NCBI RefSeq assembly: GCF_018350175.1
Contig: NC_058368.1
Coordinates: 19,222,001 to 19,286,000, forward strand
Reading direction: 5' to 3'
DNA from: Felis catus
Taxonomy: Eukaryota
Length of the DNA stretch: 64,000 bases
The notes beneath the pieces were generated by a model. It was given only the letters and a program-made list of their open reading frames with translations. It was not told where the DNA came from and did not search any database. The stretch's first letter is position 1. The number at the start of each line of letters is the position of its first letter. Positions 1 to 64,000 of the stretch are shown one piece after another. The position numbers and the translations under genes were made by a program.

Positions 1-244
1 TAAAAATATTAATAATTTTAATTTAATAGTCTTTCTTAATGTTTTGTAACCAGCTCTACTCTCTTCCTGGAATTTGAATTTATACCACAGTCTACCACCT
101 CAATCCAATCAATTAAATTGAAATGGTTCTTGATTGGTAGTGATCCCTAGCACTCAGCACAAACCAAGGCGAATCATCTCAATTTAGATAGCTAAATTTA
201 AGATTCCCAAAGCTAAAGTTTGGTCAAATAGGCGCTCTTTAAAA

Positions 245-455
245 ATTTTTTTTAAAAATGTTTATGTATTTTTGAGAGATACAGAAAGAGTGTGAGCAAG
301 GTAGAGGCAGAGAGAGAGGGACACAGAATCCAAAGCAGACTCCAGGCTCTGAGTTGTCAGCACAGAGCCTGACATGGGGCTCAAACTCATGAACCATGGG
401 ATCGTGACGTGAGCCAAAGTAGGACGCTTAACCAACTGAGCCACACAGGCACCCC
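245..455 (-). mobile_element. CAN-SINE (SINEC_Fc-like)
   Basis: Reverse complement gives tRNA-like head GGGGTGCCTGTGTGGCTCAG, (CT)n tract and A-rich tail. Confidence 0.95.
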
Positions 456-639
456 ATAGTCAAATACGAACTCTTAACACAATCTAGGAAACATGTGAGG
501 AATCACACCCTCATGAACAGAAGTCAATAGAAATTATAAGAAGAAAAAAATCAAAAGACTATAGGTATTAAAGTAAGAAACTTTATGCTCAGGAAGTACG
601 TTTAAAAGTGTGTTTGAAGTGAAAGACATCAACACTACC

Positions 640-912
640 TGGAACAGGAAAAAGGGCTGTTGACCTGCTTTGGAACTTCAAGCTGATTTTTTGAAGGAGA
701 GGATTCTTGGACTTGAAGGACAGTAAATAATAAGCCAGGAGGAAAGAAAGTGGTGAGAAAACTCCAGACAGAAAAATCATAAAAAAAACAATTACATGGA
801 AGCATTGAACAGCATGCAGACTTTAGGGAAAACGGTAAACATTATTACTCCCATAACATGCAGAGCAGGGAAGAGCAGACATTTTAAAAATAGTCCCATA
901 CACCATATTAAG
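640..912 (-). mobile_element. L2 fragment, continued at 4552-5030 after L1 insertions
   Basis: Purine-rich, L2-antisense-like sequence; resumes after 4551 with ctgaaggattttaagcaagg...atgatc. Confidence 0.5.
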
Positions 913-926
913 AAGTACAGACTTTA

Positions 927-2813
927 TACACCAACAAATTAGACAACCTAGAAGAAATGGATAAATTCCTAGACACAAATAATCTTGTAAACTAAATCAG
1001 GAAGAAATATAAAATTTGAACAGGCCAATTACTAGCAATGGAATTGAGTCAATAATCCAAAAATTCACAGCCAACAAAAGTCTAGGACCAGATGAATTCA
1101 CAGGTGAATTCTACCAAACATTTAAACAAGAGTTAATACCTATTCTCAATATATCCAAAAAGAAATAGAAAGAAGGAAAGTATCCAAAAATAGTCTATGA
1201 GCATTCTCCAGATATCAAAACCATACTAAGACAGTATAAAAAAGTAAACTGCAGGCCAATATCTCTGATAGAGATACAAAAATCCCCAACAAAATATTAG
1301 CAAACCTCATTCAGCAATACATTAAAAAGATCATTCATCACCATTAGGTGCGATTTATTCTGGGAATGCAAGGATAGTTCAATATTCACAAATCAATATG
1401 ATATACATCAACTAAGGATAAAAATCATGTCTTCTCAATAGAATTTTGTCAAATGCTTTTTCTGTACCAACTTCTGTTCATGATAAAAACTCAACAAAGT
1501 GGGTTTAGAGGAAACATACCTCAATATTATAAAGGCCATATATGAGGGGTACGTGGGTGGCTCAATCAGTTAAGTGTCTGGCTTCAGCTCAGGTCATGAT
1601 CTCGCAGTTCATGAGTTTGAGCCCCTCGTTGGGCTCTGCACTGACAGCTCAGAGCCTGGAGCCTGCTTCGGATTCTGTATCTCCCTCTCTCTTCCCTTCA
1701 TCCACTCACACTCTGTATCTCTCTCTCTCTCTCAAAAATAAACATAAAAATTTTTTAAATAAAAAAATGAATGCCATATATGAAAAACGACAGCTAAAAA
1801 TCATACTCAGATGTGAAAAACAGCTTTTCCTCTAAGATCAAGAACAAGAGAAGGATGTTCATTCTTACCACTTTTATTCATAGGCATCCAAATAAGTAAG
1901 GAAGACATTAAACTGTCACTATTTGCAGATGACATAAATACTATACATAAAAAATCCTAGACTCCACCAAAGAACTTTTTGAATAAAGGAACAGTAAAGT
2001 ACTAGCATACAAAAATAAATACATAGAAATTGGTTGTGCTTCTGTACAATAATGAAGTACGAGGAAAATTAATAATTCCATTTACAATTGCACCAAAACA
2101 ATAAATAGATAGTAAAAAACTTCACCAAGGAGACGGAAGACATGAACTCTGAAAACTATAAAACGTTGATTAAAAAAACTGATGATATAAATAAATGGAA
2201 AGATATTCTATGCTCACTAATTGAAAAAATTAATCTTGTTAAAATGTCCATACTGCCCAAAGCAATCAATAGATTCAATGCAATCCCCCTTAAAATACCA
2301 ACAGCATTTTTCACAGAACTAGAACAAAGAATCCTAAAATGTGTATAGAATCCAAAAGACCTTGAATAGCAAGAGAATCTTGAGAAACAGCAACAAAGCT
2401 GGAGTTACCACAATCTCAGATTTTGAGATACACTACAAAGCTGTAGTAATCAAAACAGTATGGTACTGGCACAAAAATAGAACACAGATCAGTGGAACAG
2501 AATAGAGAAATGAGCCAACACTTAAAGGGTCAATTAAACTAGGAAAAAGGAAGCAAGAATATACACTGGAGAAAAGACAGTCTTCTCAACAAATGGTGTT
2601 GGCAAAACTGGACAGCAACATGCAAAAGAATGAAACTAGGCCACTTTATTACACCATACACAAAAATAAACTCAAAATGGACTAAAGACCTAAATGTGAG
2701 ACCTGAAACCATAAAACTCCTAGAAGAGAACACAGGCAGTAATTTCTTTGACACCAGCCATAGCAACATATAAACATATGTATGTGTGTGCATATATATA
2801 TGTATGTATGTAT

Positions 2814-2847
<34 letters not shown>

Positions 2848-3389
2848 GTACCACCTCTTCTTTATGCATTCATCTGTTGACGGACATTTAGATTGCTTCC
2901 ATATTTGGGCCATGGTAAATAATGCTAATAATATACATATGCATAAAAAAGGATGAAATCTTGTCATTTATAACAACATGGATGAACCCAGAGAGTGTTA
3001 TGCTAAGTGAAATAAGTCAGACACAAATAGACAAATACCGTATGATTTCACTTATATGTGGAATCTTAAAAACAAATCTTAGAAACAGACCCATAAATAC
3101 AGAGAACGAATTGATGGTTACCAGATGGGAGGTTACCAGAGTGGGGGGATGGGCAAAATGACTGAAGGGGAGTGGGAGGGACAGGCTTCCAGTTATGGAA
3201 TGAATAAGTCATGGGGATAAAAGGTACAACATAGGGAATATAGTCGATGGTATTGTAATTTTGTTGTATGAGGACAGATGGTAGCTACATTTTGGAGAAT
3301 AGCACAAGGGATAGATTTGTTCAATCATATGTTGTACACCCGAAACTAAGGTAACATTGTATGCCAACTATACCTCAATTAAAAAAAAA
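927..3389 (+). mobile_element. 5'-truncated L1 (ORF2 remnant and 3'UTR) with an internal deletion and two inversions
   Basis: ORF2-like peptides ([23 protein letters not shown]), RT motif tttgcagatgac near 1922, poly(A) at 3381-3389; left TSD aagtacagacttta at 913-926. Confidence 0.92.
1546..1770 (+). mobile_element. CAN-SINE inserted in L1
   Basis: TSD gccatatatga at 1535-1545 and 1773-1783. Confidence 0.95.
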
Positions 3390-3394
3390 GTACA

Positions 3395-4537
3395 TTCTTT
3401 GACATAGGCCATTGCAACTTCTTTCTAGATATATTTCCTGAGGCAAGGGAAACAAAAGCAAAAATAAACTATTGGGCTACATCAAAATAAAAACCTTCTG
3501 CACAGCAAAGGAAACAATCAACAAAACTAAAATGCAACCTACGGAATGGGAAAAGATATTTGCAAATTACATATGTGATAAAGGATTAGTATCCAAAATA
3601 CGTAAAGAACTGACACAACTCAACATCCAAAAAAATGAATAATACAATTAAAAATAGGAAGAAGTCATGAGTAGACATTTTTCCAAAGACCACCTACAGA
3701 GGGCCAACAGACACATGAAAAGATGCTCAACATCACTTATCAGGAAAATGCAAATCAAAACTACAATGAGATGTCACCTCACACCTGTCAGAATGTCTAC
3801 AATTAACAACTCAGGCAATAACAGGTGTTGGTGAGGATGTGGAGAAAGGAGAAGCCCCTGGCATTATTAGTGGGAATGCAAACTGGTGCAGTCACTCTGG
3901 AAAACAGTATGGAGATCCTCAAAATGTTAAAAATATAACTATCATACAATCCAGCAATTGCACTACTAGGTATTTACTCAAAGAATACAAAAATACCAAT
4001 TCAAAAGGATACATGCACCCTGATGTTTATAGCAGCATTATCTACAATAGCCAAATTATGGAAATAGCCCAAGTGCCCACTGATTGATGAACGAATAAAG
4101 AAGATGTGCTACAGATATATATATAGAGATATCTCGCCACAATAGCCTATTACTCGGCCATAAAAAAGAATGCAATCTTGCCCTTTGCCATGACATGGAT
4201 GGAGCTAGAGAGTATTATGCTAAGTGAAATAAGTCCGAGAAAGACAAATACCATATGATTTCACTCATATGTGTAATTTAAGAAACAAAGCAAATGAGTG
4301 AAAGGGGAAAAAAGAGAAAGTGGCAAACCAAGAAACAGACTCTTACTGTAGAGAACAAACTGATGGTTACCAGAAGGGAGGTGGGTGGTGGATGGGTTAA
4401 ATAGGTGATGGGGATTAAGGAGTGCACTTGTCGAGATGAGCACCAGGTGTTGTATGAAGTGTTGAATCACTATATTGTACACCTGGAACTAATATAAAAC
4501 TCTCAACTAATGGGAATTTAAATAAAAACAAACAAAA
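3395..4537 (+). mobile_element. 5'-truncated carnivore L1 (ORF2 3' end and 3'UTR)
   Basis: ORF2 C-terminal-like sequence, 3'UTR different from the preceding L1, A-rich tail; flanked by aagtaca / aagtaaa. Confidence 0.92.
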
Positions 4538-4551
4538 AAGTAAAGACTTTA

Positions 4552-5030
4552 GTAGGCAATCCAGGGTCAGCTGAAGGATTTTAAGCAAGGGCATTTCATG
4601 ATCATTTTGTTTTAGGTAGGCTGTCTAGCAATAGTGAGGGAAAGAATTTAAGAGGAACAACCGCTTAGGTGAGAGATGATGAATGCTGAAAAACCCAGAG
4701 TAGTAGTAAGAATTGAGAGGAGACACAGACTGGAGAAATAACAGCCAAAAACTCTGTAAAACTTGTGAATGACTAGTTATGTGGAAGATGAAGGGGGAAA
4801 TGGCTCCCCGGCTTCCTCCTTAGATGACTGGGCGCTCCTTACTGATACTGGAAATAAGAAAGGAGAACAAGTTGGTAGAGAAAGATAATGGGTTCAGCTG
4901 TGAAGGTTTTAGGCTTGGGGTACTTGTGGGAAACCAAGGGTGGGAATGTTTAGCAAGCACCTGAAGCTTGAAGCTCAGAGAAGTCAACACTGACAGCCAA
5001 CGGCTTGAGTGGATGACTCACCTAAGGAGA
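4552..5030 (-). mobile_element. L2 fragment
   Basis: gaaggattttaagcaagg...tcatgatc...gtgagagatgatg...agatgactggg resembles L2 antisense. Confidence 0.65.
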
Positions 5031-5514
5031 CTCTCGGAAGAAAAAGAAAGCAGCATCTATGGGTTGTACCTTGGGTTTTCCTGAAACGCAGGAGAAGCTG
5101 GATTCTTTTTAGAATAAGACAGTTTTTAAGCAGACACAATTAGGTCAAAAAAATGTAAAGCAATTCTCATAATATCAAAATATTAAAAACTACCTAAATG
5201 TCAAAGAAAACTAGAATGGTTAATATGATATATTCACCTCCGAGAATATCAGTTCTTTTAAGTAATGTGTAGGAAGAGTTCACATAAATGTGTTTAAAGG
5301 TAAAAAAAAAAAAGTAACATTTAATCATACTTCAAAAACTGTATTATATAAATAATGTAACAAGATGTATAGTAAAGTCTGGAAAGACACAAATATATTA
5401 GAAGTAATTTTTCCAAAAAAAAAGTAATTTTTTCAAATTATTCAAAGTTCTCCCTGTAATATTCTTATAATGGGAAAACAACTCTTAAAAACACATTTTT
5501 CCACAAGGAGAAAA

Positions 5515-6048
5515 CACCCCGCACAGTTGGATGGCTATCATAAAGATAGACTAACAAGTGTTGATAAGGACAGAAATAACTGGAACCCTCATAGGTTGCT
5601 GGTGGGAATGTAAAATGGTGCAGCCACCTTGGAAAACAGTTTGGTCGTTTCTCAAAAGGTTAAACAGAGAGCCACCATATGACCCAGCAATTCTTAGGTA
5701 TATACCCAGAAGAAATGAAAACATATATCCACACAAAGACTTGTATGTGAATGTTCATAGCAAAATCCTAATAGCCAAAAAGTAGAAACAGTCCAAATGT
5801 TGATCAACTGATGAATGATTATTTTAAATATGGGATATCCAAACAATGTAATATTATTCAGCAATAAAAGGGAATGGAGTACTGACATATGCTACAAGTT
5901 GGGTGAACCTTGAAAACATCATGCTACATGAAGGAAACCATACATAAAAGACAACAAGTTGTCAGATTCCACGTATAGGAAATGCCCAGAATAGGCATGT
6001 CTATAGAGACAGAAAGTATTTATTTTTAATTTTTTTTCAATGTTTATT

Positions 6049-6089
<41 letters not shown>

Positions 6090-6450
6090 ATGAGCAGGAT
6101 AGGGGCAGAGAAAGAGTGAGACACAGAATCTGAAGCAGGCTCCAGGCTCTGAGCCGTCAGCACAGAGCCCGACGCAGGGCTCGAACTCAATGAACCGAGA
6201 TGATGACCTGAGCCAAAGTCAGACACTCAACCGACTGAGCCACCCAGGTGCCCCAATAGAGACAGAAAGTAGATTAGAGGTTGCCTAGGTCTGAGGTGGA
6301 GAGAGGGGAGGAGGATTAGGGAAGATAAGTAATAGTCATGGTGTTTCTGGAGTGATGATGATGTGGAACTCTATACTAAAATCCATTGAACTGCATACTT
6401 TAAAAGGGTGGATCATAGGGTATGAGTTCTATCTCAGTAAAAGCTTCTAA
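5515..6450 (+). mobile_element. Ancient L1M (L1MB/ME-like) 3' end
   Basis: CWWECKMVQPPWKTVW peptide followed by an old-type L1 3'UTR. Confidence 0.85.
6019..6254 (-). mobile_element. CAN-SINE
   Basis: TSD atagagacagaaagta at 6003-6018 and 6256-6271. Confidence 0.95.
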
Positions 6451-7699
6451 AAACAAAAACACACATCATTTCCATCTACCCCCAGGAGAGACAAACACAG
6501 CAACACATCCTACCCAATACCATGTCTGATGCACGGTAGGCCCTCCGTAAGTGCGGAATGCATCCAATGAAGAACGAGGGCACTGGCCTCTGATTTCCTG
6601 CCTTTGTACACAGTTGGTCCCCCGACCCCCAGTCCTGTCTGCTGCCAATGTCATCACAGCCACAGGAGACATAGTCCTGAAGTCTGCAGGGTTCATAGCC
6701 TTGTCTCTGGTCTTAAACCTGGGGCCTCACTGGGCACCAGGGAGATTCACGGAAGATCAGCTTTCCTGGAAGCAAGCTCCAGCAGGACTGTGCCCTGACA
6801 TGGATCCTCCACATTCTGGTTATGCATCCTGCAAAGAAAGTTCGGGATAGGACCCCTCAAAGGGGGGCTGGGGCAAAGGCTGAGGTCCCAGCTTCCTTCT
6901 GACCAGTCCTGACTTCCCTCACGGTGGGAGGAGGCTGTTCCCCAACACCATGTGGCAACAGCAGCAAAGCCACAGGCCAAGCCCTCCACTCTGGTACTGT
7001 CTAAAGCACCTCTCCGGTTTGTTCTCTGTCTCACCACATTTGTATTAACCGACAGATGAAATCTTGGCCTTAGGTTCCCAGCTCACCCAAGCCCAGGAGG
7101 GTTCTACAAACAGTAGTCAATATTATTATTACCTTATTTCCCTATGTCCCTGGGATTCCAGCGTTGGGGGTCCACACCCAAGGGCTCCCGCCCCTGGGCA
7201 GGCTTTGGAGCATCTGCTGAGGCCTGGAAGAGCAAGAGCCCCCAAGGGCTCCAGTGACAACAAACACCTCCAGATGGTGAAGGCTGATAGGACCCTCAGG
7301 CATCCAGAAAGCCTGCCTGACTCTGATCTGGGAGGTTACATGCCCAATTCTTGTGTCGTGGAAGTGACAGTGGTGCTGATCAGTACGCTCAAGGGAAGTC
7401 TGTGAAAACCTCCACCATGAAGCTAGAGGAGGGCGCCTATAAGGCAGGGATCCTGGCATTGGCCCCGCCCCAGGACGTGCTAGGGGAGGCCCTCCTTCCA
7501 GAGATCCCTCCTGTGGTTTACAAACTCTCCCGGTCATTGAGGGCCAGGAGCGCCAGGTGCAGGGGGCAGGCAGTGAGTGGGCAAGACAGAGAACCAAGCT
7601 GAAAGTTACAACAGTGTGATGGAGAAAGGAAGGGATAAGAAAGGTCTCCCAGAGGGCCACCACTTTCACAATATAAGGAAGTAAAGAGGAAAGGGCTGG

Positions 7700-8260
7700 C
7701 ATGTGAGTCTCATTGATGGTTTGTTGATGAAAAGCTCCCATCTGATGGTTTATGATTCTTCTGTGAAGTGGGTGCTCCAGCCCATCTACTCGGGGAACAA
7801 AAATTTGAGGAAAGTGGAGAATATTTGAAATGGTCTTGAGTAGGATGGAGGAGGAAGTGACTAAGGAGAGGATGATGTGAGTTCCAGAGGCAGGAAGCTT
7901 TGTGCTGGGTTCACAGGGGCTAAAAACAGTGCCTAGCACCTTGAAGGTAGTTAACATCAATGTAGTAAATGAGGTAGGGGGTGAATGATTTTCACGTGGT
8001 GTTGGCACAGGTTACTAGTTGTGACCATGAGCTTATGGTAGCACCAGTGTCCTGGTGGGTGTGCTTTTATCAAATAGAGCTGAACCACTTCTTAGAGGGC
8101 GGATCTGGAAGAATCGGAGTTGGGATTTTGCCAGGTGGGAATGATGAAAGGGGCATGATGGAGGTGATGTCTGGTAAGTGATAAACCTTGAAATCTACCA
8201 CAGACGGAGAAAATTAAGACAAGAAGTTGCTGATGATCAAAGGTGTCGGTGGAAAGGTTG
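7700..8260. mobile_element. Degraded L2-like fragments
   Basis: cagtgcctagcac...gtagttaac near 7930 resembles an L2 3' end; purine-rich flanks. Confidence 0.4.
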
Positions 8261-8429
8261 ATAAACTGAAGATCCTGACAAGCTTAACAACCCTGCTGTG
8301 TAAAGCCAGTCCTTATCCAGACTTTTCAGTGACACAAGTCAATATATTCTCTTTTGTATAGAGGCCACCGAATTGTATTTAAATCTCTTACACCCAGATT
8401 ATTCCTCATAATACCAGAAGGTTCTCCAT

Positions 8430-8548
8430 CCCTGGCTCCTGCTTCTGAACTAACTTGCTAAATGAATATTAACTTTTCTGTACTTCAGTTTCTTTTTCTG
8501 TCAAAGGGGATGAACAATACATAGAGTTGTAAGATTAAATGGATGATA
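8430..8548 (+). mobile_element. MIR fragment
   Basis: aacttttctgtacttcagtttc...tgtcaaagggga...gttgtaagattaaat resembles MIR core. Confidence 0.6.
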
Positions 8549-8766
8549 ATTTTTTTTAATTTTTTTTAATGTTTATTTATTTTTGAGAGAGACAGAGCGT
8601 GAGTGGGGGAGAAGCAGAGAGAGAGAAGGAGACATGGGATCCAAAGCAGGCTCCAGGCTCTGAGCTGTCAGCACAGAGCCCGACGTGGGGCTCAAACCCA
8701 CGAACTGTGAGATCATGACCCGAGCCGAAGCCAGACGCCCAACCGGCTGAGCCACCCGGGCACCCC
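8549..8766 (-). mobile_element. CAN-SINE
   Basis: SINE body flanked by ggatgataattttt duplication. Confidence 0.95.
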
Positions 8767-9116
8767 TGGATGATAATTTTTTTTAAAAAACATACATTTG
8801 CTCCACAACATTGAGATGCAAAAATCATCCCATTAATTTTTTTCCAAACGAAAATTAAATCTGGCTCCATACCTGCATTTCCTATAAGACACCCAATATT
8901 ATCATGCTTCGAGGCCCCTTTCCTTCTTCTACACTTGCCCTTGGAGTTCCCCAGTAGGGTTAAGCCCCAGTTGGCAAGAGTGACAACTTGCTTGATGATA
9001 GATCCTTTATCTGTTGCCCTGCTTTGCGTTCCTCCTCACCTTTTCCCACTCCCCAACTGGCGTTTTAAATCTTGTTCCAGGGCTCACTTCTGTGAGAATC
9101 TGAACTAAAATAGTCT

Positions 9117-9339
9117 TTAAAAAAAATTTTTTTTTAACATTTATTCATTTTTTAGAGACAGAGAGAGACAGAGTGTGAGTGAGGGAGGGGCAGAGAGAGA
9201 GGGAGACACAGAATCTGAAGAGGCTCCAGGCACTGAGCTGTCAGCACAGAGCCCGATGCAGGGCTTGACCCCACGAACCATGAGATCATGAGCTGAGCCA
9301 AAGTCTGATGCTTAACCAACTGAGCCCCCCAGGCACCCC
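9117..9339 (-). mobile_element. CAN-SINE
   Basis: SINE body; taaaatagtct on both sides. Confidence 0.95.
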
Positions 9340-9480
9340 TAAAATAGTCTATTCTTTTTTATTTTGGCCACTGTGGGGAGTAATTAGGGAAGAAATATGT
9401 TTTAAAAGCCTTCTAAAGGGATGAGGTAATAATGAAAAAAGGTTGAGAAACATTGGCTTAGATACATGTACCATCTCAAA

Positions 9481-9725
9481 TTTATTTATTTATGTATTTA
9501 TTTATTTAGATTTTTAAAAAAATATTTTTATTTATTTTTGAGACAGAGAGAGACAGAGCATGAGCAGGGGAGGGACAGAGAGAGAGGGAGACAAAGAATC
9601 CGAAGCAGGGTCCAGGCTCCGAGCTGTCAGCACAGAGCCCGACACGGGGCTTGAACTCACAAACTGTGAGATCGTGACCTGAGCTGAAGTCGGATGCTCA
9701 ACCTACTGAGCCACCCAGGTGCCCC
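9481..9725 (-). mobile_element. CAN-SINE
   Basis: SINE head, body and tail. Confidence 0.95.
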
Positions 9726-9729
9726 AAAT

Positions 9730-10425
9730 TTATTTTTGTGTACAGTGTAAGGTAGGCCTCAAGTTTCATTTTTTTCCTTTTACATATGTTTATCCACTTT
9801 CAATAGCACCATTTGTTTTAAAGACTTTTTTCCCCCATTAAATTGCTTTAGCACCATTGGCAAAAATTATCTATCTATATCTATATATATGGGTCTCTTT
9901 CTGGACTCTATTCTGTTCCATTGGCTTCTTTGTCTATTAATATGCCAATACCACACTGTCTTGATTATAGGAAGTCTTAAATAGTATAATCTTCTAGCTC
10001 TTTTCTTCTTTTTTGAGATTGTTTTGGCTAATCTTAGTGCTTTGCATTTCCACATTAATTTTAGAACCAGCTTATGATTTTCTACAAAAAGTGCCACTTG
10101 GATATTATTGCAATTGTGTTCAATCCAGAGACCAATTTGGAGAGATTAACAAATTGAATCTTCCACTCCATCAACATGACATACCTCAATTTATATAGGT
10201 TTGTGTCTTAAACAGGTTTATGTATTTGATAATATTGCAAGTGGTAATTTTTATTTCATTTCTCAATAGTTCTTTTTTTAAAGATTTTATTTTAAGTAAT
10301 CTCTACACCCAACATGGGGCTCGAACCCACAACCCCAGGATCAAAAATCACATGGTTCCCTCGACTGAATCAGCCGGGCACCCCTCAATGGTTTCTTGCT
10401 AGCATATAGAAATACAACTGTTTTT
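9730..10425 (-). mobile_element. Old L1 ORF2 fragment containing a short SINE at 10273-10385
   Basis: IIKTVWYWH...QWNRIES peptide in ORF 9867..10097. Confidence 0.85.
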
Positions 10426-11033
10426 CCTTTATAATTTAATGAGTCATGTAATTATTCATCTAGCTGCAAATATTAGATTCATGACCATAATACCATTATT
10501 TATTTGTGTCACTATTAATAGAAACCAACCCCAAAAAACTGATGAATAGAAATACTCACATTTGATTTGGGACATTCATTCTTTATATAAAATGTTGTTG
10601 GGGGAACAGTTACCAGTTCATACTAAAGTGATAGGCTGGAGGAAATACTATAGGACATTGCATTTTTAAAATATAGAGCAAGGATGATATTAAACTTTAA
10701 GTTTCTTGAATCCCCATATAAAAGCATTGTAATTCATTTACCTCTTTTGTTTGCTACCAGACTTTCTCCACTCTGTCATATTCAAGATTCTTTTAGCAAT
10801 ATAATACACATTATGTTTATGTATATGTATCTATTCATATCAAACAATGTTTAAGTCATACCACTGCTTGAAGTTAAAAAATTTTTAAACATAATTTTTA
10901 TTGAAGTATATTGTATGATAATGCTCTTAATAGTTATCATTAAATTTTGCCTTTATGAAAAACCATTAAGTATCACACTTAGATAAGAGTACAGGAGTAT
11001 ATACAGACCTCATGTAGTAACTGTATTCATTTC

Positions 11034-11275
11034 TTTGTTATTTTTTTTTCTGTTTTTAAATGTTTTTCATTCATTTATTTTTGAGAGAGAGCACGTGTGC
11101 ACGCGCCCAAGTGGGGGAGCGGCAGAGAGAGAGTGGAAGACACAGAATCCAAAGCAGGCTCCGGGCTCTGAGCTGTCAGCACACAAGCCCAACGTGGGGC
11201 TCGAACTCACAAACTGTGAGATCATGACACGAGCTGAAGTCAGACGCTTAACCGACTGAGCTACCCGGGTTCCCC
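11034..11275 (-). mobile_element. CAN-SINE
   Basis: SINE body. Confidence 0.93.
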
Positions 11276-11647
11276 TTAGCTTTTCTTTCTTCTTTCTCCC
11301 TTTTTAATGCATATCCTTATATGTTGGTGTTTCGTTTCCATAGGAGGTATTCTCAAAAGTAGTATTACTAGATCAATGAATATTCATTTAAGTCAGGAAG
11401 CATAACAATAAAATAAACATCCATAAACCCAGGACTTCACACAGAATGAAAACATTTCTCATCCTGGGGAAGCTACTGGAGGTTCCTCCTTGATCCATTC
11501 CTCTTGCCTTTTTATAGAGGGTACCACCTATCTGACCATTATGTTCATAACCCCCTTGCTTTTCTTTATAGTCTAGATAGAAAGATAGCTAGGTGACAAA
11601 GATTATTTTGTTATGTTTAATTTTAGCTTTATAAAAATGGGTATCAT

Positions 11648-11870
11648 GGGGCGCCTGGGTGGTGCAGTCGGTTAAGCGTCCGACTTCAGCCAGGTCACGA
11701 TCTCGCGGTCCGTGAGTTCGAGCCCCGCGTCGGGCTCTGGGCTGATGGCTCAGAGCCTGGAGCCTGTTTCCGATTCTGTGTCTCCCTCTCTCTCTGCCCC
11801 TCCCCCGTTCATGCTCTGTCTCTCTCTGTCCCAAAAATAAATAAACGTTGAAAAAAAAAATTAAAAAAAA
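11648..11870 (+). mobile_element. Young SINEC_Fc
   Basis: CpG-intact head ggggcgcctgggtggtgcagtcggttaagcgtccg; TSD aaaatgggtatcat. Confidence 0.97.
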
Positions 11871-12061
11871 ATGGGTATCATTATGAAATAATATTTACCT
11901 TGAAGCACATCATGATTACTCAAAAACACACAATAAGTACTAGTTGACTTAACCGTTAACTGTTTGCATAATTTATACAAATGTTATTCTATAAAATATC
12001 TAAATAACATTCCATGTTAATAAATATCAATGGCTCTTTGATTTAAAAATGGTGAAAAATA

Positions 12062-12184
12062 GGTGCCTGGGTGGCTTAGTCTGTTAAGCGGCCAGCTCTT
12101 GATTTGGCTCAGGTTGTGATCTCATGTTTCGTGAGTTTGAGCCCCGTGTAAGATTCTGTGCTGATGGTGCAGAGCCTGCTTGGG

Positions 12185-12222
<38 letters not shown>

Positions 12223-12290
12223 CCTCCCCTGATCAGACACTCTCTCTCTCCCTCTCTAAACAAACAAACAAACAAACAAACATAAAAAAA
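12062..12290 (+). mobile_element. CAN-SINE (older)
   Basis: SINE head, (CT)n tract, (CAAA)n tail. Confidence 0.93.
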
Positions 12291-12618
12291 TAAAGATGGT
12301 GAAAGGCTAATTGTAAATGTTTTTCATACATCCACATTATTTTTCAGCGACATTAACGCTGTCCAGATATTTAGAAATAGGTCATTTGGGCAAGAAAAAC
12401 TTGCTGAACTCTGGAAAATACAAAGGAGTCACAATGGGAGATTTTTGAACCTGGAGAAGGAAGGATAATATTCCATCAATGATTTTTCATAGTTGTGGTT
12501 CTTACACTGAGAGACATTTTAATTGCTGTATTCCCAATTTGCTTCACTAGATGGAGATATGAGGCATATTGCAAACACTTCAGAAAGGAAAAATAACTCC
12601 TGATATCAATATTTGTAA

Positions 12619-12820
12619 ATTTTTTTAATGTTTATTATTTTTGAGAGAGAGAGAGACCAAGCAGGAAAGGGGCAGAGAGAGGGAAGCACAGAATCGGAAG
12701 CAGGCCCCAGGCTCTGAGCTGTCAGCACAGAGCCCAATGCGGGGCTTGAACTCACAGACCACGAGATCATGACCTGAGCTGTAGTCAGCCGCCCAACCGA
12801 CTGAGCCACCCAGGCGCCCC
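12619..12820 (-). mobile_element. CAN-SINE
   Basis: SINE body; aatatttgta on both sides. Confidence 0.93.
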
Positions 12821-12989
12821 AAGAAAATATTTGTAGATGAGAAACTATAACTTATAAGGTGTCATCTTAAAGGGTTTAATCTTCTATAGAATGAATTATC
12901 AGCCCCAAAGAGAAACATTTGCTGGGATTTGACAATGAATAGTTTACTGGTTAATAATGGCTCATCAGGGAACCAAGTAGACTCCTTCG

Positions 12990-13370
12990 TTTATTCACCC
13001 ATCCATTTGTTCATGACTTTCATTCACTGGCCAAGCACTTACCAAGCATCTACTGTGCCCAACAGTGCTAGGCATTGAGGATATAGACACAAGAAGGAGA
13101 CCATCCCAGCCCACATGGAGTTCACAGGCTTGGTCAAGTAGGGCAGATTAAGTATACAAACTACCAAATAGAATACACCCGGGGAGGATTCACTGACTGG
13201 GTTAACATGAGTTTCAGAGGTGAAATAAAGAACAAATGGCTCTTACTGCCTCAGAAGAGAGGCCTGGGATGTGTGCTAAGGAACGAATGATTCAGAGACA
13301 ATGGAAGATGAAAAGAAGATGAAAGCTATAGTCCAGACAAAACTTGGTGAAGGCCTGAATCACGTGGGTA
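12990..13370 (-). mobile_element. L2 3' fragment
   Basis: ttcattcact...aagcatctactgtgccc...gtgctaggcattgaggata resembles the antisense L2 3' end. Confidence 0.7.
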
Positions 13371-14744
13371 CCCATGGGGATAAAGGAGGAGAAAAATGGA
13401 TAAATCTGGAGGAGGCAGAAGAGGTTGGACTTCATGCCTAGATGATTGTGAGCCTCAGAGCCGGGGGGAGGAGTTTCCTGGACAGTTGAAGACAAGTGCT
13501 CCGGAGGTCAGGATAAAAATTCAACATGAGTGTGAGAAATGGAAAATAATTTTAATAGCGCACCTTTACTCATATCTTAAATCGTAAGCTGCCTCCCCCC
13601 ACCCTTTCCCTCTCCTGGAGATCTCCGTTTTGTTTGCTCTGGCGTGTGAACCTATTCTTCCTGCCAAGTGAGTCAGTCTCAGAGTTGTGCTGACATGTAT
13701 TAAATTTCCTGTAAAAGTAAGAAACTAGTATGTCACATCTCTCTCTTTCACACACACACACGCACACACACACACACCCCACATACACCATACACATTCA
13801 AACCCACAGAGACACAGGGACATGTACATAGAAAAAGTATAGTGTCATTTGTAGAAAATGACAAAAACAAACACACGAAATGATTGCTCCTACAGCAGAA
13901 GAGCCATCTTGCACAGATAACAAACCCCAAGAAATTCTGCTTGTTACCCTTAAGTGTTCTTCCATCCTGGAATAGAAGGTGAGCTTTCCTGCAGGTATTT
14001 AAATCTTGATGCATACTGACCTGTTTGGAATGATTTTCTAAGTGTTTTTTTCAGTTCTATTATTTTATACAAAAGATTAGAAATCTGGAATTTCTGTTTT
14101 CGGTAGTTTCTGTTTTCAGTCTTTTAATTTCCACTGTGAACCCAGCTCTGTTTTCACTTCACATCCATATGTTTAACTGCATCCACCCCTAACACAGAGG
14201 ATAATGATACATACCCAGTGAGGGTGTGACTGCGAGAAGCAGATTGCCATGACCCCATAAATCAGCTCAGACATCTGCTGGGGGCACCTTGAGAGGGAGA
14301 GAAAGGGAGGAGAGCTGAACTCACGAGGAGCACCTTCCCTACGGACACAGTGGATCAAAGGCCGGAGAAAAATGAAACTTTCTAAATTCTGACTCGCTTA
14401 TGAAACTTGTGTGATTTCTAATTTTCATAGTGGTAAGCAGAAAGAATTTAGATGTGTATATTTGAGTCCTATTGAGATTCTCCCAGCCTCCTTCTCCATA
14501 TCTTCGTCTGTGTCCACAGCATCTCTGCCTACAGCTGTACCCTTATTCACACTCAAATCCACTCCTGTATCTTCTCATCTGCCTACTGCCTCATCCCAGC
14601 AGTACGAGTAGAGCGGACAAAGAAAGATTGGGACTCACTGCAGGCAATGCAGGCTGACTAGGACAAGCTCAGCAAGGACACACTCCACCTACCTTTACAC
14701 TATATTTCCAGGAACGCTTATAAAGGGCTCAAGTCACATTGTTT

Positions 14745-15029
14745 AAGAAGGCACTTGCTGGGAGGAGCCCTGGGTGTTATATGCAAGTGATGAATCACTG
14801 GGTTCTACTCCTGAAACCAATACTACACTGTTTTTTAAAAAATGCTTATTTACTTTTGAGAGGGAGAACCCAAGCTGGGGAGGGACAGAGAGAGAGAGGG
14901 AGACAGAGGATCTGGAGCAGGCTCTGAGCTGTCAGCACAGAGCCCGATATGGGACTCGAACTCATGAGCCGTGAGATCATGACCTGAGCCAAAGTCGGAT
15001 GCCTAACCGACTGAGCCACCCAGGCGCCC
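14745..15029. mobile_element. Short L1 3'UTR piece (+, ~14745-14830) abutting a CAN-SINE (-, ~14830-15029)
   Basis: gagccctgggtgttatatgcaagtgatgaatc matches L1 3'UTRs elsewhere in the window; SINE body follows. Confidence 0.85.
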
Positions 15030-15069
15030 CTAGATAAATAAACGCTTTAAAATAGACATAACCTAAGAG

Positions 15070-16080
15070 GTTTATATCAAAAGGTCTTGGTTCATGAGTG
15101 TCCTTGGAGGAGTGCCTGATTCTAGGGCTGGGGTGGGAGAAATCTAATTGAGCCTGGAAAACCTTGTGTCTGAAAATAAGGAAAGACTGAAAACAGCAAC
15201 CCCACGATGATAAGGCATGATAAACGATGCAGGAGCCAATCTAAAGGAGTTCCCAATGGCCAAAGGTGGAGCGATTTGGGCAACAAAATAATGACAGTAT
15301 AACCTACAGAATAAAATAAATATCCACAAGTTCATACATATCAATATAACTACTCTACAAAGTTACTAGTAGGTGAGCATCACAAGAATATTTGTTGCAG
15401 GCGAGATCTATCCGATAGATATACGAAAATCTGTGAGTGGAAGTCTGAGGAAAAACAAGATATGAGCATAGTCTCCATGCATCTCCTCCAGGTTATTTAT
15501 CAATTACAAAGGGAAAAAATTATAAGCCGACAGTGGAGACACCGCCTCGACCAAGTGACCAAGGTTAACATCACCAGTAAGAAGACATAACAACAGTGTG
15601 TGCTTTCTGAAAAGATGCACTGAGAAGGACATTTCAACTCTGTGGTAGTCTTACCAAAAACATATAGCCTCAGTCTAATTGTAGGAAAACATCAGACAGA
15701 CCCCAATGAGGGGTATTCTACAGAATACTTGACCAGTACTCTCCAAAAGTGTCAAGGTCATGGAAGGCAAAGACCGAGAAACTCTCCCAGATTGGAAGAA
15801 ACTGAGCAGACATAACAACTAAATGCAGTATGAGATTCTGGATTCAATCCCAGAATGGTAGACAAAAAGACACCAGAGGGAAAACTGATGAAATTCAAAT
15901 AAGGTTTGAGTTTAATTAATAGTACTATAACAATGCTACTTTTCTGGTTTCGATAATCAAACTGTGGTTGTATAATTGTTACCATTCAGGGAAGCTGGAT
16001 GAAGGGTATACTTGAACTCCAGGTGCTACTTTTAAAACTTTTCTATAAATCTAAAGTTATTTAAAATTAGAAGTTCTAAT
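15070..16080 (+). mobile_element. L1MC-like 3' region
   Basis: ggagttcccaatggccaaag...caacaaaataa, accaaggttaacatcaccagtaa, and an L1M-type tail. Confidence 0.75.
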
Positions 16081-16344
16081 TTTTAAGAGCTTAGTTCAAA
16101 TATCTGCTCCAAACCTTTATTAGTTCCATGACCTTCCTGGGCCTCATTTTCCTTACTAAACAGGAACTTAGGATGGATGGTCCCCAAGCCCATTCTAGAG
16201 AACTATAGAGTTGCAGTCTGCCTTCCCTTCCTTCTGCAGATCAAATGACCATTGATGATCAGTTGCTGAAAGGAAGAATCCTGAAAACAGTCACGAAATG
16301 ATCATTGTAGGTCATCTATCTCTTCAGTTCAAGCTTCCAATTTA

Positions 16345-16570
16345 TTTATTTTTTTTTAATTTTTTTTTTCAACGTTTATTTATTTTTGGGACAGAGAGAC
16401 AGAGCATGAACGGGGGAGGGGCAGAGAGAGAGGGAGACACAGAATCGGAAACAGGCTCCAGGCTCCGAGCCATCAGCCCAGAGCCCGACGCGGGGCTCAA
16501 ACTCACGGACCGCGAGATCGTGACCTGGCTGAAGTCGGATGCTTAACCGACTGCGCCACCCAGGCGCCCC
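16345..16570 (-). mobile_element. Young SINEC_Fc
   Basis: TSD tcaagcttccaattta; CpGs intact. Confidence 0.97.
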
Positions 16571-17344
16571 TCAAGCTTCCAATTTAAGGCAAAATTATAC
16601 AGCACTGGAGAATTGTTCCCAGCTTGTTAGGGGTAAGGAGCTGCTTTCCTAGTTATGCCAAGAGGTAACTTACTGGCCCAAAAGAATTACTAAGAAAGAG
16701 AATTCTGGTCTAGAAGAAAACCTAAACCAGTTAGAGGTTTGTTTTGTTTTGTTTTGTTTTCAGTTATTAAAGAATAGTGGAATCATGAGGAGTCATTTTG
16801 CTTCAAAGTTTCTTGAATGTCATCATTGTCTTTTTAGAATTAACAATACATCTGGGGAAAAAAAATGCTTGTACTTGTAATGGAGAAGCATATTGTTGAA
16901 ACTCGCCACCTCTCTAATCCTAGCATCTAGGGAGAGTGTCCCAGGAATGCTTTGGCAGTTAAAAAATAAATCAGCTTGGCAGAGTTCATTTCCCTCGACA
17001 CCCTCCCACACACCCACAGATGCATTTCTCTTGACCACTACGGACATTCCATGCTCTCTTTTTCCAACAGTATCCGCCTCCCTGTTCTCATTCTCCTGTG
17101 GGCCCTTTATCCCTGCAGATACACGGCTTCTAATTCAGGCATGAATCTGAGCTCAAGGATACAATGCCTCAAACTAGAAGAGATCGCCTTTTCATGGTGA
17201 TTTCCAGGTTCGGCAAAGTTTTCTTTAGCTGCTGACAATCAGAAATTTTCATCCTCTTTATTTATCCACTTTTTGCTCTCATTTCGAAGTTCCACTCATT
17301 AAGTTTCTCCTTCAATGCAAAAAACAAGTATTTTGTTGTTGTTG

Positions 17345-17458
17345 TTGTTTGTTTAAGATTTTATTTTAAATAGTCTCTACACTCAACATGAGGCTGGAAC
17401 TTACAACCCCAAGATCAAGAGTTGCATGCTCTACTGACCGAGACAGCCAGGTGCCCCC
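17345..17458 (-). mobile_element. Short CAN-SINE (SINEC2-like)
   Basis: ctctacactcaacatgaggctggaacttacaacccc...ccaggtgcccc. Confidence 0.85.
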
Positions 17459-18013
17459 AACAAGCGATTTTAATACTCCACCCCACGTGGTACAGTTTCT
17501 AACTGTCATAGGAAGTTGAGTTTGTTTTTTAAAATTTCCTGGAAAATTTTTGCAGTCAAATCTCTGGAGAGTAGAAATCACCCAGAAAACTTGCTAGAAG
17601 CCCATTTAGAATGATTCACTTTCAGAAAAACTAGCAAGACTTTTCATGGGCCTTACCCTATGGAGTGCTCACAACCATATGCCCCAAGGAAAGCACATGT
17701 TTTCAGAATTACTCAGCATTGTTACAGCAGTAATGAAATTACATGTTGGTGGTAATCGTGTTAAGTCAGTACTTGTTGGGATTACATGACCCCTTTTCGT
17801 GTAGAACTCCACTCACCTATTTCACAGTAGTCATCTACTCAAAGGTGGCTCCTCTGCCACCAGTCCTGGCTCTAGCAGGGAGTGGCTTTAATCCCTGACC
17901 GGGTTAGTCCACATATCTGAAAGATTTATCCTTTCAAGCACCAAAACAAAAATATTAAAGTATTCTCTATAGAATGTTCATGTATTTACCCATCCTTGCA
18001 CTTAAAGTATACT

Positions 18014-18241
18014 GGGGCGCCTGGGTGGCTCAGCTGGTTAAGCATTCGACTTGGGCTCAGGTCATGATCTCACAGTTGGTGAGTTCGAGCCCCACATTGG
18101 GCTCTGTGCAGACAGCTTGGAGCCTGGAGCCTGCTTCGGATTCTGTGTCTCCCTCTCTCTCTGCCCATCCCCAGCTTGCACTCTGTCTTTCCCTCTCTCT
18201 CTCTCAAAAATAAACAAACATTTAAAAATTTTTAAAAATAA
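18014..18241 (+). mobile_element. CAN-SINE
   Basis: SINE head, body and tail. Confidence 0.95.
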
Positions 18242-18645
18242 TAGAGTATACGGCATATAAATTAATATTTCTGGATGAGCCCTATTTTAATGGGACATGT
18301 ATAGCATGTCTGGTTTTGTTTCAATTATTCTAAGCCCACAATCTTTTGAATTTCTAGGTTATGCTTTTCATTTTTCTTTTTCTCCTTCACTGTCAAGGTG
18401 TTAGCCTACTCATTGTTACCAATGTGCTGGCCTATGTACTTTTCAGCTACTTCTAATCTGGTGTAAGCTTAAGAAGGAAATATCTGGGATCATAATGTTG
18501 CATATAAAATATAAAGCCAGAGGGAGACATAACCTCTTACGTTATTAACATACATGAGCTTTGAGTATGATTCGGAAGAAGTGAAAGAAGCTAGAAAGAA
18601 ACTAAAATGATGCACTGGACTTGATTATTGAAAAAGTCTCCTTTA

Positions 18646-18875
18646 GGGGCGCCTGGGTGGCGCAGTCGGTTAAGCGTCCGACTTCAGCCAGGTCACGATC
18701 TCGCGATCCGTGGGTTCGAGCCCCGCGTCAGGCTCTGGGCTGATGGCTCAGAGCCTGGAGCCTGTTTCCGATTCTGTGTCTCCCTCTCTCTCTGCCCCTC
18801 CCCCGTTCATGCTCTGTCTCTCTCTGTCCCAAAAAAATAAATAAACGTTGGGAAAAAAAAGAAAAGAAAAGAAAA
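18646..18875 (+). mobile_element. Young SINEC_Fc
   Basis: TSD aaaaagtctccttt. Confidence 0.97.
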
Positions 18876-18914
18876 AGTCTCCTTTGAACGGCCTACAAAA
18901 ATATGAGATTTTAA

Positions 18915-19096
18915 CATTCTTTCATTGAGGTATATTTCATATACAATAAAATGCATAGATCTTCAGTGTATACTTCTGTAAGTATTCGACACATGAATAT
19001 ACCCATGTGACCCCGTTACTCAAAGCAAGATGTAGAGCATTTTCGTCACCCTGGAAGCTCCCTTGTATCCTTTCAAGCCAATGTCCCTCTTCCTGT

Positions 19097-19149
<53 letters not shown>

Positions 19150-19490
19150 GAGGCAGCAGGTGTTCTGATTTCTATTGCTATAGATTCATTTGCCTACCCT
19201 TGAACTTCTTGTGAATGGAATCATACAACATATACTTTTCTGTATTTGGCGTCTTTAGTTCATTATAATGTTTTGGAGGTTCAGTTTGTTGCATATAGTC
19301 ATGGTTCATTTGTTTTTATTGTTGAATATTAATCCATTGCACAGATATAGTACAATTTGTCCATTCTTCTGTTGATGGAATTTGGAATTCTAATTTGGAG
19401 TTCTAATAAGTAAAGCCTTATGAATATTTAAGTATAAGTATTTTTGAAGGCTTATATTTCTATTTGTCTTGGGTAAATACTTAAGAGTGG
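18915..19490 (-). mobile_element. Ancient L1M 3' end containing a (CA)n microsatellite at ~19099-19146
   Basis: ttgaggtatatttcatatacaataaaatgcatagatc resembles the antisense L1M 3' end. Confidence 0.8.
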
Positions 19491-19491
19491 A

Positions 19492-19764
19492 GGGTTTGTT
19501 TTTGTTTTTGCTGTTGGGGGGGGTTGTTGTTTTTTCCCCAACACAATTTATTGTTAAATTGGCTTCCATACAACACCCAGTGCTCATCCCAACAAGTACC
19601 CTCCTCAGTGCCCATCACCCATTTTTTCCCCTCTCCCCCACTCCTCCATCCACCCTCAGTCTGTTCTCTGTATTTAAGAGTCTCTTGTGGTTTGCCTCCC
19701 TCCTTCTCTGTCACTAATTTCCCCCCTTCCCTTCCCCCATGGACTTCTGTTAAGTGTCTCCAGA
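19492..19764 (-). mobile_element. Short felid L1 3'UTR insertion
   Basis: caacacccagtgctcatcccaac motif; TSD ttaagagtgga at 19481-19491 and 19765-19775. Confidence 0.9.
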
Positions 19765-20557
19765 TTAAGAGTGGACTTTTTTTAATAGGCCCAATCTTAC
19801 CACTTATTTTTGTGTTTATATATATACATGTTCATCCCTTAAATGTTATTGCTTGGCTTTTAAGTTTTAGAATTAACCTGCAGAGAAAACAAGTAAAACA
19901 TAACTACAGTTCTAGAGAAAAGAGTGGAGAAATGAGCAGGTGGGTAAAAGGAACACCACACGTGAGGGCCCCAGGGAGGAAACTATTTGATGTACTTGAG
20001 GATCTGACTGAAGGGCATGTGGCTGGGGCCTAACGTTGGAAGGAACAGTGGTAGATGAAGCTGATGAGGAATGACTTGGGTTAGATCATGCAGTTTAGCA
20101 GTCTGCATTTAAGCATGCTGGATTGTATCTTAAGTGCGTCCAACCAATGATTTTCGGAAGCCAAGTAATATGGTCCATTGTTCTCCACGGAAGAGACGGA
20201 AGTGTAAAGGGAAAAGAAGACAGATTTCCAGCAGTAAAGTTCTGGGGAGATGGGCATGGCCTTCATTAGCTATAGATGGAGAAATATGGGCATATGTGAG
20301 ACATAATTTGGAGGTAGAATTTGAGCTCATGGCACCCACCCAATGAATTTCCAAGTAAAAAATAGAATAAAGTTAAACAGATTTCCAAGGACTACTTTTG
20401 AAATCTTAAATTTATCACCTTTTTGGTAGGGGCTTATTTTCTGTGAGTCATTAAAAGGTATTTCCAGGACAGCTAAAAGAAATGAGACTAAAGAGAAAAG
20501 CTAAATGAAAAGCCCTCTCTCCATATTAATAAGCGTTTCCCAATCTTCCGATGGTTA

Positions 20558-20742
20558 AGCATTTTTCAAAGTCAGTCACCTGTTCACTTGTATCAGAGGC
20601 AGTTGGGGGTTATTAAGCGTGCATTCCCGGGTTCTACCCTAGATCTATTGAATCTCAGTCTCAAGGAGGCTAGGGATGGGGATTTGCATTTTAAGCTAAT
20701 TCCCAAGAAGATTATGATTCCCAGACATTTTGAGAAGTACTG
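20558..20742. mobile_element. MER5-like hAT DNA transposon remnant
   Basis: tttttcaaagt...gcattcccggg...tgaatc...tttgcattttaa...ttttgagaagtactg pattern. Confidence 0.6.
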
Positions 20743-21319
20743 CTGTATGCTTCCCCAAAGCAGTAACAGCCACCATTCCGTACTAGCCTGAATCCCTTTT
20801 GCTGTTGGATGAGTGGGATATAGGTAGATCTTGATGAGTCCAAACTCTTACACAGTAATATTGGAGAAGAGCATCTCAGATAAATGAGGGGAACTACTGA
20901 CAGAAGCAAACATTTAGAATCACTTTTCCCAGCATAGAATATCTAAAAAATGCTACTGCAAAAAAAAAAAAATCTAAATATGCTACCGCAAAAGGCATAT
21001 TTTTAAACGCTACATTGGGATAAAAATGAAACAACTAGTAAGAGGACCAGAAAGTACTAGAAAACAAATCCAAAGGAAAGGCTAATGTTTGTGCTGATCC
21101 TGGTGGCTGGAACATCCAGGGAGCCAGGAAACAAAGCCTAAAAACTGAGCAGGTAAAAGTCAAACTGTATCCCCACATAAAGTCAGGTGGAAGAGGACAG
21201 CTCAGTGAATGAATCATATCATCCACCACACTACGGTTAGATGTGAGTCTTTTAGAAGGGAATATTGTGAGCCCTTCCGGGGGCAAGACTCCTTAGACAC
21301 CACTCCAGAAGTCACACAT

Positions 21320-21800
21320 CAGGGAGGCAGGTATAACACAGTGGCTAAGAGTGTGAACTGTGGAGGAAATTGCCAGGGGTATGAGCTTGACTCCATATTT
21401 TCTTTTTTTTAATTTTTTTTTAACGTTTATTTATTTTTGAGACAGAGAGAGACAGAGCATGAACGGGGGAGGGTCAGAGAGAGGGAGACACAGAATCTGA
21501 AACAGGCTCCAGGCCCTGAGCTGTCAGCACAGAGCCCCACGCAGGGCTCAAACTCACGGACCGCGAAATCATGACCTGAACCTAAGTCGGCCGCTTAACC
21601 GACTGAGCCACCCAGGCGCCCCAACTCCACATTTTCTTAATGTGACCTTGCACAAGCTCTTTAACCTCACCGGGTCTCAGTGTCCTTGTCTGGAGACATG
21701 TAGCTCACAAAATTGGCATAAAATTAAATTATTTAATACATGTCAAGTGCCTTGACCTGTGCCTCACACATAGCAAACTCTCCACAGATATTAGCTGGGA
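21320..21800 (+). mobile_element. MIR interrupted by a CAN-SINE (-, 21402-21622)
   Basis: MIR head gcaggtataacacagtggctaagag; near-TSD actccatattttct / actccacattttct. Confidence 0.85.
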
Positions 21801-23529
21801 TTACATGCACCGGTGCCCTCACAGCAAATGCCAAGCAGACTAGTTACTCTTTGGACTTACTTAACCTTTTAATGCCCACATCACACACACACATCACACA
21901 CACACATCACACACATTTAATGCCCACATCACACACTCTAGTATTTGGAAATCCAAACAGTGGTCCCTATTTCTCATAGAAACATTGACGAGTTATTTCT
22001 TTAACATTCTAGAACACTATAATAAGTATAAATAATATATGGCCTCACAGCTACTTCTCCATAGATGTGTGATTCCACATGTTAATTTCAGGACCTAGCT
22101 TATTCCAACTGGATCCAGCCCCTCCCTCTTGTGTTCCACTCTCATCTCCTGCCTTTGGCCGGTCACTGCCAACTCCAGACTCTGCCTCAGCATGGCTTCC
22201 AGCCCGTCCAAAACGCAATCATTCCCCAGTTTTGCTGCTGCTGTTTCTTACCAAAGATTGGCTTCTTTAATGCTTCCCGACATTTTGCTTTGCCAAAGCC
22301 TCTATTACTTCAACACAGAGACAACAAACAGCTGTTGATTTTTATAGTCACCACACCCTCTTGAACGCTAGAAAACAAATTCCCTGAAAGCAAACTTTGT
22401 ATTTTAAAATTGTTCTTAAATGAAAAAAACCTTCTTTCACTTGCGTTGAGTCTTATTGAGTGGGTCATAAATTTTAAACTAAGTAGTAGGACTTTGGATA
22501 GGTTTTGCTAACACTATCAGTACATCCTGCGTTATATGTATCTATTGATTATTCACCAATGTCATAGGCTGGAAATGAACGTTGAAAAATGAAAAGTGGT
22601 GTTACGGATCTGTGACAGCCCTTTTCTTCTTCAAAAGTGCCTTTAGTCTTAAACTAGATTTGAAATATATGGAAATTAAGTTAAAATTCCTCATTAACAA
22701 ATTTCCTCTTTTGACTCAAATAACTTTCAAACAATTATTATTTATTACTTTTGAATATCGCCTCACGGAGCCTCAGAATCAATTGGTCTTTACAGTTAGG
22801 TCAAGCAAACTTCCTTTTCATAATGTTACATTTTACAACTGTGATCAAGGAACCCATAGCAAGTTCTGCTACCTCTTGTATTTTGGAACGAATTTTTCCC
22901 GTAAAATGTCAGACTTGAAATTTAAATCTTTTTCCTGACTTGCAATAACCAAAGTTTAATCTAATGAATAAGGGTGACAAGTTACTGACAACACAACACA
23001 GAAGCAATAGAACTGTCTCCTAATAACAAATGGCTCAAAACAAAGTCCAACCTACATAAAACATTGCTCTGCCTTGATCTTCTTGAACAAGAAGTTCTCG
23101 TTGGAAAGCCTTCACTATAAAGACTGTGCTAGAAGGACATCTGGACTCACAGTGGCAGAGTAGAAACAGATGATGACTGTGCAGAAGGAGAGCTGTGGCA
23201 CTTTGACAGCCCAGAGCTGCTCACTCCACGTTTTTTCCCCCTTGTTCTTCTAATCTAACAGGAAATCATAAATAATTAGGAAAACAAGGATATTGTTTTA
23301 AATGTCTCCATCTAATTAGCTTCAAAAATATTTTCTTGTTCTAAAACTCTCCAAAGAAATTGTACATTTGTATCACGGGGTGTCATAGTAATAAAGCATT
23401 GAATGTCAATCAAAGTATCAAGATCATGTTCTCGTCTTTATCCTATGAATATTTTGTTAGATTTTGAATGCAGGCTAGTGCTTACTTTGCTACATCCCAC
23501 CACCCTTACCCCACCTTAGATAAAAGGCA

Positions 23530-23780
23530 AATAGCTACAACATAGTTTATTGTGCGTATGTGAACTTTGGAGCCTGACAGCCTGGGTTCAAATCCTGACT
23601 CAGCCACTCACTAATTGTGCTCTTGGGCAAACAAGTTATTTAACTTCTTTGTACCTCACTCTCTTCATCTGTAAGCTGAGAAGAATGCCTTCTAGGGTCG
23701 ATGTATGAATTAAATAATACATGTAAGCACCTACACACGGTGTCAGCACATAGTAGGCACTCACTAAATGTTAGCTGTCT
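23530..23780 (+). mobile_element. MIR
   Basis: actttggagcctgacagcctgggttcaaatcctgactc...cacatagtaggcactcactaaatgttagc. Confidence 0.85.
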
Positions 23781-24515
23781 TTAGTTTAAGACCTTACACA
23801 GACCTTTCTTGATGCTGATGATTTCTAGATTATGAAATTCCTATCCTTGTCAGTGCCCAGTGTGATGGGAAATCATGTGCTGCCTCAGGGACCTGTGGAA
23901 TGGACTGGCCAACAGTGAATCTTCCTCAGCCATAGTGATGGTTGTTGTGACCTTGAGCAAGTCCTTTCTCTGGGAGTCTCCCACGGCCATGCAAATTCAA
24001 TGAGTTGCCTTACACCTATGCACCCAGGCTGCTACACAGAGCTCACACAGTAAGCAGTTCTTGACTGGAAAGATGCATATCTGTGAGATCCTCTGGAAAT
24101 TACTCATAGCAAGCCCTTCTTTTCTAAGTTCCCACAAGTTACCGCCATCAAAAAAGCTCTTCAGATAAATTAGATAAAGAAACAGTACCCAATGGTTCTG
24201 AAAGCTTGGTTAAACCAATTTTGAACACTAAATTCACAGTAGGCAAGTTTGGCGCCCAAAGGATGTCTCCCTCTGGTTTCTGCTTCCTGTAAACCAGGGG
24301 TTCCTGCCTGGAGGGAGTCTCACCAGTTATGTAAATGAGTGAAGCAAGCTAAAAGAGAGTGTTAGGAATTGTGAAAACGTGGATTGTAGAGGCACCAATA
24401 AAAGCATTCTATTTAAAACTTTTTGTCTAAAAATTATCTGTAGGCCAAAGTTAATCCTCAGGCAACCAGACATCAACTTTTGTGGTTGTTTTTGAATTTG
24501 TATCGCTAGCCAAAT

Positions 24516-24842
24516 TGTAGCAAGATTCTCACACAGAGAGACGGGACACTGAGGCTCTTCTTTCCAGAAAGCAGCTTTATCCATGGCAGCATGGGCTTAG
24601 CCGGCTAAGACCCCAAAAAGGCTGAGCCCCGAGTGCAAGGGGGTGTAGCCTTTTATCCAATTTCTATTTCTTTGTCTCCTGTATCTGGTGACACATATAG
24701 TCTGATTGGACACACTCCAAGTTACAGAGTCGTGTCAGGGTTCTGCTTAAGTGTATAGGAGTTGATTGGGCCACGTGGCAGGTTGCCTTCCTTTGTTCTG
24801 AGAAAGCCTCCATCACGTTCTTTAGGGAGGGGCTCTACCACA
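24516..24842 (-). repeat. 3' LTR (327 bp)
   Basis: Direct repeat of 32348-32670; preceded on the minus strand by PPT AAAGGGGGGAA (24843-24853); CCAAT boxes at 24704-24709 and 24764-24769. Confidence 0.95.
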
Positions 24843-24924
24843 TTCCCCCCTTTGATGCTCAGACCTCGCATTTTGGGTCAAAGAGCATCATCTTGGTTTA
24901 GGGGTTTCTATTTCCATAACATCA

Positions 24925-25590
24925 TCACACGTACGGCCGTCTTCCATTTTGAGTCTCCTGGGTTAAGGATGGCAAAATTAATGGGGTTACAGGATCCTGA
25001 CTGGCAGTTTGACTCAGCCACACACTTCTGGAGGGCTGTTTTGTCTTCAGTCTGCCAGGTGGCCCAGGTGACACAGCTTCCATAAGGACAGAAAGACTGA
25101 GGTGGATGGGGTCAGTGACCACATAAACCAGACTCCTCGCACATGTGCTCATCATTGTGCTGGTAATCTCGATCCCATGCCAGACCTCCACGTGGCACAC
25201 CACATGGCAATATGTCACCTAGGCTGTGCATGCGTCAAAGCATATAGACACCGGCTGGCTTGGATTGGGAATTTGAGCTTTGTTAATTAGTCGGCCCACA
25301 CTGGTGGTGCCTGTCTTGGGGTGACTCCAGACCTCTAGCCATTCCTCCTTTGAGGAGCACTGTGGGTCAAAACAACTGTATTGACTCTCCCGTTGGTAGA
25401 TAGAATAGGTGGTCTTATCGCGTATGCAGGTCCCCAGGATCTTTCCCTGGCATGAGAAGTGGGTATGGTATAGTAAGGTCCAAGTGACTCTTTGGCCTGA
25501 CCTGGTGATGCAAATATGTGGGTCACATGATGAGGAATCTAGGTCTACAGAAGGGGTCCAGATTAGAAGCAACAGTACCAACGAAGCATC
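24925..25590 (-). pseudogene. env: Truncated env SU N-terminus, ERV3/HERV-E-like
   Basis: TLLYHTHFSCQGKILGTCIRDKTTYS...CFDP...VSICFDAC, then after a frame break FCPYGSCVTWATW...GSCNPINFAILNPGDSKWK; resembles ERV3 TLLYHTYYECAGTCLGTC and HERV-E-type SCVIWATW / CNPL motifs. Confidence 0.85.
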
Positions 25591-25899
25591 CTATTCACAA
25601 AAGGAAGGTGAGTGCTAATAGAGACCTCTCACCACACTCCCAGCTGGTCTGGGTGGCTTCTGCCAATCCTATGGTGAAAAGTGGAGCAAGGATCACAATA
25701 ACAGTGAGACACAAGGGGTGACAGCGCATCACAGTAAGGAAACATATAGAAGATAAGGACAGTCTATTTGTTCCACCAGACTGTGGACTCCTCAAGCTTC
25801 TGCCATGCGTGGTCAGCTTCCAGAGTGACTAAAGCAGGGCTGCAGTCTCCCGGAGCCCCTGGAGTTGCAGATTGCTTCTTTCGTATGGTCAGCTTGCGT

Positions 25900-26245
25900 G
25901 GCGTTGATGAATCAGGAACGCACCTCCGCTACCTTTACTGTAGTAAGGCTGGACAAGGGGACAATGAATGGGTCTCTCCAGAGGGGCTTTAGGGGTTGGA
26001 CATTCCATTCCTTTACCCACACAGCATCTCCTGGTTTAAAGGGGTGAGCGTCTGTGGTCAGACACAGGTAATCGCTCCCTAACCCAGTGGTGTAAGGTGG
26101 TTAAGGTGAAGACAAGGGCCCGCATCTGTTGCCTCAGGGTTAGATTGCCTATCTCCTTTAGATACCACCCCCTTATGCCCTTGATAATGGGGGGGGCACC
26201 CATAAAGGATTTTATAAGTGGAGAACCCCATCTGCTTCTTCAGCC
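25900..26245 (-). pseudogene. pol: Integrase C-terminal remnant (HERV-E/ERV3-like)
   Basis: GFSTYKILYGCPP...LKEIGNLTLRQQM...WVRERLP...HPFKPGDAVWVKEWNVQPLKPLWRDPF...TTVKV, with frameshifts. Confidence 0.85.
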
Positions 26246-26459
26246 TTTCACTTGCAGCTATAGTCTGCCTCCTGAAGGTCACTTATCTCTCCCTGCCTAA
26301 TGTTAACCCTTCCTCTATTCATTCCTCCCCCTGGAATAGGGCCCCGAACTGCCTTTAGGGAACAGGGATGATGACCATTCTGGCTTCTTCAAGCTGATAA
26401 GGGACTGTGTCAGGGTACAGCAGTTAGAGCCTACCAAGGGTCCGTCAAGTGGCCCATCG

Positions 26460-26930
26460 TAGGGCTCTGCAGAAAGGCTGACAGGCACGAGGCGGCACAA
26501 ACATTGGCGGACACAAAGAGAAAAACACAAAGTAAAGATTATACTGACCAACAAGACGGCATCTTAAGATACTGTCCCCAGTTCCCAAATCAGTCAAAGA
26601 ATCCAGGAGAGACCCTGACTTTGACCAATTATGGCCACATGTCATCTATCAGTTCTAAGACTATGTGAGAATTATCAGTTATATTGAAACAACACATGTC
26701 AGGGAATCTCTCATAACCCAGGTGATGGAGAAGCAGTAATTAACGGTGGCTCTATTCTCCAAGAGTGGGGCCCTAACTTGATTTAATTTTTTTTTATTTA
26801 AAGCATCTAAAGCTTGTGAGGTGTTATTTAGAGTTTGGCTGAGTATAAGCAGATGGTTTGCTTTATTTCGAGGTATAAGACTTTTTCAAGAGCTGGGGGT
26901 CCTACCAGAGAAAGAGTCAAGGTAGCCATT
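26460..26930 (-). pseudogene. env: env TM remnant (fusion region, heptad, ISD-like segment, CX6CC, membrane anchor), ASLV-gp37-like
   Basis: SLVGPPALEKVLYLEIKQTICL / TLNNTSQALDALNKKKLNQVRAPLLENRATVNY / LLLHHLGYERFPDMCCFNITDNSH...FFD*FGNWGQYLK / LVSIIFTLCFSLC across several frameshifts. Confidence 0.85.
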
Positions 26931-26949
26931 TACCATTACTAATTCACAA

Positions 26950-27400
26950 ACATTTAGGTAAGCTGAACCCAGGTATTATTTCATAAGGCAGAGCTTTTAT
27001 TACCTCTTGTGCCTTTTCACTTTTTTTGTTTTGTTTTGTTTTTTAGAGGACGGCCTCTACCCAATTAGTAAAAGTATCAACCCATCCCAACAGATGTTGG
27101 CATTCCTTCGACCTTGGCATATGAGTGAAACCTAATTGTCAGTCTTCCCTAGGCCTCCAGTTCCTTGATGGCCTGGGAGAGCCAGTTTGTAGTCGAGAGG
27201 ATCGTTTCTAAGGCATACTTCACAGGCTGATACTACTTGCTGAACTGTCCTTGACAAATTTTTCCCAGTAAACATCCTTTGGGCCATTTGATAAGTTTTA
27301 TTCCTCCCTAAATGAAAGGCCTGATGCAGTGCTTTAATGATCTTTTAGCTCTGTGAGCTCATTAAGAGTTATTGCCCCTGCTCTCTTTGTAACCATCCCG
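26950..27400 (-). pseudogene. pol: Integrase N-terminal remnant (HHCC and first core Asp region), HERV-W/ERV9-like
   Basis: HQAFHLG...QMAQRMFTGKNLSRTVQQVVSACEVCLRNDP; FTHMPRSKECQHLLGWVDTFTNWVEA; SEKAQEVIKALPYEIIPGFSLP. Confidence 0.9.
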
Positions 27401-27489
27401 AGGGCTAGAGACAGGGTCCATGAGTCAGACCCCAGTTTGTTTCCTTGGGAGAGTAGGTGGGATTGAGTCCCCTTTAAAAATTGATACAG

Positions 27490-27830
27490 CAGGCAAGCTA
27501 TTTTCTGAACTCAGGATCCACAGCCTACCAAATCCAGTAATTCCCAGAAACTCACACAATTGTTGATCGGTCCTGGAATTAGCAGCACTACAGTCTCTGA
27601 TTTTGTTATAATGTCCCTTCCTAGTAACGCTCTCTGGTAGTATCAAGAAAGAAGCAGAAAAAATTAGTTTTCCCCGTATGCATCCCAGGGGCTGAAAGAA
27701 AAATTTGGTTAAAAGTTTTCCGGAGATGCCTCTGATCATTATCCTACATTTGGATAGTTGCCCCGGAGTGGAAAGGAGGGCAGAAAAGGTGGCTCCGGTA
27801 TCTAGAAAGAAATGAACCAGGCTTTTAGTC
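27490..27830 (-). pseudogene. pro: Retroviral protease remnant fused to an RT thumb fragment
   Basis: FFLDTGATFSALLSTPGQLS (DTG at 27794-27802)...FSASFLILPES, then QLCEFLGITGFGRLWI in the same frame. Confidence 0.9.
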
Positions 27831-27949
27831 ACCTGAGTTTTCCAGAGTTCCCCCAGGCTCCGAGGCTCCCCAGGCTTCCAAAAGACTGTTGGTTCCCAGG
27901 AGCCATAGGTCCTTTTCAGGGACACTGGTTATCTGAGCCCTTACAGAGA

Positions 27950-28630
27950 GAGGTCCCTGAGGGCATTTAGACTTCCAGTGACTGTCTCCAGATAAGGGGT
28001 ATGGCTAGGAGGGCTTTGACTTCTGTGGTCCCTTCAGAGGGCAGCCTCAATTTCCAGTGCCCTGACTGGCCACGTAAGAGGAGTCTGGTCCCAGACCTCG
28101 GGAAGTCTGGTCTTAATGCATAATGCATAAGGCCACAATTAAGGTCTCATATTTTTCTTAAGCCCTTTTCCTGTTTTTTGTTGTTGTTGTTGTTGTTGTT
28201 TGTTTGTTTGTTTTGATCTCAGTTGCAATAACCCACTTGTAAAAGCTCCTCCATGGTCCCTTCAAGGCCAACAGCCAATTTTTGCATTTTCTCTATCTAG
28301 GGTTGATTGAGTGACAAATTTGTCCTTTAAAATCATCTCAGCCTTAAGGGTGTCAGGGGAATAGCCATATATTTAATGAGAGCCTCCCTCAACCTCTCCA
28401 GGAAGGCCATTGGGCTCTCATTCTGTGTAAAATAGTGGCTAATTTAGCATAATTTAAGGGCTTAACCTTAGACCTCCTTAATTTCTCTACAGCACAAGTT
28501 TGGAAGTGGTAGCAATACCATTTCTTAATGGGACGGACATAGTCCCAGTTAGAATCTTGGGATGGAACTACCTGGGCCCTGGTGGAAAACTCCAAGTTCC
28601 CTATAGTACCTCCAGTCCCATGATGATTAA
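27950..28630 (-). pseudogene. gag: gag CA C-terminus and NC remnant (HERV-W/ERV9-like, two degenerate zinc knuckles)
   Basis: QVVPSQDSNWD...HFQTCAVEKLRRSKVKPLNYAKLATI, FLERLREALIKY, ILKDKFVTQS, GQSGHWK and GDSHWKSKCP. Confidence 0.88.
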
Positions 28631-29605
28631 TGAGTTGTTTTTTTATTGTTTGTTTGTGTTTGCTTGTTTTTGTTTTCTTGGAGTTTATGTATCAAAATCA
28701 TCCCAATTTTTCAGAATGCATCCCAAAGGAGTATTGGCCTTGGTTGGGGAATTGCCCATCTATAGGAAAAAGGAGGAAGAGGCATCCCTTAATTTTCATA
28801 GTTGGCCAGGAGAAGCCTCATCTCCTAGCCCTGCGTTTTGGCTGGCTATTCGACTGGCAGCCAAAAGCTTTGTCAGTCTCACGAGGTGCTGGGAGCAGTC
28901 GCTCTTATCCAGGCTTGACCCTACCTCCGAGAATTGACCTCGGCTTTCTCCTATCCCTTTGTTTTCTGCCTGCGGGAATTTGGGGATATCGACTGTGGCC
29001 AAGCAAGACTTCCCTGGTTGTAGAGGACGCACTAATTTTATTTGGCCCAACAGTAATCCTCTTTACAAATACATTTTAAAAGGCTGGGGAAAACCATTTT
29101 TGTAAGGATAAAATTGGTCATCAAGGGGGCTAAAAGGGCCAAAGTCGAGGTCTATTTCCTTGCCTTTTTCAGCAGTGCCCACATAAATATGTTCTAGCCA
29201 CATGGATATCCACTTTAGAGTATCTAGGGTTACAAATTGGCACACCCTGGGCTAAATGTAGCAAAATGGCTCCTATGTATTCCAGTAAAAGCCCTTTATA
29301 TATTATAGTCATCTATCTCTTATAAGGCACAGGCATCCCTTTCTTTGCTAGACAGAAACAACACAAATGTGGAGCATTTGGAGGCTGGCAGCAAGGACGT
29401 CGTCACCTTCTCCCCAGCCTTTGGATCAAAGGAGGGGCAATTTCAATCAAGCCTTGAATAAAACAACTCAAAAGGGCATGCTGTCCTGCCCTTCTGGTTA
29501 AAAATCATATTTTTTTCCATCTTTTTGGGCAGACAAAAAGGGAAAACTTTGTTTACCTCTTTTTTTATTAAAAGCATACCAACCATCTAAGAAAACTTTG
29601 CCTTT

Positions 29606-29832
29606 GGGGCGCCTGGGTGGCGCAGTCGGTTAAGCGTCCGACTTCAGCCAGGTCACGATCTCGCGGTCCGTGAGTTCGAGCCCCGCGTCAGGCTCTGGGC
29701 TGATGGCTCGGAGCCTGGAGCCTGTTTCCGATTCTGTGTCTCCCTCTCTCTCTGCCCCTCCCCCGTTCATGCTCTGTCTCTCTCCGTCCCAAAAATAAAT
29801 AAAAACGTTGAAAAAAATTAAAAAAAAAAAAA
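29606..29832 (+). mobile_element. Young SINEC_Fc inside the provirus
   Basis: Near-TSD aagaaaactttgccttt / aagaaaactgccttt. Confidence 0.96.
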
Positions 29833-30515
29833 GAAAACTGCCTTTTTAACAAAGAGTAAAGCAGAATTTTCATCTTATACCAGCGTACTTTTAAAACCCA
29901 TTTATTTTAACCTTAGTCCATTCTGACCACATATAAAATTTCTTTCCAAAGAATTCCCTTCACAAACCTTCTACAACTCTTCTTTGCTTTCAGATTTTGA
30001 CCTAAGCCCTTTTTCTCCAAACAACCAGTCTCATTTAGGACAATATTACTTTCTTTTACCTTCAACAAAAAATGTGTTCCCATTTCTTATACCTTTCTTA
30101 CATATCTCCTACTTTTCTACATACGGAGTTACTTTTCTTATTTTTCTCAGTCTTAATTACATTTAGCAGAATTTTAACTCTTAGAAACCTTAGTCTCCAG
30201 TGAAAAGTAAGTAGTAACCAGTTGTGAACTGTTACATCAGCATTTTTTTTTTTTTTTTTTGGCCATAAGCTTTAGCATTCCATTCGATTTGGAAAAGGCC
30301 TAAATGTCCAATGGATTTAATTTAGTTTATTATATAAGCAAACCTTTAAGGCTTTAGGTTACCAAAGACCCTGAAAGTTATCTTAATAATTACCCATGAA
30401 AACTTTGAGCCAGACAAAATGAACCATCAATTTAAGCCATGGTTTTTTTGGGTTGACAAATTGTAACAGAGGTACCTTGTTTCACCTGTGTTTACTTAAA
30501 AGTCCACCATTGAAT

Positions 30516-30742
30516 GGGGCGCCTGGGTGGCGCAGTCGGTTAGGCGTCCGACTTCAGCCAGGTCACGATCCCACGGTCCGTGAGTTCGAGCCCCGCGTCG
30601 GGCTCTGGGCTGACGGCTCGGAGCCTGGAGCCTGCTTCCGATTCTGTGTCTCCCTCTCTCTCTGCCCCTCCCCCATTCATGCTGTGTCTCTCTCTGTCTC
30701 AAAAATAAATAAACGTTAAAAAAAAAATTAAAAAAAAAAAAA
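30516..30742 (+). mobile_element. Young SINEC_Fc inside the provirus
   Basis: TSD aaaagtccaccattg. Confidence 0.96.
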
Positions 30743-31344
30743 GTCCACCATTGTCAACTTATACTTAGGGTACCAGTGAGGAAATGTGAGGTGGGTGGTG
30801 TAAGTCTAAGGGGATGTTCTTTGCTCTCTGACAGCAAGGGAGGGAGGCACCCAGATGGTCTAGGAGCCAGATATGGAAGCTGCGCCCAAGGCGGCGCAGA
30901 AACAGGATGGGGAGAGGAAGGCGGAGGAGGTAGGTGCCACCAAGAGGCCTGGAGGCAGATGAAAGGCCAGAGGGCAGAGAAAGAGGTCTCCTGGTCCTAA
31001 AGCCTGTCAGCTCACACAGAAAAGCGGATGCAGATTTTTTCCACCGCCAAGGGGAATTAGGCAGTCCACACAGATCTAGAGAAGACAGGGAATTTCCCCC
31101 AAACCAAAGGAGTCTTGGCAGCTGCTTGGGAATATTCCTTAATGTCTCCATCCTGAGGTAGACTAACGAGAGTCAGTTGGCTCTCATTATCGTAGTCATT
31201 GACCCAGGAAATGAGTGAGGGAGAAGCCCCCACCTACGGTTAGAGTTACGGGAATGTATGAGGGGAAACAGTGAGAGAGAGTGTCGGTCTCCTTTGTTAG
31301 GGATGGCCTGTGTTTTGTTTTGTTTTGTTTTTTTAGCAACCTGG

Positions 31345-31795
31345 GTTAGGTGTTGGAACACTTCTATATATTGATAAGGGTTGTCTGAAAATTTGCCCAG
31401 GTGCTTTTTATTTGCTTAGAATCTTGCAAGGGAAATGGAACCTTTATGGGGCCAAATCCACCATAACGCATTGTAGTCAATAGATGCATTGAACAACATG
31501 CCTTGATTTTAGGGGGAGAATTTTTTATCCCTGGCAATCCTGGATAAGGAGGTCATGAGGGTCTAACAAGTGGCTTTTCCTGAGGAGAGGCCTCAGGGGG
31601 TGAGTCTGCGAGTACTTGCCTTTCTTGGCCCCTTTAAGGCAAAGAAGACGTGCAACATAAGGAACTTCTGACCATTTACCCTCTCTTCTACAATATGGAT
31701 CTAACTGTAACGTAGCACTACACTGAATACTTCCCTCGGGAGGCCAGGACTCTCCATCCTCCAGGAGATACTTCAGGCGCGTCTTAGCATTGGCA
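31345..31795 (-). pseudogene. gag: gag MA and CA N-terminus remnant (HERV-W/ERV9-like)
   Basis: EDGESWPPEGSI...LQLD...KWSEVPYV; FPLQDSKQIK / LGKFSDNPYQYIEVFQHLTQ. Confidence 0.88.
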
Positions 31796-32322
31796 GGTTC
31801 AGTATCAAGCCCTGACCCGGGTCAGACACCCGAGGAAGGTCTGACACCGCCTTAAGCCATATGAGGTCGCCAGGGAACCGCACATCAGCACTCAACACCA
31901 GCTTTGGCCCCTTGATCAGGCTGGAAACTTTCTGCTCTCCTTCTCATTCACACACAGTCACACAGCAACTCCAACCCATCGCCGAACGCCCGGCGCCTTA
32001 GAGTTGTGGTTTTGTTCCTTATGCCTTATGGGACTACTCAGGCAACTCTGGGAGGTGATCAGGCCCCCCCCCCTTCTGCCTCTTAGGGGCAGGTCTACCA
32101 AAAGGGACCCGGGGTCCTACCAGTCTGACATGTGGCGCTCCCTGAGCTGGTTGCTGGGCCTCACCGGTTCCATTGTGCGTCCCAGGTCCCTGCCCTGGCA
32201 CACCCGGAGGGGCTAGTCTTCTACAGATCAAGCCGTCCGCTGGCACCAGGAAAGGTGGCTTCTCCCGGCGCTCTGAGGTTCGCACCCCAGTGACAAAGGA
32301 GGAGGAAACGCACCGTCTCCGA

Positions 32323-32342
32323 ATCCTGGACGCAGGACCCCA
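32323..32342 (-). promoter_or_regulatory. Primer-binding site, degenerate tRNA-Pro type
   Basis: TGGGGTCCTGCGTCCAGGAT, 5 nt from the LTR; canonical Pro PBS is TGGGGGCTCGTCCGGGAT. Confidence 0.75.
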
Positions 32343-32347
32343 AGAAA

Positions 32348-32670
32348 TGTAGCAGGGTGCTTACACAGACGGGACACTGAGGCTCTTCCTTCCAGGAAAC
32401 AGCTTTATCCGTGCCAGCAGGGGCTCAGCCAGCTAAGACCCCAAAAAGGCTGAGCCCCGAGTGCAGCGGGGTGCAGCCTTTTATGCAATTGCTACTTCTT
32501 TGTCTCCTGTTTCTGGTGACATATATAGTCTGAGTGGACACAGTCCAAGTGACAGAGTCGTGTCAGGGTTATGCTTACGTGTATAGGAGTTGACTGGGCC
32601 ACGTGGCAGGTTGCCTTCCTTTGTTCTGAGAAAGCCTCCATCACGTTCCTTAGGAAGGGGCTCTACCACA
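32348..32670 (-). repeat. 5' LTR (323 bp)
   Basis: By manual alignment about 28 substitutions and one 4-bp indel versus the 3' LTR. Confidence 0.95.
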
Positions 32671-33179
32671 GAATGAGGTTTACATTAGTTCTTTGTTAAA
32701 CTACTATTACTAAATTCTATATGCAATACACAGAATTATTCAGTACCCAGGGTTACGTCCCACTGGTTGTAAACACTCAAGAAATTAAGCCCCGCCGGTT
32801 TTCAAAGCCAAATCTTATGGAGACTCATCTTCGCAGTGCAGCCCCCCCTGTGTCTGGGGTACCCCCTGTGGGGTCCCCTCCTCTCCCTTCTCGTCGCTTG
32901 TGGGGGGCCCCTCCTGTTTGTGGTTAGTCTTGCCAGGAGTTTTGTTCCCCACTGAATCTCCTCCCCACCTACCCTTTTCAACGTGGCCTCCTCTCTACAA
33001 AGAACTGTGGAAAGTCTGTTCCACCAGTCTTCGGGTTGCTTTCAGAGTTAGCGGCTCCGATGTGGCTGTTCTCTCCTTGTGTCGGTGGGACAAGGTGAGC
33101 TCAGGATCCTTCTGTTAGGTAGAAGCTAGATATGAGCAGTGGAAGGAACGACAGGAGGCAGAGTCCCAAATTTTTGAAG

Positions 33180-33700
33180 GGGAATGACAGACCTGAGCTG
33201 GTAGACCTAGCAAGGATGGTAAGAAATAAGCTACACGTGAGAAGCCTGGGGCACGATAGCCTGACCTTGGGGCTGAAAGTTCAAGCGCCACAGGTGTGGA
33301 GCATGCGCTCTCCTCTTCCACCGCTGCCCCAGGGTAACCCCTACACTCATTATAATACATTTGCATAGCGGGACAGCCCTGCCCGCTGACGCTGACGAAA
33401 GTCTGCTCTGCTAGTTCTGGTACTATCTCCTAGGGTCAAAAGCTCCCCCCCTCCCAACCTGTGGGAGGAGTCCCCCATAGGTTTGGAATCAGCCTCCATT
33501 AGAGACCACCCAGCTATGCGTCACAGCTCCTCCCAGCCCAGAGACTTGCAACAAATATCCAATCCCAAAACAACCTAGGGCCGGTTCCACCTTGAGGAAC
33601 CTGTCTGCTCTCCCGCCTTGAGAGTGTATTTTCACTTTAATACATTTTTGCTTGCTACTTTCCTTCTGCCCCTCTTTATTCGAGCACGGATCCTCATGGA
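33180..33700 (+). mobile_element. Probable ERV1-type solo LTR, unrelated to the proviral LTRs
   Basis: ctcattataatac and cttgagagtgtattttcactttaataca (R-region/polyA-like) motifs; ends uncertain. Confidence 0.55.
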
Positions 33701-34699
33701 AATCTTCTCATGGGGATTCCAAGGGCCAAAATCTCCACTCATACAGCACAGACTCTCCCACCAGTAACACTCCTAACTCCATCCTCCCAGAAGTCCCCAA
33801 GATGTGCATTCAGGATTGGCCTTCCTCCCCCTGCACCATCTAACAACGAGCTAACACCACATATCTTGCAGCTGCCGTCAATAAGGCCCTATTCAGCGAT
33901 GTGGCTAGCACCTCCTAGGAGCTCACGGAAGCTCTACCCAGTGGAGTAACAACATTCGTTCAAGGAGTGCCTACCCTGCGCGTTACCAAACATCACAAGG
34001 GCAGCTAGGCAGGTTTTTCTCTTTTTCAGCCCCTATTTTACTAAAAGGGTTTGGATTTAGCAAATCATGCCATCACTTTCCTTTCTTATTTCTTTAGATA
34101 CACTGCTGCCTTCCCATTTAGCAGAAGCACAACATTTTTTCCTTGTTATTTACAATCACAGCAGATCTGTGTCTAATCTTGCCATTTCCAAGTCTGCTCT
34201 CTAAAGTTGTTCTGAACTCTGTTCAAGTGGCCTCGGCCAGTGTATACGAAGGCCCAGATACCCTGTTCCGCCCTAGGCAGAGGATTATAAGGCTTTTCTT
34301 CCTTATGGAGTTTGCAATCTAAAATGACCACCTGTGACTCGGGTAGACATACAACAGATAAGAGAATTGTAATTGCGACACAAACACATGAAATACACGG
34401 AACTGAATTTGGAATGGTAAATTGGTTGTCACAACAGAGCTGTGACTGTTACTTTAGTTCCACTTACATTTTTTGTTCGAACTCCTTGTTCCTTTCCTCA
34501 TTTTGGAGGTGAGGCAACTGAAGCCTACCCAGTTAAATGCTCTGCAAAGTCCACACAGAGCCAAGAGAGAACTCAGGGTCTTGACTGATAGGCTGTTCTC
34601 TGCAGTGCGCATGGATGGCTTCCTTCTTTCTTCATATAATAACAACTGCCTAACTCTGGGCCATCCAGAGAGTGTTTTAGGAATCTATGTTAAGCGTGA

Positions 34700-36230
34700 G
34701 AGGGTGATGAGTATTCTTTTTGTTCAGTCTAATAAATTTGAGTGAAAGCTGTGTGCCGGCCACTATTAACAAAGTTGATTTTCTTGAGGAAGGCAAACAT
34801 GTGAAAAACAAATGCGACTATGTAATCATCGTTGTAAGGGAGGTACTTAAAGGTGGGAGGGGACACAGAGGAAGCGCCTCATCTCTGCTCAGAAATATCA
34901 GGGAGGCCCTAAGTAGGAGTTCACCAGATGGACAAAGCATGGAAGGGCACCCGTACTTCAGGAGATAGCATTGCAAAGCCTAGGAAATGAGAGTGTGGCT
35001 TCTTTAAGGAACTGCACATAATGTATAGGATATTTGTGTCAACGTAGGAAATCTGTACCAGATCTTGAAGGGTCTTCCAAAGCATGCCAAGAAGTTTGGA
35101 TGATTTCTGCAGGCAGTTGGAAATCACTACAGAGGTTTCCCTAAGGGGACTGTCACGGTCAGATGTGCACTTTAAAAAGAATGCTCTGGCTGCCATGGGT
35201 CACATGAATTAGAGGAGGGCAAGACAGAGGCAGGGGGATTTTGGAAAATTAATGAAACAGTACAAGCAAGAAGTTATAAGGCAGTGCAATAGGGCTGAAA
35301 CAAGCAGGGGTAACATTGATACAGTTTTGATGACCTTCATCAAATCCTCGGATTGGAGGTGAAGGAGCACAGCCAAGAGCTATAAATACATGTTTGAGAA
35401 TCTTCATGGATGGTGGTTGGAGCCCTGAGTGCAGATAAGCCTGTCTGGAAAAGTATGGAGAGTGAAAGGAGAAAAATAACAAGGATGATACCAGGAGGAC
35501 CAATATTTAAGAGTAAGAAGAAGAGAAGAAGCTGACAAAGGGAAGTAAGAAGTGGTCTGAAAATAGGAGGACACCCAGGAGAGACTGTGGTCCTGGAAAC
35601 ACAGGGTGGCAAGTGTCAAATGTCACCGGGAGGCCAAGTAGGTCACAGTCTGAAAGGGAGACAATGAGTTTGGAAACAAGAAAGTCATGTATTTGTTCAA
35701 GTCAGCGAATATGCGTTAAGCACCTATTGGGTACACACACTATTCAAGGCGCTGAGGATAAATCCGTGAACGAATTAGAAAATAAAAATCCCTGCCTCTA
35801 GCCTTATTTCTAGTGAGGGACACAGACAATAAACATGGAAATATGTGAAATTTTAATATGTTGTATAAGTACTCTGCAGAGAAGTAAAACAGGTAAGGAG
35901 GTCTGGAGTTGGGTGTGGGAGAGGTGTGGGTGCAGTGTGAATAAGGAGGTTGGAATGGTTTTGTGAGCCAGTGCAAAGGCCTTGACGGGAGAGTGCTTTT
36001 CGTTGTAATTGGTTTCAATCTCATGGAAGTAAAAGCTGGATTGCGATGAACTGAAGAGTGAATGGGAAGAAAAGAAGGAAGGAGGTGATGCAAGAGAAGG
36101 AAGTAGAATAAACAGCTCCTTCCTGCTGCTACAAGGCAGGGATGAGAGGCTAAGCACAGGTACAAGGAAGAGGGGAAAGGTAGACAAAGAAAGGCCTGGA
36201 AATGGAGGGTGTTGTAGGGTGGAGGCGAGG
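34700..36230 (-). mobile_element. L2 fragments
   Basis: gtcagatgtgcactttaaaaagaatgctctggctgcc and aagcacctattgggtacacacactattcaaggcgctgaggata resemble L2 antisense. Confidence 0.75.
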
Positions 36231-36394
36231 AAGCGGGGCTGCAAAGTTGCACAACTTCACTTTGTGGGACCGTCTGTGGGACTGTTGCTCCCTGGTGTTG
36301 TGAAACGGGGTGTTCCGACTCATTCCCTCCGTTAATTCCAATGTTCTACGTAGATTCTACGTTAATTCATAGAATTAGGAAGAACATCTATTTT

Positions 36395-36596
36395 CTTTTT
36401 TTCTTTCTTAATGTTTATTTTTGACAGAGAGAGACAGAGCATGAGTGGGGGAGGGGCAGAGAGAGAGGGAGACACAGAATCGGAAACAGGCTCCAGGCTC
36501 CGAGCTGTCAGCACAGAGCCCGATGCCGGGCTCGAACTCACGAACCACGAGATCATGATCTGAGCCGCTCAACCAACTGAGCCACCCAGGCGCCCC
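36395..36596 (-). mobile_element. CAN-SINE with small internal deletion
   Basis: TSD aggaagaacatctatttt. Confidence 0.95.
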
Positions 36597-37711
36597 AGGA
36601 AGAACATCTATTTTCAAAAGACAGAGCACAGGGATGTCCTGGAAGGTTTCAACTGGCTGGGACACAGGCTATAAAGAAATAAATACGTAAAATGTATCAA
36701 AAGAGCTGAAGTCAGATATGGAAATGGAAGTTGAATCTAGGTGGCCAAGTGGCACTGAGAGCTTGGAGGACAGTTGGGCCACACACTGAGCCTTTCACTC
36801 ACACCATCTCGCCTAATGTTATCACCAGTCTGGCAAGAAGAGACTATTCTTACTTGATGGTAAGAGAACACAAGCCCACGGTGCTGAGGCACCGTGCACG
36901 AGTTCATGCAGCTGGGAGGTAGCAATGCCAAGGTTCCAGACAGAGTGAGCTTTCCCCTACAACACGCTGCTTGAGATACAAACAGGAATGGGATGCAATC
37001 CCTGCTCTCAGCTCTCACACTCTATTGGGAAAAAAAACATATAAACAACTATAGAACAATGAGATGAATGCAAAACTGGTTTATGAGCAACGTGCTGTGG
37101 GAATACAGGCTTGTAAATTCTCCCAGGCAGTTGTGTGTTTGTGGTCAGCCAGGAGGGAGAACAGGAATGACAGAGGCAAAATATGAATAAATTCTCATGA
37201 CGACACAGTGAGTATCCTTCAATGCCACTTTCTTTTTAAAATGTGTATCCAACACTTATCATTTAAAATCAGCAATTTCTTAAGGTTGTATGTGGTTGGT
37301 TACTATGAGCCTTATATGCAGACTTTAAAAGCAGACAGGTTAAGATGCATACTTTGAAAGTGAACTTCTTCAATATATCAAAACCTTCACATTCTGTGTA
37401 AAGAATGAGGGAAATAAGAACATAAATGCATAGATATGAACATAGATCTTACTTCTGCATGAAGAAACATTGCAAGGACAAATCAGAAACCTCTCAGGTA
37501 GGTGTATGGGGAATGGGTTAGAAGGGATAGGGATGGAAGTGAGACTTTTCTGAGTATATATTCTTATAGTTTTTATTTATGATCCATATAAATGCTTTAT
37601 TTATTTAAAAAAGAAACAAGAAGCTTGTAAAATTAAAAACAGAGTGAAACAAACCAACCAAACTGTGTATCAAACTGATAAGATAACCACACAGAGATAA
37701 GAATTTTGAAT

Positions 37712-37919
37712 GTTTTTTTGAATGTTTATTTTTGAGAGAGAGAGAGAGCTAGCACAAGTAGGGGAGGGGTAAAGAGAGAGAGAGACACAGAAATCAAAGC
37801 AGGCTCCAGGCTCTGAGCTGTCAGCACAGAGCCCAACGCAGGGCTCAAACTTAAGAACCGTGAGATCATGACCTGAGTCAAAGTCAGATGCTTAACTGAC
37901 TGAACCACCCAGGTGCCCC
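37712..37919 (-). mobile_element. CAN-SINE
   Basis: SINE body; aattttgaa-like flanks. Confidence 0.93.
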
Positions 37920-38178
37920 TGAATGAATTTTTGAACACAATGCTCTAATTATATACCTTATTACAATATAGTCTAAGGGCAAAAGAAATTTTGAAGATAT
38001 CCTAAACTTCATCCTATACTTTGAGTTATAATTATAGCACTTTTTGAGACTATTTTGTGTATATTAGGGATAAAGCAAATTAATATTTTGATATTTTTAG
38101 GAACCAAGAGGTTTAGCAAGAGAAAATGGTATAACAAAGTCTAAGAGTTTTAAAAAATATAATAATGTTAAAATCTGA

Positions 38179-38320
38179 GGCTCTGGGCTGATGGCTCGGA
38201 GCCTGGAGCCTGTTTCCGATTCTGTGTCTCCCTCTCTCTCTGCCCCTCCCCTGTTCATGCTCTGTCTCTCTCTGTCCCAAAAATAAATAAATGTTGAAAA
38301 AAAATTTAAAAAAAAAAAAT
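38179..38320 (+). mobile_element. 5'-truncated young SINEC_Fc
   Basis: Lacks the tRNA head; TSD aataatgttaaaatctga at 38161-38178 and 38321-38338. Confidence 0.93.
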
Positions 38321-38339
38321 AATAATGTTAAAATCTGAA

Positions 38340-40060
38340 TTGATTTATGCATCAAAGGACACAATCAGAGGTCAAAAGGCAACCTATAGAATGGAAGAAA
38401 ATATTTATAAATTTTGTCTCTGATAAGGGATTGATATACAGAATATACAAAGAACTCCTACAACTTAACAACAAAAAAGCAAGATAATCTTACTTAAAAA
38501 TGGGCAAAGTTCTTGAATAGACGTGTCTCTAAAGAGGATATACAAATGACCGATAAGTATAGTCATTAGGGGAATGCAAATCAAAACTACACTGAGGTAT
38601 CACCTCACACCCATTAGGATGGCTACTGTTTAAAAAAAGAGAAAGAAAATAACAAGTGTTGGTGAAGATGTAAAGAAAATGGAACCTTTGTGCACACTAT
38701 CCACAGACACGTGAAATAGTGCAGCCACTATGAAAAACAGTACGGTGGTTCCCAAAAAAGTTAAACACAAAATTATCATATAATCCAGCAATTCTGCCTC
38801 TGGGTATATACTCAGAGGAATAAAAAGCAGGATCTTGAAGGGATATTTGCACACCCTTGTTCATAGCAGTATTATTCACAATAGTCAGACAATTTATTTT
38901 ATTTTATTTTATTTTTTATTTTTTATTTTTATTTTTTCAATATATAAAATTTATTGTCAAATTGGTTTCCATACAACACCCAGTGCTCATCCCAAAAGGT
39001 GCCCTCCTCCATACCCATCACCCACCCTCCCCTCCCTCCCACCCCCTATCAACCCTCAGTTTGTTCTCAGTTTTTAACAGTCTCTTATGCTTTGGCTCTC
39101 TCCCACTCTAACCTCTTTTTTTTTTTCCTTCCCCTCCCCCATGGGTTTCTGTTAAGTTTCTCAGGATCCACATAAGAGTGAAACCATATGGTATCTTTCT
39201 CTGTATGGCTTATTTCACTTAGCATCACACTCTCCAGTTCCATCCATGTTGCTACAAAGGGCCATATTTCATTTTTTCTCATTGCCACGTAGTATTCCAT
39301 TGTGTATATAAACCACAATTTCTTTATCCATTCATCAGTTGATGGACATTTAGGCTCTTTCCATAATTTGGCTATTGTTGTGAGTGCTGCTATAAACATT
39401 GGGGTACAAGTGCCCCTATGCATCAGCTCTCCTGTATCCCTTGGGTAAATTCCTAGCAGTGCTATTGCTGGGTCATAGGGTAGGTCTAGTTTTAATTTTC
39501 TGAGGAACCTCCACACTGTTTTCCAGAGCGGCTGCAGCAATTTGCATTCCCACCAACAGTGCAAGAGGGTTCCCATTTCTCCACATCCTCTCCAGCATCT
39601 ATAGTCTCCTGATTTGTTCATTTTGGCCACTCTGAATAGTCAGACAATTTAAATGACCATCAGTTGATGAATGGATAAACAAAATGTGGTGTATGCATAC
39701 AATGGAATATTATTCAGCCTTAAAAAGAAGGATAATTCTGACACAGGCTGCAACACGGATGAACCTTGAAGACATTATGGTAAGTAAAATAAACCAGTTA
39801 CAAAAGGACAAATACCGTATGATTCCCCTTATATGAGGTACAAGAGTAGGTAAATTCGTAAAGACAGGAAATAGAATGGTAGTTGCTAGTGCCTTCGGGG
39901 AAATAGGAGGGACAAGGAGTTGTTTAACAGGTATAGAGTTTCAGTTTTACAAGATGAAAAAGTTCTGGGGATTAAGTATAATAATGTGAATATACTTAAC
40001 AGTATTGAACTGCACAGTTAACAATTAAGATGGTAAATTTTATAAGTATTTTACCACAAT
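38340..40060 (+). mobile_element. L1MB-like ORF2 3' end and 3'UTR
   Basis: ORF2 C-terminal-like sequence and L1M-type 3'UTR, split by a young L1. Confidence 0.8.
38897..39634 (-). mobile_element. Young felid L1, 5'-truncated
   Basis: Open ORF2 C-terminus (181-aa ORF with CWRGCGE...HCWWECK); TSD aatagtcagacaattta at 38880-38896 and 39635-39651. Confidence 0.96.
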
Positions 40061-40504
40061 TTTTACAAGTCTGAATCAAAATAGCGTTAGGACCTCATGA
40101 TTTTTAAAAATATGTTTCCCAGTACTATCCTTTGAAAAGGCCAGAAGCAAAGGCACCCTTGATCTTGGTTTCTAAACACTATTTCCTACCAAAAGAAAGC
40201 AGAACTCTTTAAAGACATGGCTGATTTCAGCCCTGGGCAGAGAAACGCAAGTTGAACCCAGGACATCTTAATGTGCCAAAAAGCAAGAAAGCTCTAAGTT
40301 AGAAAGACTAACAGGGATCTTCCAAGAGGACACAGTAGCCAGTCTGAAAAGGCCCCCACTGGATAGATTCAAACAGTTTGGACATCAAAAGGAATAACTG
40401 ATTATAAACTATTACTTTGTTTTAAAACTCCATGAGTTAGTTCATGTATACAGAAATGATTATACTAGTGACTTACTTTAAAATTTAATAATTAGGGTGC
40501 CTGG

Positions 40505-41187
40505 CTGGCAGTGGGAATGCAAACCAGTGCAGCCGCTCTGGAAAACAGGGTGGAGGTTCCTCAAAAATTAAAATTAGAACTACCCTACGACCCAGCAATA
40601 GCCCTGCTAGGAATTTATCCAAAGGACACAGGAGTGCTGATGCATAGAGGCACTTGTACCCCAATGTTTATAGCAGCACTTTCAACAACAGCCAAATTAT
40701 GGAAAGAGCCTAAATGTCCATCAACTGACAAATGGAGAAAGAAGATGTGGTTTGTATATACAATGGAATACTACTTGGCAATGAGAGAGAATGAAATCTG
40801 GCCATTTGCAGCAACGTGGATGGAACTGGAAAGTATTATGCTGAGTGAAATAAGTCAGTCAAAGACAGATATCATATGTTTTCACTCATGTGTGGACCTT
40901 GAGACACTCAACAGAAAACCATGGGAGAGGGGAAGGGGAAAAAATAGTTACAAACAGAGGGGGAGGGAGGCAAACCATAAGAGACTTAAATACAGAGAAC
41001 AAACTGAGGGTGGATGGGAGGTGGGGAAGAGGGAAAACGGGTGATGGCATTGAGGAGGGCACTTATTGGGATGAGCACTGGGTGTTGTATGGAAGCGATG
41101 AACCACAGGAATCTACCCCAAAAACCAAGGGCACACTTCACACACTGTATGTTAGCCAATTGGACAATAAATTATATTTAAAAATAA
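40505..41187 (+). mobile_element. 5'-truncated felid L1
   Basis: [14 protein letters not shown] peptide and 3'UTR; TSD taataattagggtgcctgg at 40486-40504 and 41188-41206. Confidence 0.95.
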
Positions 41188-41196
41188 TAATAATTA

Positions 41197-41408
41197 GGGT
41201 GCCTGGGTGACTCAGTCGGTTGAGCATTCAACTTTGGCTCAGGTCATGATCTCAGGGTTCATGGGTTTGAGCCCCACATCGGGCTCTGTACTGGCAGCGC
41301 GGAGCCTGCTGGTGATTCTCTCTCTCCCTCTTTCTCTGCCCCTCCCCACTTGTATTCTCTCTCTCTGTCTCTCTCTCTCTCTGTCTCTCTGTCTCTCCTT
41401 CTCAAACA
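41197..41408 (+). mobile_element. CAN-SINE
   Basis: SINE head and (CT)n tract. Confidence 0.92.
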
Positions 41409-41708
41409 GATTGATAATTCATGGGGGGAAAGTAGGTTTTTATCCTACCTTTTTGTAGGGAACTGTAGTTCATTGCCAGTGGATGAAGGGAAACTCGACC
41501 AAAAACACAGTTAATAAATGTGGAAAGAATAATAGAAACACAAAATCACTATTTTGCTATCTCCCAATTGGTTGATTTAAGCAATTATAAATGGAATCTA
41601 AAACCATTAGGTAAAACGTTTTGGGGGAACAGGATGTGGACACAGTGCCCATGTATACCCTATCACCCACAGATTACTTAAGTAATTGCCAAGGGAAACA
41701 TCAAGAAT

Positions 41709-42112
41709 TGTGAAGGGTCTGAGAAAACCCTACTTGCAAATAGACAAATTAGTCTGCCAGTTTTTGGATACCTTAGTGAGGGTTCATTCCTCAAAATGTA
41801 TCAGTATTTTTGTGCTGGTTTCCCCAAATCCACAGGGCAAAGTGAAGAGGGCCAGATGATACTGGCACACAGTAAACTGTATAACAATAAAACAACCCGG
41901 AGCTTAAGGAACCCTAACTTTTTATACCAGACAGTAAGCATGCCTTCCCTTGGCTGTAGATGGAGAAAGGATCTGTATCTTCCAAGGCTGCTTGCTATTC
42001 AAACTTCCTTGAAAAGAAGTGGGGAGGGGGGAGGAGTTGTGGGAGGAGGCAGTCAGTGCCTTGCTTATAAGTTGTACAGAAAAGTGAGAGACCATGGAGA
42101 GTTGTTTCCCCA
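41709..42112 (-). mobile_element. MER34/MER39-like solo LTR
   Basis: tgtgaagggtctgagaaaaccctacttgcaa at one end and ggagagttgtttcccca at the other resemble MER34-family termini. Confidence 0.65.
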
Positions 42113-42389
42113 TTCATATTTACAGTGGAGAGATCTGGCCACTGCCTCCTTAATCGAGAGTTCAAACCTAGCGTCATTAATAATAGAATACTTGTGCCTC
42201 CTGATGTGATGCAACCCAAAATACAGAAACTCCTATGAATCTTCAGTTGAATTTGGTTAAGTCTTTAGACATAATTTCCAAGTTACAAAAAATACAGGGA
42301 ATAGAGGAACAAGTTACCACCACCAGGAAGCAGTCAGACAAATCTGCACTGGACAAGTGACCCAATTTAAAAAGCCAATGTCATTTTTT

Positions 42390-42590
42390 AGTTTTTAAAT
42401 TCTTTAAAAAATTTATTTATTTATTTTAAGAGAGAGAGAGAGGCAGAAGAGGGAGAGAGAGAATCCCAAGCAGGCTCCCCACTGCTAGTATGGAGCCTGA
42501 CATGGGGCTTGGTGTCATGAACCGTGAGATCATGACCTGAGCCAAAATTAAGAGTAGGGCACTTAACCGACTGAGCAACCCAGGTGCTCC
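42390..42590 (-). mobile_element. CAN-SINE (older)
   Basis: SINE body. Confidence 0.9.
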
Positions 42591-44103
42591 TCAATATCAT
42601 TTTATAAAAAGAGTATGTGGAGGGATGATCTAGTGTAAAAGAAGACATAAGCAAATGCAATGCGTAAATCTTGATTGCATCCTGAATCAGAAATAGACTC
42701 CTTGGGGGCAATTGGAGAAAATTGAATATGGATTGGATATCAGATTATTTTAGAGAATCGTTTTCTTAGGGGTGATAATAATATGGGTTTTGTAGAATGT
42801 CGTTCTTTGAAGATACATTTTGAAGGGTCATGTAAACCTGCAACATATTTTCAAATTGCTCAGCAACACACACACCCAAGATTGAACTCTAGGAAATTGT
42901 TTCTATTCAACTGTTTCCTATTACAATTTCATAAGGTTCAACCTAACAGATCAATGAAACAAATATACCAAATGTTAACAGTTATTGAAGTCTGGTGGTG
43001 GATAGATCAGTGTGACTGTACATGCCTTCAACTCTTCTGATTATTTGAACATTTTATTCATAAAATTTTGGGAAAAAAATAAGAAAAAAGATGAGAGTTT
43101 GACATGAAAATGCACCAAGGCAGTGAATCCTGTCTTTGCCACTTAGTAGCTGTAGGAGGGCAATGATGCCAAGAGAAGGTTCTTGGAAACGGAAGTGGAG
43201 GGGAATTGGGAGAGGCTTTATTCCATTCACATCTTCTGTGGGGCCCCCACCCACACCGCCCCACTAAGCACAAGCCTACCAAAGAGCAGTGTGCTTTAAC
43301 CTAAGCCTCCTAAATACTAGATTTTGACCCCTAGGGCCCACCCACAAGAAGCTATGTGACCTGGGCAGGGTATTTAATTTCCCCAAGGCCTTAATACTGA
43401 GTAGATCTGAAGAATGAAGAGGAGGGAGACGTTTAGGATGACTTCCAGATTTCTGGCCAGAGTGACACCTCAGAAAGAGGAGATGTAAGCCTCCCTGGGG
43501 GTTTGGGAAGGATTTCAGGCCAAAGGATTCAAGGAGGAAAAAGAGGCTCTTCTTCAGAAGTGGTACGAGGGCTCAGGGTCACCTAATTTTAACACAATGG
43601 GATTTCTTTTTGTGCCCCAAGCTGATGACAATGAATGGAACAAGTACATCTATTTTTCAAATCTTCTATAACGAGCATACAAAATGAACTTTGTTTTTAA
43701 AGCAGTTCTGCAGTGTAAAGCTCAGAAACATCAAAAAACAGATATAAGGTTTTGTATTTTTTGAGCTGTATTTTTAATTGAGTAGTTAGTTATATGATTG
43801 TGACCTAAATATTAAATTTTCAGTGCATGCATTTGAACTTATAAATTTATGTCCATCAATTAAGAAAAATAAAATGCTGCTTGATTGTTTTGGCAACAGC
43901 TGAGGGAGAAACTGACAACAGCAGTAACTTCAGGCAGGATCCTGCGGGGGTGGCATCCGGGGCAGAGGTGGGCAGTGAGAGACAAGTCTCACAGCTGATG
44001 CTCGGAGAAAGAGTAAACAGGACAGGGCGGCTGGAGGTAGAAGCCATCCAGGTTCCCCAAAGAAGGGAAAGCAACAACAACAACAAAACACACAAACAAC
44101 AAC

Positions 44104-44134
<31 letters not shown>

Positions 44135-44546
44135 ACAAAAAACAGGGTGGGGAGGGCCGAGGTCCAGCAACAACACCAGGAGCTAATTGTGCTAATGACA
44201 GCCACAAGATGGCTCACGGATTAGATCTCCAGGCATTAGTAATAGGTTATCCTGACCCTCACCATAACCCTGGAAGGTAGGATTGTTATGTTTGGGTTTT
44301 GTGTTAACAAGTGGGGAGGGGAAAATAGTACAGGAAGATTTACAACAAAAAGTTCCTTGCTTGTTAGTTCCAGCCTCTGTCTTACTTTGTACATGCAAAC
44401 CTCTCTTAACTCCCTGGCTTCAAATTCTCTTGGTGGTGCTCTCCAACCATGCAAATATGACCGAGCCACATTTTTCAGACATTACTTATGGACTCTTGCA
44501 ATGAATGACAGGTAAAGATGCAGCTCATTTAATATCACCCCCCACT

Positions 44547-44590
<44 letters not shown>

Positions 44591-44756
44591 CATCACTATT
44601 TTTAGTTCTATTTTTTATTTTTGCAACTTTAATTTCCTTAAACTTTTGCTTTCAGTTCTTTTAAATAGAAACAGCATCTCTGGTGCTGTGGAGGAGGATT
44701 TTTGTGAGAGGATATTTGAGCTCGGTGACTCTTACAACTCCCACCTCCACTTCTAT

Positions 44757-44868
44757 CTTTTTTTAAGTTTGTTTATGTAAGTACTCTCTATGCCCAGGTG
44801 GGGCTCAAACTTACAACCCAAGATCAGGAGTCACATGTTCTTCTGATTGACCCAGCCAAGCGCCCCCC
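44757..44868 (-). mobile_element. Short CAN-SINE
   Basis: ctctatgcccaggtggggctcaaacttacaaccc...ccaagcgcccc. Confidence 0.85.
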
Positions 44869-45299
44869 ATCTCCACTTCCATCTCCAAGCATTTCGTAAA
44901 GCTGTGCTCTGAGCCTTAGATTTCCACGACTGAGAACATTTACATTCCATTCTGTAACCATTATTGTCTTCTAAAGTTTGTGCTTAGGGTAGAGTCAGAG
45001 CAGTCTATAGACTGTAGTCTAATAGACTTACTGTAATAAATGGCATTAACACAATTATATTTATGAAAACTTTCCTTCACAGCAGAGCCAAGAAATGTGA
45101 CTCCTTGGCTGTACTCAGTGTTGCAACCCTGTACTACTCAACGGTTCAAAGTTGCTTAGTTTCCTTCTTTTTCTTTTCCTAGTGTTTTTTTAATCAAAGA
45201 GAAAATCTGTGCCATCTTGCCCATGCTATACTTGGAATCCTCCAGCTCTATGCTCTATGAAATACCTTTATTTCCTAGAGCCCTATTCTTCAAATATGA

Positions 45300-45444
45300 G
45301 ACACCACACAGCTAATATTCTTGGTAACATGTATTTCCTGATCCCATGAGCCTTTACTTGGCTATTTTACTAGATGACAGGCTCAAATAACTTCCTAAGA
45401 AAGGTGTATGGCCAGTAAGCTTTCTGAGTTTCTACGTGCCTAAC

Positions 45445-45492
<48 letters not shown>

Positions 45493-46790
45493 AATGTTTA
45501 TTTAGTTTTGAGAGAAAGACAGAGACAGAGACAGTGTGAGCAGGGGAGGGGCAGAGAGAGAAAGAGGGAGACACAGAATCTGAAGCAGGCTCCAGGCTCT
45601 GAGCTGTCAGCACAGAGCCTGATGTGGGACTCCATCTCATGAACCTTGAGATCATGACTTGAGCTAAAGTCGGATGCTTAACCCACTGAGCTACCCAGGT
45701 GCCCCTGCATGCCTAACAAAGTTTTTATTTTGCCCTCACAACTAATTTGACTGGGTATAGGTTTCCAAAGTTGAAAATCATTACTCCCCTAAATGTTGAG
45801 GCTATTATGCCACTGTTTCTAGTGGGGCTACTGAGAAATCTAATGCCACTATGATTCTTGTTTCTTGTAGGAGCTGCAGTTCCCTCACCCCAGGAGAATT
45901 CTTGGGATCTTCTCTGTATGGCTTGTTCTAAAACTTCCAAATGATGTGTGGCCTTTTCCACTCCCCCTAATCAAAACTCAGGAGGCCCTTTTTTTCAAAC
46001 ATTGTTTTTTAAGTGTATTTATTTTGAGAGAGAGAGAGCACAAGTGGGCAAGGAACAGAGAGAAAGGGAGAGAAAGAGAATCCCAGTGTGGGGCTTGAAC
46101 TCACAAACTGTGAGATCATGACCAGAGCCAAAATCAAGAGTCAGCAGCTTAACTGACTGAGTCACTCAGGCGCCCCTCAGGCAGTTATCTTTGATTGAAA
46201 ACTCATACCTTTAGTAGTGGAATTTTCATTGTATTACTTCTTTGGGATCTTTTCCCCCTCAGTTTCTCTGTTCTTTCTGGAATTCCTTTTCGTCTCTTAT
46301 TGGATCCCCTCTGGATCTACCCTTTGTGTTTTTGTGTGTTCATGCTGTCATATTTTACATATTTTTTGCTCCAGGTTTTGAGAGATTTCCTTTAATCTAT
46401 CTTACAATCCTCTCTTGAATTTTCATTTCCAAGGGTTCTGTCCCATTTTCTTTTTTTAAGATTTTATTTTTAAGTGATCTCTACACCCAATGTGGTGCTT
46501 GAACTCACAACCCCAAGATCAAGGGTAGCATGCTCCACCAACAAAGTCAGCCAGGCACCCCATCTATCCCATTTTCTGATTTTTCCTTCTTATGGCATCA
46601 TAGTTTTGTTTAATAAAATATCATTTCACATCTCCTTAGGGACAAATAATTAATTTTATAGGGTTTTTATTTGACTCTTGTTATATTCCCTGAATTCTGT
46701 TTTCCTCTGGGGTTGGTTTTTCTATGTTTATCTTTTTTTCATCATATTGTAGGCTTTTCTCAGGTGATTCTCAGTTATCAGGCTGTTCCT
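45300..46790 (-). mobile_element. Ancient L1 ORF1-region remnant with SINEs at 45490-45704, 45990-46176 and 46450-46561 and (GT)n at 45448-45489
   Basis: atttgactgggtatagg...gagaaatctaatgcc resembles antisense L1 ORF1; the SINE bodies are clear. Confidence 0.65.
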
Positions 46791-47864
46791 AAACATGAGA
46801 CAGGGGTAAGGCCTCCTGTGGACCTTGCTGAGTGGCAGGCCTCAATCTAGGGTGACTAGAGGCCTGATCCTTATGCTGAAGTCTCTCAAAGGCCAGAATG
46901 TAGATGGCTTTGTGCTAGACACCAACCACAACTCCACTGCCCACGTTTTCTCAGACAGATCCTTCAGTGTCTTTCGGAAGGTCCCCTCTGGTTATTTATT
47001 GGTTGGTTTCTGTGTGTAGTTGGGCACCAAGTTCCTGGGCGTTCTTGGCACCAGACTTGAGTAGTGTGGAGGATGACTGTTTCACATACAGATTTTCACT
47101 GTCCTCTGTCTTCTCTGCACTCTACTAACTTCTCCGAGTCCCCGACCTCTGCCAGGTCCTAGCACATACAGAGGCTTCCTCGTCTTCTGCAAGACCCTCC
47201 AAGCGTATCCTGGGCTACAGCTTCTTGCACTCAGTCTTGTCCCATTTGTCTTCCAGAAATTCACAGATAGTACTTATCCTTTGTTCTCCACACCATTTTT
47301 GGTATTGTAACTTTTATATTCCTTTGTATAATTATAATTGAGTCCTAAGAGGAAGAGGGAATAAATATGTGTGTTCAAGTCCCCATCTTGAGCCAGTTAG
47401 AAAAGGTAGGGATTATTCCCATTTTACAGTTGGAAAAACAGAGGCTCATGTGATTAAGTGACTGGCCTCAGATCATACAGAAAGGGCCAGAATTACACTT
47501 ACATGCTTTTGACTATGTCAACCTACTTCTTTTCGTCCAAACCATGATTCAGCTGGTATGACCTGGAGAATAAGGCCTTTACTTCATACTATGAGTTTTA
47601 AATACAACGTTATTTATGTATAAAAGTAATTCAGAAACTGTCCAGACTAAAAACTGTGAAATATCATTTTATAAGTCACATGTCTAGAATAAAAGGGGAA
47701 ATCATTAAAATCATAAAACAGTTTGTATTTTGGGGGTGAGCTTGGAGCAGAATACAGCTTGAGGAGACAAAATTGGTAGGTAGGGCAGGATTAATTAATA
47801 CTTGGGTAGTTATGGCAAAGGCATAGCACACTCAGGCTATCTCACATCCATAAAATCCACTTTG

Positions 47865-48815
47865 TCTGTTTGTTTAACTGAGGTAAAATTGACATATTAG
47901 TTTCAGGTATACAACATAATAATTTGATATTTGTATAAACTACAAGGTGATCACCACAATAAGTCTGGTTATCATTCACCACCATAAGACTGACCCCTTC
48001 ACACCTTTTGTCCACATTCCAACCCCTTTCCCTTCTGATAACCACCAATCTGTTCTCTGTATCTGTGAGTTTTGTTTTGTTTGTTCATTTGTTTTGTTTT
48101 TTAGGTTACACATATAAGTGAAATCATAAAGTATTTGTCTTTATCTGTTTAACTTATTTTACTTAGCACAGTACCCTTTAGGCCATCCATGTTGTCACAA
48201 ATGATAAGATTTCCTTCTTTTTTGTGGCTGAGTAGTATTCTGTGTGTATATATGCCACACTTTTATCCATTCACCCATCGATGAGCACTTAGGTTGTGTC
48301 TATGGCTTTGCTATTATAAATAATGTTGCAGTGAACATATGGAGTGCATATATCTTTTCAAATTAGTGTGTTCCTATTCTGCAGATAAATACCCAGAACT
48401 GGAATTGTTCGATCATATGGTATTTCTATTTTTAATTTTTTGAGGACCCTCCATATGGCTTTATATTCTGGCTGCACTAATTCACAATCCCACCAACAAT
48501 GTAGGAGGGTTCTCTCCTCTCCACAACCTCTCCAACACTTGTTATTTCTTGTCTTTTTGTTAATAGCTATTCTGACAGGTATGAAATGATATCTCATTGT
48601 GGTTTTGATCTGCATTTCCCTGATGATTAGTGATGTTGAGCATCTTTTCATGTGCCTGTTATCCATTTATATGTCTTCTTTGAAAAAAATCTATTCAGAT
48701 CATCTTCCCACTTTTTAATCAGATTGTTTTGTTATTAATTTGCATAAATTCTTCATATATTTTGGATATTAGCTCTTTGTCAGATATATTTTCTCCCATT
48801 CAGTAGGTTCTCTTT

Positions 48816-48846
<31 letters not shown>

Positions 48847-50700
48847 TTAATGATATCCCTCACTGTGTAGAAGCTTTTTAGTTTGATGTAGTCACACTTA
48901 TTTATTTTTGTTTTTGTTGCCACTGCCTTTGGAGTCAGATGCAAAAAAAAAAAAAAAATGTTGCCAAGACCAATGTCAAGGAGCTTAATGTCTTTGTTTC
49001 CTTCAAGGAGTTTTGTAGTTTATGTTCTTATTTTAAGTCTTTAATCAATTTTGAGTTAATTTTTATGTGTAATGTGGGATAGCCTTTTAGTTTCATTCTT
49101 TTGCATGTAGCTGTCCAGTTTTCCCAACACCATTAATTGAAGAAATTGCCCTTTCTCCATTGCATATTCTTGCCTTTTTTGCCATAAATTAATTGACCAT
49201 ATATGCATGGGTTTATTTCTGGGCTGTATTCCATTCTAATGGTCTATGTGTCTGTTTTCATGCCAATACTATATCGTTTTGAACACTACAGCTTTGTAGT
49301 ATAGTTTGAAATCAGGGAGCATGATATGTCCAGCTTTATTCTTATTTCCCAAGATTGTTTTGGCTATTGAGGTCCCATGCAAATTTTAGACTTATTTGTT
49401 CTACTTCTGTTAAAAAAAAATGCCATTGGAATTTTTACAGGGTTTGCATTGGGTAGTATGGACCTTTTAACAATATTAATTCTTTCCACCTATGAGCATG
49501 GAATATCTTTCCATTTATTTGTGCCTTCTTCAATTTCTTTCATCGACGTCTTAGAGTTTTCAGTGTACAGGTCTTTTACTTCTCTGTCTAATTGTATCTA
49601 AGTGCTTATTCTTTCTGATGCTACTGGAAGCAAGATTGTTTTCTTAATTTCTCTTCCTGATAGTTTATTATTAGTGTATAGAAACAACCAATTTTTGTAT
49701 ATTTATTTTGTGTCCTGCAACTTCTACTGAATTCATTTATTATTCTAACAAATTTTTGGTGAAGTTTTTAGAATTTGTCATCTGCAAATAGTGGCAGTTT
49801 TACTTCTTCCTTTCCTATTTGGATGCCTTTTATTTCTTCTTGCCTAATTCTCTGGCTAGGATTTCCAAAGCTATGTTGAATAAAAGTGGTGAGAATGAGC
49901 ATCCATGTCTTCTTCCTCATCTTAGAGGAAAAACTTTCAGCTTTTCACTGTTGGTATGATGTTTGCTGTGGGTTTGTCATATACGACCTCTATTATGCTG
50001 AGGTATGTTCCCTCTATATTCACCTTGTTGAGAGTTTTTATTATAATGTTAAATTTTGTCAAAAAATTGCATATATTGAGATGATCATATGCTTTTTATC
50101 CTTCATTTTGTTAATGTAGTGTATCACATTGATTGATTTGCAAATGGTGAACCATCTCTGCATTCCTAGAGTAAATCTCACTTGACCATGATGTATGATC
50201 CTTTTAATGTATTGGGGAATTAGGTATGCTAATAATTTGTTGAGGATGTTTACATCTATATTCATCAGGAATATTGACCTGTAATTTTATTTTCTTGTAG
50301 TGTCCTTGTTTGGGTATCAAGGTAATGCTGGTCTCATAAAATGAGTATAGAACCATTCCATCCTCTTCAATTTTTTGGAAAATTTTGAAGATAGCTATTA
50401 AATCTTTCTGAATATTTGATAGTATTCATAAGTGAAGCTATCTATTCCTGAGCTGTTGTTTGTTGGGAGGTTTTTGTTTATTGATTCAATCCCTTTGCTA
50501 GTAATTAACCTATTCATATTTTTTATTTCTTCATGATTCAGTCTTCATGATTCAGATTGTATGTTTCTAGGCATTTATTCAGTTCTTCTAAGTTGTCCAG
50601 TGTGTTGGCATATAACTGTTCAAGTAGTGCATCATTCTCTGTTGTATTTCTGTGGTATCAATTGTAACTCCTCTTTATTCTCTGACTTATTTGAGCCTTT
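47865..50700 (-). mobile_element. L1 (ORF2 3' half and 3'UTR), older carnivore/L1MA type
   Basis: [19 protein letters not shown] and [11 protein letters not shown] peptides on the minus strand. Confidence 0.92.
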
Positions 50701-50704
50701 ATTT

Positions 50705-52925
50705 TCTTCTGAGATTTTATTTAAATTCAAATTGGTTAATATATAGTGTAGTATTGGTTTCAGGAGTAGAACTAGTGATTCATTGCTTACATATAACACC
50801 CAGTGCTCATCCCAACAAGTGCCCTCAATGTCCATCACCCATTTTCCCCGCCCTCCCAACCCCCCACCTCCATCAACCCTCAGTTTGTTCTCTGTATTTA
50901 AGAGTCTCTTATGGTTTGCCTCTCTCTCTGTTCGTATCTTATTTTATTTTTCCTTCCCTTCCCCTATGTTCATTTGTTTTGTTTCTTAACAATCAGACAA
51001 AAATAAAAAATAAAAGACATCCAAATCAGCAAGGAAGAAGTCAAACTTTCATTCTTCATGGATGATACTCTACATGGAAAACCTTGAAGTCTCCACCAAC
51101 AATGTGCTAGAACTGATACATGAATTCAGCAAAGTTGCAAGATGTAAAATCAACATACAGACATCTGTTGCATTTCTATATGCCAATAATGAAGCAGCAG
51201 AAAGAGAATCAAGGAATCAATCCTATTTACAATTGCACCAAAAACATATCTAGGAATAAACCTAACCAAAGAGGTAAAAGATCTGTACTCCAAGAACTAT
51301 AAATACTTATGAAAGAAATTGAAGAAGACACAAAGAAATGGTAAAACATTCCATGCTCGTGGATTGGAAGAACAAACATTGTTAAACTGTCTATACTACC
51401 CAAAGCAATCTACACATTCAATGCAATCCCTATTAAAATACTACCAGAATTTTTTCACAGAGATAGAACAAATACTCCCAAAATGTGTATGGAACCAGAA
51501 AAGATCCCGAATAGCCAAAGTAATGTTGAAAACGAAAAACAAAGTGGAAGGCATCACAACTGCACACTTTGAGCTGTATTAGGAAGCTATAATAATCAAG
51601 ACAAGATGGTACTACCACAGAAACAGACACAGAGATCAATAGAACAGAATAGAGAACCCAGAAGTGGACCCACAACTGTATGGTGAACTCAATTTTGACA
51701 AAGCATGAAAGACTATCCAATGGAAAAAAGACAGTTTCTTCAACAAATGGTGTTGGGAAAACTGGACAGCGACATGCAGAAGAATGAAACCAGACCCCTT
51801 TCGTACACCATACACAAAAATAAATTCAAAATGGATGAAAGACCTAAATGTGAGACAGGAAAGCTTCAAAGTCCTAGAGAACAACACAGGCAGCAACCTC
51901 TTTGAGCGCAGCCACACTAACCTCTTACTAGACACATTTCCAGATGCAAGGGAAATAAAAGCAAAAATGAACAATTGGGACCTCATCAAGATAAAAAGCT
52001 TCTCCACAGCAAAGGAAACAATCGACAAAACTAAAAGGTAGCCTACAGAATGAAAGAAGATATTTACAAATGGCATATCTGATAAAAGGCTAGTATCCAA
52101 AATCTATAAAACACTCATGAAACTCAACACCCAAAAAATAAACAATCCAGTTAAGAAATGGGCAGAAGACATGAATAGATACTTTTCCAAAGAAGACATC
52201 CAGATGGCAAACAGATTCATGAAAAGATGCTCAACATCACTCATTATCAGAGAAATACAAATCAAAACCACAATAAGATGCCACCTCACACCTGTCAGAA
52301 TGGATACAATTAACAACTCAGGAAACAACAGATATTGGCAAGGATGTGGAGAAAGGGGAACCCTCTTACACAGTTGGCAGGAATGCAAACTGGTGCAGTC
52401 ACTTTGGAAAACAGTGTGGAGGTTCCTCAAAAACTTAAAGATGGAGGGGCTCCTGGGTGGCTCAGTTGGTTAAATGTAGGATTCTTGGTTTCAGCCCAGG
52501 TGATGATCTCACAGTTTCTGAGTTTGAGCCCCCACTCAGGCTCTATGCTGACAGTGCAGCACCTGCTTGGGATTCTCTTTCTCTCCCTCTCTCTGCCCTT
52601 CTCCTGCTCATGCCATCTCTGTCTCTCTCAAAATAAATAATTGAACTTAAAAAAAAAAGTTAAAGATAGAAATACCTACGATCCATTATTTGTACCACTA
52701 CGTATTTATCCAAAGGATAAAAAATACTGATTCGAACAGGGCACATGCACCCCAATGTTTATAGCAGCACTGTCAACAATAGTCACATTATGGAAAGAGC
52801 CCAAGTGTCTATTGACTGATGAATGGATAAAAAAGATGTGGTATATATCTACATATAGATATATACACACACATATCCATACAATTGAATATTACTCAAG
52901 CCATCAAAAAGAATGAAATCTTTTC
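50705..52925 (-). mobile_element. Felid L1 with 5' inversion (3'UTR on -, 50705-50987; ORF2 segment on +, 50990-52925); SINE at 52446-52658
   Basis: Orientation switch at ~50988; the + segment ends just upstream, in L1 coordinates, of where the - segment starts. Confidence 0.8.
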
Positions 52926-52929
52926 ACAT

Positions 52930-53840
52930 TCTGAAAACTCTACATTTCTTCCTATTTTATGTTTTGATGTCACATTTTACATCTTTTTATTTTGCGTATC
53001 CCTTAAGTAATTATTGTAGTTATAGTTAGTTTTACTGCTCTTGTCTTTTAATTTTTATACTAGCTTTATAAGTGGTTAATTCACTAACCTTGCTATATTT
53101 TTGCGTTTACCAGTGAGATTTCTACTTTCATATGTTTTCTTGTTACTTAGTGCACTTTATTTTCTGCTAAAGAAGACAATTTAACATTTTTTGTAAGACC
53201 AGTTTAGTGGAGATGACTTTTTGCTTTCACTTGTCTGCAAAACTCTTTACCTCATATTCAATTCTGAACAATAACCTTGCCAGGTAAAGTATTCTTGGTT
53301 GTAAATTTTTTTTGCTTTTAGCACTTTGAATATATTGTGCCACTCTATTCTGGCCTGAGAAACTTCTGATGAAATATCAGCTGGTTATCTTATACATAAT
53401 AAGTTGTTATTCTCTTGCCATTTAAAAAATTATTTCTTTAAATTTAATATTTTAATTATAATGCGCCTGGTGTGGATCTCTTTGGGTTCGTCTTATTTGG
53501 AATTTTGTACATCTTGCACATGAATACCTGTTTCCTTCCACAAGTTAGGGAACATTTCAACCACTATTTCTTCAAGTAAATTTTCTGCTCCTTTCTTCCT
53601 CCCTTCTCCCTCTAAGAGCCTTTATTGCAAATGCTATTCTCCTTGATGTTGTCTCACATTTTCCTTAAGTTATATTCACATTTTAAATTTCCTTTTTCTT
53701 TTTGTTGCTCTTTTTTGGATGTTCCACTGACCTATCTTCCAGTCACTGATTTGTTCTACTTCATTAGTCTGCTGTTAAACCCCTCTAGTGCATTTTTCAG
53801 TTCAGTTATTGTACTTTTTAGCTCTATGAATCGTCTAGTA
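52930..53840 (-). mobile_element. Old L1 ORF1/spacer remnant
   Basis: aaccttgccaggtaaagtattcttggttg...cactttgaatatattgtgccactc resembles antisense ORF1. Confidence 0.75.
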
Positions 53841-53857
53841 TCTTCACTTAAAAAAAA

Positions 53858-56060
53858 TCAAGTATAATTAACTTACAGTGTTATAGTACTTTCAGGTATA
53901 CATTCAATTTGATGATTCAACAATTCTGTACATTGCTCAATGCTCATCAGGATAAGTGTACTTTAATGCCCTTTATTATTTCACCAGTTTCCCCACCCAC
54001 CTCTCTCTGGCAACCACCAGTTTGCTCTCTGTATTTAATAATATGCTTTTCTGTTTGTCTCTTTTTCTCTTTGCTCATTTATTTTTTCTTAAATTCCACA
54101 TATGAGTGAAATCATATGGTTATTTGTTTTTCTCTGAATGACTCAATTCACTTAGCATTATAATCTCCAGGTCCATCCATATAGCTGTAAATGACAAGAT
54201 TTCATTTTTTAAATAGCTGAATAATATTCCATTGTATATATATGCCACCTATTCTTTAGCCATTCATCTTTAATGGATACGTGGGTTGTTTCCATATTTC
54301 GGTATTGTAAATAATGCTACAATAAACATAGGGGTGCAGATATCTTTTAAAATTAGTGTTTGTGTTTTCTTTGGGTAAGTACCCAGTTGTGGAATTACTG
54401 GATCATATGGTAAAACTATTTTTAATTTTTTGAGAGACCTCTAGACTGTTTTCCACAGTGGCTTCACCAATTTGCATTATGACTAGCAGTGCATGAAGGT
54501 TTTTTTTTTCCCTCCACATCCTCACCAACACTTGTTATCTCTTGTCTTCTTGATTTTAGACATTCTGACAAGTGTAAAGGAATATCTCATTGCTTTCATT
54601 ACGTTTCCCTCACGATTAGTGATGAAGAGTATCTTTTTGTGTGTCTGTTGGCCATCTGTATGTATTCTTTGGGAAAATGTCTATTCAGGTCCTCTTCCCA
54701 TTTTTCATTGGATTATTATGGGTGGAGAAGGGTTAGTGTTGATTTGTAGAAGTTCTTTATATATTTGGAATATTAACCCCCTATCAGATATGTCTTTGCA
54801 GATATCTTCTCTAATTTAGTAGGTTGCCTTTTTGTTTTGTTGATGGTTTCCTTCACTGTGCAAAATGTTTCGGTGTACTCCCAAGAGTTTAATTTTGCTT
54901 TTGTTTCCCTTGCCAGAGATGTATCTAGTAAAATGTTTCTCCAACCAATGTCAAAGAAATTACTGCCTGTGTTTTCATCTAGGAATTTTATGGTTTCAGG
55001 TCTCACATTAGGTCTTCAGTCCATTGTGATTTTATTTGTGTGTAAGGTAAGAAAGTGGTCTAATGCCATTCTTTTGCATGTACCTGTCCATTTTTCCCAG
55101 CATTTGTTGAAAAGACTATCTTTTTCCCATTGGATATTCATGCCTCCTTTATTGTAGACTAATTGACCATACAAGTATAGGTTTATTCCTGAACTCTTTA
55201 TTTTGTTCCATTGATCTATGTGTTCATTTTTGTTCCTATACCATACAATTTTGATTAGTGCGACTTTGAGGTATGTCTCAAATTCTGGGATAGTGATAAC
55301 TCCAGCTTTATTCTTCTTTCTCCAGATTGCTTTGGCTATTTGAAGTCTTTTGTGGTTCCATACAAATTTTAGGAATATCTGTTCTAGTTCTGTGAAAACT
55401 GCTGTTGGGTATTGCATTTAATCTGTTGATTGGGATACTATGGACTTTTTCACAAGATTAGTTCTTCCAATTCGTGAGCATGTTATATCTTCCCATCTGT
55501 GTGATCTTCAATTTCTCTGATCAGTGTTTTATAGTTTTTGAGTAGAAGTCTTTCACCTCTTTGGATAAGTTTAGTCTTTTGTAGCTTTTATTTTTGGTAC
55601 AATTGTAAATGGGACTATTTTCTTAATTTCTCTGATACTTCATCATTTTTATGTATTTTTATTAAACAAAATAAATATTTTTATTAAAATACATATTAAA
55701 ATATTTAATTATTAAAAATTATTTATTATTAAAAATAAATGTTTTTATTAAAATGTTTTTATTTATTAGTTTTTATTATTGTGCAGAAGTAAGACAGATT
55801 CCTGTATATTAATTTTGTAGCCTGCAACATTGCTGAATTTATTTATCAGTTCTAATAATTTTTTTAAGTAGGCTTCATTCCCAGCATGGGGTTTGAACTC
55901 ACAACCCTGAGATTAAGAGTTTGCATGCTCTATCAAATGAGCCAGCCAGGCCTCCCCAGTTCTAGTAATTTTTTGGAGGGGCCCTAGGGGATTTATATGT
56001 ATAATATTATGGCCTCTGCAGATAGTGAAAGTTTTACTTCTGCCTTGAAAATTTGGATCC
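53858..56060 (-). mobile_element. Carnivore L1 3' part, continued at 63140-64000; short SINE at 55860-55957
   Basis: 3'UTR and ORF2 peptides ([17 protein letters not shown]). Confidence 0.9.
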
Positions 56061-59000
56061 CAAGGGTGAGTCAAGGTGGCAGAGAAGTAGGGGGATCAGA
56101 ATTTCCCTCCTCCCTCAAATGCAGCAGTATTGAGGTCAGAACACTTGGAATACCAGGAATCCCAGATAGAGGGTGACAGAAAAATATCCACAGATGGAAA
56201 AAATTTGGCGGGACAGAGGTGTGTGTGTTTGCAGACTGGGAGAGATAAAACGGGTGGCATAGGCACTGGAGGGGGATCTTTTTTGGTGGAGAAGCAAAGG
56301 GAAAAGAGAGGCTGTGGAAGTGTGGGATTGTAGTTGGACGAGAGAAAAACCTCTCTAGACTATGGATTGGGGGGAAAAATATGGACAGAGCCAGTTCCTA
56401 CTTTGCAAATAGCCTTAGGAGTGAAGATCGGAGTTTTCAGGTTTGCACAACTTTCTCCCACCAGAGCAGCTGGCCATGTGCATGTCCCTGGGGGAAGGGG
56501 AGCCAGCCCGGGGCTCAGTATCAATTTCCTGCAGTGCACTGGGAAACAGCAGTCCCCTCCCTTGAATACTGTGGGAAGAGGATATATTGCCCCTCCAAGG
56601 ACAAAAGACTTGCAGGCGCCAGCCAGAGGCCCTTTGTCACCTGGGCAGAGTGGCATTATTCCAGAATTGGGTCCATAGGGAACAGGATTCTTTAAGACAT
56701 CGGGTTTTAAATCCCAGCTGAGCACCTAAGAGGTGTGGGAGACTGGAACAGGACAAGTCAGCCGGTCAGTGTTACTCAGTGAGGACTGCCTGGACTGCAT
56801 GATTTGAGACACCAGGTGGGGAGAGGAGAGATTGGGGTGTCACCATTGTTCTCCCCATCACCAGCACAGTGGGACTTCAGAGAACAGGACAGAAGCCCCC
56901 AGTGGAGGCAGGACTGCTTACACCAAACCCAGCCCCTCCCGTGCCTTGTAAATGCTTATGTATGAGAGTGAGATTGACACTGACAACCAGATGGCCTCTC
57001 CTCCAGAACAGCACAGCCACAGGTCCCAAGCACCAAGAGACAACTGTCCTGCAGTTTTGCATGTTAGTCTGGGGTTTTTTGTTTGTTTGTTTCCTCTTGT
57101 CTTTCTTTCCTGTTCTGGATGTTTCTTTGTTTAATCAAGCATTTTTACTCTATTCTTTTTATACCTTTCCTGTATCTCCTTTATTTTCCTTTCTCTCCCT
57201 CTCTCTAGATTAAGCCTTACAGTTTCTTTGATTCTCTGCCTGGTCTCATTTTTTTCTGCCCTTGTCATTTCTGTCTTTGTATAGGATAAGGCTTCTTCCC
57301 TCCCCTCACCCCTGTTTTTTTCCAGGGTTACTTCAATGAACAAATCAAAACACACCTGGTCCAATCCAACACTACAACCAGTGAGATAAAGCAACCAAAG
57401 ACACAACAGTGTACCAACACACTCCAAAAACACTTCTTGAATTGCCAGGTCCTGGACAGTGTATGATCCCCTTTTAATATAGTAGTACTCTCAGGTTCAG
57501 GACACATAACAAGCTATTAAAATACATAAAAGACAGAAAACTAGCCAAAGTGTTCAAAAGGAAGAATTCTGCTCAAAAGAAATTCTAGGAAGAAATAATA
57601 GCCAGCAAATTGCTCAAAACAGATATAAACAATATATCTGATCATGAATTTAGAATAATAGTCATAAGACTAATAGCTGGGCTTGAAAAAAGCATAGAAT
57701 ATGGCAGAGAATCTATTGCTGCATAGATCAAGGACCTAAGAAATAGTCACGACAAATTAAGAAATGCTGTAATTGAGATGCAAATGCACAATAAGCTAGA
57801 TGCAGTGACAGCAAGGATGGAAGAAGCAGAGGTGAGAATAGGTGAAATAGAAGATAAAATTATGGAAAATGATGAAGCTGAGAAAAAGAGGGATAGGAAA
57901 TTACTAGACCACAAGGGGAGAATTAGAGACCTATGTGATTCAACAAAATGAAGTAATGTCCATATCATAGGAGTTCCAGAAGAATAAGAGAGAAAGGAGC
58001 AGAAGGCTTATTTGAATAATTTACAGCTGAGAACTTCCCTGATCTGGGGAAGGAAGCAGACATCCAAGTCCAGGATGCACAGTGAACTCCCTTCCAAATC
58101 AACAAAAACAGGTAACACCAAGACATATCATAGTGAAACTGGCAAAATACAAAGATAAAGAGAGAATTCTGAAAGCAGCTTGGGACAAATGGGCTTTAAC
58201 CTACAAGGGTAAATACAGAAGGGTTGTAGCAGACCTGTCCACTGAAACTTGGCAGGCCAGAAGGAAATATTCAATGTGCTGAATAGGAAAAATACACAGC
58301 CAAGAATCTATCCAGCAAGACTGTCATTCAGAATAAAGTCTTTCCCAGACAAACAAAAAACTAAAGGAGTTCATGACTACTAAACCAACCCTGCAAGAGA
58401 TCCTAAAGGGGACTCTGTGAGTGGTAAGCAGCAAAGACTAAAAAGTACCAGAGACATCACCACAACCATGAAACCTACAGATAACACAATGACACTAAAT
58501 TCATATCTTTCAATAATAACTCTGAATGTAAATGGACTAAATGCCCCAATCAAAAGATACAGGATATCAGGTTGGATAAAAAAAAAACAAAAAACAAAAA
58601 CAAGATCCATATATATACTGCCTACAAGAGACTCATTTTAGACCTAAAAACATCTGCAGATTGAAAGTGAGGAGATAGAAAACCATCTATCATGCTACTA
58701 GATGTCAAAAGAAAGCTGGAGTAGCCATACTTATATCAGACAGACTAGATTTTAAACCAAAACTGTAACAAGAGATGAAGAAGGGCATTATATCAAAATT
58801 AAGGGGTCAATCCATCAAGAAGAGGTAATAATTGTAAATATTTATGCCCCAAATGTGAGAAACCCAAATATATTAATCAATTAATCACAAACATAAGCAA
58901 ACTTATTGATAATTATACTGTATAATTCTACTGTAATTGTAAGTGACTTTAATACTCCACTTAAAGCAATGGAAAGATCATCTACACAGAAAATCAATAA

Positions 59001-61452
59001 GGAAACAATGGCCTTGAATGATACACTGAACCAGATGGACTTGACAGGTATATTCAGAACTTTTCATCCCAAAGCAGCAGAATACACATTCTTCTCGAGT
59101 GCACATGGAACTTTCTCCAAAATAGATCATATATGGGGTCACATAGCAGCCCTCAACAAATATAAAAGAATTGAGTTCATACTATGCATATTTTCAGATC
59201 ACAATGTTATAAAACTTGAAATCAACCAAAAGAAAAAATTTAGAAAGCCTCCAAATACATGGACGTTAAAGAACATTCTACTAAAGAATAAATGGGTCAA
59301 CCAGGAAATTAAATAAATAAAAAAAATATATGGAAGCAAATGAAAATGAAAACATGGCAGTCCAAACCCTTTGGGATGCAACAAAGGCAGTCCTAAGAGG
59401 AAAATACATTGCAATCCCAGCCTATCTCATGAAACAAGAAAGATCCCAACAACAGAACCTAATCTCACACCTAAAGGAACTAGAAACAGAGCAGCAAAGA
59501 AAGCCCAAAGCCAGCAGAAGATGAGAAATAATAAAAATTAGAACAGAAATAAACAATATAGAATACCCAAAAAACAGTGGAACAGATCAATGAATCTAAG
59601 AGCTGGTTTCTTGAAAGAATAAACAAAATTGATAACCCCCTAGCCAGACTTCTTAAAAAGAAAAGAGAGAGGACCCAAATAGATAAAATCATGAATGAAA
59701 GAGGAGAGATCACAACCAATACCACAGAAATACAAACAATTATCAGAGAATACAATGAAAAATTATACTCCAAAAAACTGGACAATCTAGAAGAAATGGA
59801 CAAATTCTTATATACCCACACACTACCAACCCAAATGGGAAGAAGTAGAAAATTTGAACAGACCAATAACCAGCAAAGAAATGGAATCAGTAATCAAAAA
59901 TCTCCCAACAAATAAGAGTCCTGGGTCAGATAGCTTCCCAGGAGGATTCTATCAGATATTTAAAGCAGAGTTAATACCTATCCTTCTCAAGCTGTTCAAA
60001 ATAGAAATGGAAGGAAAGCTTCCAGACTCATTCTATGAAGCCAGCATTAACTTGATTCCCAAACCAGAGACCCCACTAAAAACAGGCCAATATCCCTGAT
60101 GAATATAGATGCAAAATTCTCAACAAGATACTAGCAAATCAAATTCAACAGTATATTAAAAGAATTATTCACCATGATCAAGTGAGATTCATTCCTGCAG
60201 GGCTGGTTCAATATTTCTTCAAATCAATCAATGTGATCATCACATTAATAGAAGAAAAGATAAGAACCATATGATCCTGTCAATAGATGCAGAGAAAGCA
60301 TTTGACAAAATACAACACTGTTTCATAATAAAAACCCTCAAGAAAGTTGGGATGGAAGGAACATACTTTAATATCATAAAAGCCATATATGAAAGGCCCA
60401 CAGCTAATATCATCCTCAATGGGAAAAAACTGAGAGTTTCCCTCTGAGATCAGGAACATGACAGGGATGTCTACTTTCACCACTGTTGTTTAATATAGCA
60501 TTGGAAGTCCTAGCCTCAGCAATTAGACAATAAAACAAAAGGCATCCAAATTGGCAAAGAAGTAGTCAAACTTTCACTTTTCATGGATGACATTATACTG
60601 TAGATGGAAAACCCAAAAGACTCCACCAAAAGACTGCTAGAACTGATACATGAATTCAGCAAAGTTGCAGGATATAAAATCAATGTACAGAAATCGGTTG
60701 CATTTCTATACACCAATAATGAAGCAACAGAAAAAGAAATAAAGGAATAGATCCCATTTACAGTTCCACCAAGAACCATAAAATACCTAGGAATAAACCT
60801 AACCAAAGAGGTAAAAGATCTGTACACTGAAAACTATAGAAAGCTTATGAAAGAAATTGAAGAAGACACAAAGAAATGGAAAAACATTCCATGCTCATGG
60901 ATTGGAAGAACAAATATTGTTAAAATGTCAATTATTACCCAAAGCAATCTACACATTCAATGCAGTCCCAATCAAAATAGCACCAATACTCTTCACAGAG
61001 CTAGAACAAACAATCCTAAAATTTGTATTGAACCACAAAAAAACCCACATAGCCAAAGTAATGTTGAAAAAGAAACCCACAGCTGGAGGCATCATAATCC
61101 CAGACTTCAAGCTGTATTACAAAACTGTAATCATCAAGACAGTATGGTATTGGCACAAAAACAGACACATAGACCAATGGAATAGAATAGAGAACCCAGA
61201 AATGGACCCACAAATACATGTACAACTGATATTTGACAAAGCAGGAAACAGTATCCAATGGGGAAAAAAAGTCTTTTTAGCAAATTGTTCTTGGAGAACT
61301 GAACAGCAACATGCAGAAGAATCAAACTGGACCATTTTCTTACACCATACACAAAAATAAATTCAAAATGGATAAAAGACCTGAATGTGAGACAGGAAAC
61401 CATCAAAATCCTAGAGGAGAAAACCTCTTTGACCTCAGCCTCAGCAACTTCT

Positions 61453-61923
61453 CTTTTTAATTTTTTTTAAATGTTTATTTATTTTTGTTTTTTCAAAGTT
61501 TTTTTTTTTTTTAATTTATTTTTGGGACAGAGAGAGACAGAGCATGAACGGGGGAGGGCAGAGAGAGAGGGAGACACAGAATCAGAAACAGGCTCCAGGC
61601 TCCCAGCCATCAACCCAGAGCCTGACACGGGGCTCGAACTCACGGACCGCGAGATCGTGACCTGGCTGAAGTCGGACGCTTAACCGACTGCGCCACCCAG
61701 GCGCCCCTTAAATGTTTATTTATTTTTGAGAGAAAGACAGAGCACAACCTGGGAAGGGGCAAAGAGAGAGAGACAGAGACAGAGGGAGACACAGAATCTG
61801 AAACAAGCTCCAGGCTCTGAGCTGTCAGCACAGAGCCCAACGTGGGGCTAGAACCTATGAACCATGAGACCGTGAGCTGAGCCAAAGTTGGACACTTAAC
61901 CAACTGAGCCACCCAGGCACCCC
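61453..61923 (-). mobile_element. Nested SINE pair inside L1 ORF2 (young SINE 61488-61707 in the tail of an older SINE)
   Basis: Inner TSD ttaaatgtttatttatttttg at 61467-61487 and 61708-61728; outer cagcaacttct at 61442-61452 and 61929-61939. Confidence 0.93.
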
Positions 61924-62623
61924 TACTGCAGCAACTTCTTACTTGACATGTCTCTGAAAGGAAGGGAAATAAAGGCAAAAGTGAACTATTGGGACCTCAT
62001 CAAGATAAAAAGATTTTGCACAGCAAAGGGAATAATCAACAAAACTAAAAGGCAACCAACAGAATGGGAAAAGATTTGTAAATGACATATTGGATAAAGT
62101 GTTAGTATCCAAAATATAAAGAATTTACCAAACTGAACACCTGAAAAACAAATAATCCAGTGAAGAAATAGGCAGAAGGCATGATTAGACACTTTTCCAA
62201 AGAAGACATCTAGATGGCCAACAGACACCTGAAAAGATGCTCAACATCATTCATCATCAGGGAAATACAAATTGAAACCACATTGAGATATCACCTGACA
62301 CCAGTCAGAATGGCTAAAATGAACAACTCAGGAAACAACAGATGTTGGCAAGGATGTGGAAAAGGGGAACCCTCTTGCACTGTTGGTGGGAATGCAAACA
62401 AGTGCAGCCACTCTGGAAAACAGTACGGAGGTTCCTCAAAAAATTAAAAATTGAACTACCTTATGACCCAGCAATTGCACTACTAGGAATTTATCCAAAG
62501 GATATAGGAGTACTGAATCGTAGGGGCACATGTATCACAATGTTTATAGCAGTGTTATCGACAATATCCAGATTATGGAAAAAACCCAAATGCCCATCAA
62601 CTGATGAATGGATAAAGAAGATA

Positions 62624-62625
<2 letters not shown>

Positions 62626-62663
<38 letters not shown>

Positions 62664-62688
62664 CTTGTATATACACACACACACACAC
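62626..62688. repeat. (GT)n-spacer-(AC)n inverted microsatellite
   Basis: About 18 GT units, 10-nt spacer, about 8 AC units. Confidence 0.95.
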
Positions 62689-63139
62689 AATAGCATACTG
62701 CTCAGTGATGAAAAAGAATGAAATCTTAACATTTGCAACAACGTGGATGGAACTGGAGGGTATTATACTAAGTGAAATAAATCAGTCAGAAAAAAAGACA
62801 GATACCATATGTTTTCATTCATATGCGGAATTTGAAAAACTTAACAGAATACCATAGGGAAAGGGAAGGAAAAATGTTATAAACAGAGAGGGAGGCAAAC
62901 CATAAGAGACTCTTAAATACAGAGAACAAACTGAGGGTTGATGGAGGTGGGGGGATGGGAGGGCAGAGAAAATGGGTGATGGACATTGAGGAGGGTACTT
63001 GTTGGGATGAGCACTGGGTGTTGTATGTAAGTGATGAATCACGGGAATCCACTCCCAAACCAAGACTACGCTGTATACACTGTATGTTAGCTAAATTGAC
63101 AATCAATTATTTAAAAAAAGAAGAAAAGAAATACAAGAG

Positions 63140-64000
63140 GTCTTGTATTTCTTTTTCTTGCCTGAGTGCTGTGGCTAGGACTTTCAATATTATTTTGTAT
63201 AAATGTAGTCAGAGTAGACATCTTTGTTTTGTTCCTGATCTTAGAGGAAAACCTCTCATTTTTTCACCAGTAAGAAGTTAGTTGTGGATTTATCCACAAA
63301 TGGATCATATATGGCCATTATTATGTTGAGGTATGCTCTCTCTAAACCTACTTTGTTGAGAGTTTTTATCATGAATGAATGTTTTACTTTGTCTAATGTT
63401 TTTTCTGCATCTATTGAGATGGTCATATAGTTTTTATCCTTTCTCTTATTAAGGTGATATACAATATTGATGGATTTATGAATATTGAACTATCCTTGCA
63501 TCCGTGGAATAAATCCCACTTGATCATCGTTAGTGAATTTTTTAATGTATTATTGGATTTGATTTACAGATATTTTATTGAGGCTTTTTGCATCTGAGTT
63601 TATCAGAGTTGTTGGCTATAGTTCTCTTTTCTGCAGTGTCTTTATCTAGTTTTGGTATCAGGGTAATGGTGGTCTTGTAGAATGAATTTGGATGTTTCCT
63701 TTTTTCTATTTTTTTTTTTTTTTTGGAATAGATTGAGAAGAATAGGGATTAACTCTTCTTTAAATGTTTGGGAGAATTCACCTGTGAATCCTTCGGGTCC
63801 TAGACTTCTGTATTTTTGGAATTTTTTTGATTACTGATTGAATTTTGCTGCTAGTAATCAATCTGTTCGAATTTCCTATTTTTTCCTAATTCGGTTTTAG
63901 GAGGTTGTTTCCAGGTGTTTATCCATTTTTCTAGGTTGTCCAACTTGTTGGCATATAATTTTTCATAATATTCTTCAAAAACCTTTGTATTTCTGTGGTA
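63140..64000 (-). mobile_element. L1 ORF2 (RT region), continuation of the host L1 of 53858-56060
   Basis: tttctttttcttgcct...gctaggactttcaat follows ...atttggat in L1 antisense order. Confidence 0.88.

Follow-up and report, generated by a model that had tools for sequence, protein, structure and literature searches.

Could one provirus carry pieces of two unrelated env genes, with the transmembrane part (TM) ahead of the surface part (SU)? This question is raised by an 8.2-kb endogenous retrovirus (ERV) at 24516-32670 of a 64-kb stretch of Felis catus DNA (the window, that is, the whole stretch analysed), every viral part of which lies on the minus strand (Table 1). A first-pass annotation had read it as a mosaic that was integrated once and assembled from at least three lineages. 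Its pieces likely come from two or three ancient retroviruses, as argued below.

A single provirus and its decay

The marks of a class I (ERV1) element are present, that is, paired TG...CA LTRs, a PBS-like site, a PPT and flanks that agree at three of four bases. These flanks are a candidate TSD and weak evidence by themselves, and only to this extent does the near-TSD of the first-pass annotation stand. The LTRs it had called matching are indeed 91% identical (28 differences in 323 aligned columns, K2P 0.093), and between these ends of one family all pieces are in sense orientation. The PBS-like 20-mer is presumably of the Pro type. When a PPT-like site is defined as at least 10 purines including a run of five G, followed by TG, only three occur in the 64 kb, counting both strands, and two of them lie inside the provirus at 26320 and 24841. 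The integrase domains, Integrase_H2C2 and MLVIN_C, are of gamma type. One provirus with its parts in the order first described is thus borne out by the LTR pair, the two PPTs, the Pfam domains and the translation.

Table 1. Parts of the cat provirus in viral order, with positions in the window.
Feature	Position	Strand	Remarks
5' LTR	32348-32670	-	323 nt, TG...CA
PBS-like 20-mer	32323-32342	-	Pro-like with indels; seen in sequence
Leader	31830-32322	-	GC-rich, 60% GC
gag piece A	31330-31800	-	inner MA, p12, CA start; HERV-W/9-like; without gag start; frameshifted
GC-rich stretch	30760-31329	-	upper edge bears a copy of the 11-nt A-rich direct repeat, 31325-31335
SINE, later insertion	30515-30742	+	own 15-nt flanking repeat
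AT-rich stretch	29850-30500	-	32% GC
Second later SINE	29605-29832	+	95% like the first SINE; own target-site repeat
Pre-gag-like stretch	28760-29590	-	pyrimidine tract and AG directly before gag ATG
Second gag start	28635-28759	-	about 30 codons; A-rich run at end, 11-nt repeat copy 28635-28645
gag C-terminal half	27950-28630	-	two decayed zinc knuckles in translation; Gag_p30 E 0.038, weak
Protease	27620-27841	-	HERV-W/9-like; RVP E 0.032, weak
RT thumb remnant	27480-27590	-	translation; by eye against published pol text
Integrase N-terminal part	26935-27480	-	zinc domain and core start; Integrase_H2C2 E 1.5e-12 at about 27353-27201
env TM remnant	26335-26870	-	alpha-type (ASLV/filovirus-like); frameshifts and stops
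Internal PPT, TG and LTR-like stub of about 75 nt	26245-26332	-	LTR nature of stub by position only
Integrase C-terminal part into env start	25830-26245	-	HERV-E/HERV3-like by eye; MLVIN_C E 1.6e-9 at about 26046-25897
env signal region and SU N-terminal part	24945-25830	-	HERV3/HERV-I/HERV-E-like by eye; seen in translation
env 3' end and terminal PPT	24843-24944	-	sequence
3' LTR	24516-24842	-	327 nt, TG...CA

The provirus is dead and decayed, and no function is expected of it. Its longest stop-free frame does not exceed 167 codons, a retroviral Pfam family was matched by 4 of 21 fragments, and long stop-masked frames gave integrase domains only; Rfam returned just two sub-threshold matches, which are chance. 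An assembly artefact was considered and rejected on the LTR pair, the PBS, the PPTs and the sequencing runs: words of 24843-29590, which attest to presence rather than contiguity, are present at 0.61-0.71 in 19 of the 24 listed runs (7 studies). Runs X20-X22 hold only 0.00-0.04 of these words and carry no evidential weight.

The gag-pol pieces and the 2.69-kb block

In tblastn, gag piece A was matched by P0001 and P0012-P0018 with 48-64% identity (E about 1e-13 to 1e-15). These homologues read like the HERV9 consensus text, and the W/9 likeness is also seen by eye against HERV-W/9/30 gag. Note that the gag homologue search retained 1 of 188 candidates. At the second gag start, six of the eight homologues align with E between 4e-5 and 3e-4, one with 0.43 and one not at all. 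The 2.69-kb block between the gag sides, which has an 11-nt A-rich direct repeat at its borders, had been taken as a foreign segment in one gag; the block is real, but two SINEs entered it later and its end is the second gag start. Therefore, two partial gags are present, not one interrupted gag. Within the block, 30760-31329 gave no Pfam match, the AT-rich stretch presumably resembles the interior of MER4-group elements, which is likewise rich in AT, and the SINE at 30515-30742 is assumed to belong to a felid SINE family. The repeat around the block could also be left by an L1-type insertion, which would count against template switching. The two knuckles described for the gag C-terminus are visible in translation, though decayed, and zf-CCHC found no match among the 21 provirus fragments.

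By hand count, the protease is identical to HERV-W at 36 of 63 positions, versus 20 of 63 for the HERV-E consensus text. The catalytic RT and RNase H are absent from the provirus, and the RT thumb remnant gave no Pfam RT match. We take the integrase N-terminal part to be W/9-like as well by its contiguity; a homologue search for it found 0 among 7 candidates. Similarity in gag, protease and RT thumb (by eye and tblastn), together with the two knuckles, marks this donor as a probable member of the HERVW9 supergroup, and the HERV-W/ERV9-like nature proposed for gag and protease agrees by eye with published consensus text.

The available part of PMC6995185 describes for ERV-W, HERV9 and HERV30 a long pre-gag with a 3' splice acceptor, which in ERV-W holds a captured piece of another ERV. 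Likewise, the cat provirus has a long leader ending in a splice-acceptor-like site before gag, two knuckles and a similar protease. Unlike the elements described there, its leader carries a gag fragment and measures about 3.1 kb without the SINEs, and its LTRs and env come from other lineages.

Two unrelated env remnants

The TM remnant carries an HR1 glycan sequon, an ISD, a decayed cysteine loop, a membrane anchor and a tail. Its homologues map at 26846-26311, between the two integrase halves, and the TM profile matches the window at 26742-26491 (i-E 5e-27). A profile of 8 TM homologues found ASLV TM as the best match (E 7e-13), followed by a GP2 ectodomain (5e-7) and syncytin-2 (1.6e-5), which supports the TM as ASLV-like; with the window fragment alone ASLV also ranks first, but only at E 1.2. 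The N-glycan sequon, seen in the TM translation at the start of heptad repeat 1, is a feature of alpha-type Env (PMC3758190, PMC9967133). Among the human env subgroups compared by eye (74 of 94, including all of class I), none resembles the TM remnant. The upstream TM fragment gave no PDB match. In the full-length homologue P0010, a furin-like site is found at 214, and Cys 223 and Cys 260 flank an internal fusion peptide; a match to this cysteine-flanked peptide in the window was no better than shuffles (p 0.48). Scans for loci with the TM alignment yielded 10 + 103 pattern matches and 0 confirmed loci. When homologue P0002 was used in the ESM Atlas, generic TLV_coat clusters only were returned.

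For the integrase C-terminal part and SU, whose donor may belong to the HERVERI supergroup, the proposed HERV-E/ERV3-like origin appears clear by eye against published text, with no scored match for SU: Pfam gave no TLV_coat match, PDB gave Sec13-type chance matches only, and the homologue search found 0 among 67 candidates. The SU of TM's donor is deleted, as are the remainder of SU and the TM of SU's donor. The two env remnants, TM before SU, thus appear unrelated, as first described, and a truly reversed env gene is ruled out on that ground. The order would be one genome's tail followed by another's, each shortened by deletion, and consequently not a reversed gene. Nesting of the TM module between its own TSDs was likewise ruled out, since its flanking repeat of 5 nt is at background level (189 of 500 random pairs gave at least 6); the module is without a full LTR of its own. 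While the internal PPT reported earlier is present, the LTR-like stub next to it has no similarity to the provirus's own LTRs.

Origin and meaning of the mosaic

We favor, with a probability of about 0.65, a class I ERV whose ends and interior came from different parents, joined by RT template switching, and which was helper-dependent and inserted once. A HERV-E/HERV3-like parent would have contributed the LTRs, the integrase tail, the SU start and the final PPT, and a HERV-W/9-like parent both gag pieces, the protease, the RT thumb and the integrase head. The 3' end made up of the alpha-type TM, a PPT of its own and the LTR stub would come from the W/9-like parent after a pol-env deletion, or from a third parent. 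Co-packaged RNAs would then have been joined by template switching and inserted once, with enzymes from a helper virus; two SINEs would have been gained after insertion, followed by decay. The donors were assigned by eye, and we infer template switching, helper dependence and the age as likely from sequence. The one orientation of the viral pieces between matching LTRs supports this reading. Against it, second copies of the junctions were not found in the collections scanned, which contain almost no host DNA. An LTR 20-mer occurred at 5 metagenome loci, none with extended similarity, and at 0 viral ones; therefore, these matches are chance.

At the generally assumed substitution rate, the 9% LTR divergence suggests an insertion age of about 15-25 million years, in a stem felid or feliform; the ancestral carnivore germ line first proposed would imply a pan-carnivore age, which the divergence does not suggest. 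The mosaic interior itself held up, its parts looking like different retrovirus lineages. Two donors suffice in place of the at least three lineages first proposed: alpha-type env is documented together with gamma-type pol in the available part of PMC13568524, so that gag-pro-IN-N and TM may stem from a single deleted donor.

The provirus appears to work like Harlequin but is not HARLEQUIN proper, and recombinants of several donors that include an internal LTR piece have already been described in humans. In Harlequin, as far as the available texts go, HERV-E ends surround MER57, internal LTR8, MER4 and HERV-I pieces, and its origin is put down to co-packaging with polymerase jumps (PMC4724089, PMC5753468). 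Both elements are defective, and in both, HERV-E-type ends enclose foreign sequence that includes HERV9/W, MER4-group and internal LTR pieces. Over 16 nt, positions 32341-32356 (LTR end and spacer before the PBS) are by eye identical to the terminus of a published Harlequin (HERV-E LTR2) chain. However, Harlequin is described there as a primate family with LTR2, a Glu PBS and often a fairly intact HERV-E env, whereas the cat provirus has another LTR, a Pro-like PBS and a W/9-like gag; its env is deleted, and it carries an alpha-type TM in addition. Among the marks of HARLEQUIN proper (LTR2, Glu PBS, HERV-E gag, env ISD), the LTR end alone matches; gag is W/9-like and a HERV-E TM is lacking. 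For re-integrated mosaics, the available part of PMC4724089 asks for several chains of the same mosaic with different flanks, sense pieces with the same end LTRs, and no third, unrelated internal LTR. The stub of about 75 nt behind the internal PPT, unrelated to the outer LTRs and LTR-like by its position, would speak against the cat provirus on the last point; Harlequin itself has internal LTR8.

Other routes have to be weighed. Tentatively, and at clearly less than even odds, there were three or more separate donors and TM came from its own virus, a sub-case of template switching that differs in donor count. TM and gag-pol do differ in their closest known relatives, 2.0 kb of interior sequence is unassigned, and the bat viruses with alpha-type env are tied to an ARTgagpol-like pol, which the available part of PMC13568524 does not state to be HERV-W-like (that of PMC9604959 gives no placement for ARTgagpol). 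However, the former source describes alpha-type env and gamma-type pol as a long, stable association, and integrase head, TM, PPT and stub are in normal viral order, so that a single deletion explains them. Whether these pieces were assembled in a virion or in the host genome is a separate matter. An internal PPT and LTR stub resembling a provirus end would be expected if two proviruses had recombined there (ectopic recombination or gene conversion), or if a tandem insertion had been collapsed by deletions; we regard this as improbable, the outer LTRs being of one family with a near-TSD and the junction partners too dissimilar for homologous exchange.

A partly post-integration mosaic is unlikely, though slightly less so: the 2.69-kb block would be an L1-mediated retrocopy of the leader of another ERV RNA, inserted into gag by A-rich priming, with deletions doing the rest. 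The 11-nt repeat and an A-rich tract at the block's 3' end fit this, and 7 of 500 random position pairs scored at least 11, all at the maximum of 19 and taken as self-overlaps. But the repeat is of low complexity, four other A/C-rich runs of 20-44 nt occur in the provirus, and the A-rich tract coincides with lysine codons of the gag start. Moreover, by eye about 40 codons of the reference lie between the two gag sides, so the insertion site is not clean, and the TM module and the IN-C/SU donor are left unexplained. The chances are about even that the locus is a decayed copy of a carnivore or felid ERV1 family with such an interior already catalogued in Repbase or Dfam, which is compatible with template switching and would remove the novelty, not the mechanism. 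Carnivore ERV1 entries exist (CarERV4-int and CARLTR1-INT), and non-canonical mosaics make up 61% of human ERV chains according to partially available text; against this, such a carnivore mosaic was not found in the literature, represented mostly by titles and abstract openings.

Of greatest interest is the alpha-type TM, which resembles a bird-virus-type env and is without report from cats in the papers checked. Alpharetrovirus-like envelopes of mammals include CHIRalphaEnv and its relatives (PMC13568524) and the Env-Dbi/Env-Per group of rhinoceros, pocket mouse, pangolins and rabbit (bioRxiv 10.1101/2024.03.17.585361), as given in the available parts of both sources. Like them, the cat TM is closest to ASLV, and it resembles the bat elements in adjoining remnants of gamma-type pol; while they are described there as largely full-length and in some cases co-opted, the cat provirus has a broken TM-only remnant. 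A felid host is absent from the listings of alpha-type env in the available parts of both sources, and felid genera looked for are not among the matches in the accessible text of a 2026 screen in which felid genomes were included. Length-filtered screens can likely miss remnants that are short, consist of TM only and lie inside recombinants.

It is conceivable, if somewhat short of an even bet, that stem felids harbored an alpha-type env lineage whose gag-pol was HERV-W/9-like, and that it was taken up by a Harlequin-like family, dependent on a helper, which then multiplied in the cat lineage. The mosaic provides a carnivore example of a phenomenon mapped mainly in humans, and the alpha-type TM matters more. 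If this scenario is true, it would put alpha-type env on record in Carnivora for the first time and run counter to the lineage-restricted distribution that the available part of PMC13568524 proposes; there, absence from Carnivora serves as an argument that bats, rodents and afrotherians received such envelopes through separate transmissions. The felid TM remnant would be a direct probe for that argument.

The provirus, its age and its surroundings

The element is a minus-strand provirus of ~8.2 kb, in which the parts of the mosaic were confirmed as described by the first-pass annotation, with TM, the alpha-type (ASLV-like) env remnant, standing before SU, the other env remnant, in viral order. 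The two LTRs do match, as had been claimed, with 28 differences over 323 aligned positions (K2P 0.093; 7.9% without CpG sites), and the flanking 4-mers, the proposed near-TSD, agree at three of four bases, which is weak taken alone. Three PPT-like sites occur in the whole window, two of them inside the element, one before the 3' LTR and one internal, the latter followed by the LTR-like stub noted earlier. The longest stop-free frame is only 167 codons, and the element is therefore dead. Words sampled from 24843-29590 occur at 0.61-0.71 in 19 of the 24 runs listed (one organism label, seven studies), which argues for real DNA there, in word content and not in contiguity.

If neutral change is taken as 2-2.5e-9 per site per year, 9% divergence between the LTRs corresponds to roughly 15-25 million years. 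The SINE type points to a felid host, and the insertion would thus have occurred in a stem felid or feliform, instead of the ancestral carnivore first suggested. In the adjacent sequence, a possible solo LTR of another family contains a 59-nt stretch 76% like 46479-46537. Among six ARAGORN 'tRNA' calls, the one at 29611 falls in a SINE head, and the other five probably do as well.

Features of the element and its surroundings
Feature	Position	Strand	Remark
5' LTR	32348-32670	minus	TG...CA
3' LTR	24516-24842	minus	TG...CA
LTR end and spacer	32341-32356
Gag piece A	31330-31800
Second gag start	28635-28759
11-nt A-rich repeat	31325-31335, 28635-28645		edges of 2.69-kb block
Internal PPT	26320
Integrase-env overlap to SU start	25600-25780		~180 nt
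A/C microsatellites	27021-27044, 28172-28215, 30243-30262, 31309-31334		grown from A-rich viral runs
L1 5' UTR remnant, antisense	32700-33110		presumed likeness; beside 5' LTR
Solo LTR, other family	~33114-33730	plus	possible
ARAGORN calls	8676, 12730, 14940, 18019, 18651, 29611

Two partial gags and the donors of the interior

The 2.7 kb between the gag pieces, read at first as a foreign segment in one gag, is not one insert. It contains two SINEs, each with its own flanking repeats, and ~2 kb without assignment, comprising 570 nt rich in GC, an AT-rich part and ~820 nt ahead of gag. The block is closed by a second gag start, which follows a pyrimidine tract plus AG. Each of the eight gag homologues aligns at 31773-31633 or beyond, and the N-terminal residues of six of them also align at ~28807-28670 (E <1e-3), downstream in viral order; therefore, the element holds two partial gags. 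These are nearly complementary, because gag piece A begins about a dozen codons from the end of the second gag start (homologue residues 110 vs 98), and both breakpoints may have been set by a common A-rich pause site. According to the available part of PMC6995185, the pre-gag of ERV-W, HERV9 and HERV30 is long and has a splice acceptor at its end; in some cases it includes a piece captured from another ERV.

Pfam matched retroviral families in 4 of 21 element fragments: the zinc domain of an integrase, an MLV-type integrase C-terminal domain ~1.2 kb from it, and, weakly, protease and p30. The TM homologues map between the two integrase halves. SU, the RT-thumb remnant and the knuckles are readable by eye in translation, with no scored database match. 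A homologue search with the integrase N-terminus gave no match, and its W/9-like lineage is presumed from contiguity. The stretch before the SU start carries a second hydrophobic, signal-peptide-like segment, possibly indicating two env starts.

The lineage calls are by-eye readings of consensus text in PMC4724089, ~400 characters per sequence, covering supplement 4 part 1, headers 20-74 of 94, and supplement 3 part 3. Within these parts, the gag homologue P0001 resembles the HERV9 consensus, the protease by hand count agrees with HERV-W at 36 of 63 residues but with HERV-E at 20 of 63, and the RT-thumb motif has the W/9/30 form, while the integrase tail, env start and SU resemble HERV-E/HERV3/HERV-I. 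The LTR end and spacer show a 16-nt identity to the last bases of a Harlequin chain in the supplement text. TM resembles none of 74 of the 94 human env-subgroup headers in the part compared by eye.

Ten relatives of TM were found among 1.84 billion representatives, and for the eight that were compared the pairwise identity over the loop-to-anchor fragment (45-59 residues) is 42-60%. A profile built from eight of the ten ranks ASLV TM first (E 7e-13), followed by a GP2 ectodomain (5e-7), syncytin-2 (1.6e-5) and filovirus GP2, which bears out the ASLV-like attribution; the fragment of the window alone also ranks ASLV first, but with E 1.2. TM still has the HR1 glycan sequon that is usual in alpha-type Env. 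A full-length homologue has an internal fusion peptide flanked by cysteines, for which the match in the window does not exceed shuffles (p 0.48). The Env homologue P0010 (furin-like site, Cys-flanked fusion peptide, CX6CC) and its cluster members P0021-P0029 represent an apparently intact 437-aa alpha-type Env in public assemblies.

Assembly of the mosaic

The viral pieces are all in one orientation, the repeat flanking the TM module is 5 nt and not above background, and the stub has no similarity to the outer LTRs. The simplest reading would be template switching by reverse transcriptase between co-packaged RNAs, the defective genome being packaged and integrated by a helper. The 3' end of the first genome would comprise integrase head, deletion, TM, PPT and LTR start, to which the 3' part of the second (integrase tail, SU start, deletion, PPT, LTR) would have been joined, placing TM before SU. 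Searches for other copies in metagenome and viral collections, which contain almost no host DNA, gave chance matches only.

Three donors are possible, and the mosaic interior stands as proposed, with gag/protease HERV-W/9-like, integrase C-terminus/SU HERV-E/HERV3-like (by eye) and TM ASLV-like. However, a stable association of alpha-type envelopes with gamma-type pol is reported in PMC13568524 (section 11, in the part available), so the W/9-like gag-pol and TM may come from a single donor, and the claimed minimum of three lineages is unneeded. Against template switching stands the 11-nt direct repeat at both edges of the 2.69-kb block, such as an L1-type insertion could produce, but this repeat is of low complexity, the element has four more runs like it, and ~40 codons separate the two gag sides in the reference (by eye).

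Harlequin-type plan and possible alpha-type envelopes in Carnivora

The available parts of PMC4724089 and PMC5753468 describe Harlequin, a human recombinant family, as HERV-E ends enclosing MER57, internal LTR8, MER4 and HERV-I pieces, ascribe it to co-packaging and polymerase jumps, and count 1959 of 3173 human chains as non-canonical. As far as these parts go, the element has the same plan, E-type ends around a foreign interior; it is not a member, since its own gag, PBS and env differ. It is best read as a decayed Harlequin-type recombinant. No carnivore mosaic of such plan is among the matches listed in the parts of the literature searched; chances are about even that a Repbase/Dfam carnivore entry already exists.

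In the available parts of the sources, alpha-type Env hosts are bats, afrotherians, rodents and moles (PMC13568524), and rhinoceros, pocket mouse, pangolins and rabbit (bioRxiv 10.1101/2024.03.17.585361, whose supplements could add hosts). PMC13568524 names Carnivora as a group that should have relatives if the origin was single and ancient, and prefers separate transmissions. In the part of its workbook available, pangolins are in the hit table; Felis (3/3 places), Panthera (9/9), Acinonyx, Neofelis, Canis, Ursus, Hyaena and Mustela are confined to the screened-genomes table, which also contains the last places of Lynx (1 of 3 listed) and Prionailurus (3 of 5), and Suricata (16 of 19 places listed) is in the reference-title column. 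All 15 hit rows among the matches listed have aligned lengths >300 residues; therefore, a remnant of ~130 codons would likely escape that screen. No alpha-type env in carnivores is among the matches listed in the literature searched (PMC4373062, PMC10536682 and PMC9604959, in part). We give a probability of about 0.4 that an alpha-type envelope lineage was present in stem felids and spread within a helper-dependent mosaic family.

Follow-up and report, generated by a model that had tools for sequence, protein, structure and literature searches.

Anatomy of the element

The window (the whole 64,000-nucleotide stretch of felid DNA analysed here) contains an LTR-bounded element on the minus strand that runs from 32670 to 24516, has TG...CA LTR ends, and lies between the copies of a 4-bp target duplication, which differ at one position (24512–24515 and 32671–32674). 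Read in its own direction, the element consists of an LTR, a degenerate primer-binding site, a gag piece, an A-rich leader that carries two SINEs, another gag piece, protease, a short part of late reverse transcriptase (RT), the 5′ half of integrase, an envelope TM segment, the 3′ part of integrase, an SU remnant, a polypurine tract (PPT), and the second LTR. The features are as follows.

32348..32670, minus strand: 5′ LTR, 323 bp, TG...CA (window self-comparison)
32325..32345, minus strand: degenerate primer-binding site
31350..31800, minus strand: first gag remnant, end of matrix and start of capsid (by-eye match to printed HERVW and HERV30 Gag)
30514..30755, plus strand: tRNA-derived SINE in the leader-like region
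29592..29845, plus strand: second SINE, same family as that at 30514..30755
28200..28765, minus strand: second gag remnant, start of matrix and C-terminal part of capsid (HERV-W/HERV30-type, by-eye match)
27601..27841, minus strand: protease remnant (RVP, E 0.2, and Pol alignment)
27440..27574, minus strand: short late RT piece (Pol alignment); most of RT and RNase H deleted
26932..27455, minus strand: 5′ half of integrase, comprising the zinc finger and the core as far as the position of the second catalytic Asp motif (Integrase_H2C2, E 1e-4, and Pol alignment)
26383..26923, minus strand: alpha-like env TM remnant (protein matches, tBLASTn, tree, alignment)
26333..26382, minus strand: 3′ UTR-like stretch after the TM end; the same sequence follows the TM in the unnamed fragment P0010
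26322..26332, minus strand: internal PPT, then TG; resembles the element's own PPT
26262..26321, minus strand: putative U3-like start, about 60 nt; no match elsewhere in the window
25870..26260, minus strand: integrase 3′ part, end of core and GPY/F C-terminal domain (MLVIN_C, E 7.5e-9, and Pol alignment)
24900..25730, minus strand: SU remnant of a second env, HERV3/EnvR-type N-terminal part with no accompanying TM (resembles the printed HERV3 Env by eye)
24843..24853, minus strand: the element's PPT
24516..24842, minus strand: 3′ LTR, 327 bp (295 matches, 28 mismatches, and 4 gaps to the 5′ LTR; K2P 0.093)

We take the counterpart of the degenerate primer-binding site in a paralogous contig to be a tRNA-Pro-like site, and the two SINEs presumably belong to a carnivore/felid tRNA-derived family. 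Motifs of the HERVW/HERV30 type were recognised by eye in both gag pieces, and the pol pieces, from which the RT core is deleted, align to gammaretroviral Pol. An earlier reading of the sequence alone (the sequence-only reading) had described the host as a gamma-like ERV, and the Pol alignment and Gag motifs bear this out, with the TM sitting in a HERV-W/9-type backbone. The HERVW and HERV30 Gag and HERV3 Env sequences used for the by-eye comparisons are those printed in the supplement of PMC4724089. Residues 898–971 of L023 Pol align to 27168–26932 and residues 1044–1058 to 26234–26190, leaving a gap in integrase of about 70 residues (about 972–1043) that includes the third catalytic residue. 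The TM had been said to replace the integrase core; this is correct for the second half of the core, which is missing, but not for the first half, which is kept at 27168–26932. Pfam, atlas, and PDB searches gave no match for the SU remnant, and a related-locus scan with the integrase 3′ piece gave two weak matches (43% over 28 residues) in long contigs, which we regard as chance.

The distance of 0.093 between the LTRs, calculated as K2P with CpG sites kept, corresponds to an age of about 26 My (sampling range roughly 16–36 My) at the felid rate of 1.8e-9 that is used in the accessible text of PMC4643047. We describe the locus as a mosaic ERV of class I; it is dead and non-autonomous, and its integration dates to roughly 25 My ago. 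The SINEs, as well as orthologous contigs from organism A that are nearly identical, mark the host as a felid. Identity with FcERV-gamma6 was tentatively rejected, as the accessible text passages contain no link between the two.

Two separate HERV-W/30-type gag starts lie in this one element (31800–31350 and 28765–28200, minus strand). The first gag has about half the contig depth of the element's centre, which suggests that copies differ in their 5′ part, and depth over the leader stretch at 30993–31283, perhaps common to another repeat family, is several-fold higher than over its neighbours. LINE-1 fragments in the window (39085–41044, 51433–52473, and 58897–61360, with an inverted pair at 39119–39499 and 40564–40944) are ordinary, and we take them to be ORF2-like ends.

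Extent and type of the TM remnant

A degraded retroviral TM occupies 26923–26383 on the minus strand and is spread over three frames. All peptides quoted in the sequence-only reading, which gave no strand, were found on the minus strand: EIKQTICL in one frame that extends to 26849, TLNNTSQAL...VRAPLLENRATVNY in a second frame (26846–26739), and LLLHHLGYERFPDMCCFNITDNS in a third (from 26736). The extent given there, 26460–26930, covers a real TM but is too short, as the TM-derived segment reaches to about 26270. The remnant retains the end of the fusion peptide, a Cys, HR1 with an N-glycan sequon, the ISD, the CX6CC position, HR2, the membrane anchor, and the cytoplasmic tail as far as the C-terminus, and it carries at least three frameshifts, one of them inside the ISD, and several stops. 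The ISD with its spacing and the CC pair are present, with Tyr instead of the first Cys; the codon at 26715–26713 is TAT, as had been read before, and the position is Cys in all 51 other aligned TM rows. The full ISD–CX6CC motif occurs in four of the five nearest relatives. The Cys downstream of the fusion peptide is kept, and the region of the upstream Cys is deleted.

A phmmer search with the third-frame piece alone against 1.84 billion proteins gave nine matches, seven of them TM proteins (E 1.7e-16 to 5e-5); the other two, P0006 and P0012, are unrelated repeat proteins and were rejected. When the nearest proteins and further envs were used as tBLASTn queries, collinear matches ran from 26923 to about 26350 and took in all three TM pieces. 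The third-frame matches and the collinearity of the three pieces with many envs thus exclude chance likeness for the TM. Single TM pieces matched no Pfam family and no PDB relative, a word-indexed protein search with the third-frame piece returned 19 candidates, none of which scored, and related-locus scans for the TM found none in viral contigs and none in metagenomes.

The TM remnant is real and is non-functional at this locus. No intact env ORF is present there, as the TM carries frameshifts and stops, and depth over the TM in one raw RNA run was 1–6 on both strands, which gives no sign of expression. A co-opted env or syncytin was rejected on these two grounds, and the TM has no evident function at the locus. 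In some paralogous contigs of X1 and X3 and in a few X24 reads, 63 nt within the TM (HR2 region; window 26623–26687) are skipped, which appears to be a sub-lineage deletion.

A profile made from the six nearest fragments and the window TM piece scored 50.7 bits on the ASLV TM, its best solved-structure (PDB) match, 31 bits on CAS virus GP2, about 22 bits on Marburg/Ravn GP2, and about 14 bits on the ectodomains of syncytin-1 and syncytin-2. A profile search with longer proteins gave 95 matches; the named ones are nearly all bird or reptile proteins and include one rabbit and one Rhinolophus protein. The TM tree (97 columns, LG+G4) comprised the window TM, with X at breaks, 36 of the 128 matched proteins, two ALV loci, and 13 gamma/D-type loci; two unrelated matches, one frameshifted fragment, 12 proteins that lack the anchor motif, and redundant bird and turtle rows were left out. 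In this tree, whose sampled rows do not include EnvR, syncytin-Car1, or HERV-S, the window TM lies inside the alpha-like group, which is split from the 13 gamma rows with support of 100/100. Together with five unnamed fragments, it forms a branch of its own (99/96), on the side of the tree that holds the alligator, turtle, lizard, Rhinolophus, Perognathus, Manis, Oryctolagus, and Aotus rows (90/93). Grouping with ordinary mammalian gamma TMs, named beforehand as the outcome that would speak against the sequence-only reading, did not occur.

Ectodomain identity to the window TM was 50–58% for the unnamed neighbours, 43% for P0011 (a 437-aa env), 42% for the Rhinolophus row, 40% for the alligator row, 30–31% for ALV, and 18–23% for the gamma rows. 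AU tests rejected placement of the window TM with MLV-type rows (p 0.001), with RD114/D-type rows (p 0.0001), and in one clade with ALV and two avian rows (p 0.021), and did not reject the window clade as sister to all gamma rows (p 0.20) or its union with the Rhinolophus row (0.28), the SIRP-like group (0.14), or P0011 (0.31). An HR1 sequon is present in 33 of the 34 alpha-like rows that cover HR1 and in none of the 13 gamma rows, and the window TM has NNT/NTS at this place. Likewise, a Cys after the fusion peptide is shared by the window TM and 31 of 33 other alpha-like rows, and a CCFN insertion is common to the window TM and the alpha-like rows; neither occurs in any of the 13 gamma rows. 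The HR1 sequon is a mark of the stutter subgroup in the accessible portions of PMC9967133 and PMC8278194 (its supplements 7 and 9 included), and the EnvR, Car1, and HERV-S rows as printed in file 7 of PMC8278194 have the GGxC form.

As far as sequence comparison can place it, the window TM belongs to the alpha-like env group, outside the ALV/avian clade. The claim that it is ASLV-like and not an ordinary mammalian gamma-type TM agrees with the profile scores, the tree, the AU tests, and the counts of sequon, Cys, and CCFN; the closeness to ASLV itself was overstated, as the ALV loci are more distant than the alligator, Rhinolophus, and P0011 envs and the unnamed fragments, and the ALV/avian grouping is rejected. 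That the TM is after all an ordinary mammalian gamma-type TM, or resembles alpha-like envs by chance, is hardly credible: the AU test did not reject a sister relation of its clade to the gamma rows as a whole, and the EnvR, syncytin-Car1, and HERV-S types stand outside the tree, but the three features common to the alpha-like rows are missing from every gamma row, both specific gamma placements fail in the AU tests, and the printed EnvR, Car1, and HERV-S rows are of the GGxC form. We rejected an ordinary gamma TM on the AU tests and motif counts. That a mammalian gammaretrovirus recently and directly took up an ASLV-type env from birds, the strong form of the earlier idea, is very improbable and was also rejected; the ASLV TM is the best solved-structure match, but identity to ALV is low, unnamed, reptile, and mammal envs are nearer, and the clade with ALV and two avian rows was the grouping that the AU test rejected at 0.021.

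Shared junctions and the history of the mosaic

Among the matches listed (24 of about 292,750 pieces), diverged contigs bridge the integrase–TM (5′) junction at 26668–27338 (72 differences; X1 and X3) and again at 26522–26981 (65 differences; X3), and the 3′ junction at 26063–26405 (43 differences; X1); none of the matches listed spans the whole element. The TM and the flanking pol have similar summed contig depth, which exceeds the depth of single contigs by a factor of tens and does not equal copy number. The same LTR type stands at both ends and the junctions are common to diverged contigs; the mosaic criteria of Vargiu also call for several copies with different flanks. By these comparisons, several copies appear to carry the same mosaic junctions.

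Downstream of the anchor, the C-terminus of the TM tail shares GPLD and PLSA motifs with P0011. This unnamed env is unbroken, its ectodomain scores 56.7 bits on ASLV versus about 22 bits on the syncytin-2 and MLV ectodomains, and its anchor aligns well with syncytin-2; alpha-like ectodomains with class I tails therefore exist as whole genes. P0007 is, like P0011, an unnamed env with an ASLV-like ectodomain and a syncytin/HERV-W-like anchor and tail. The 3′ UTR-like stretch at 26333–26382 has what we take to be a class I likeness, and the TG that follows the internal PPT is found after three of the 15 purine tracts of the element. Because the TM reaches its C-terminus and is then followed by UTR, PPT, and TG, the normal layout of a genomic 3′ end, the TM, tail, 3′ UTR, PPT, and putative U3-like start together point to the 3′ end of a retroviral genome. 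The internal PPT sits in the integrase region, placed like a central PPT; that it acted as a plus-strand primer during spread is speculation.

To our judgement, the chances are somewhat better than even that the TM is the native env end of a W/9-like parent, placed where it is by an integrase-to-TM deletion, after which a second ERV took over as template. The middle part of the element would derive from parent A, a HERV-W/9-like gammaretrovirus with its own alpha-like env. A deletion in parent A would have removed everything between mid-integrase and the fusion peptide (the rest of integrase and all of SU), so that its TM came to follow the integrase core directly. Later, with two RNAs packaged together, reverse transcriptase would have changed template close to the beginning of A's U3; the new template, parent B, would be the source of the integrase 3′ part, of the HERV3-type SU remnant, and of the 3′ end of the element. 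The resulting mosaic RNA would then have been copied in trans by proteins of a helper ERV, producing several copies with the same junctions. We infer the template switching and the copying in trans from known Harlequin-type mosaics, as described in the accessible text of PMC4724089. A W/9-type gag and a HERV3-type SU require one switch of parent between protease and SU in any case, and a switch at the U3-like start makes this the cheapest history, with one deletion and one switch compared to three switches for an insertion; on that account, we read the TM as native and not inserted.

The GC content of the integrase 5′ half (0.41) is close to that of the second gag piece (0.40), and that of the 3′ half (0.51) is close to that of SU (0.50); we take the 5′ half to be W/9-like and the 3′ half to be HERV-I/HERV3-like. 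The difference in composition between the two halves is not significant (p 0.068), and the TM differs as much from the 5′ half (p 0.019) as from the 3′ half (p 0.015). The GC contents agree with two parents, although this test is weak. An undeleted parent A was not seen among the matches listed (24 of about 292,750 pieces).

The small integrase gap (about 70 residues) and the correct order of the halves count against a deletion followed by a switch, and suit a replacement as well. In such a third-party capture, a roughly 660-nt 3′ fragment (TM, tail, UTR, PPT, and U3 start) of an unrelated mammalian ERV would have replaced about 200 nt of a single integrase by two non-homologous template switches, after which the chimera amplified. 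We consider this rather unlikely: it accounts for the collinear halves with so little missing, for a TM composition that differs from both, and for junctions common to paralogues, but it needs an extra switch to combine W/9-type gag with HERV3-type SU, and the class I-type tail is what would be expected of a W/9-like parent. Nesting at the DNA level, with provirus A inserted into the pol of provirus B, both trimmed by deletions, and the composite copied or duplicated, is improbable. The two gag starts and the lower depth over the first gag would fit an inner element inside an outer one, but complete LTRs would be expected on either side of a nested provirus, and the element has no inner LTR pair and no internal duplication besides the outer LTRs and the SINEs.

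A native env end in a W/9-like parent also differs from the env capture from a distant retroviral lineage that had been proposed. The TM is broken and has no SU of its own, and the 3′ UTR and PPT behind it argue for the 3′ end of a parent genome; capture at this locus is not needed either, as alpha-like env with gamma-type pol in mammals is already described in the accessible text of PMC13568524. The alternative outcome named at the time, the native env of a well-described HERV-W/9-related family, agrees with the favoured reading in that the TM would be native, but the analysis linked it to no well-described family.

Relatives and host range

Alpha-like env was first noted in bats in bioRxiv 836874; the accessible text of PMC13568524 (2026; CHIRalphaEnv) describes its stable pairing with gamma-type pol in bats, afrotherians, rodents, lagomorphs, and moles, and that of bioRxiv 2024.03.17.585361 describes it in the pocket mouse, rhinoceros, pangolins, and rabbit. 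The felid locus resembles CHIRalphaEnv in combining an alpha-like TM with a mammalian ERV and gamma-type pol, the latter seen here in the Pol alignment and the MLVIN_C match, and in lying among reptile-related envs and not inside the avian alpharetroviruses; as described there, CHIRalphaEnv includes intact, co-opted ORFs, whereas the felid locus is a broken, TM-only remnant in a mosaic. The AU test neither joined the Rhinolophus row to the window clade nor excluded it.

The group with a SIRP-like RBD (Env-Per, Env-Mja, and Env-Dbi; accessible text of bioRxiv 2024.03.17.585361) likewise has a mammalian alpha-like TM and an HLGC/MCCF loop, and the window ectodomain is 34–43% identical to the Perognathus, Manis, and metaclust rows. 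This group is a branch separate from the window TM in the tree, although their union is not rejected, and the window TM has no SU; Env-Dbi is described with an ERV-L/S-like backbone, in contrast to the gamma-type backbone here. With ASLV/ALV gp37, its best PDB match, the window TM shares the HR1 sequon, the Cys after the fusion peptide, the ISD, and the CX6CC–FN loop, the last with Tyr in place of the first Cys, but it differs in its low identity, its clade, its class I-type tail, and its gamma-type backbone. The mosaic itself recalls Harlequin and the HERV9/HERVIP/HERV3 mosaics of humans, which the accessible text of PMC4724089 presents as defective class I mosaics of W9-type and HERVERI-type parts that have the same LTR type at either end and are ascribed to co-packaging with template switching; those are primate elements, whereas this one is felid and has an internal PPT as well as an alpha-like TM. 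Four alpha-type motifs were not found in the searchable supplement text of that paper, where the integrase-lineage motifs had no match either.

Ten carnivore genera (Felis, Panthera, Lynx, Acinonyx, Neofelis, Prionailurus, Canis, Mustela, Ursus, and Hyaena) are present in the list of screened genomes of PMC13568524 and absent from its hit table, in the accessible version of both. No report of alpha-like env in carnivores was found in the literature searched, which covered few subscription papers and included the accessible text of PMC10536682, PMC4643047, PMC4133949, PMC12323578, and PMC4373062. The felid family may already have a name in Repbase or Dfam. The felid TM mainly adds a host group and a branch to a known type of env and is not a new kind of system, and Carnivora are probably a new host order for alpha-like env. 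If so, Carnivora would join a host range in which the accessible text of PMC13568524 does not list them, although its screen covered felid genomes, and the extra branch would bear on the number of reptile-to-mammal env moves and on the backbones involved. Env-based screens miss TM stubs that are hidden inside pol.

A fuller reading, which we offer tentatively, is that the TM represents a mammalian alpha-like env branch not yet described, with a class I-type tail and a HERV-W/9-like carrier that infected the ancestors of carnivores over 25 My ago. It would have resulted from a reptile-to-mammal transfer independent of CHIRalphaEnv and the SIRP-like group, and would have been missed by screens because what felids keep is mostly a TM stub within a mosaic that was amplified and has an internal PPT besides the terminal one.

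P0013 (Perognathus) and P0015 (Manis) are alpha-like envs with an N-terminal Ig-like domain and match the SIRP-like RBD group in the accessible text of bioRxiv 2024.03.17.585361. P0040 (Aotus, a New World monkey) and P0028 (Oryctolagus, rabbit) are annotated alpha-like envs that group with the turtle and lizard rows, apart from the window branch.
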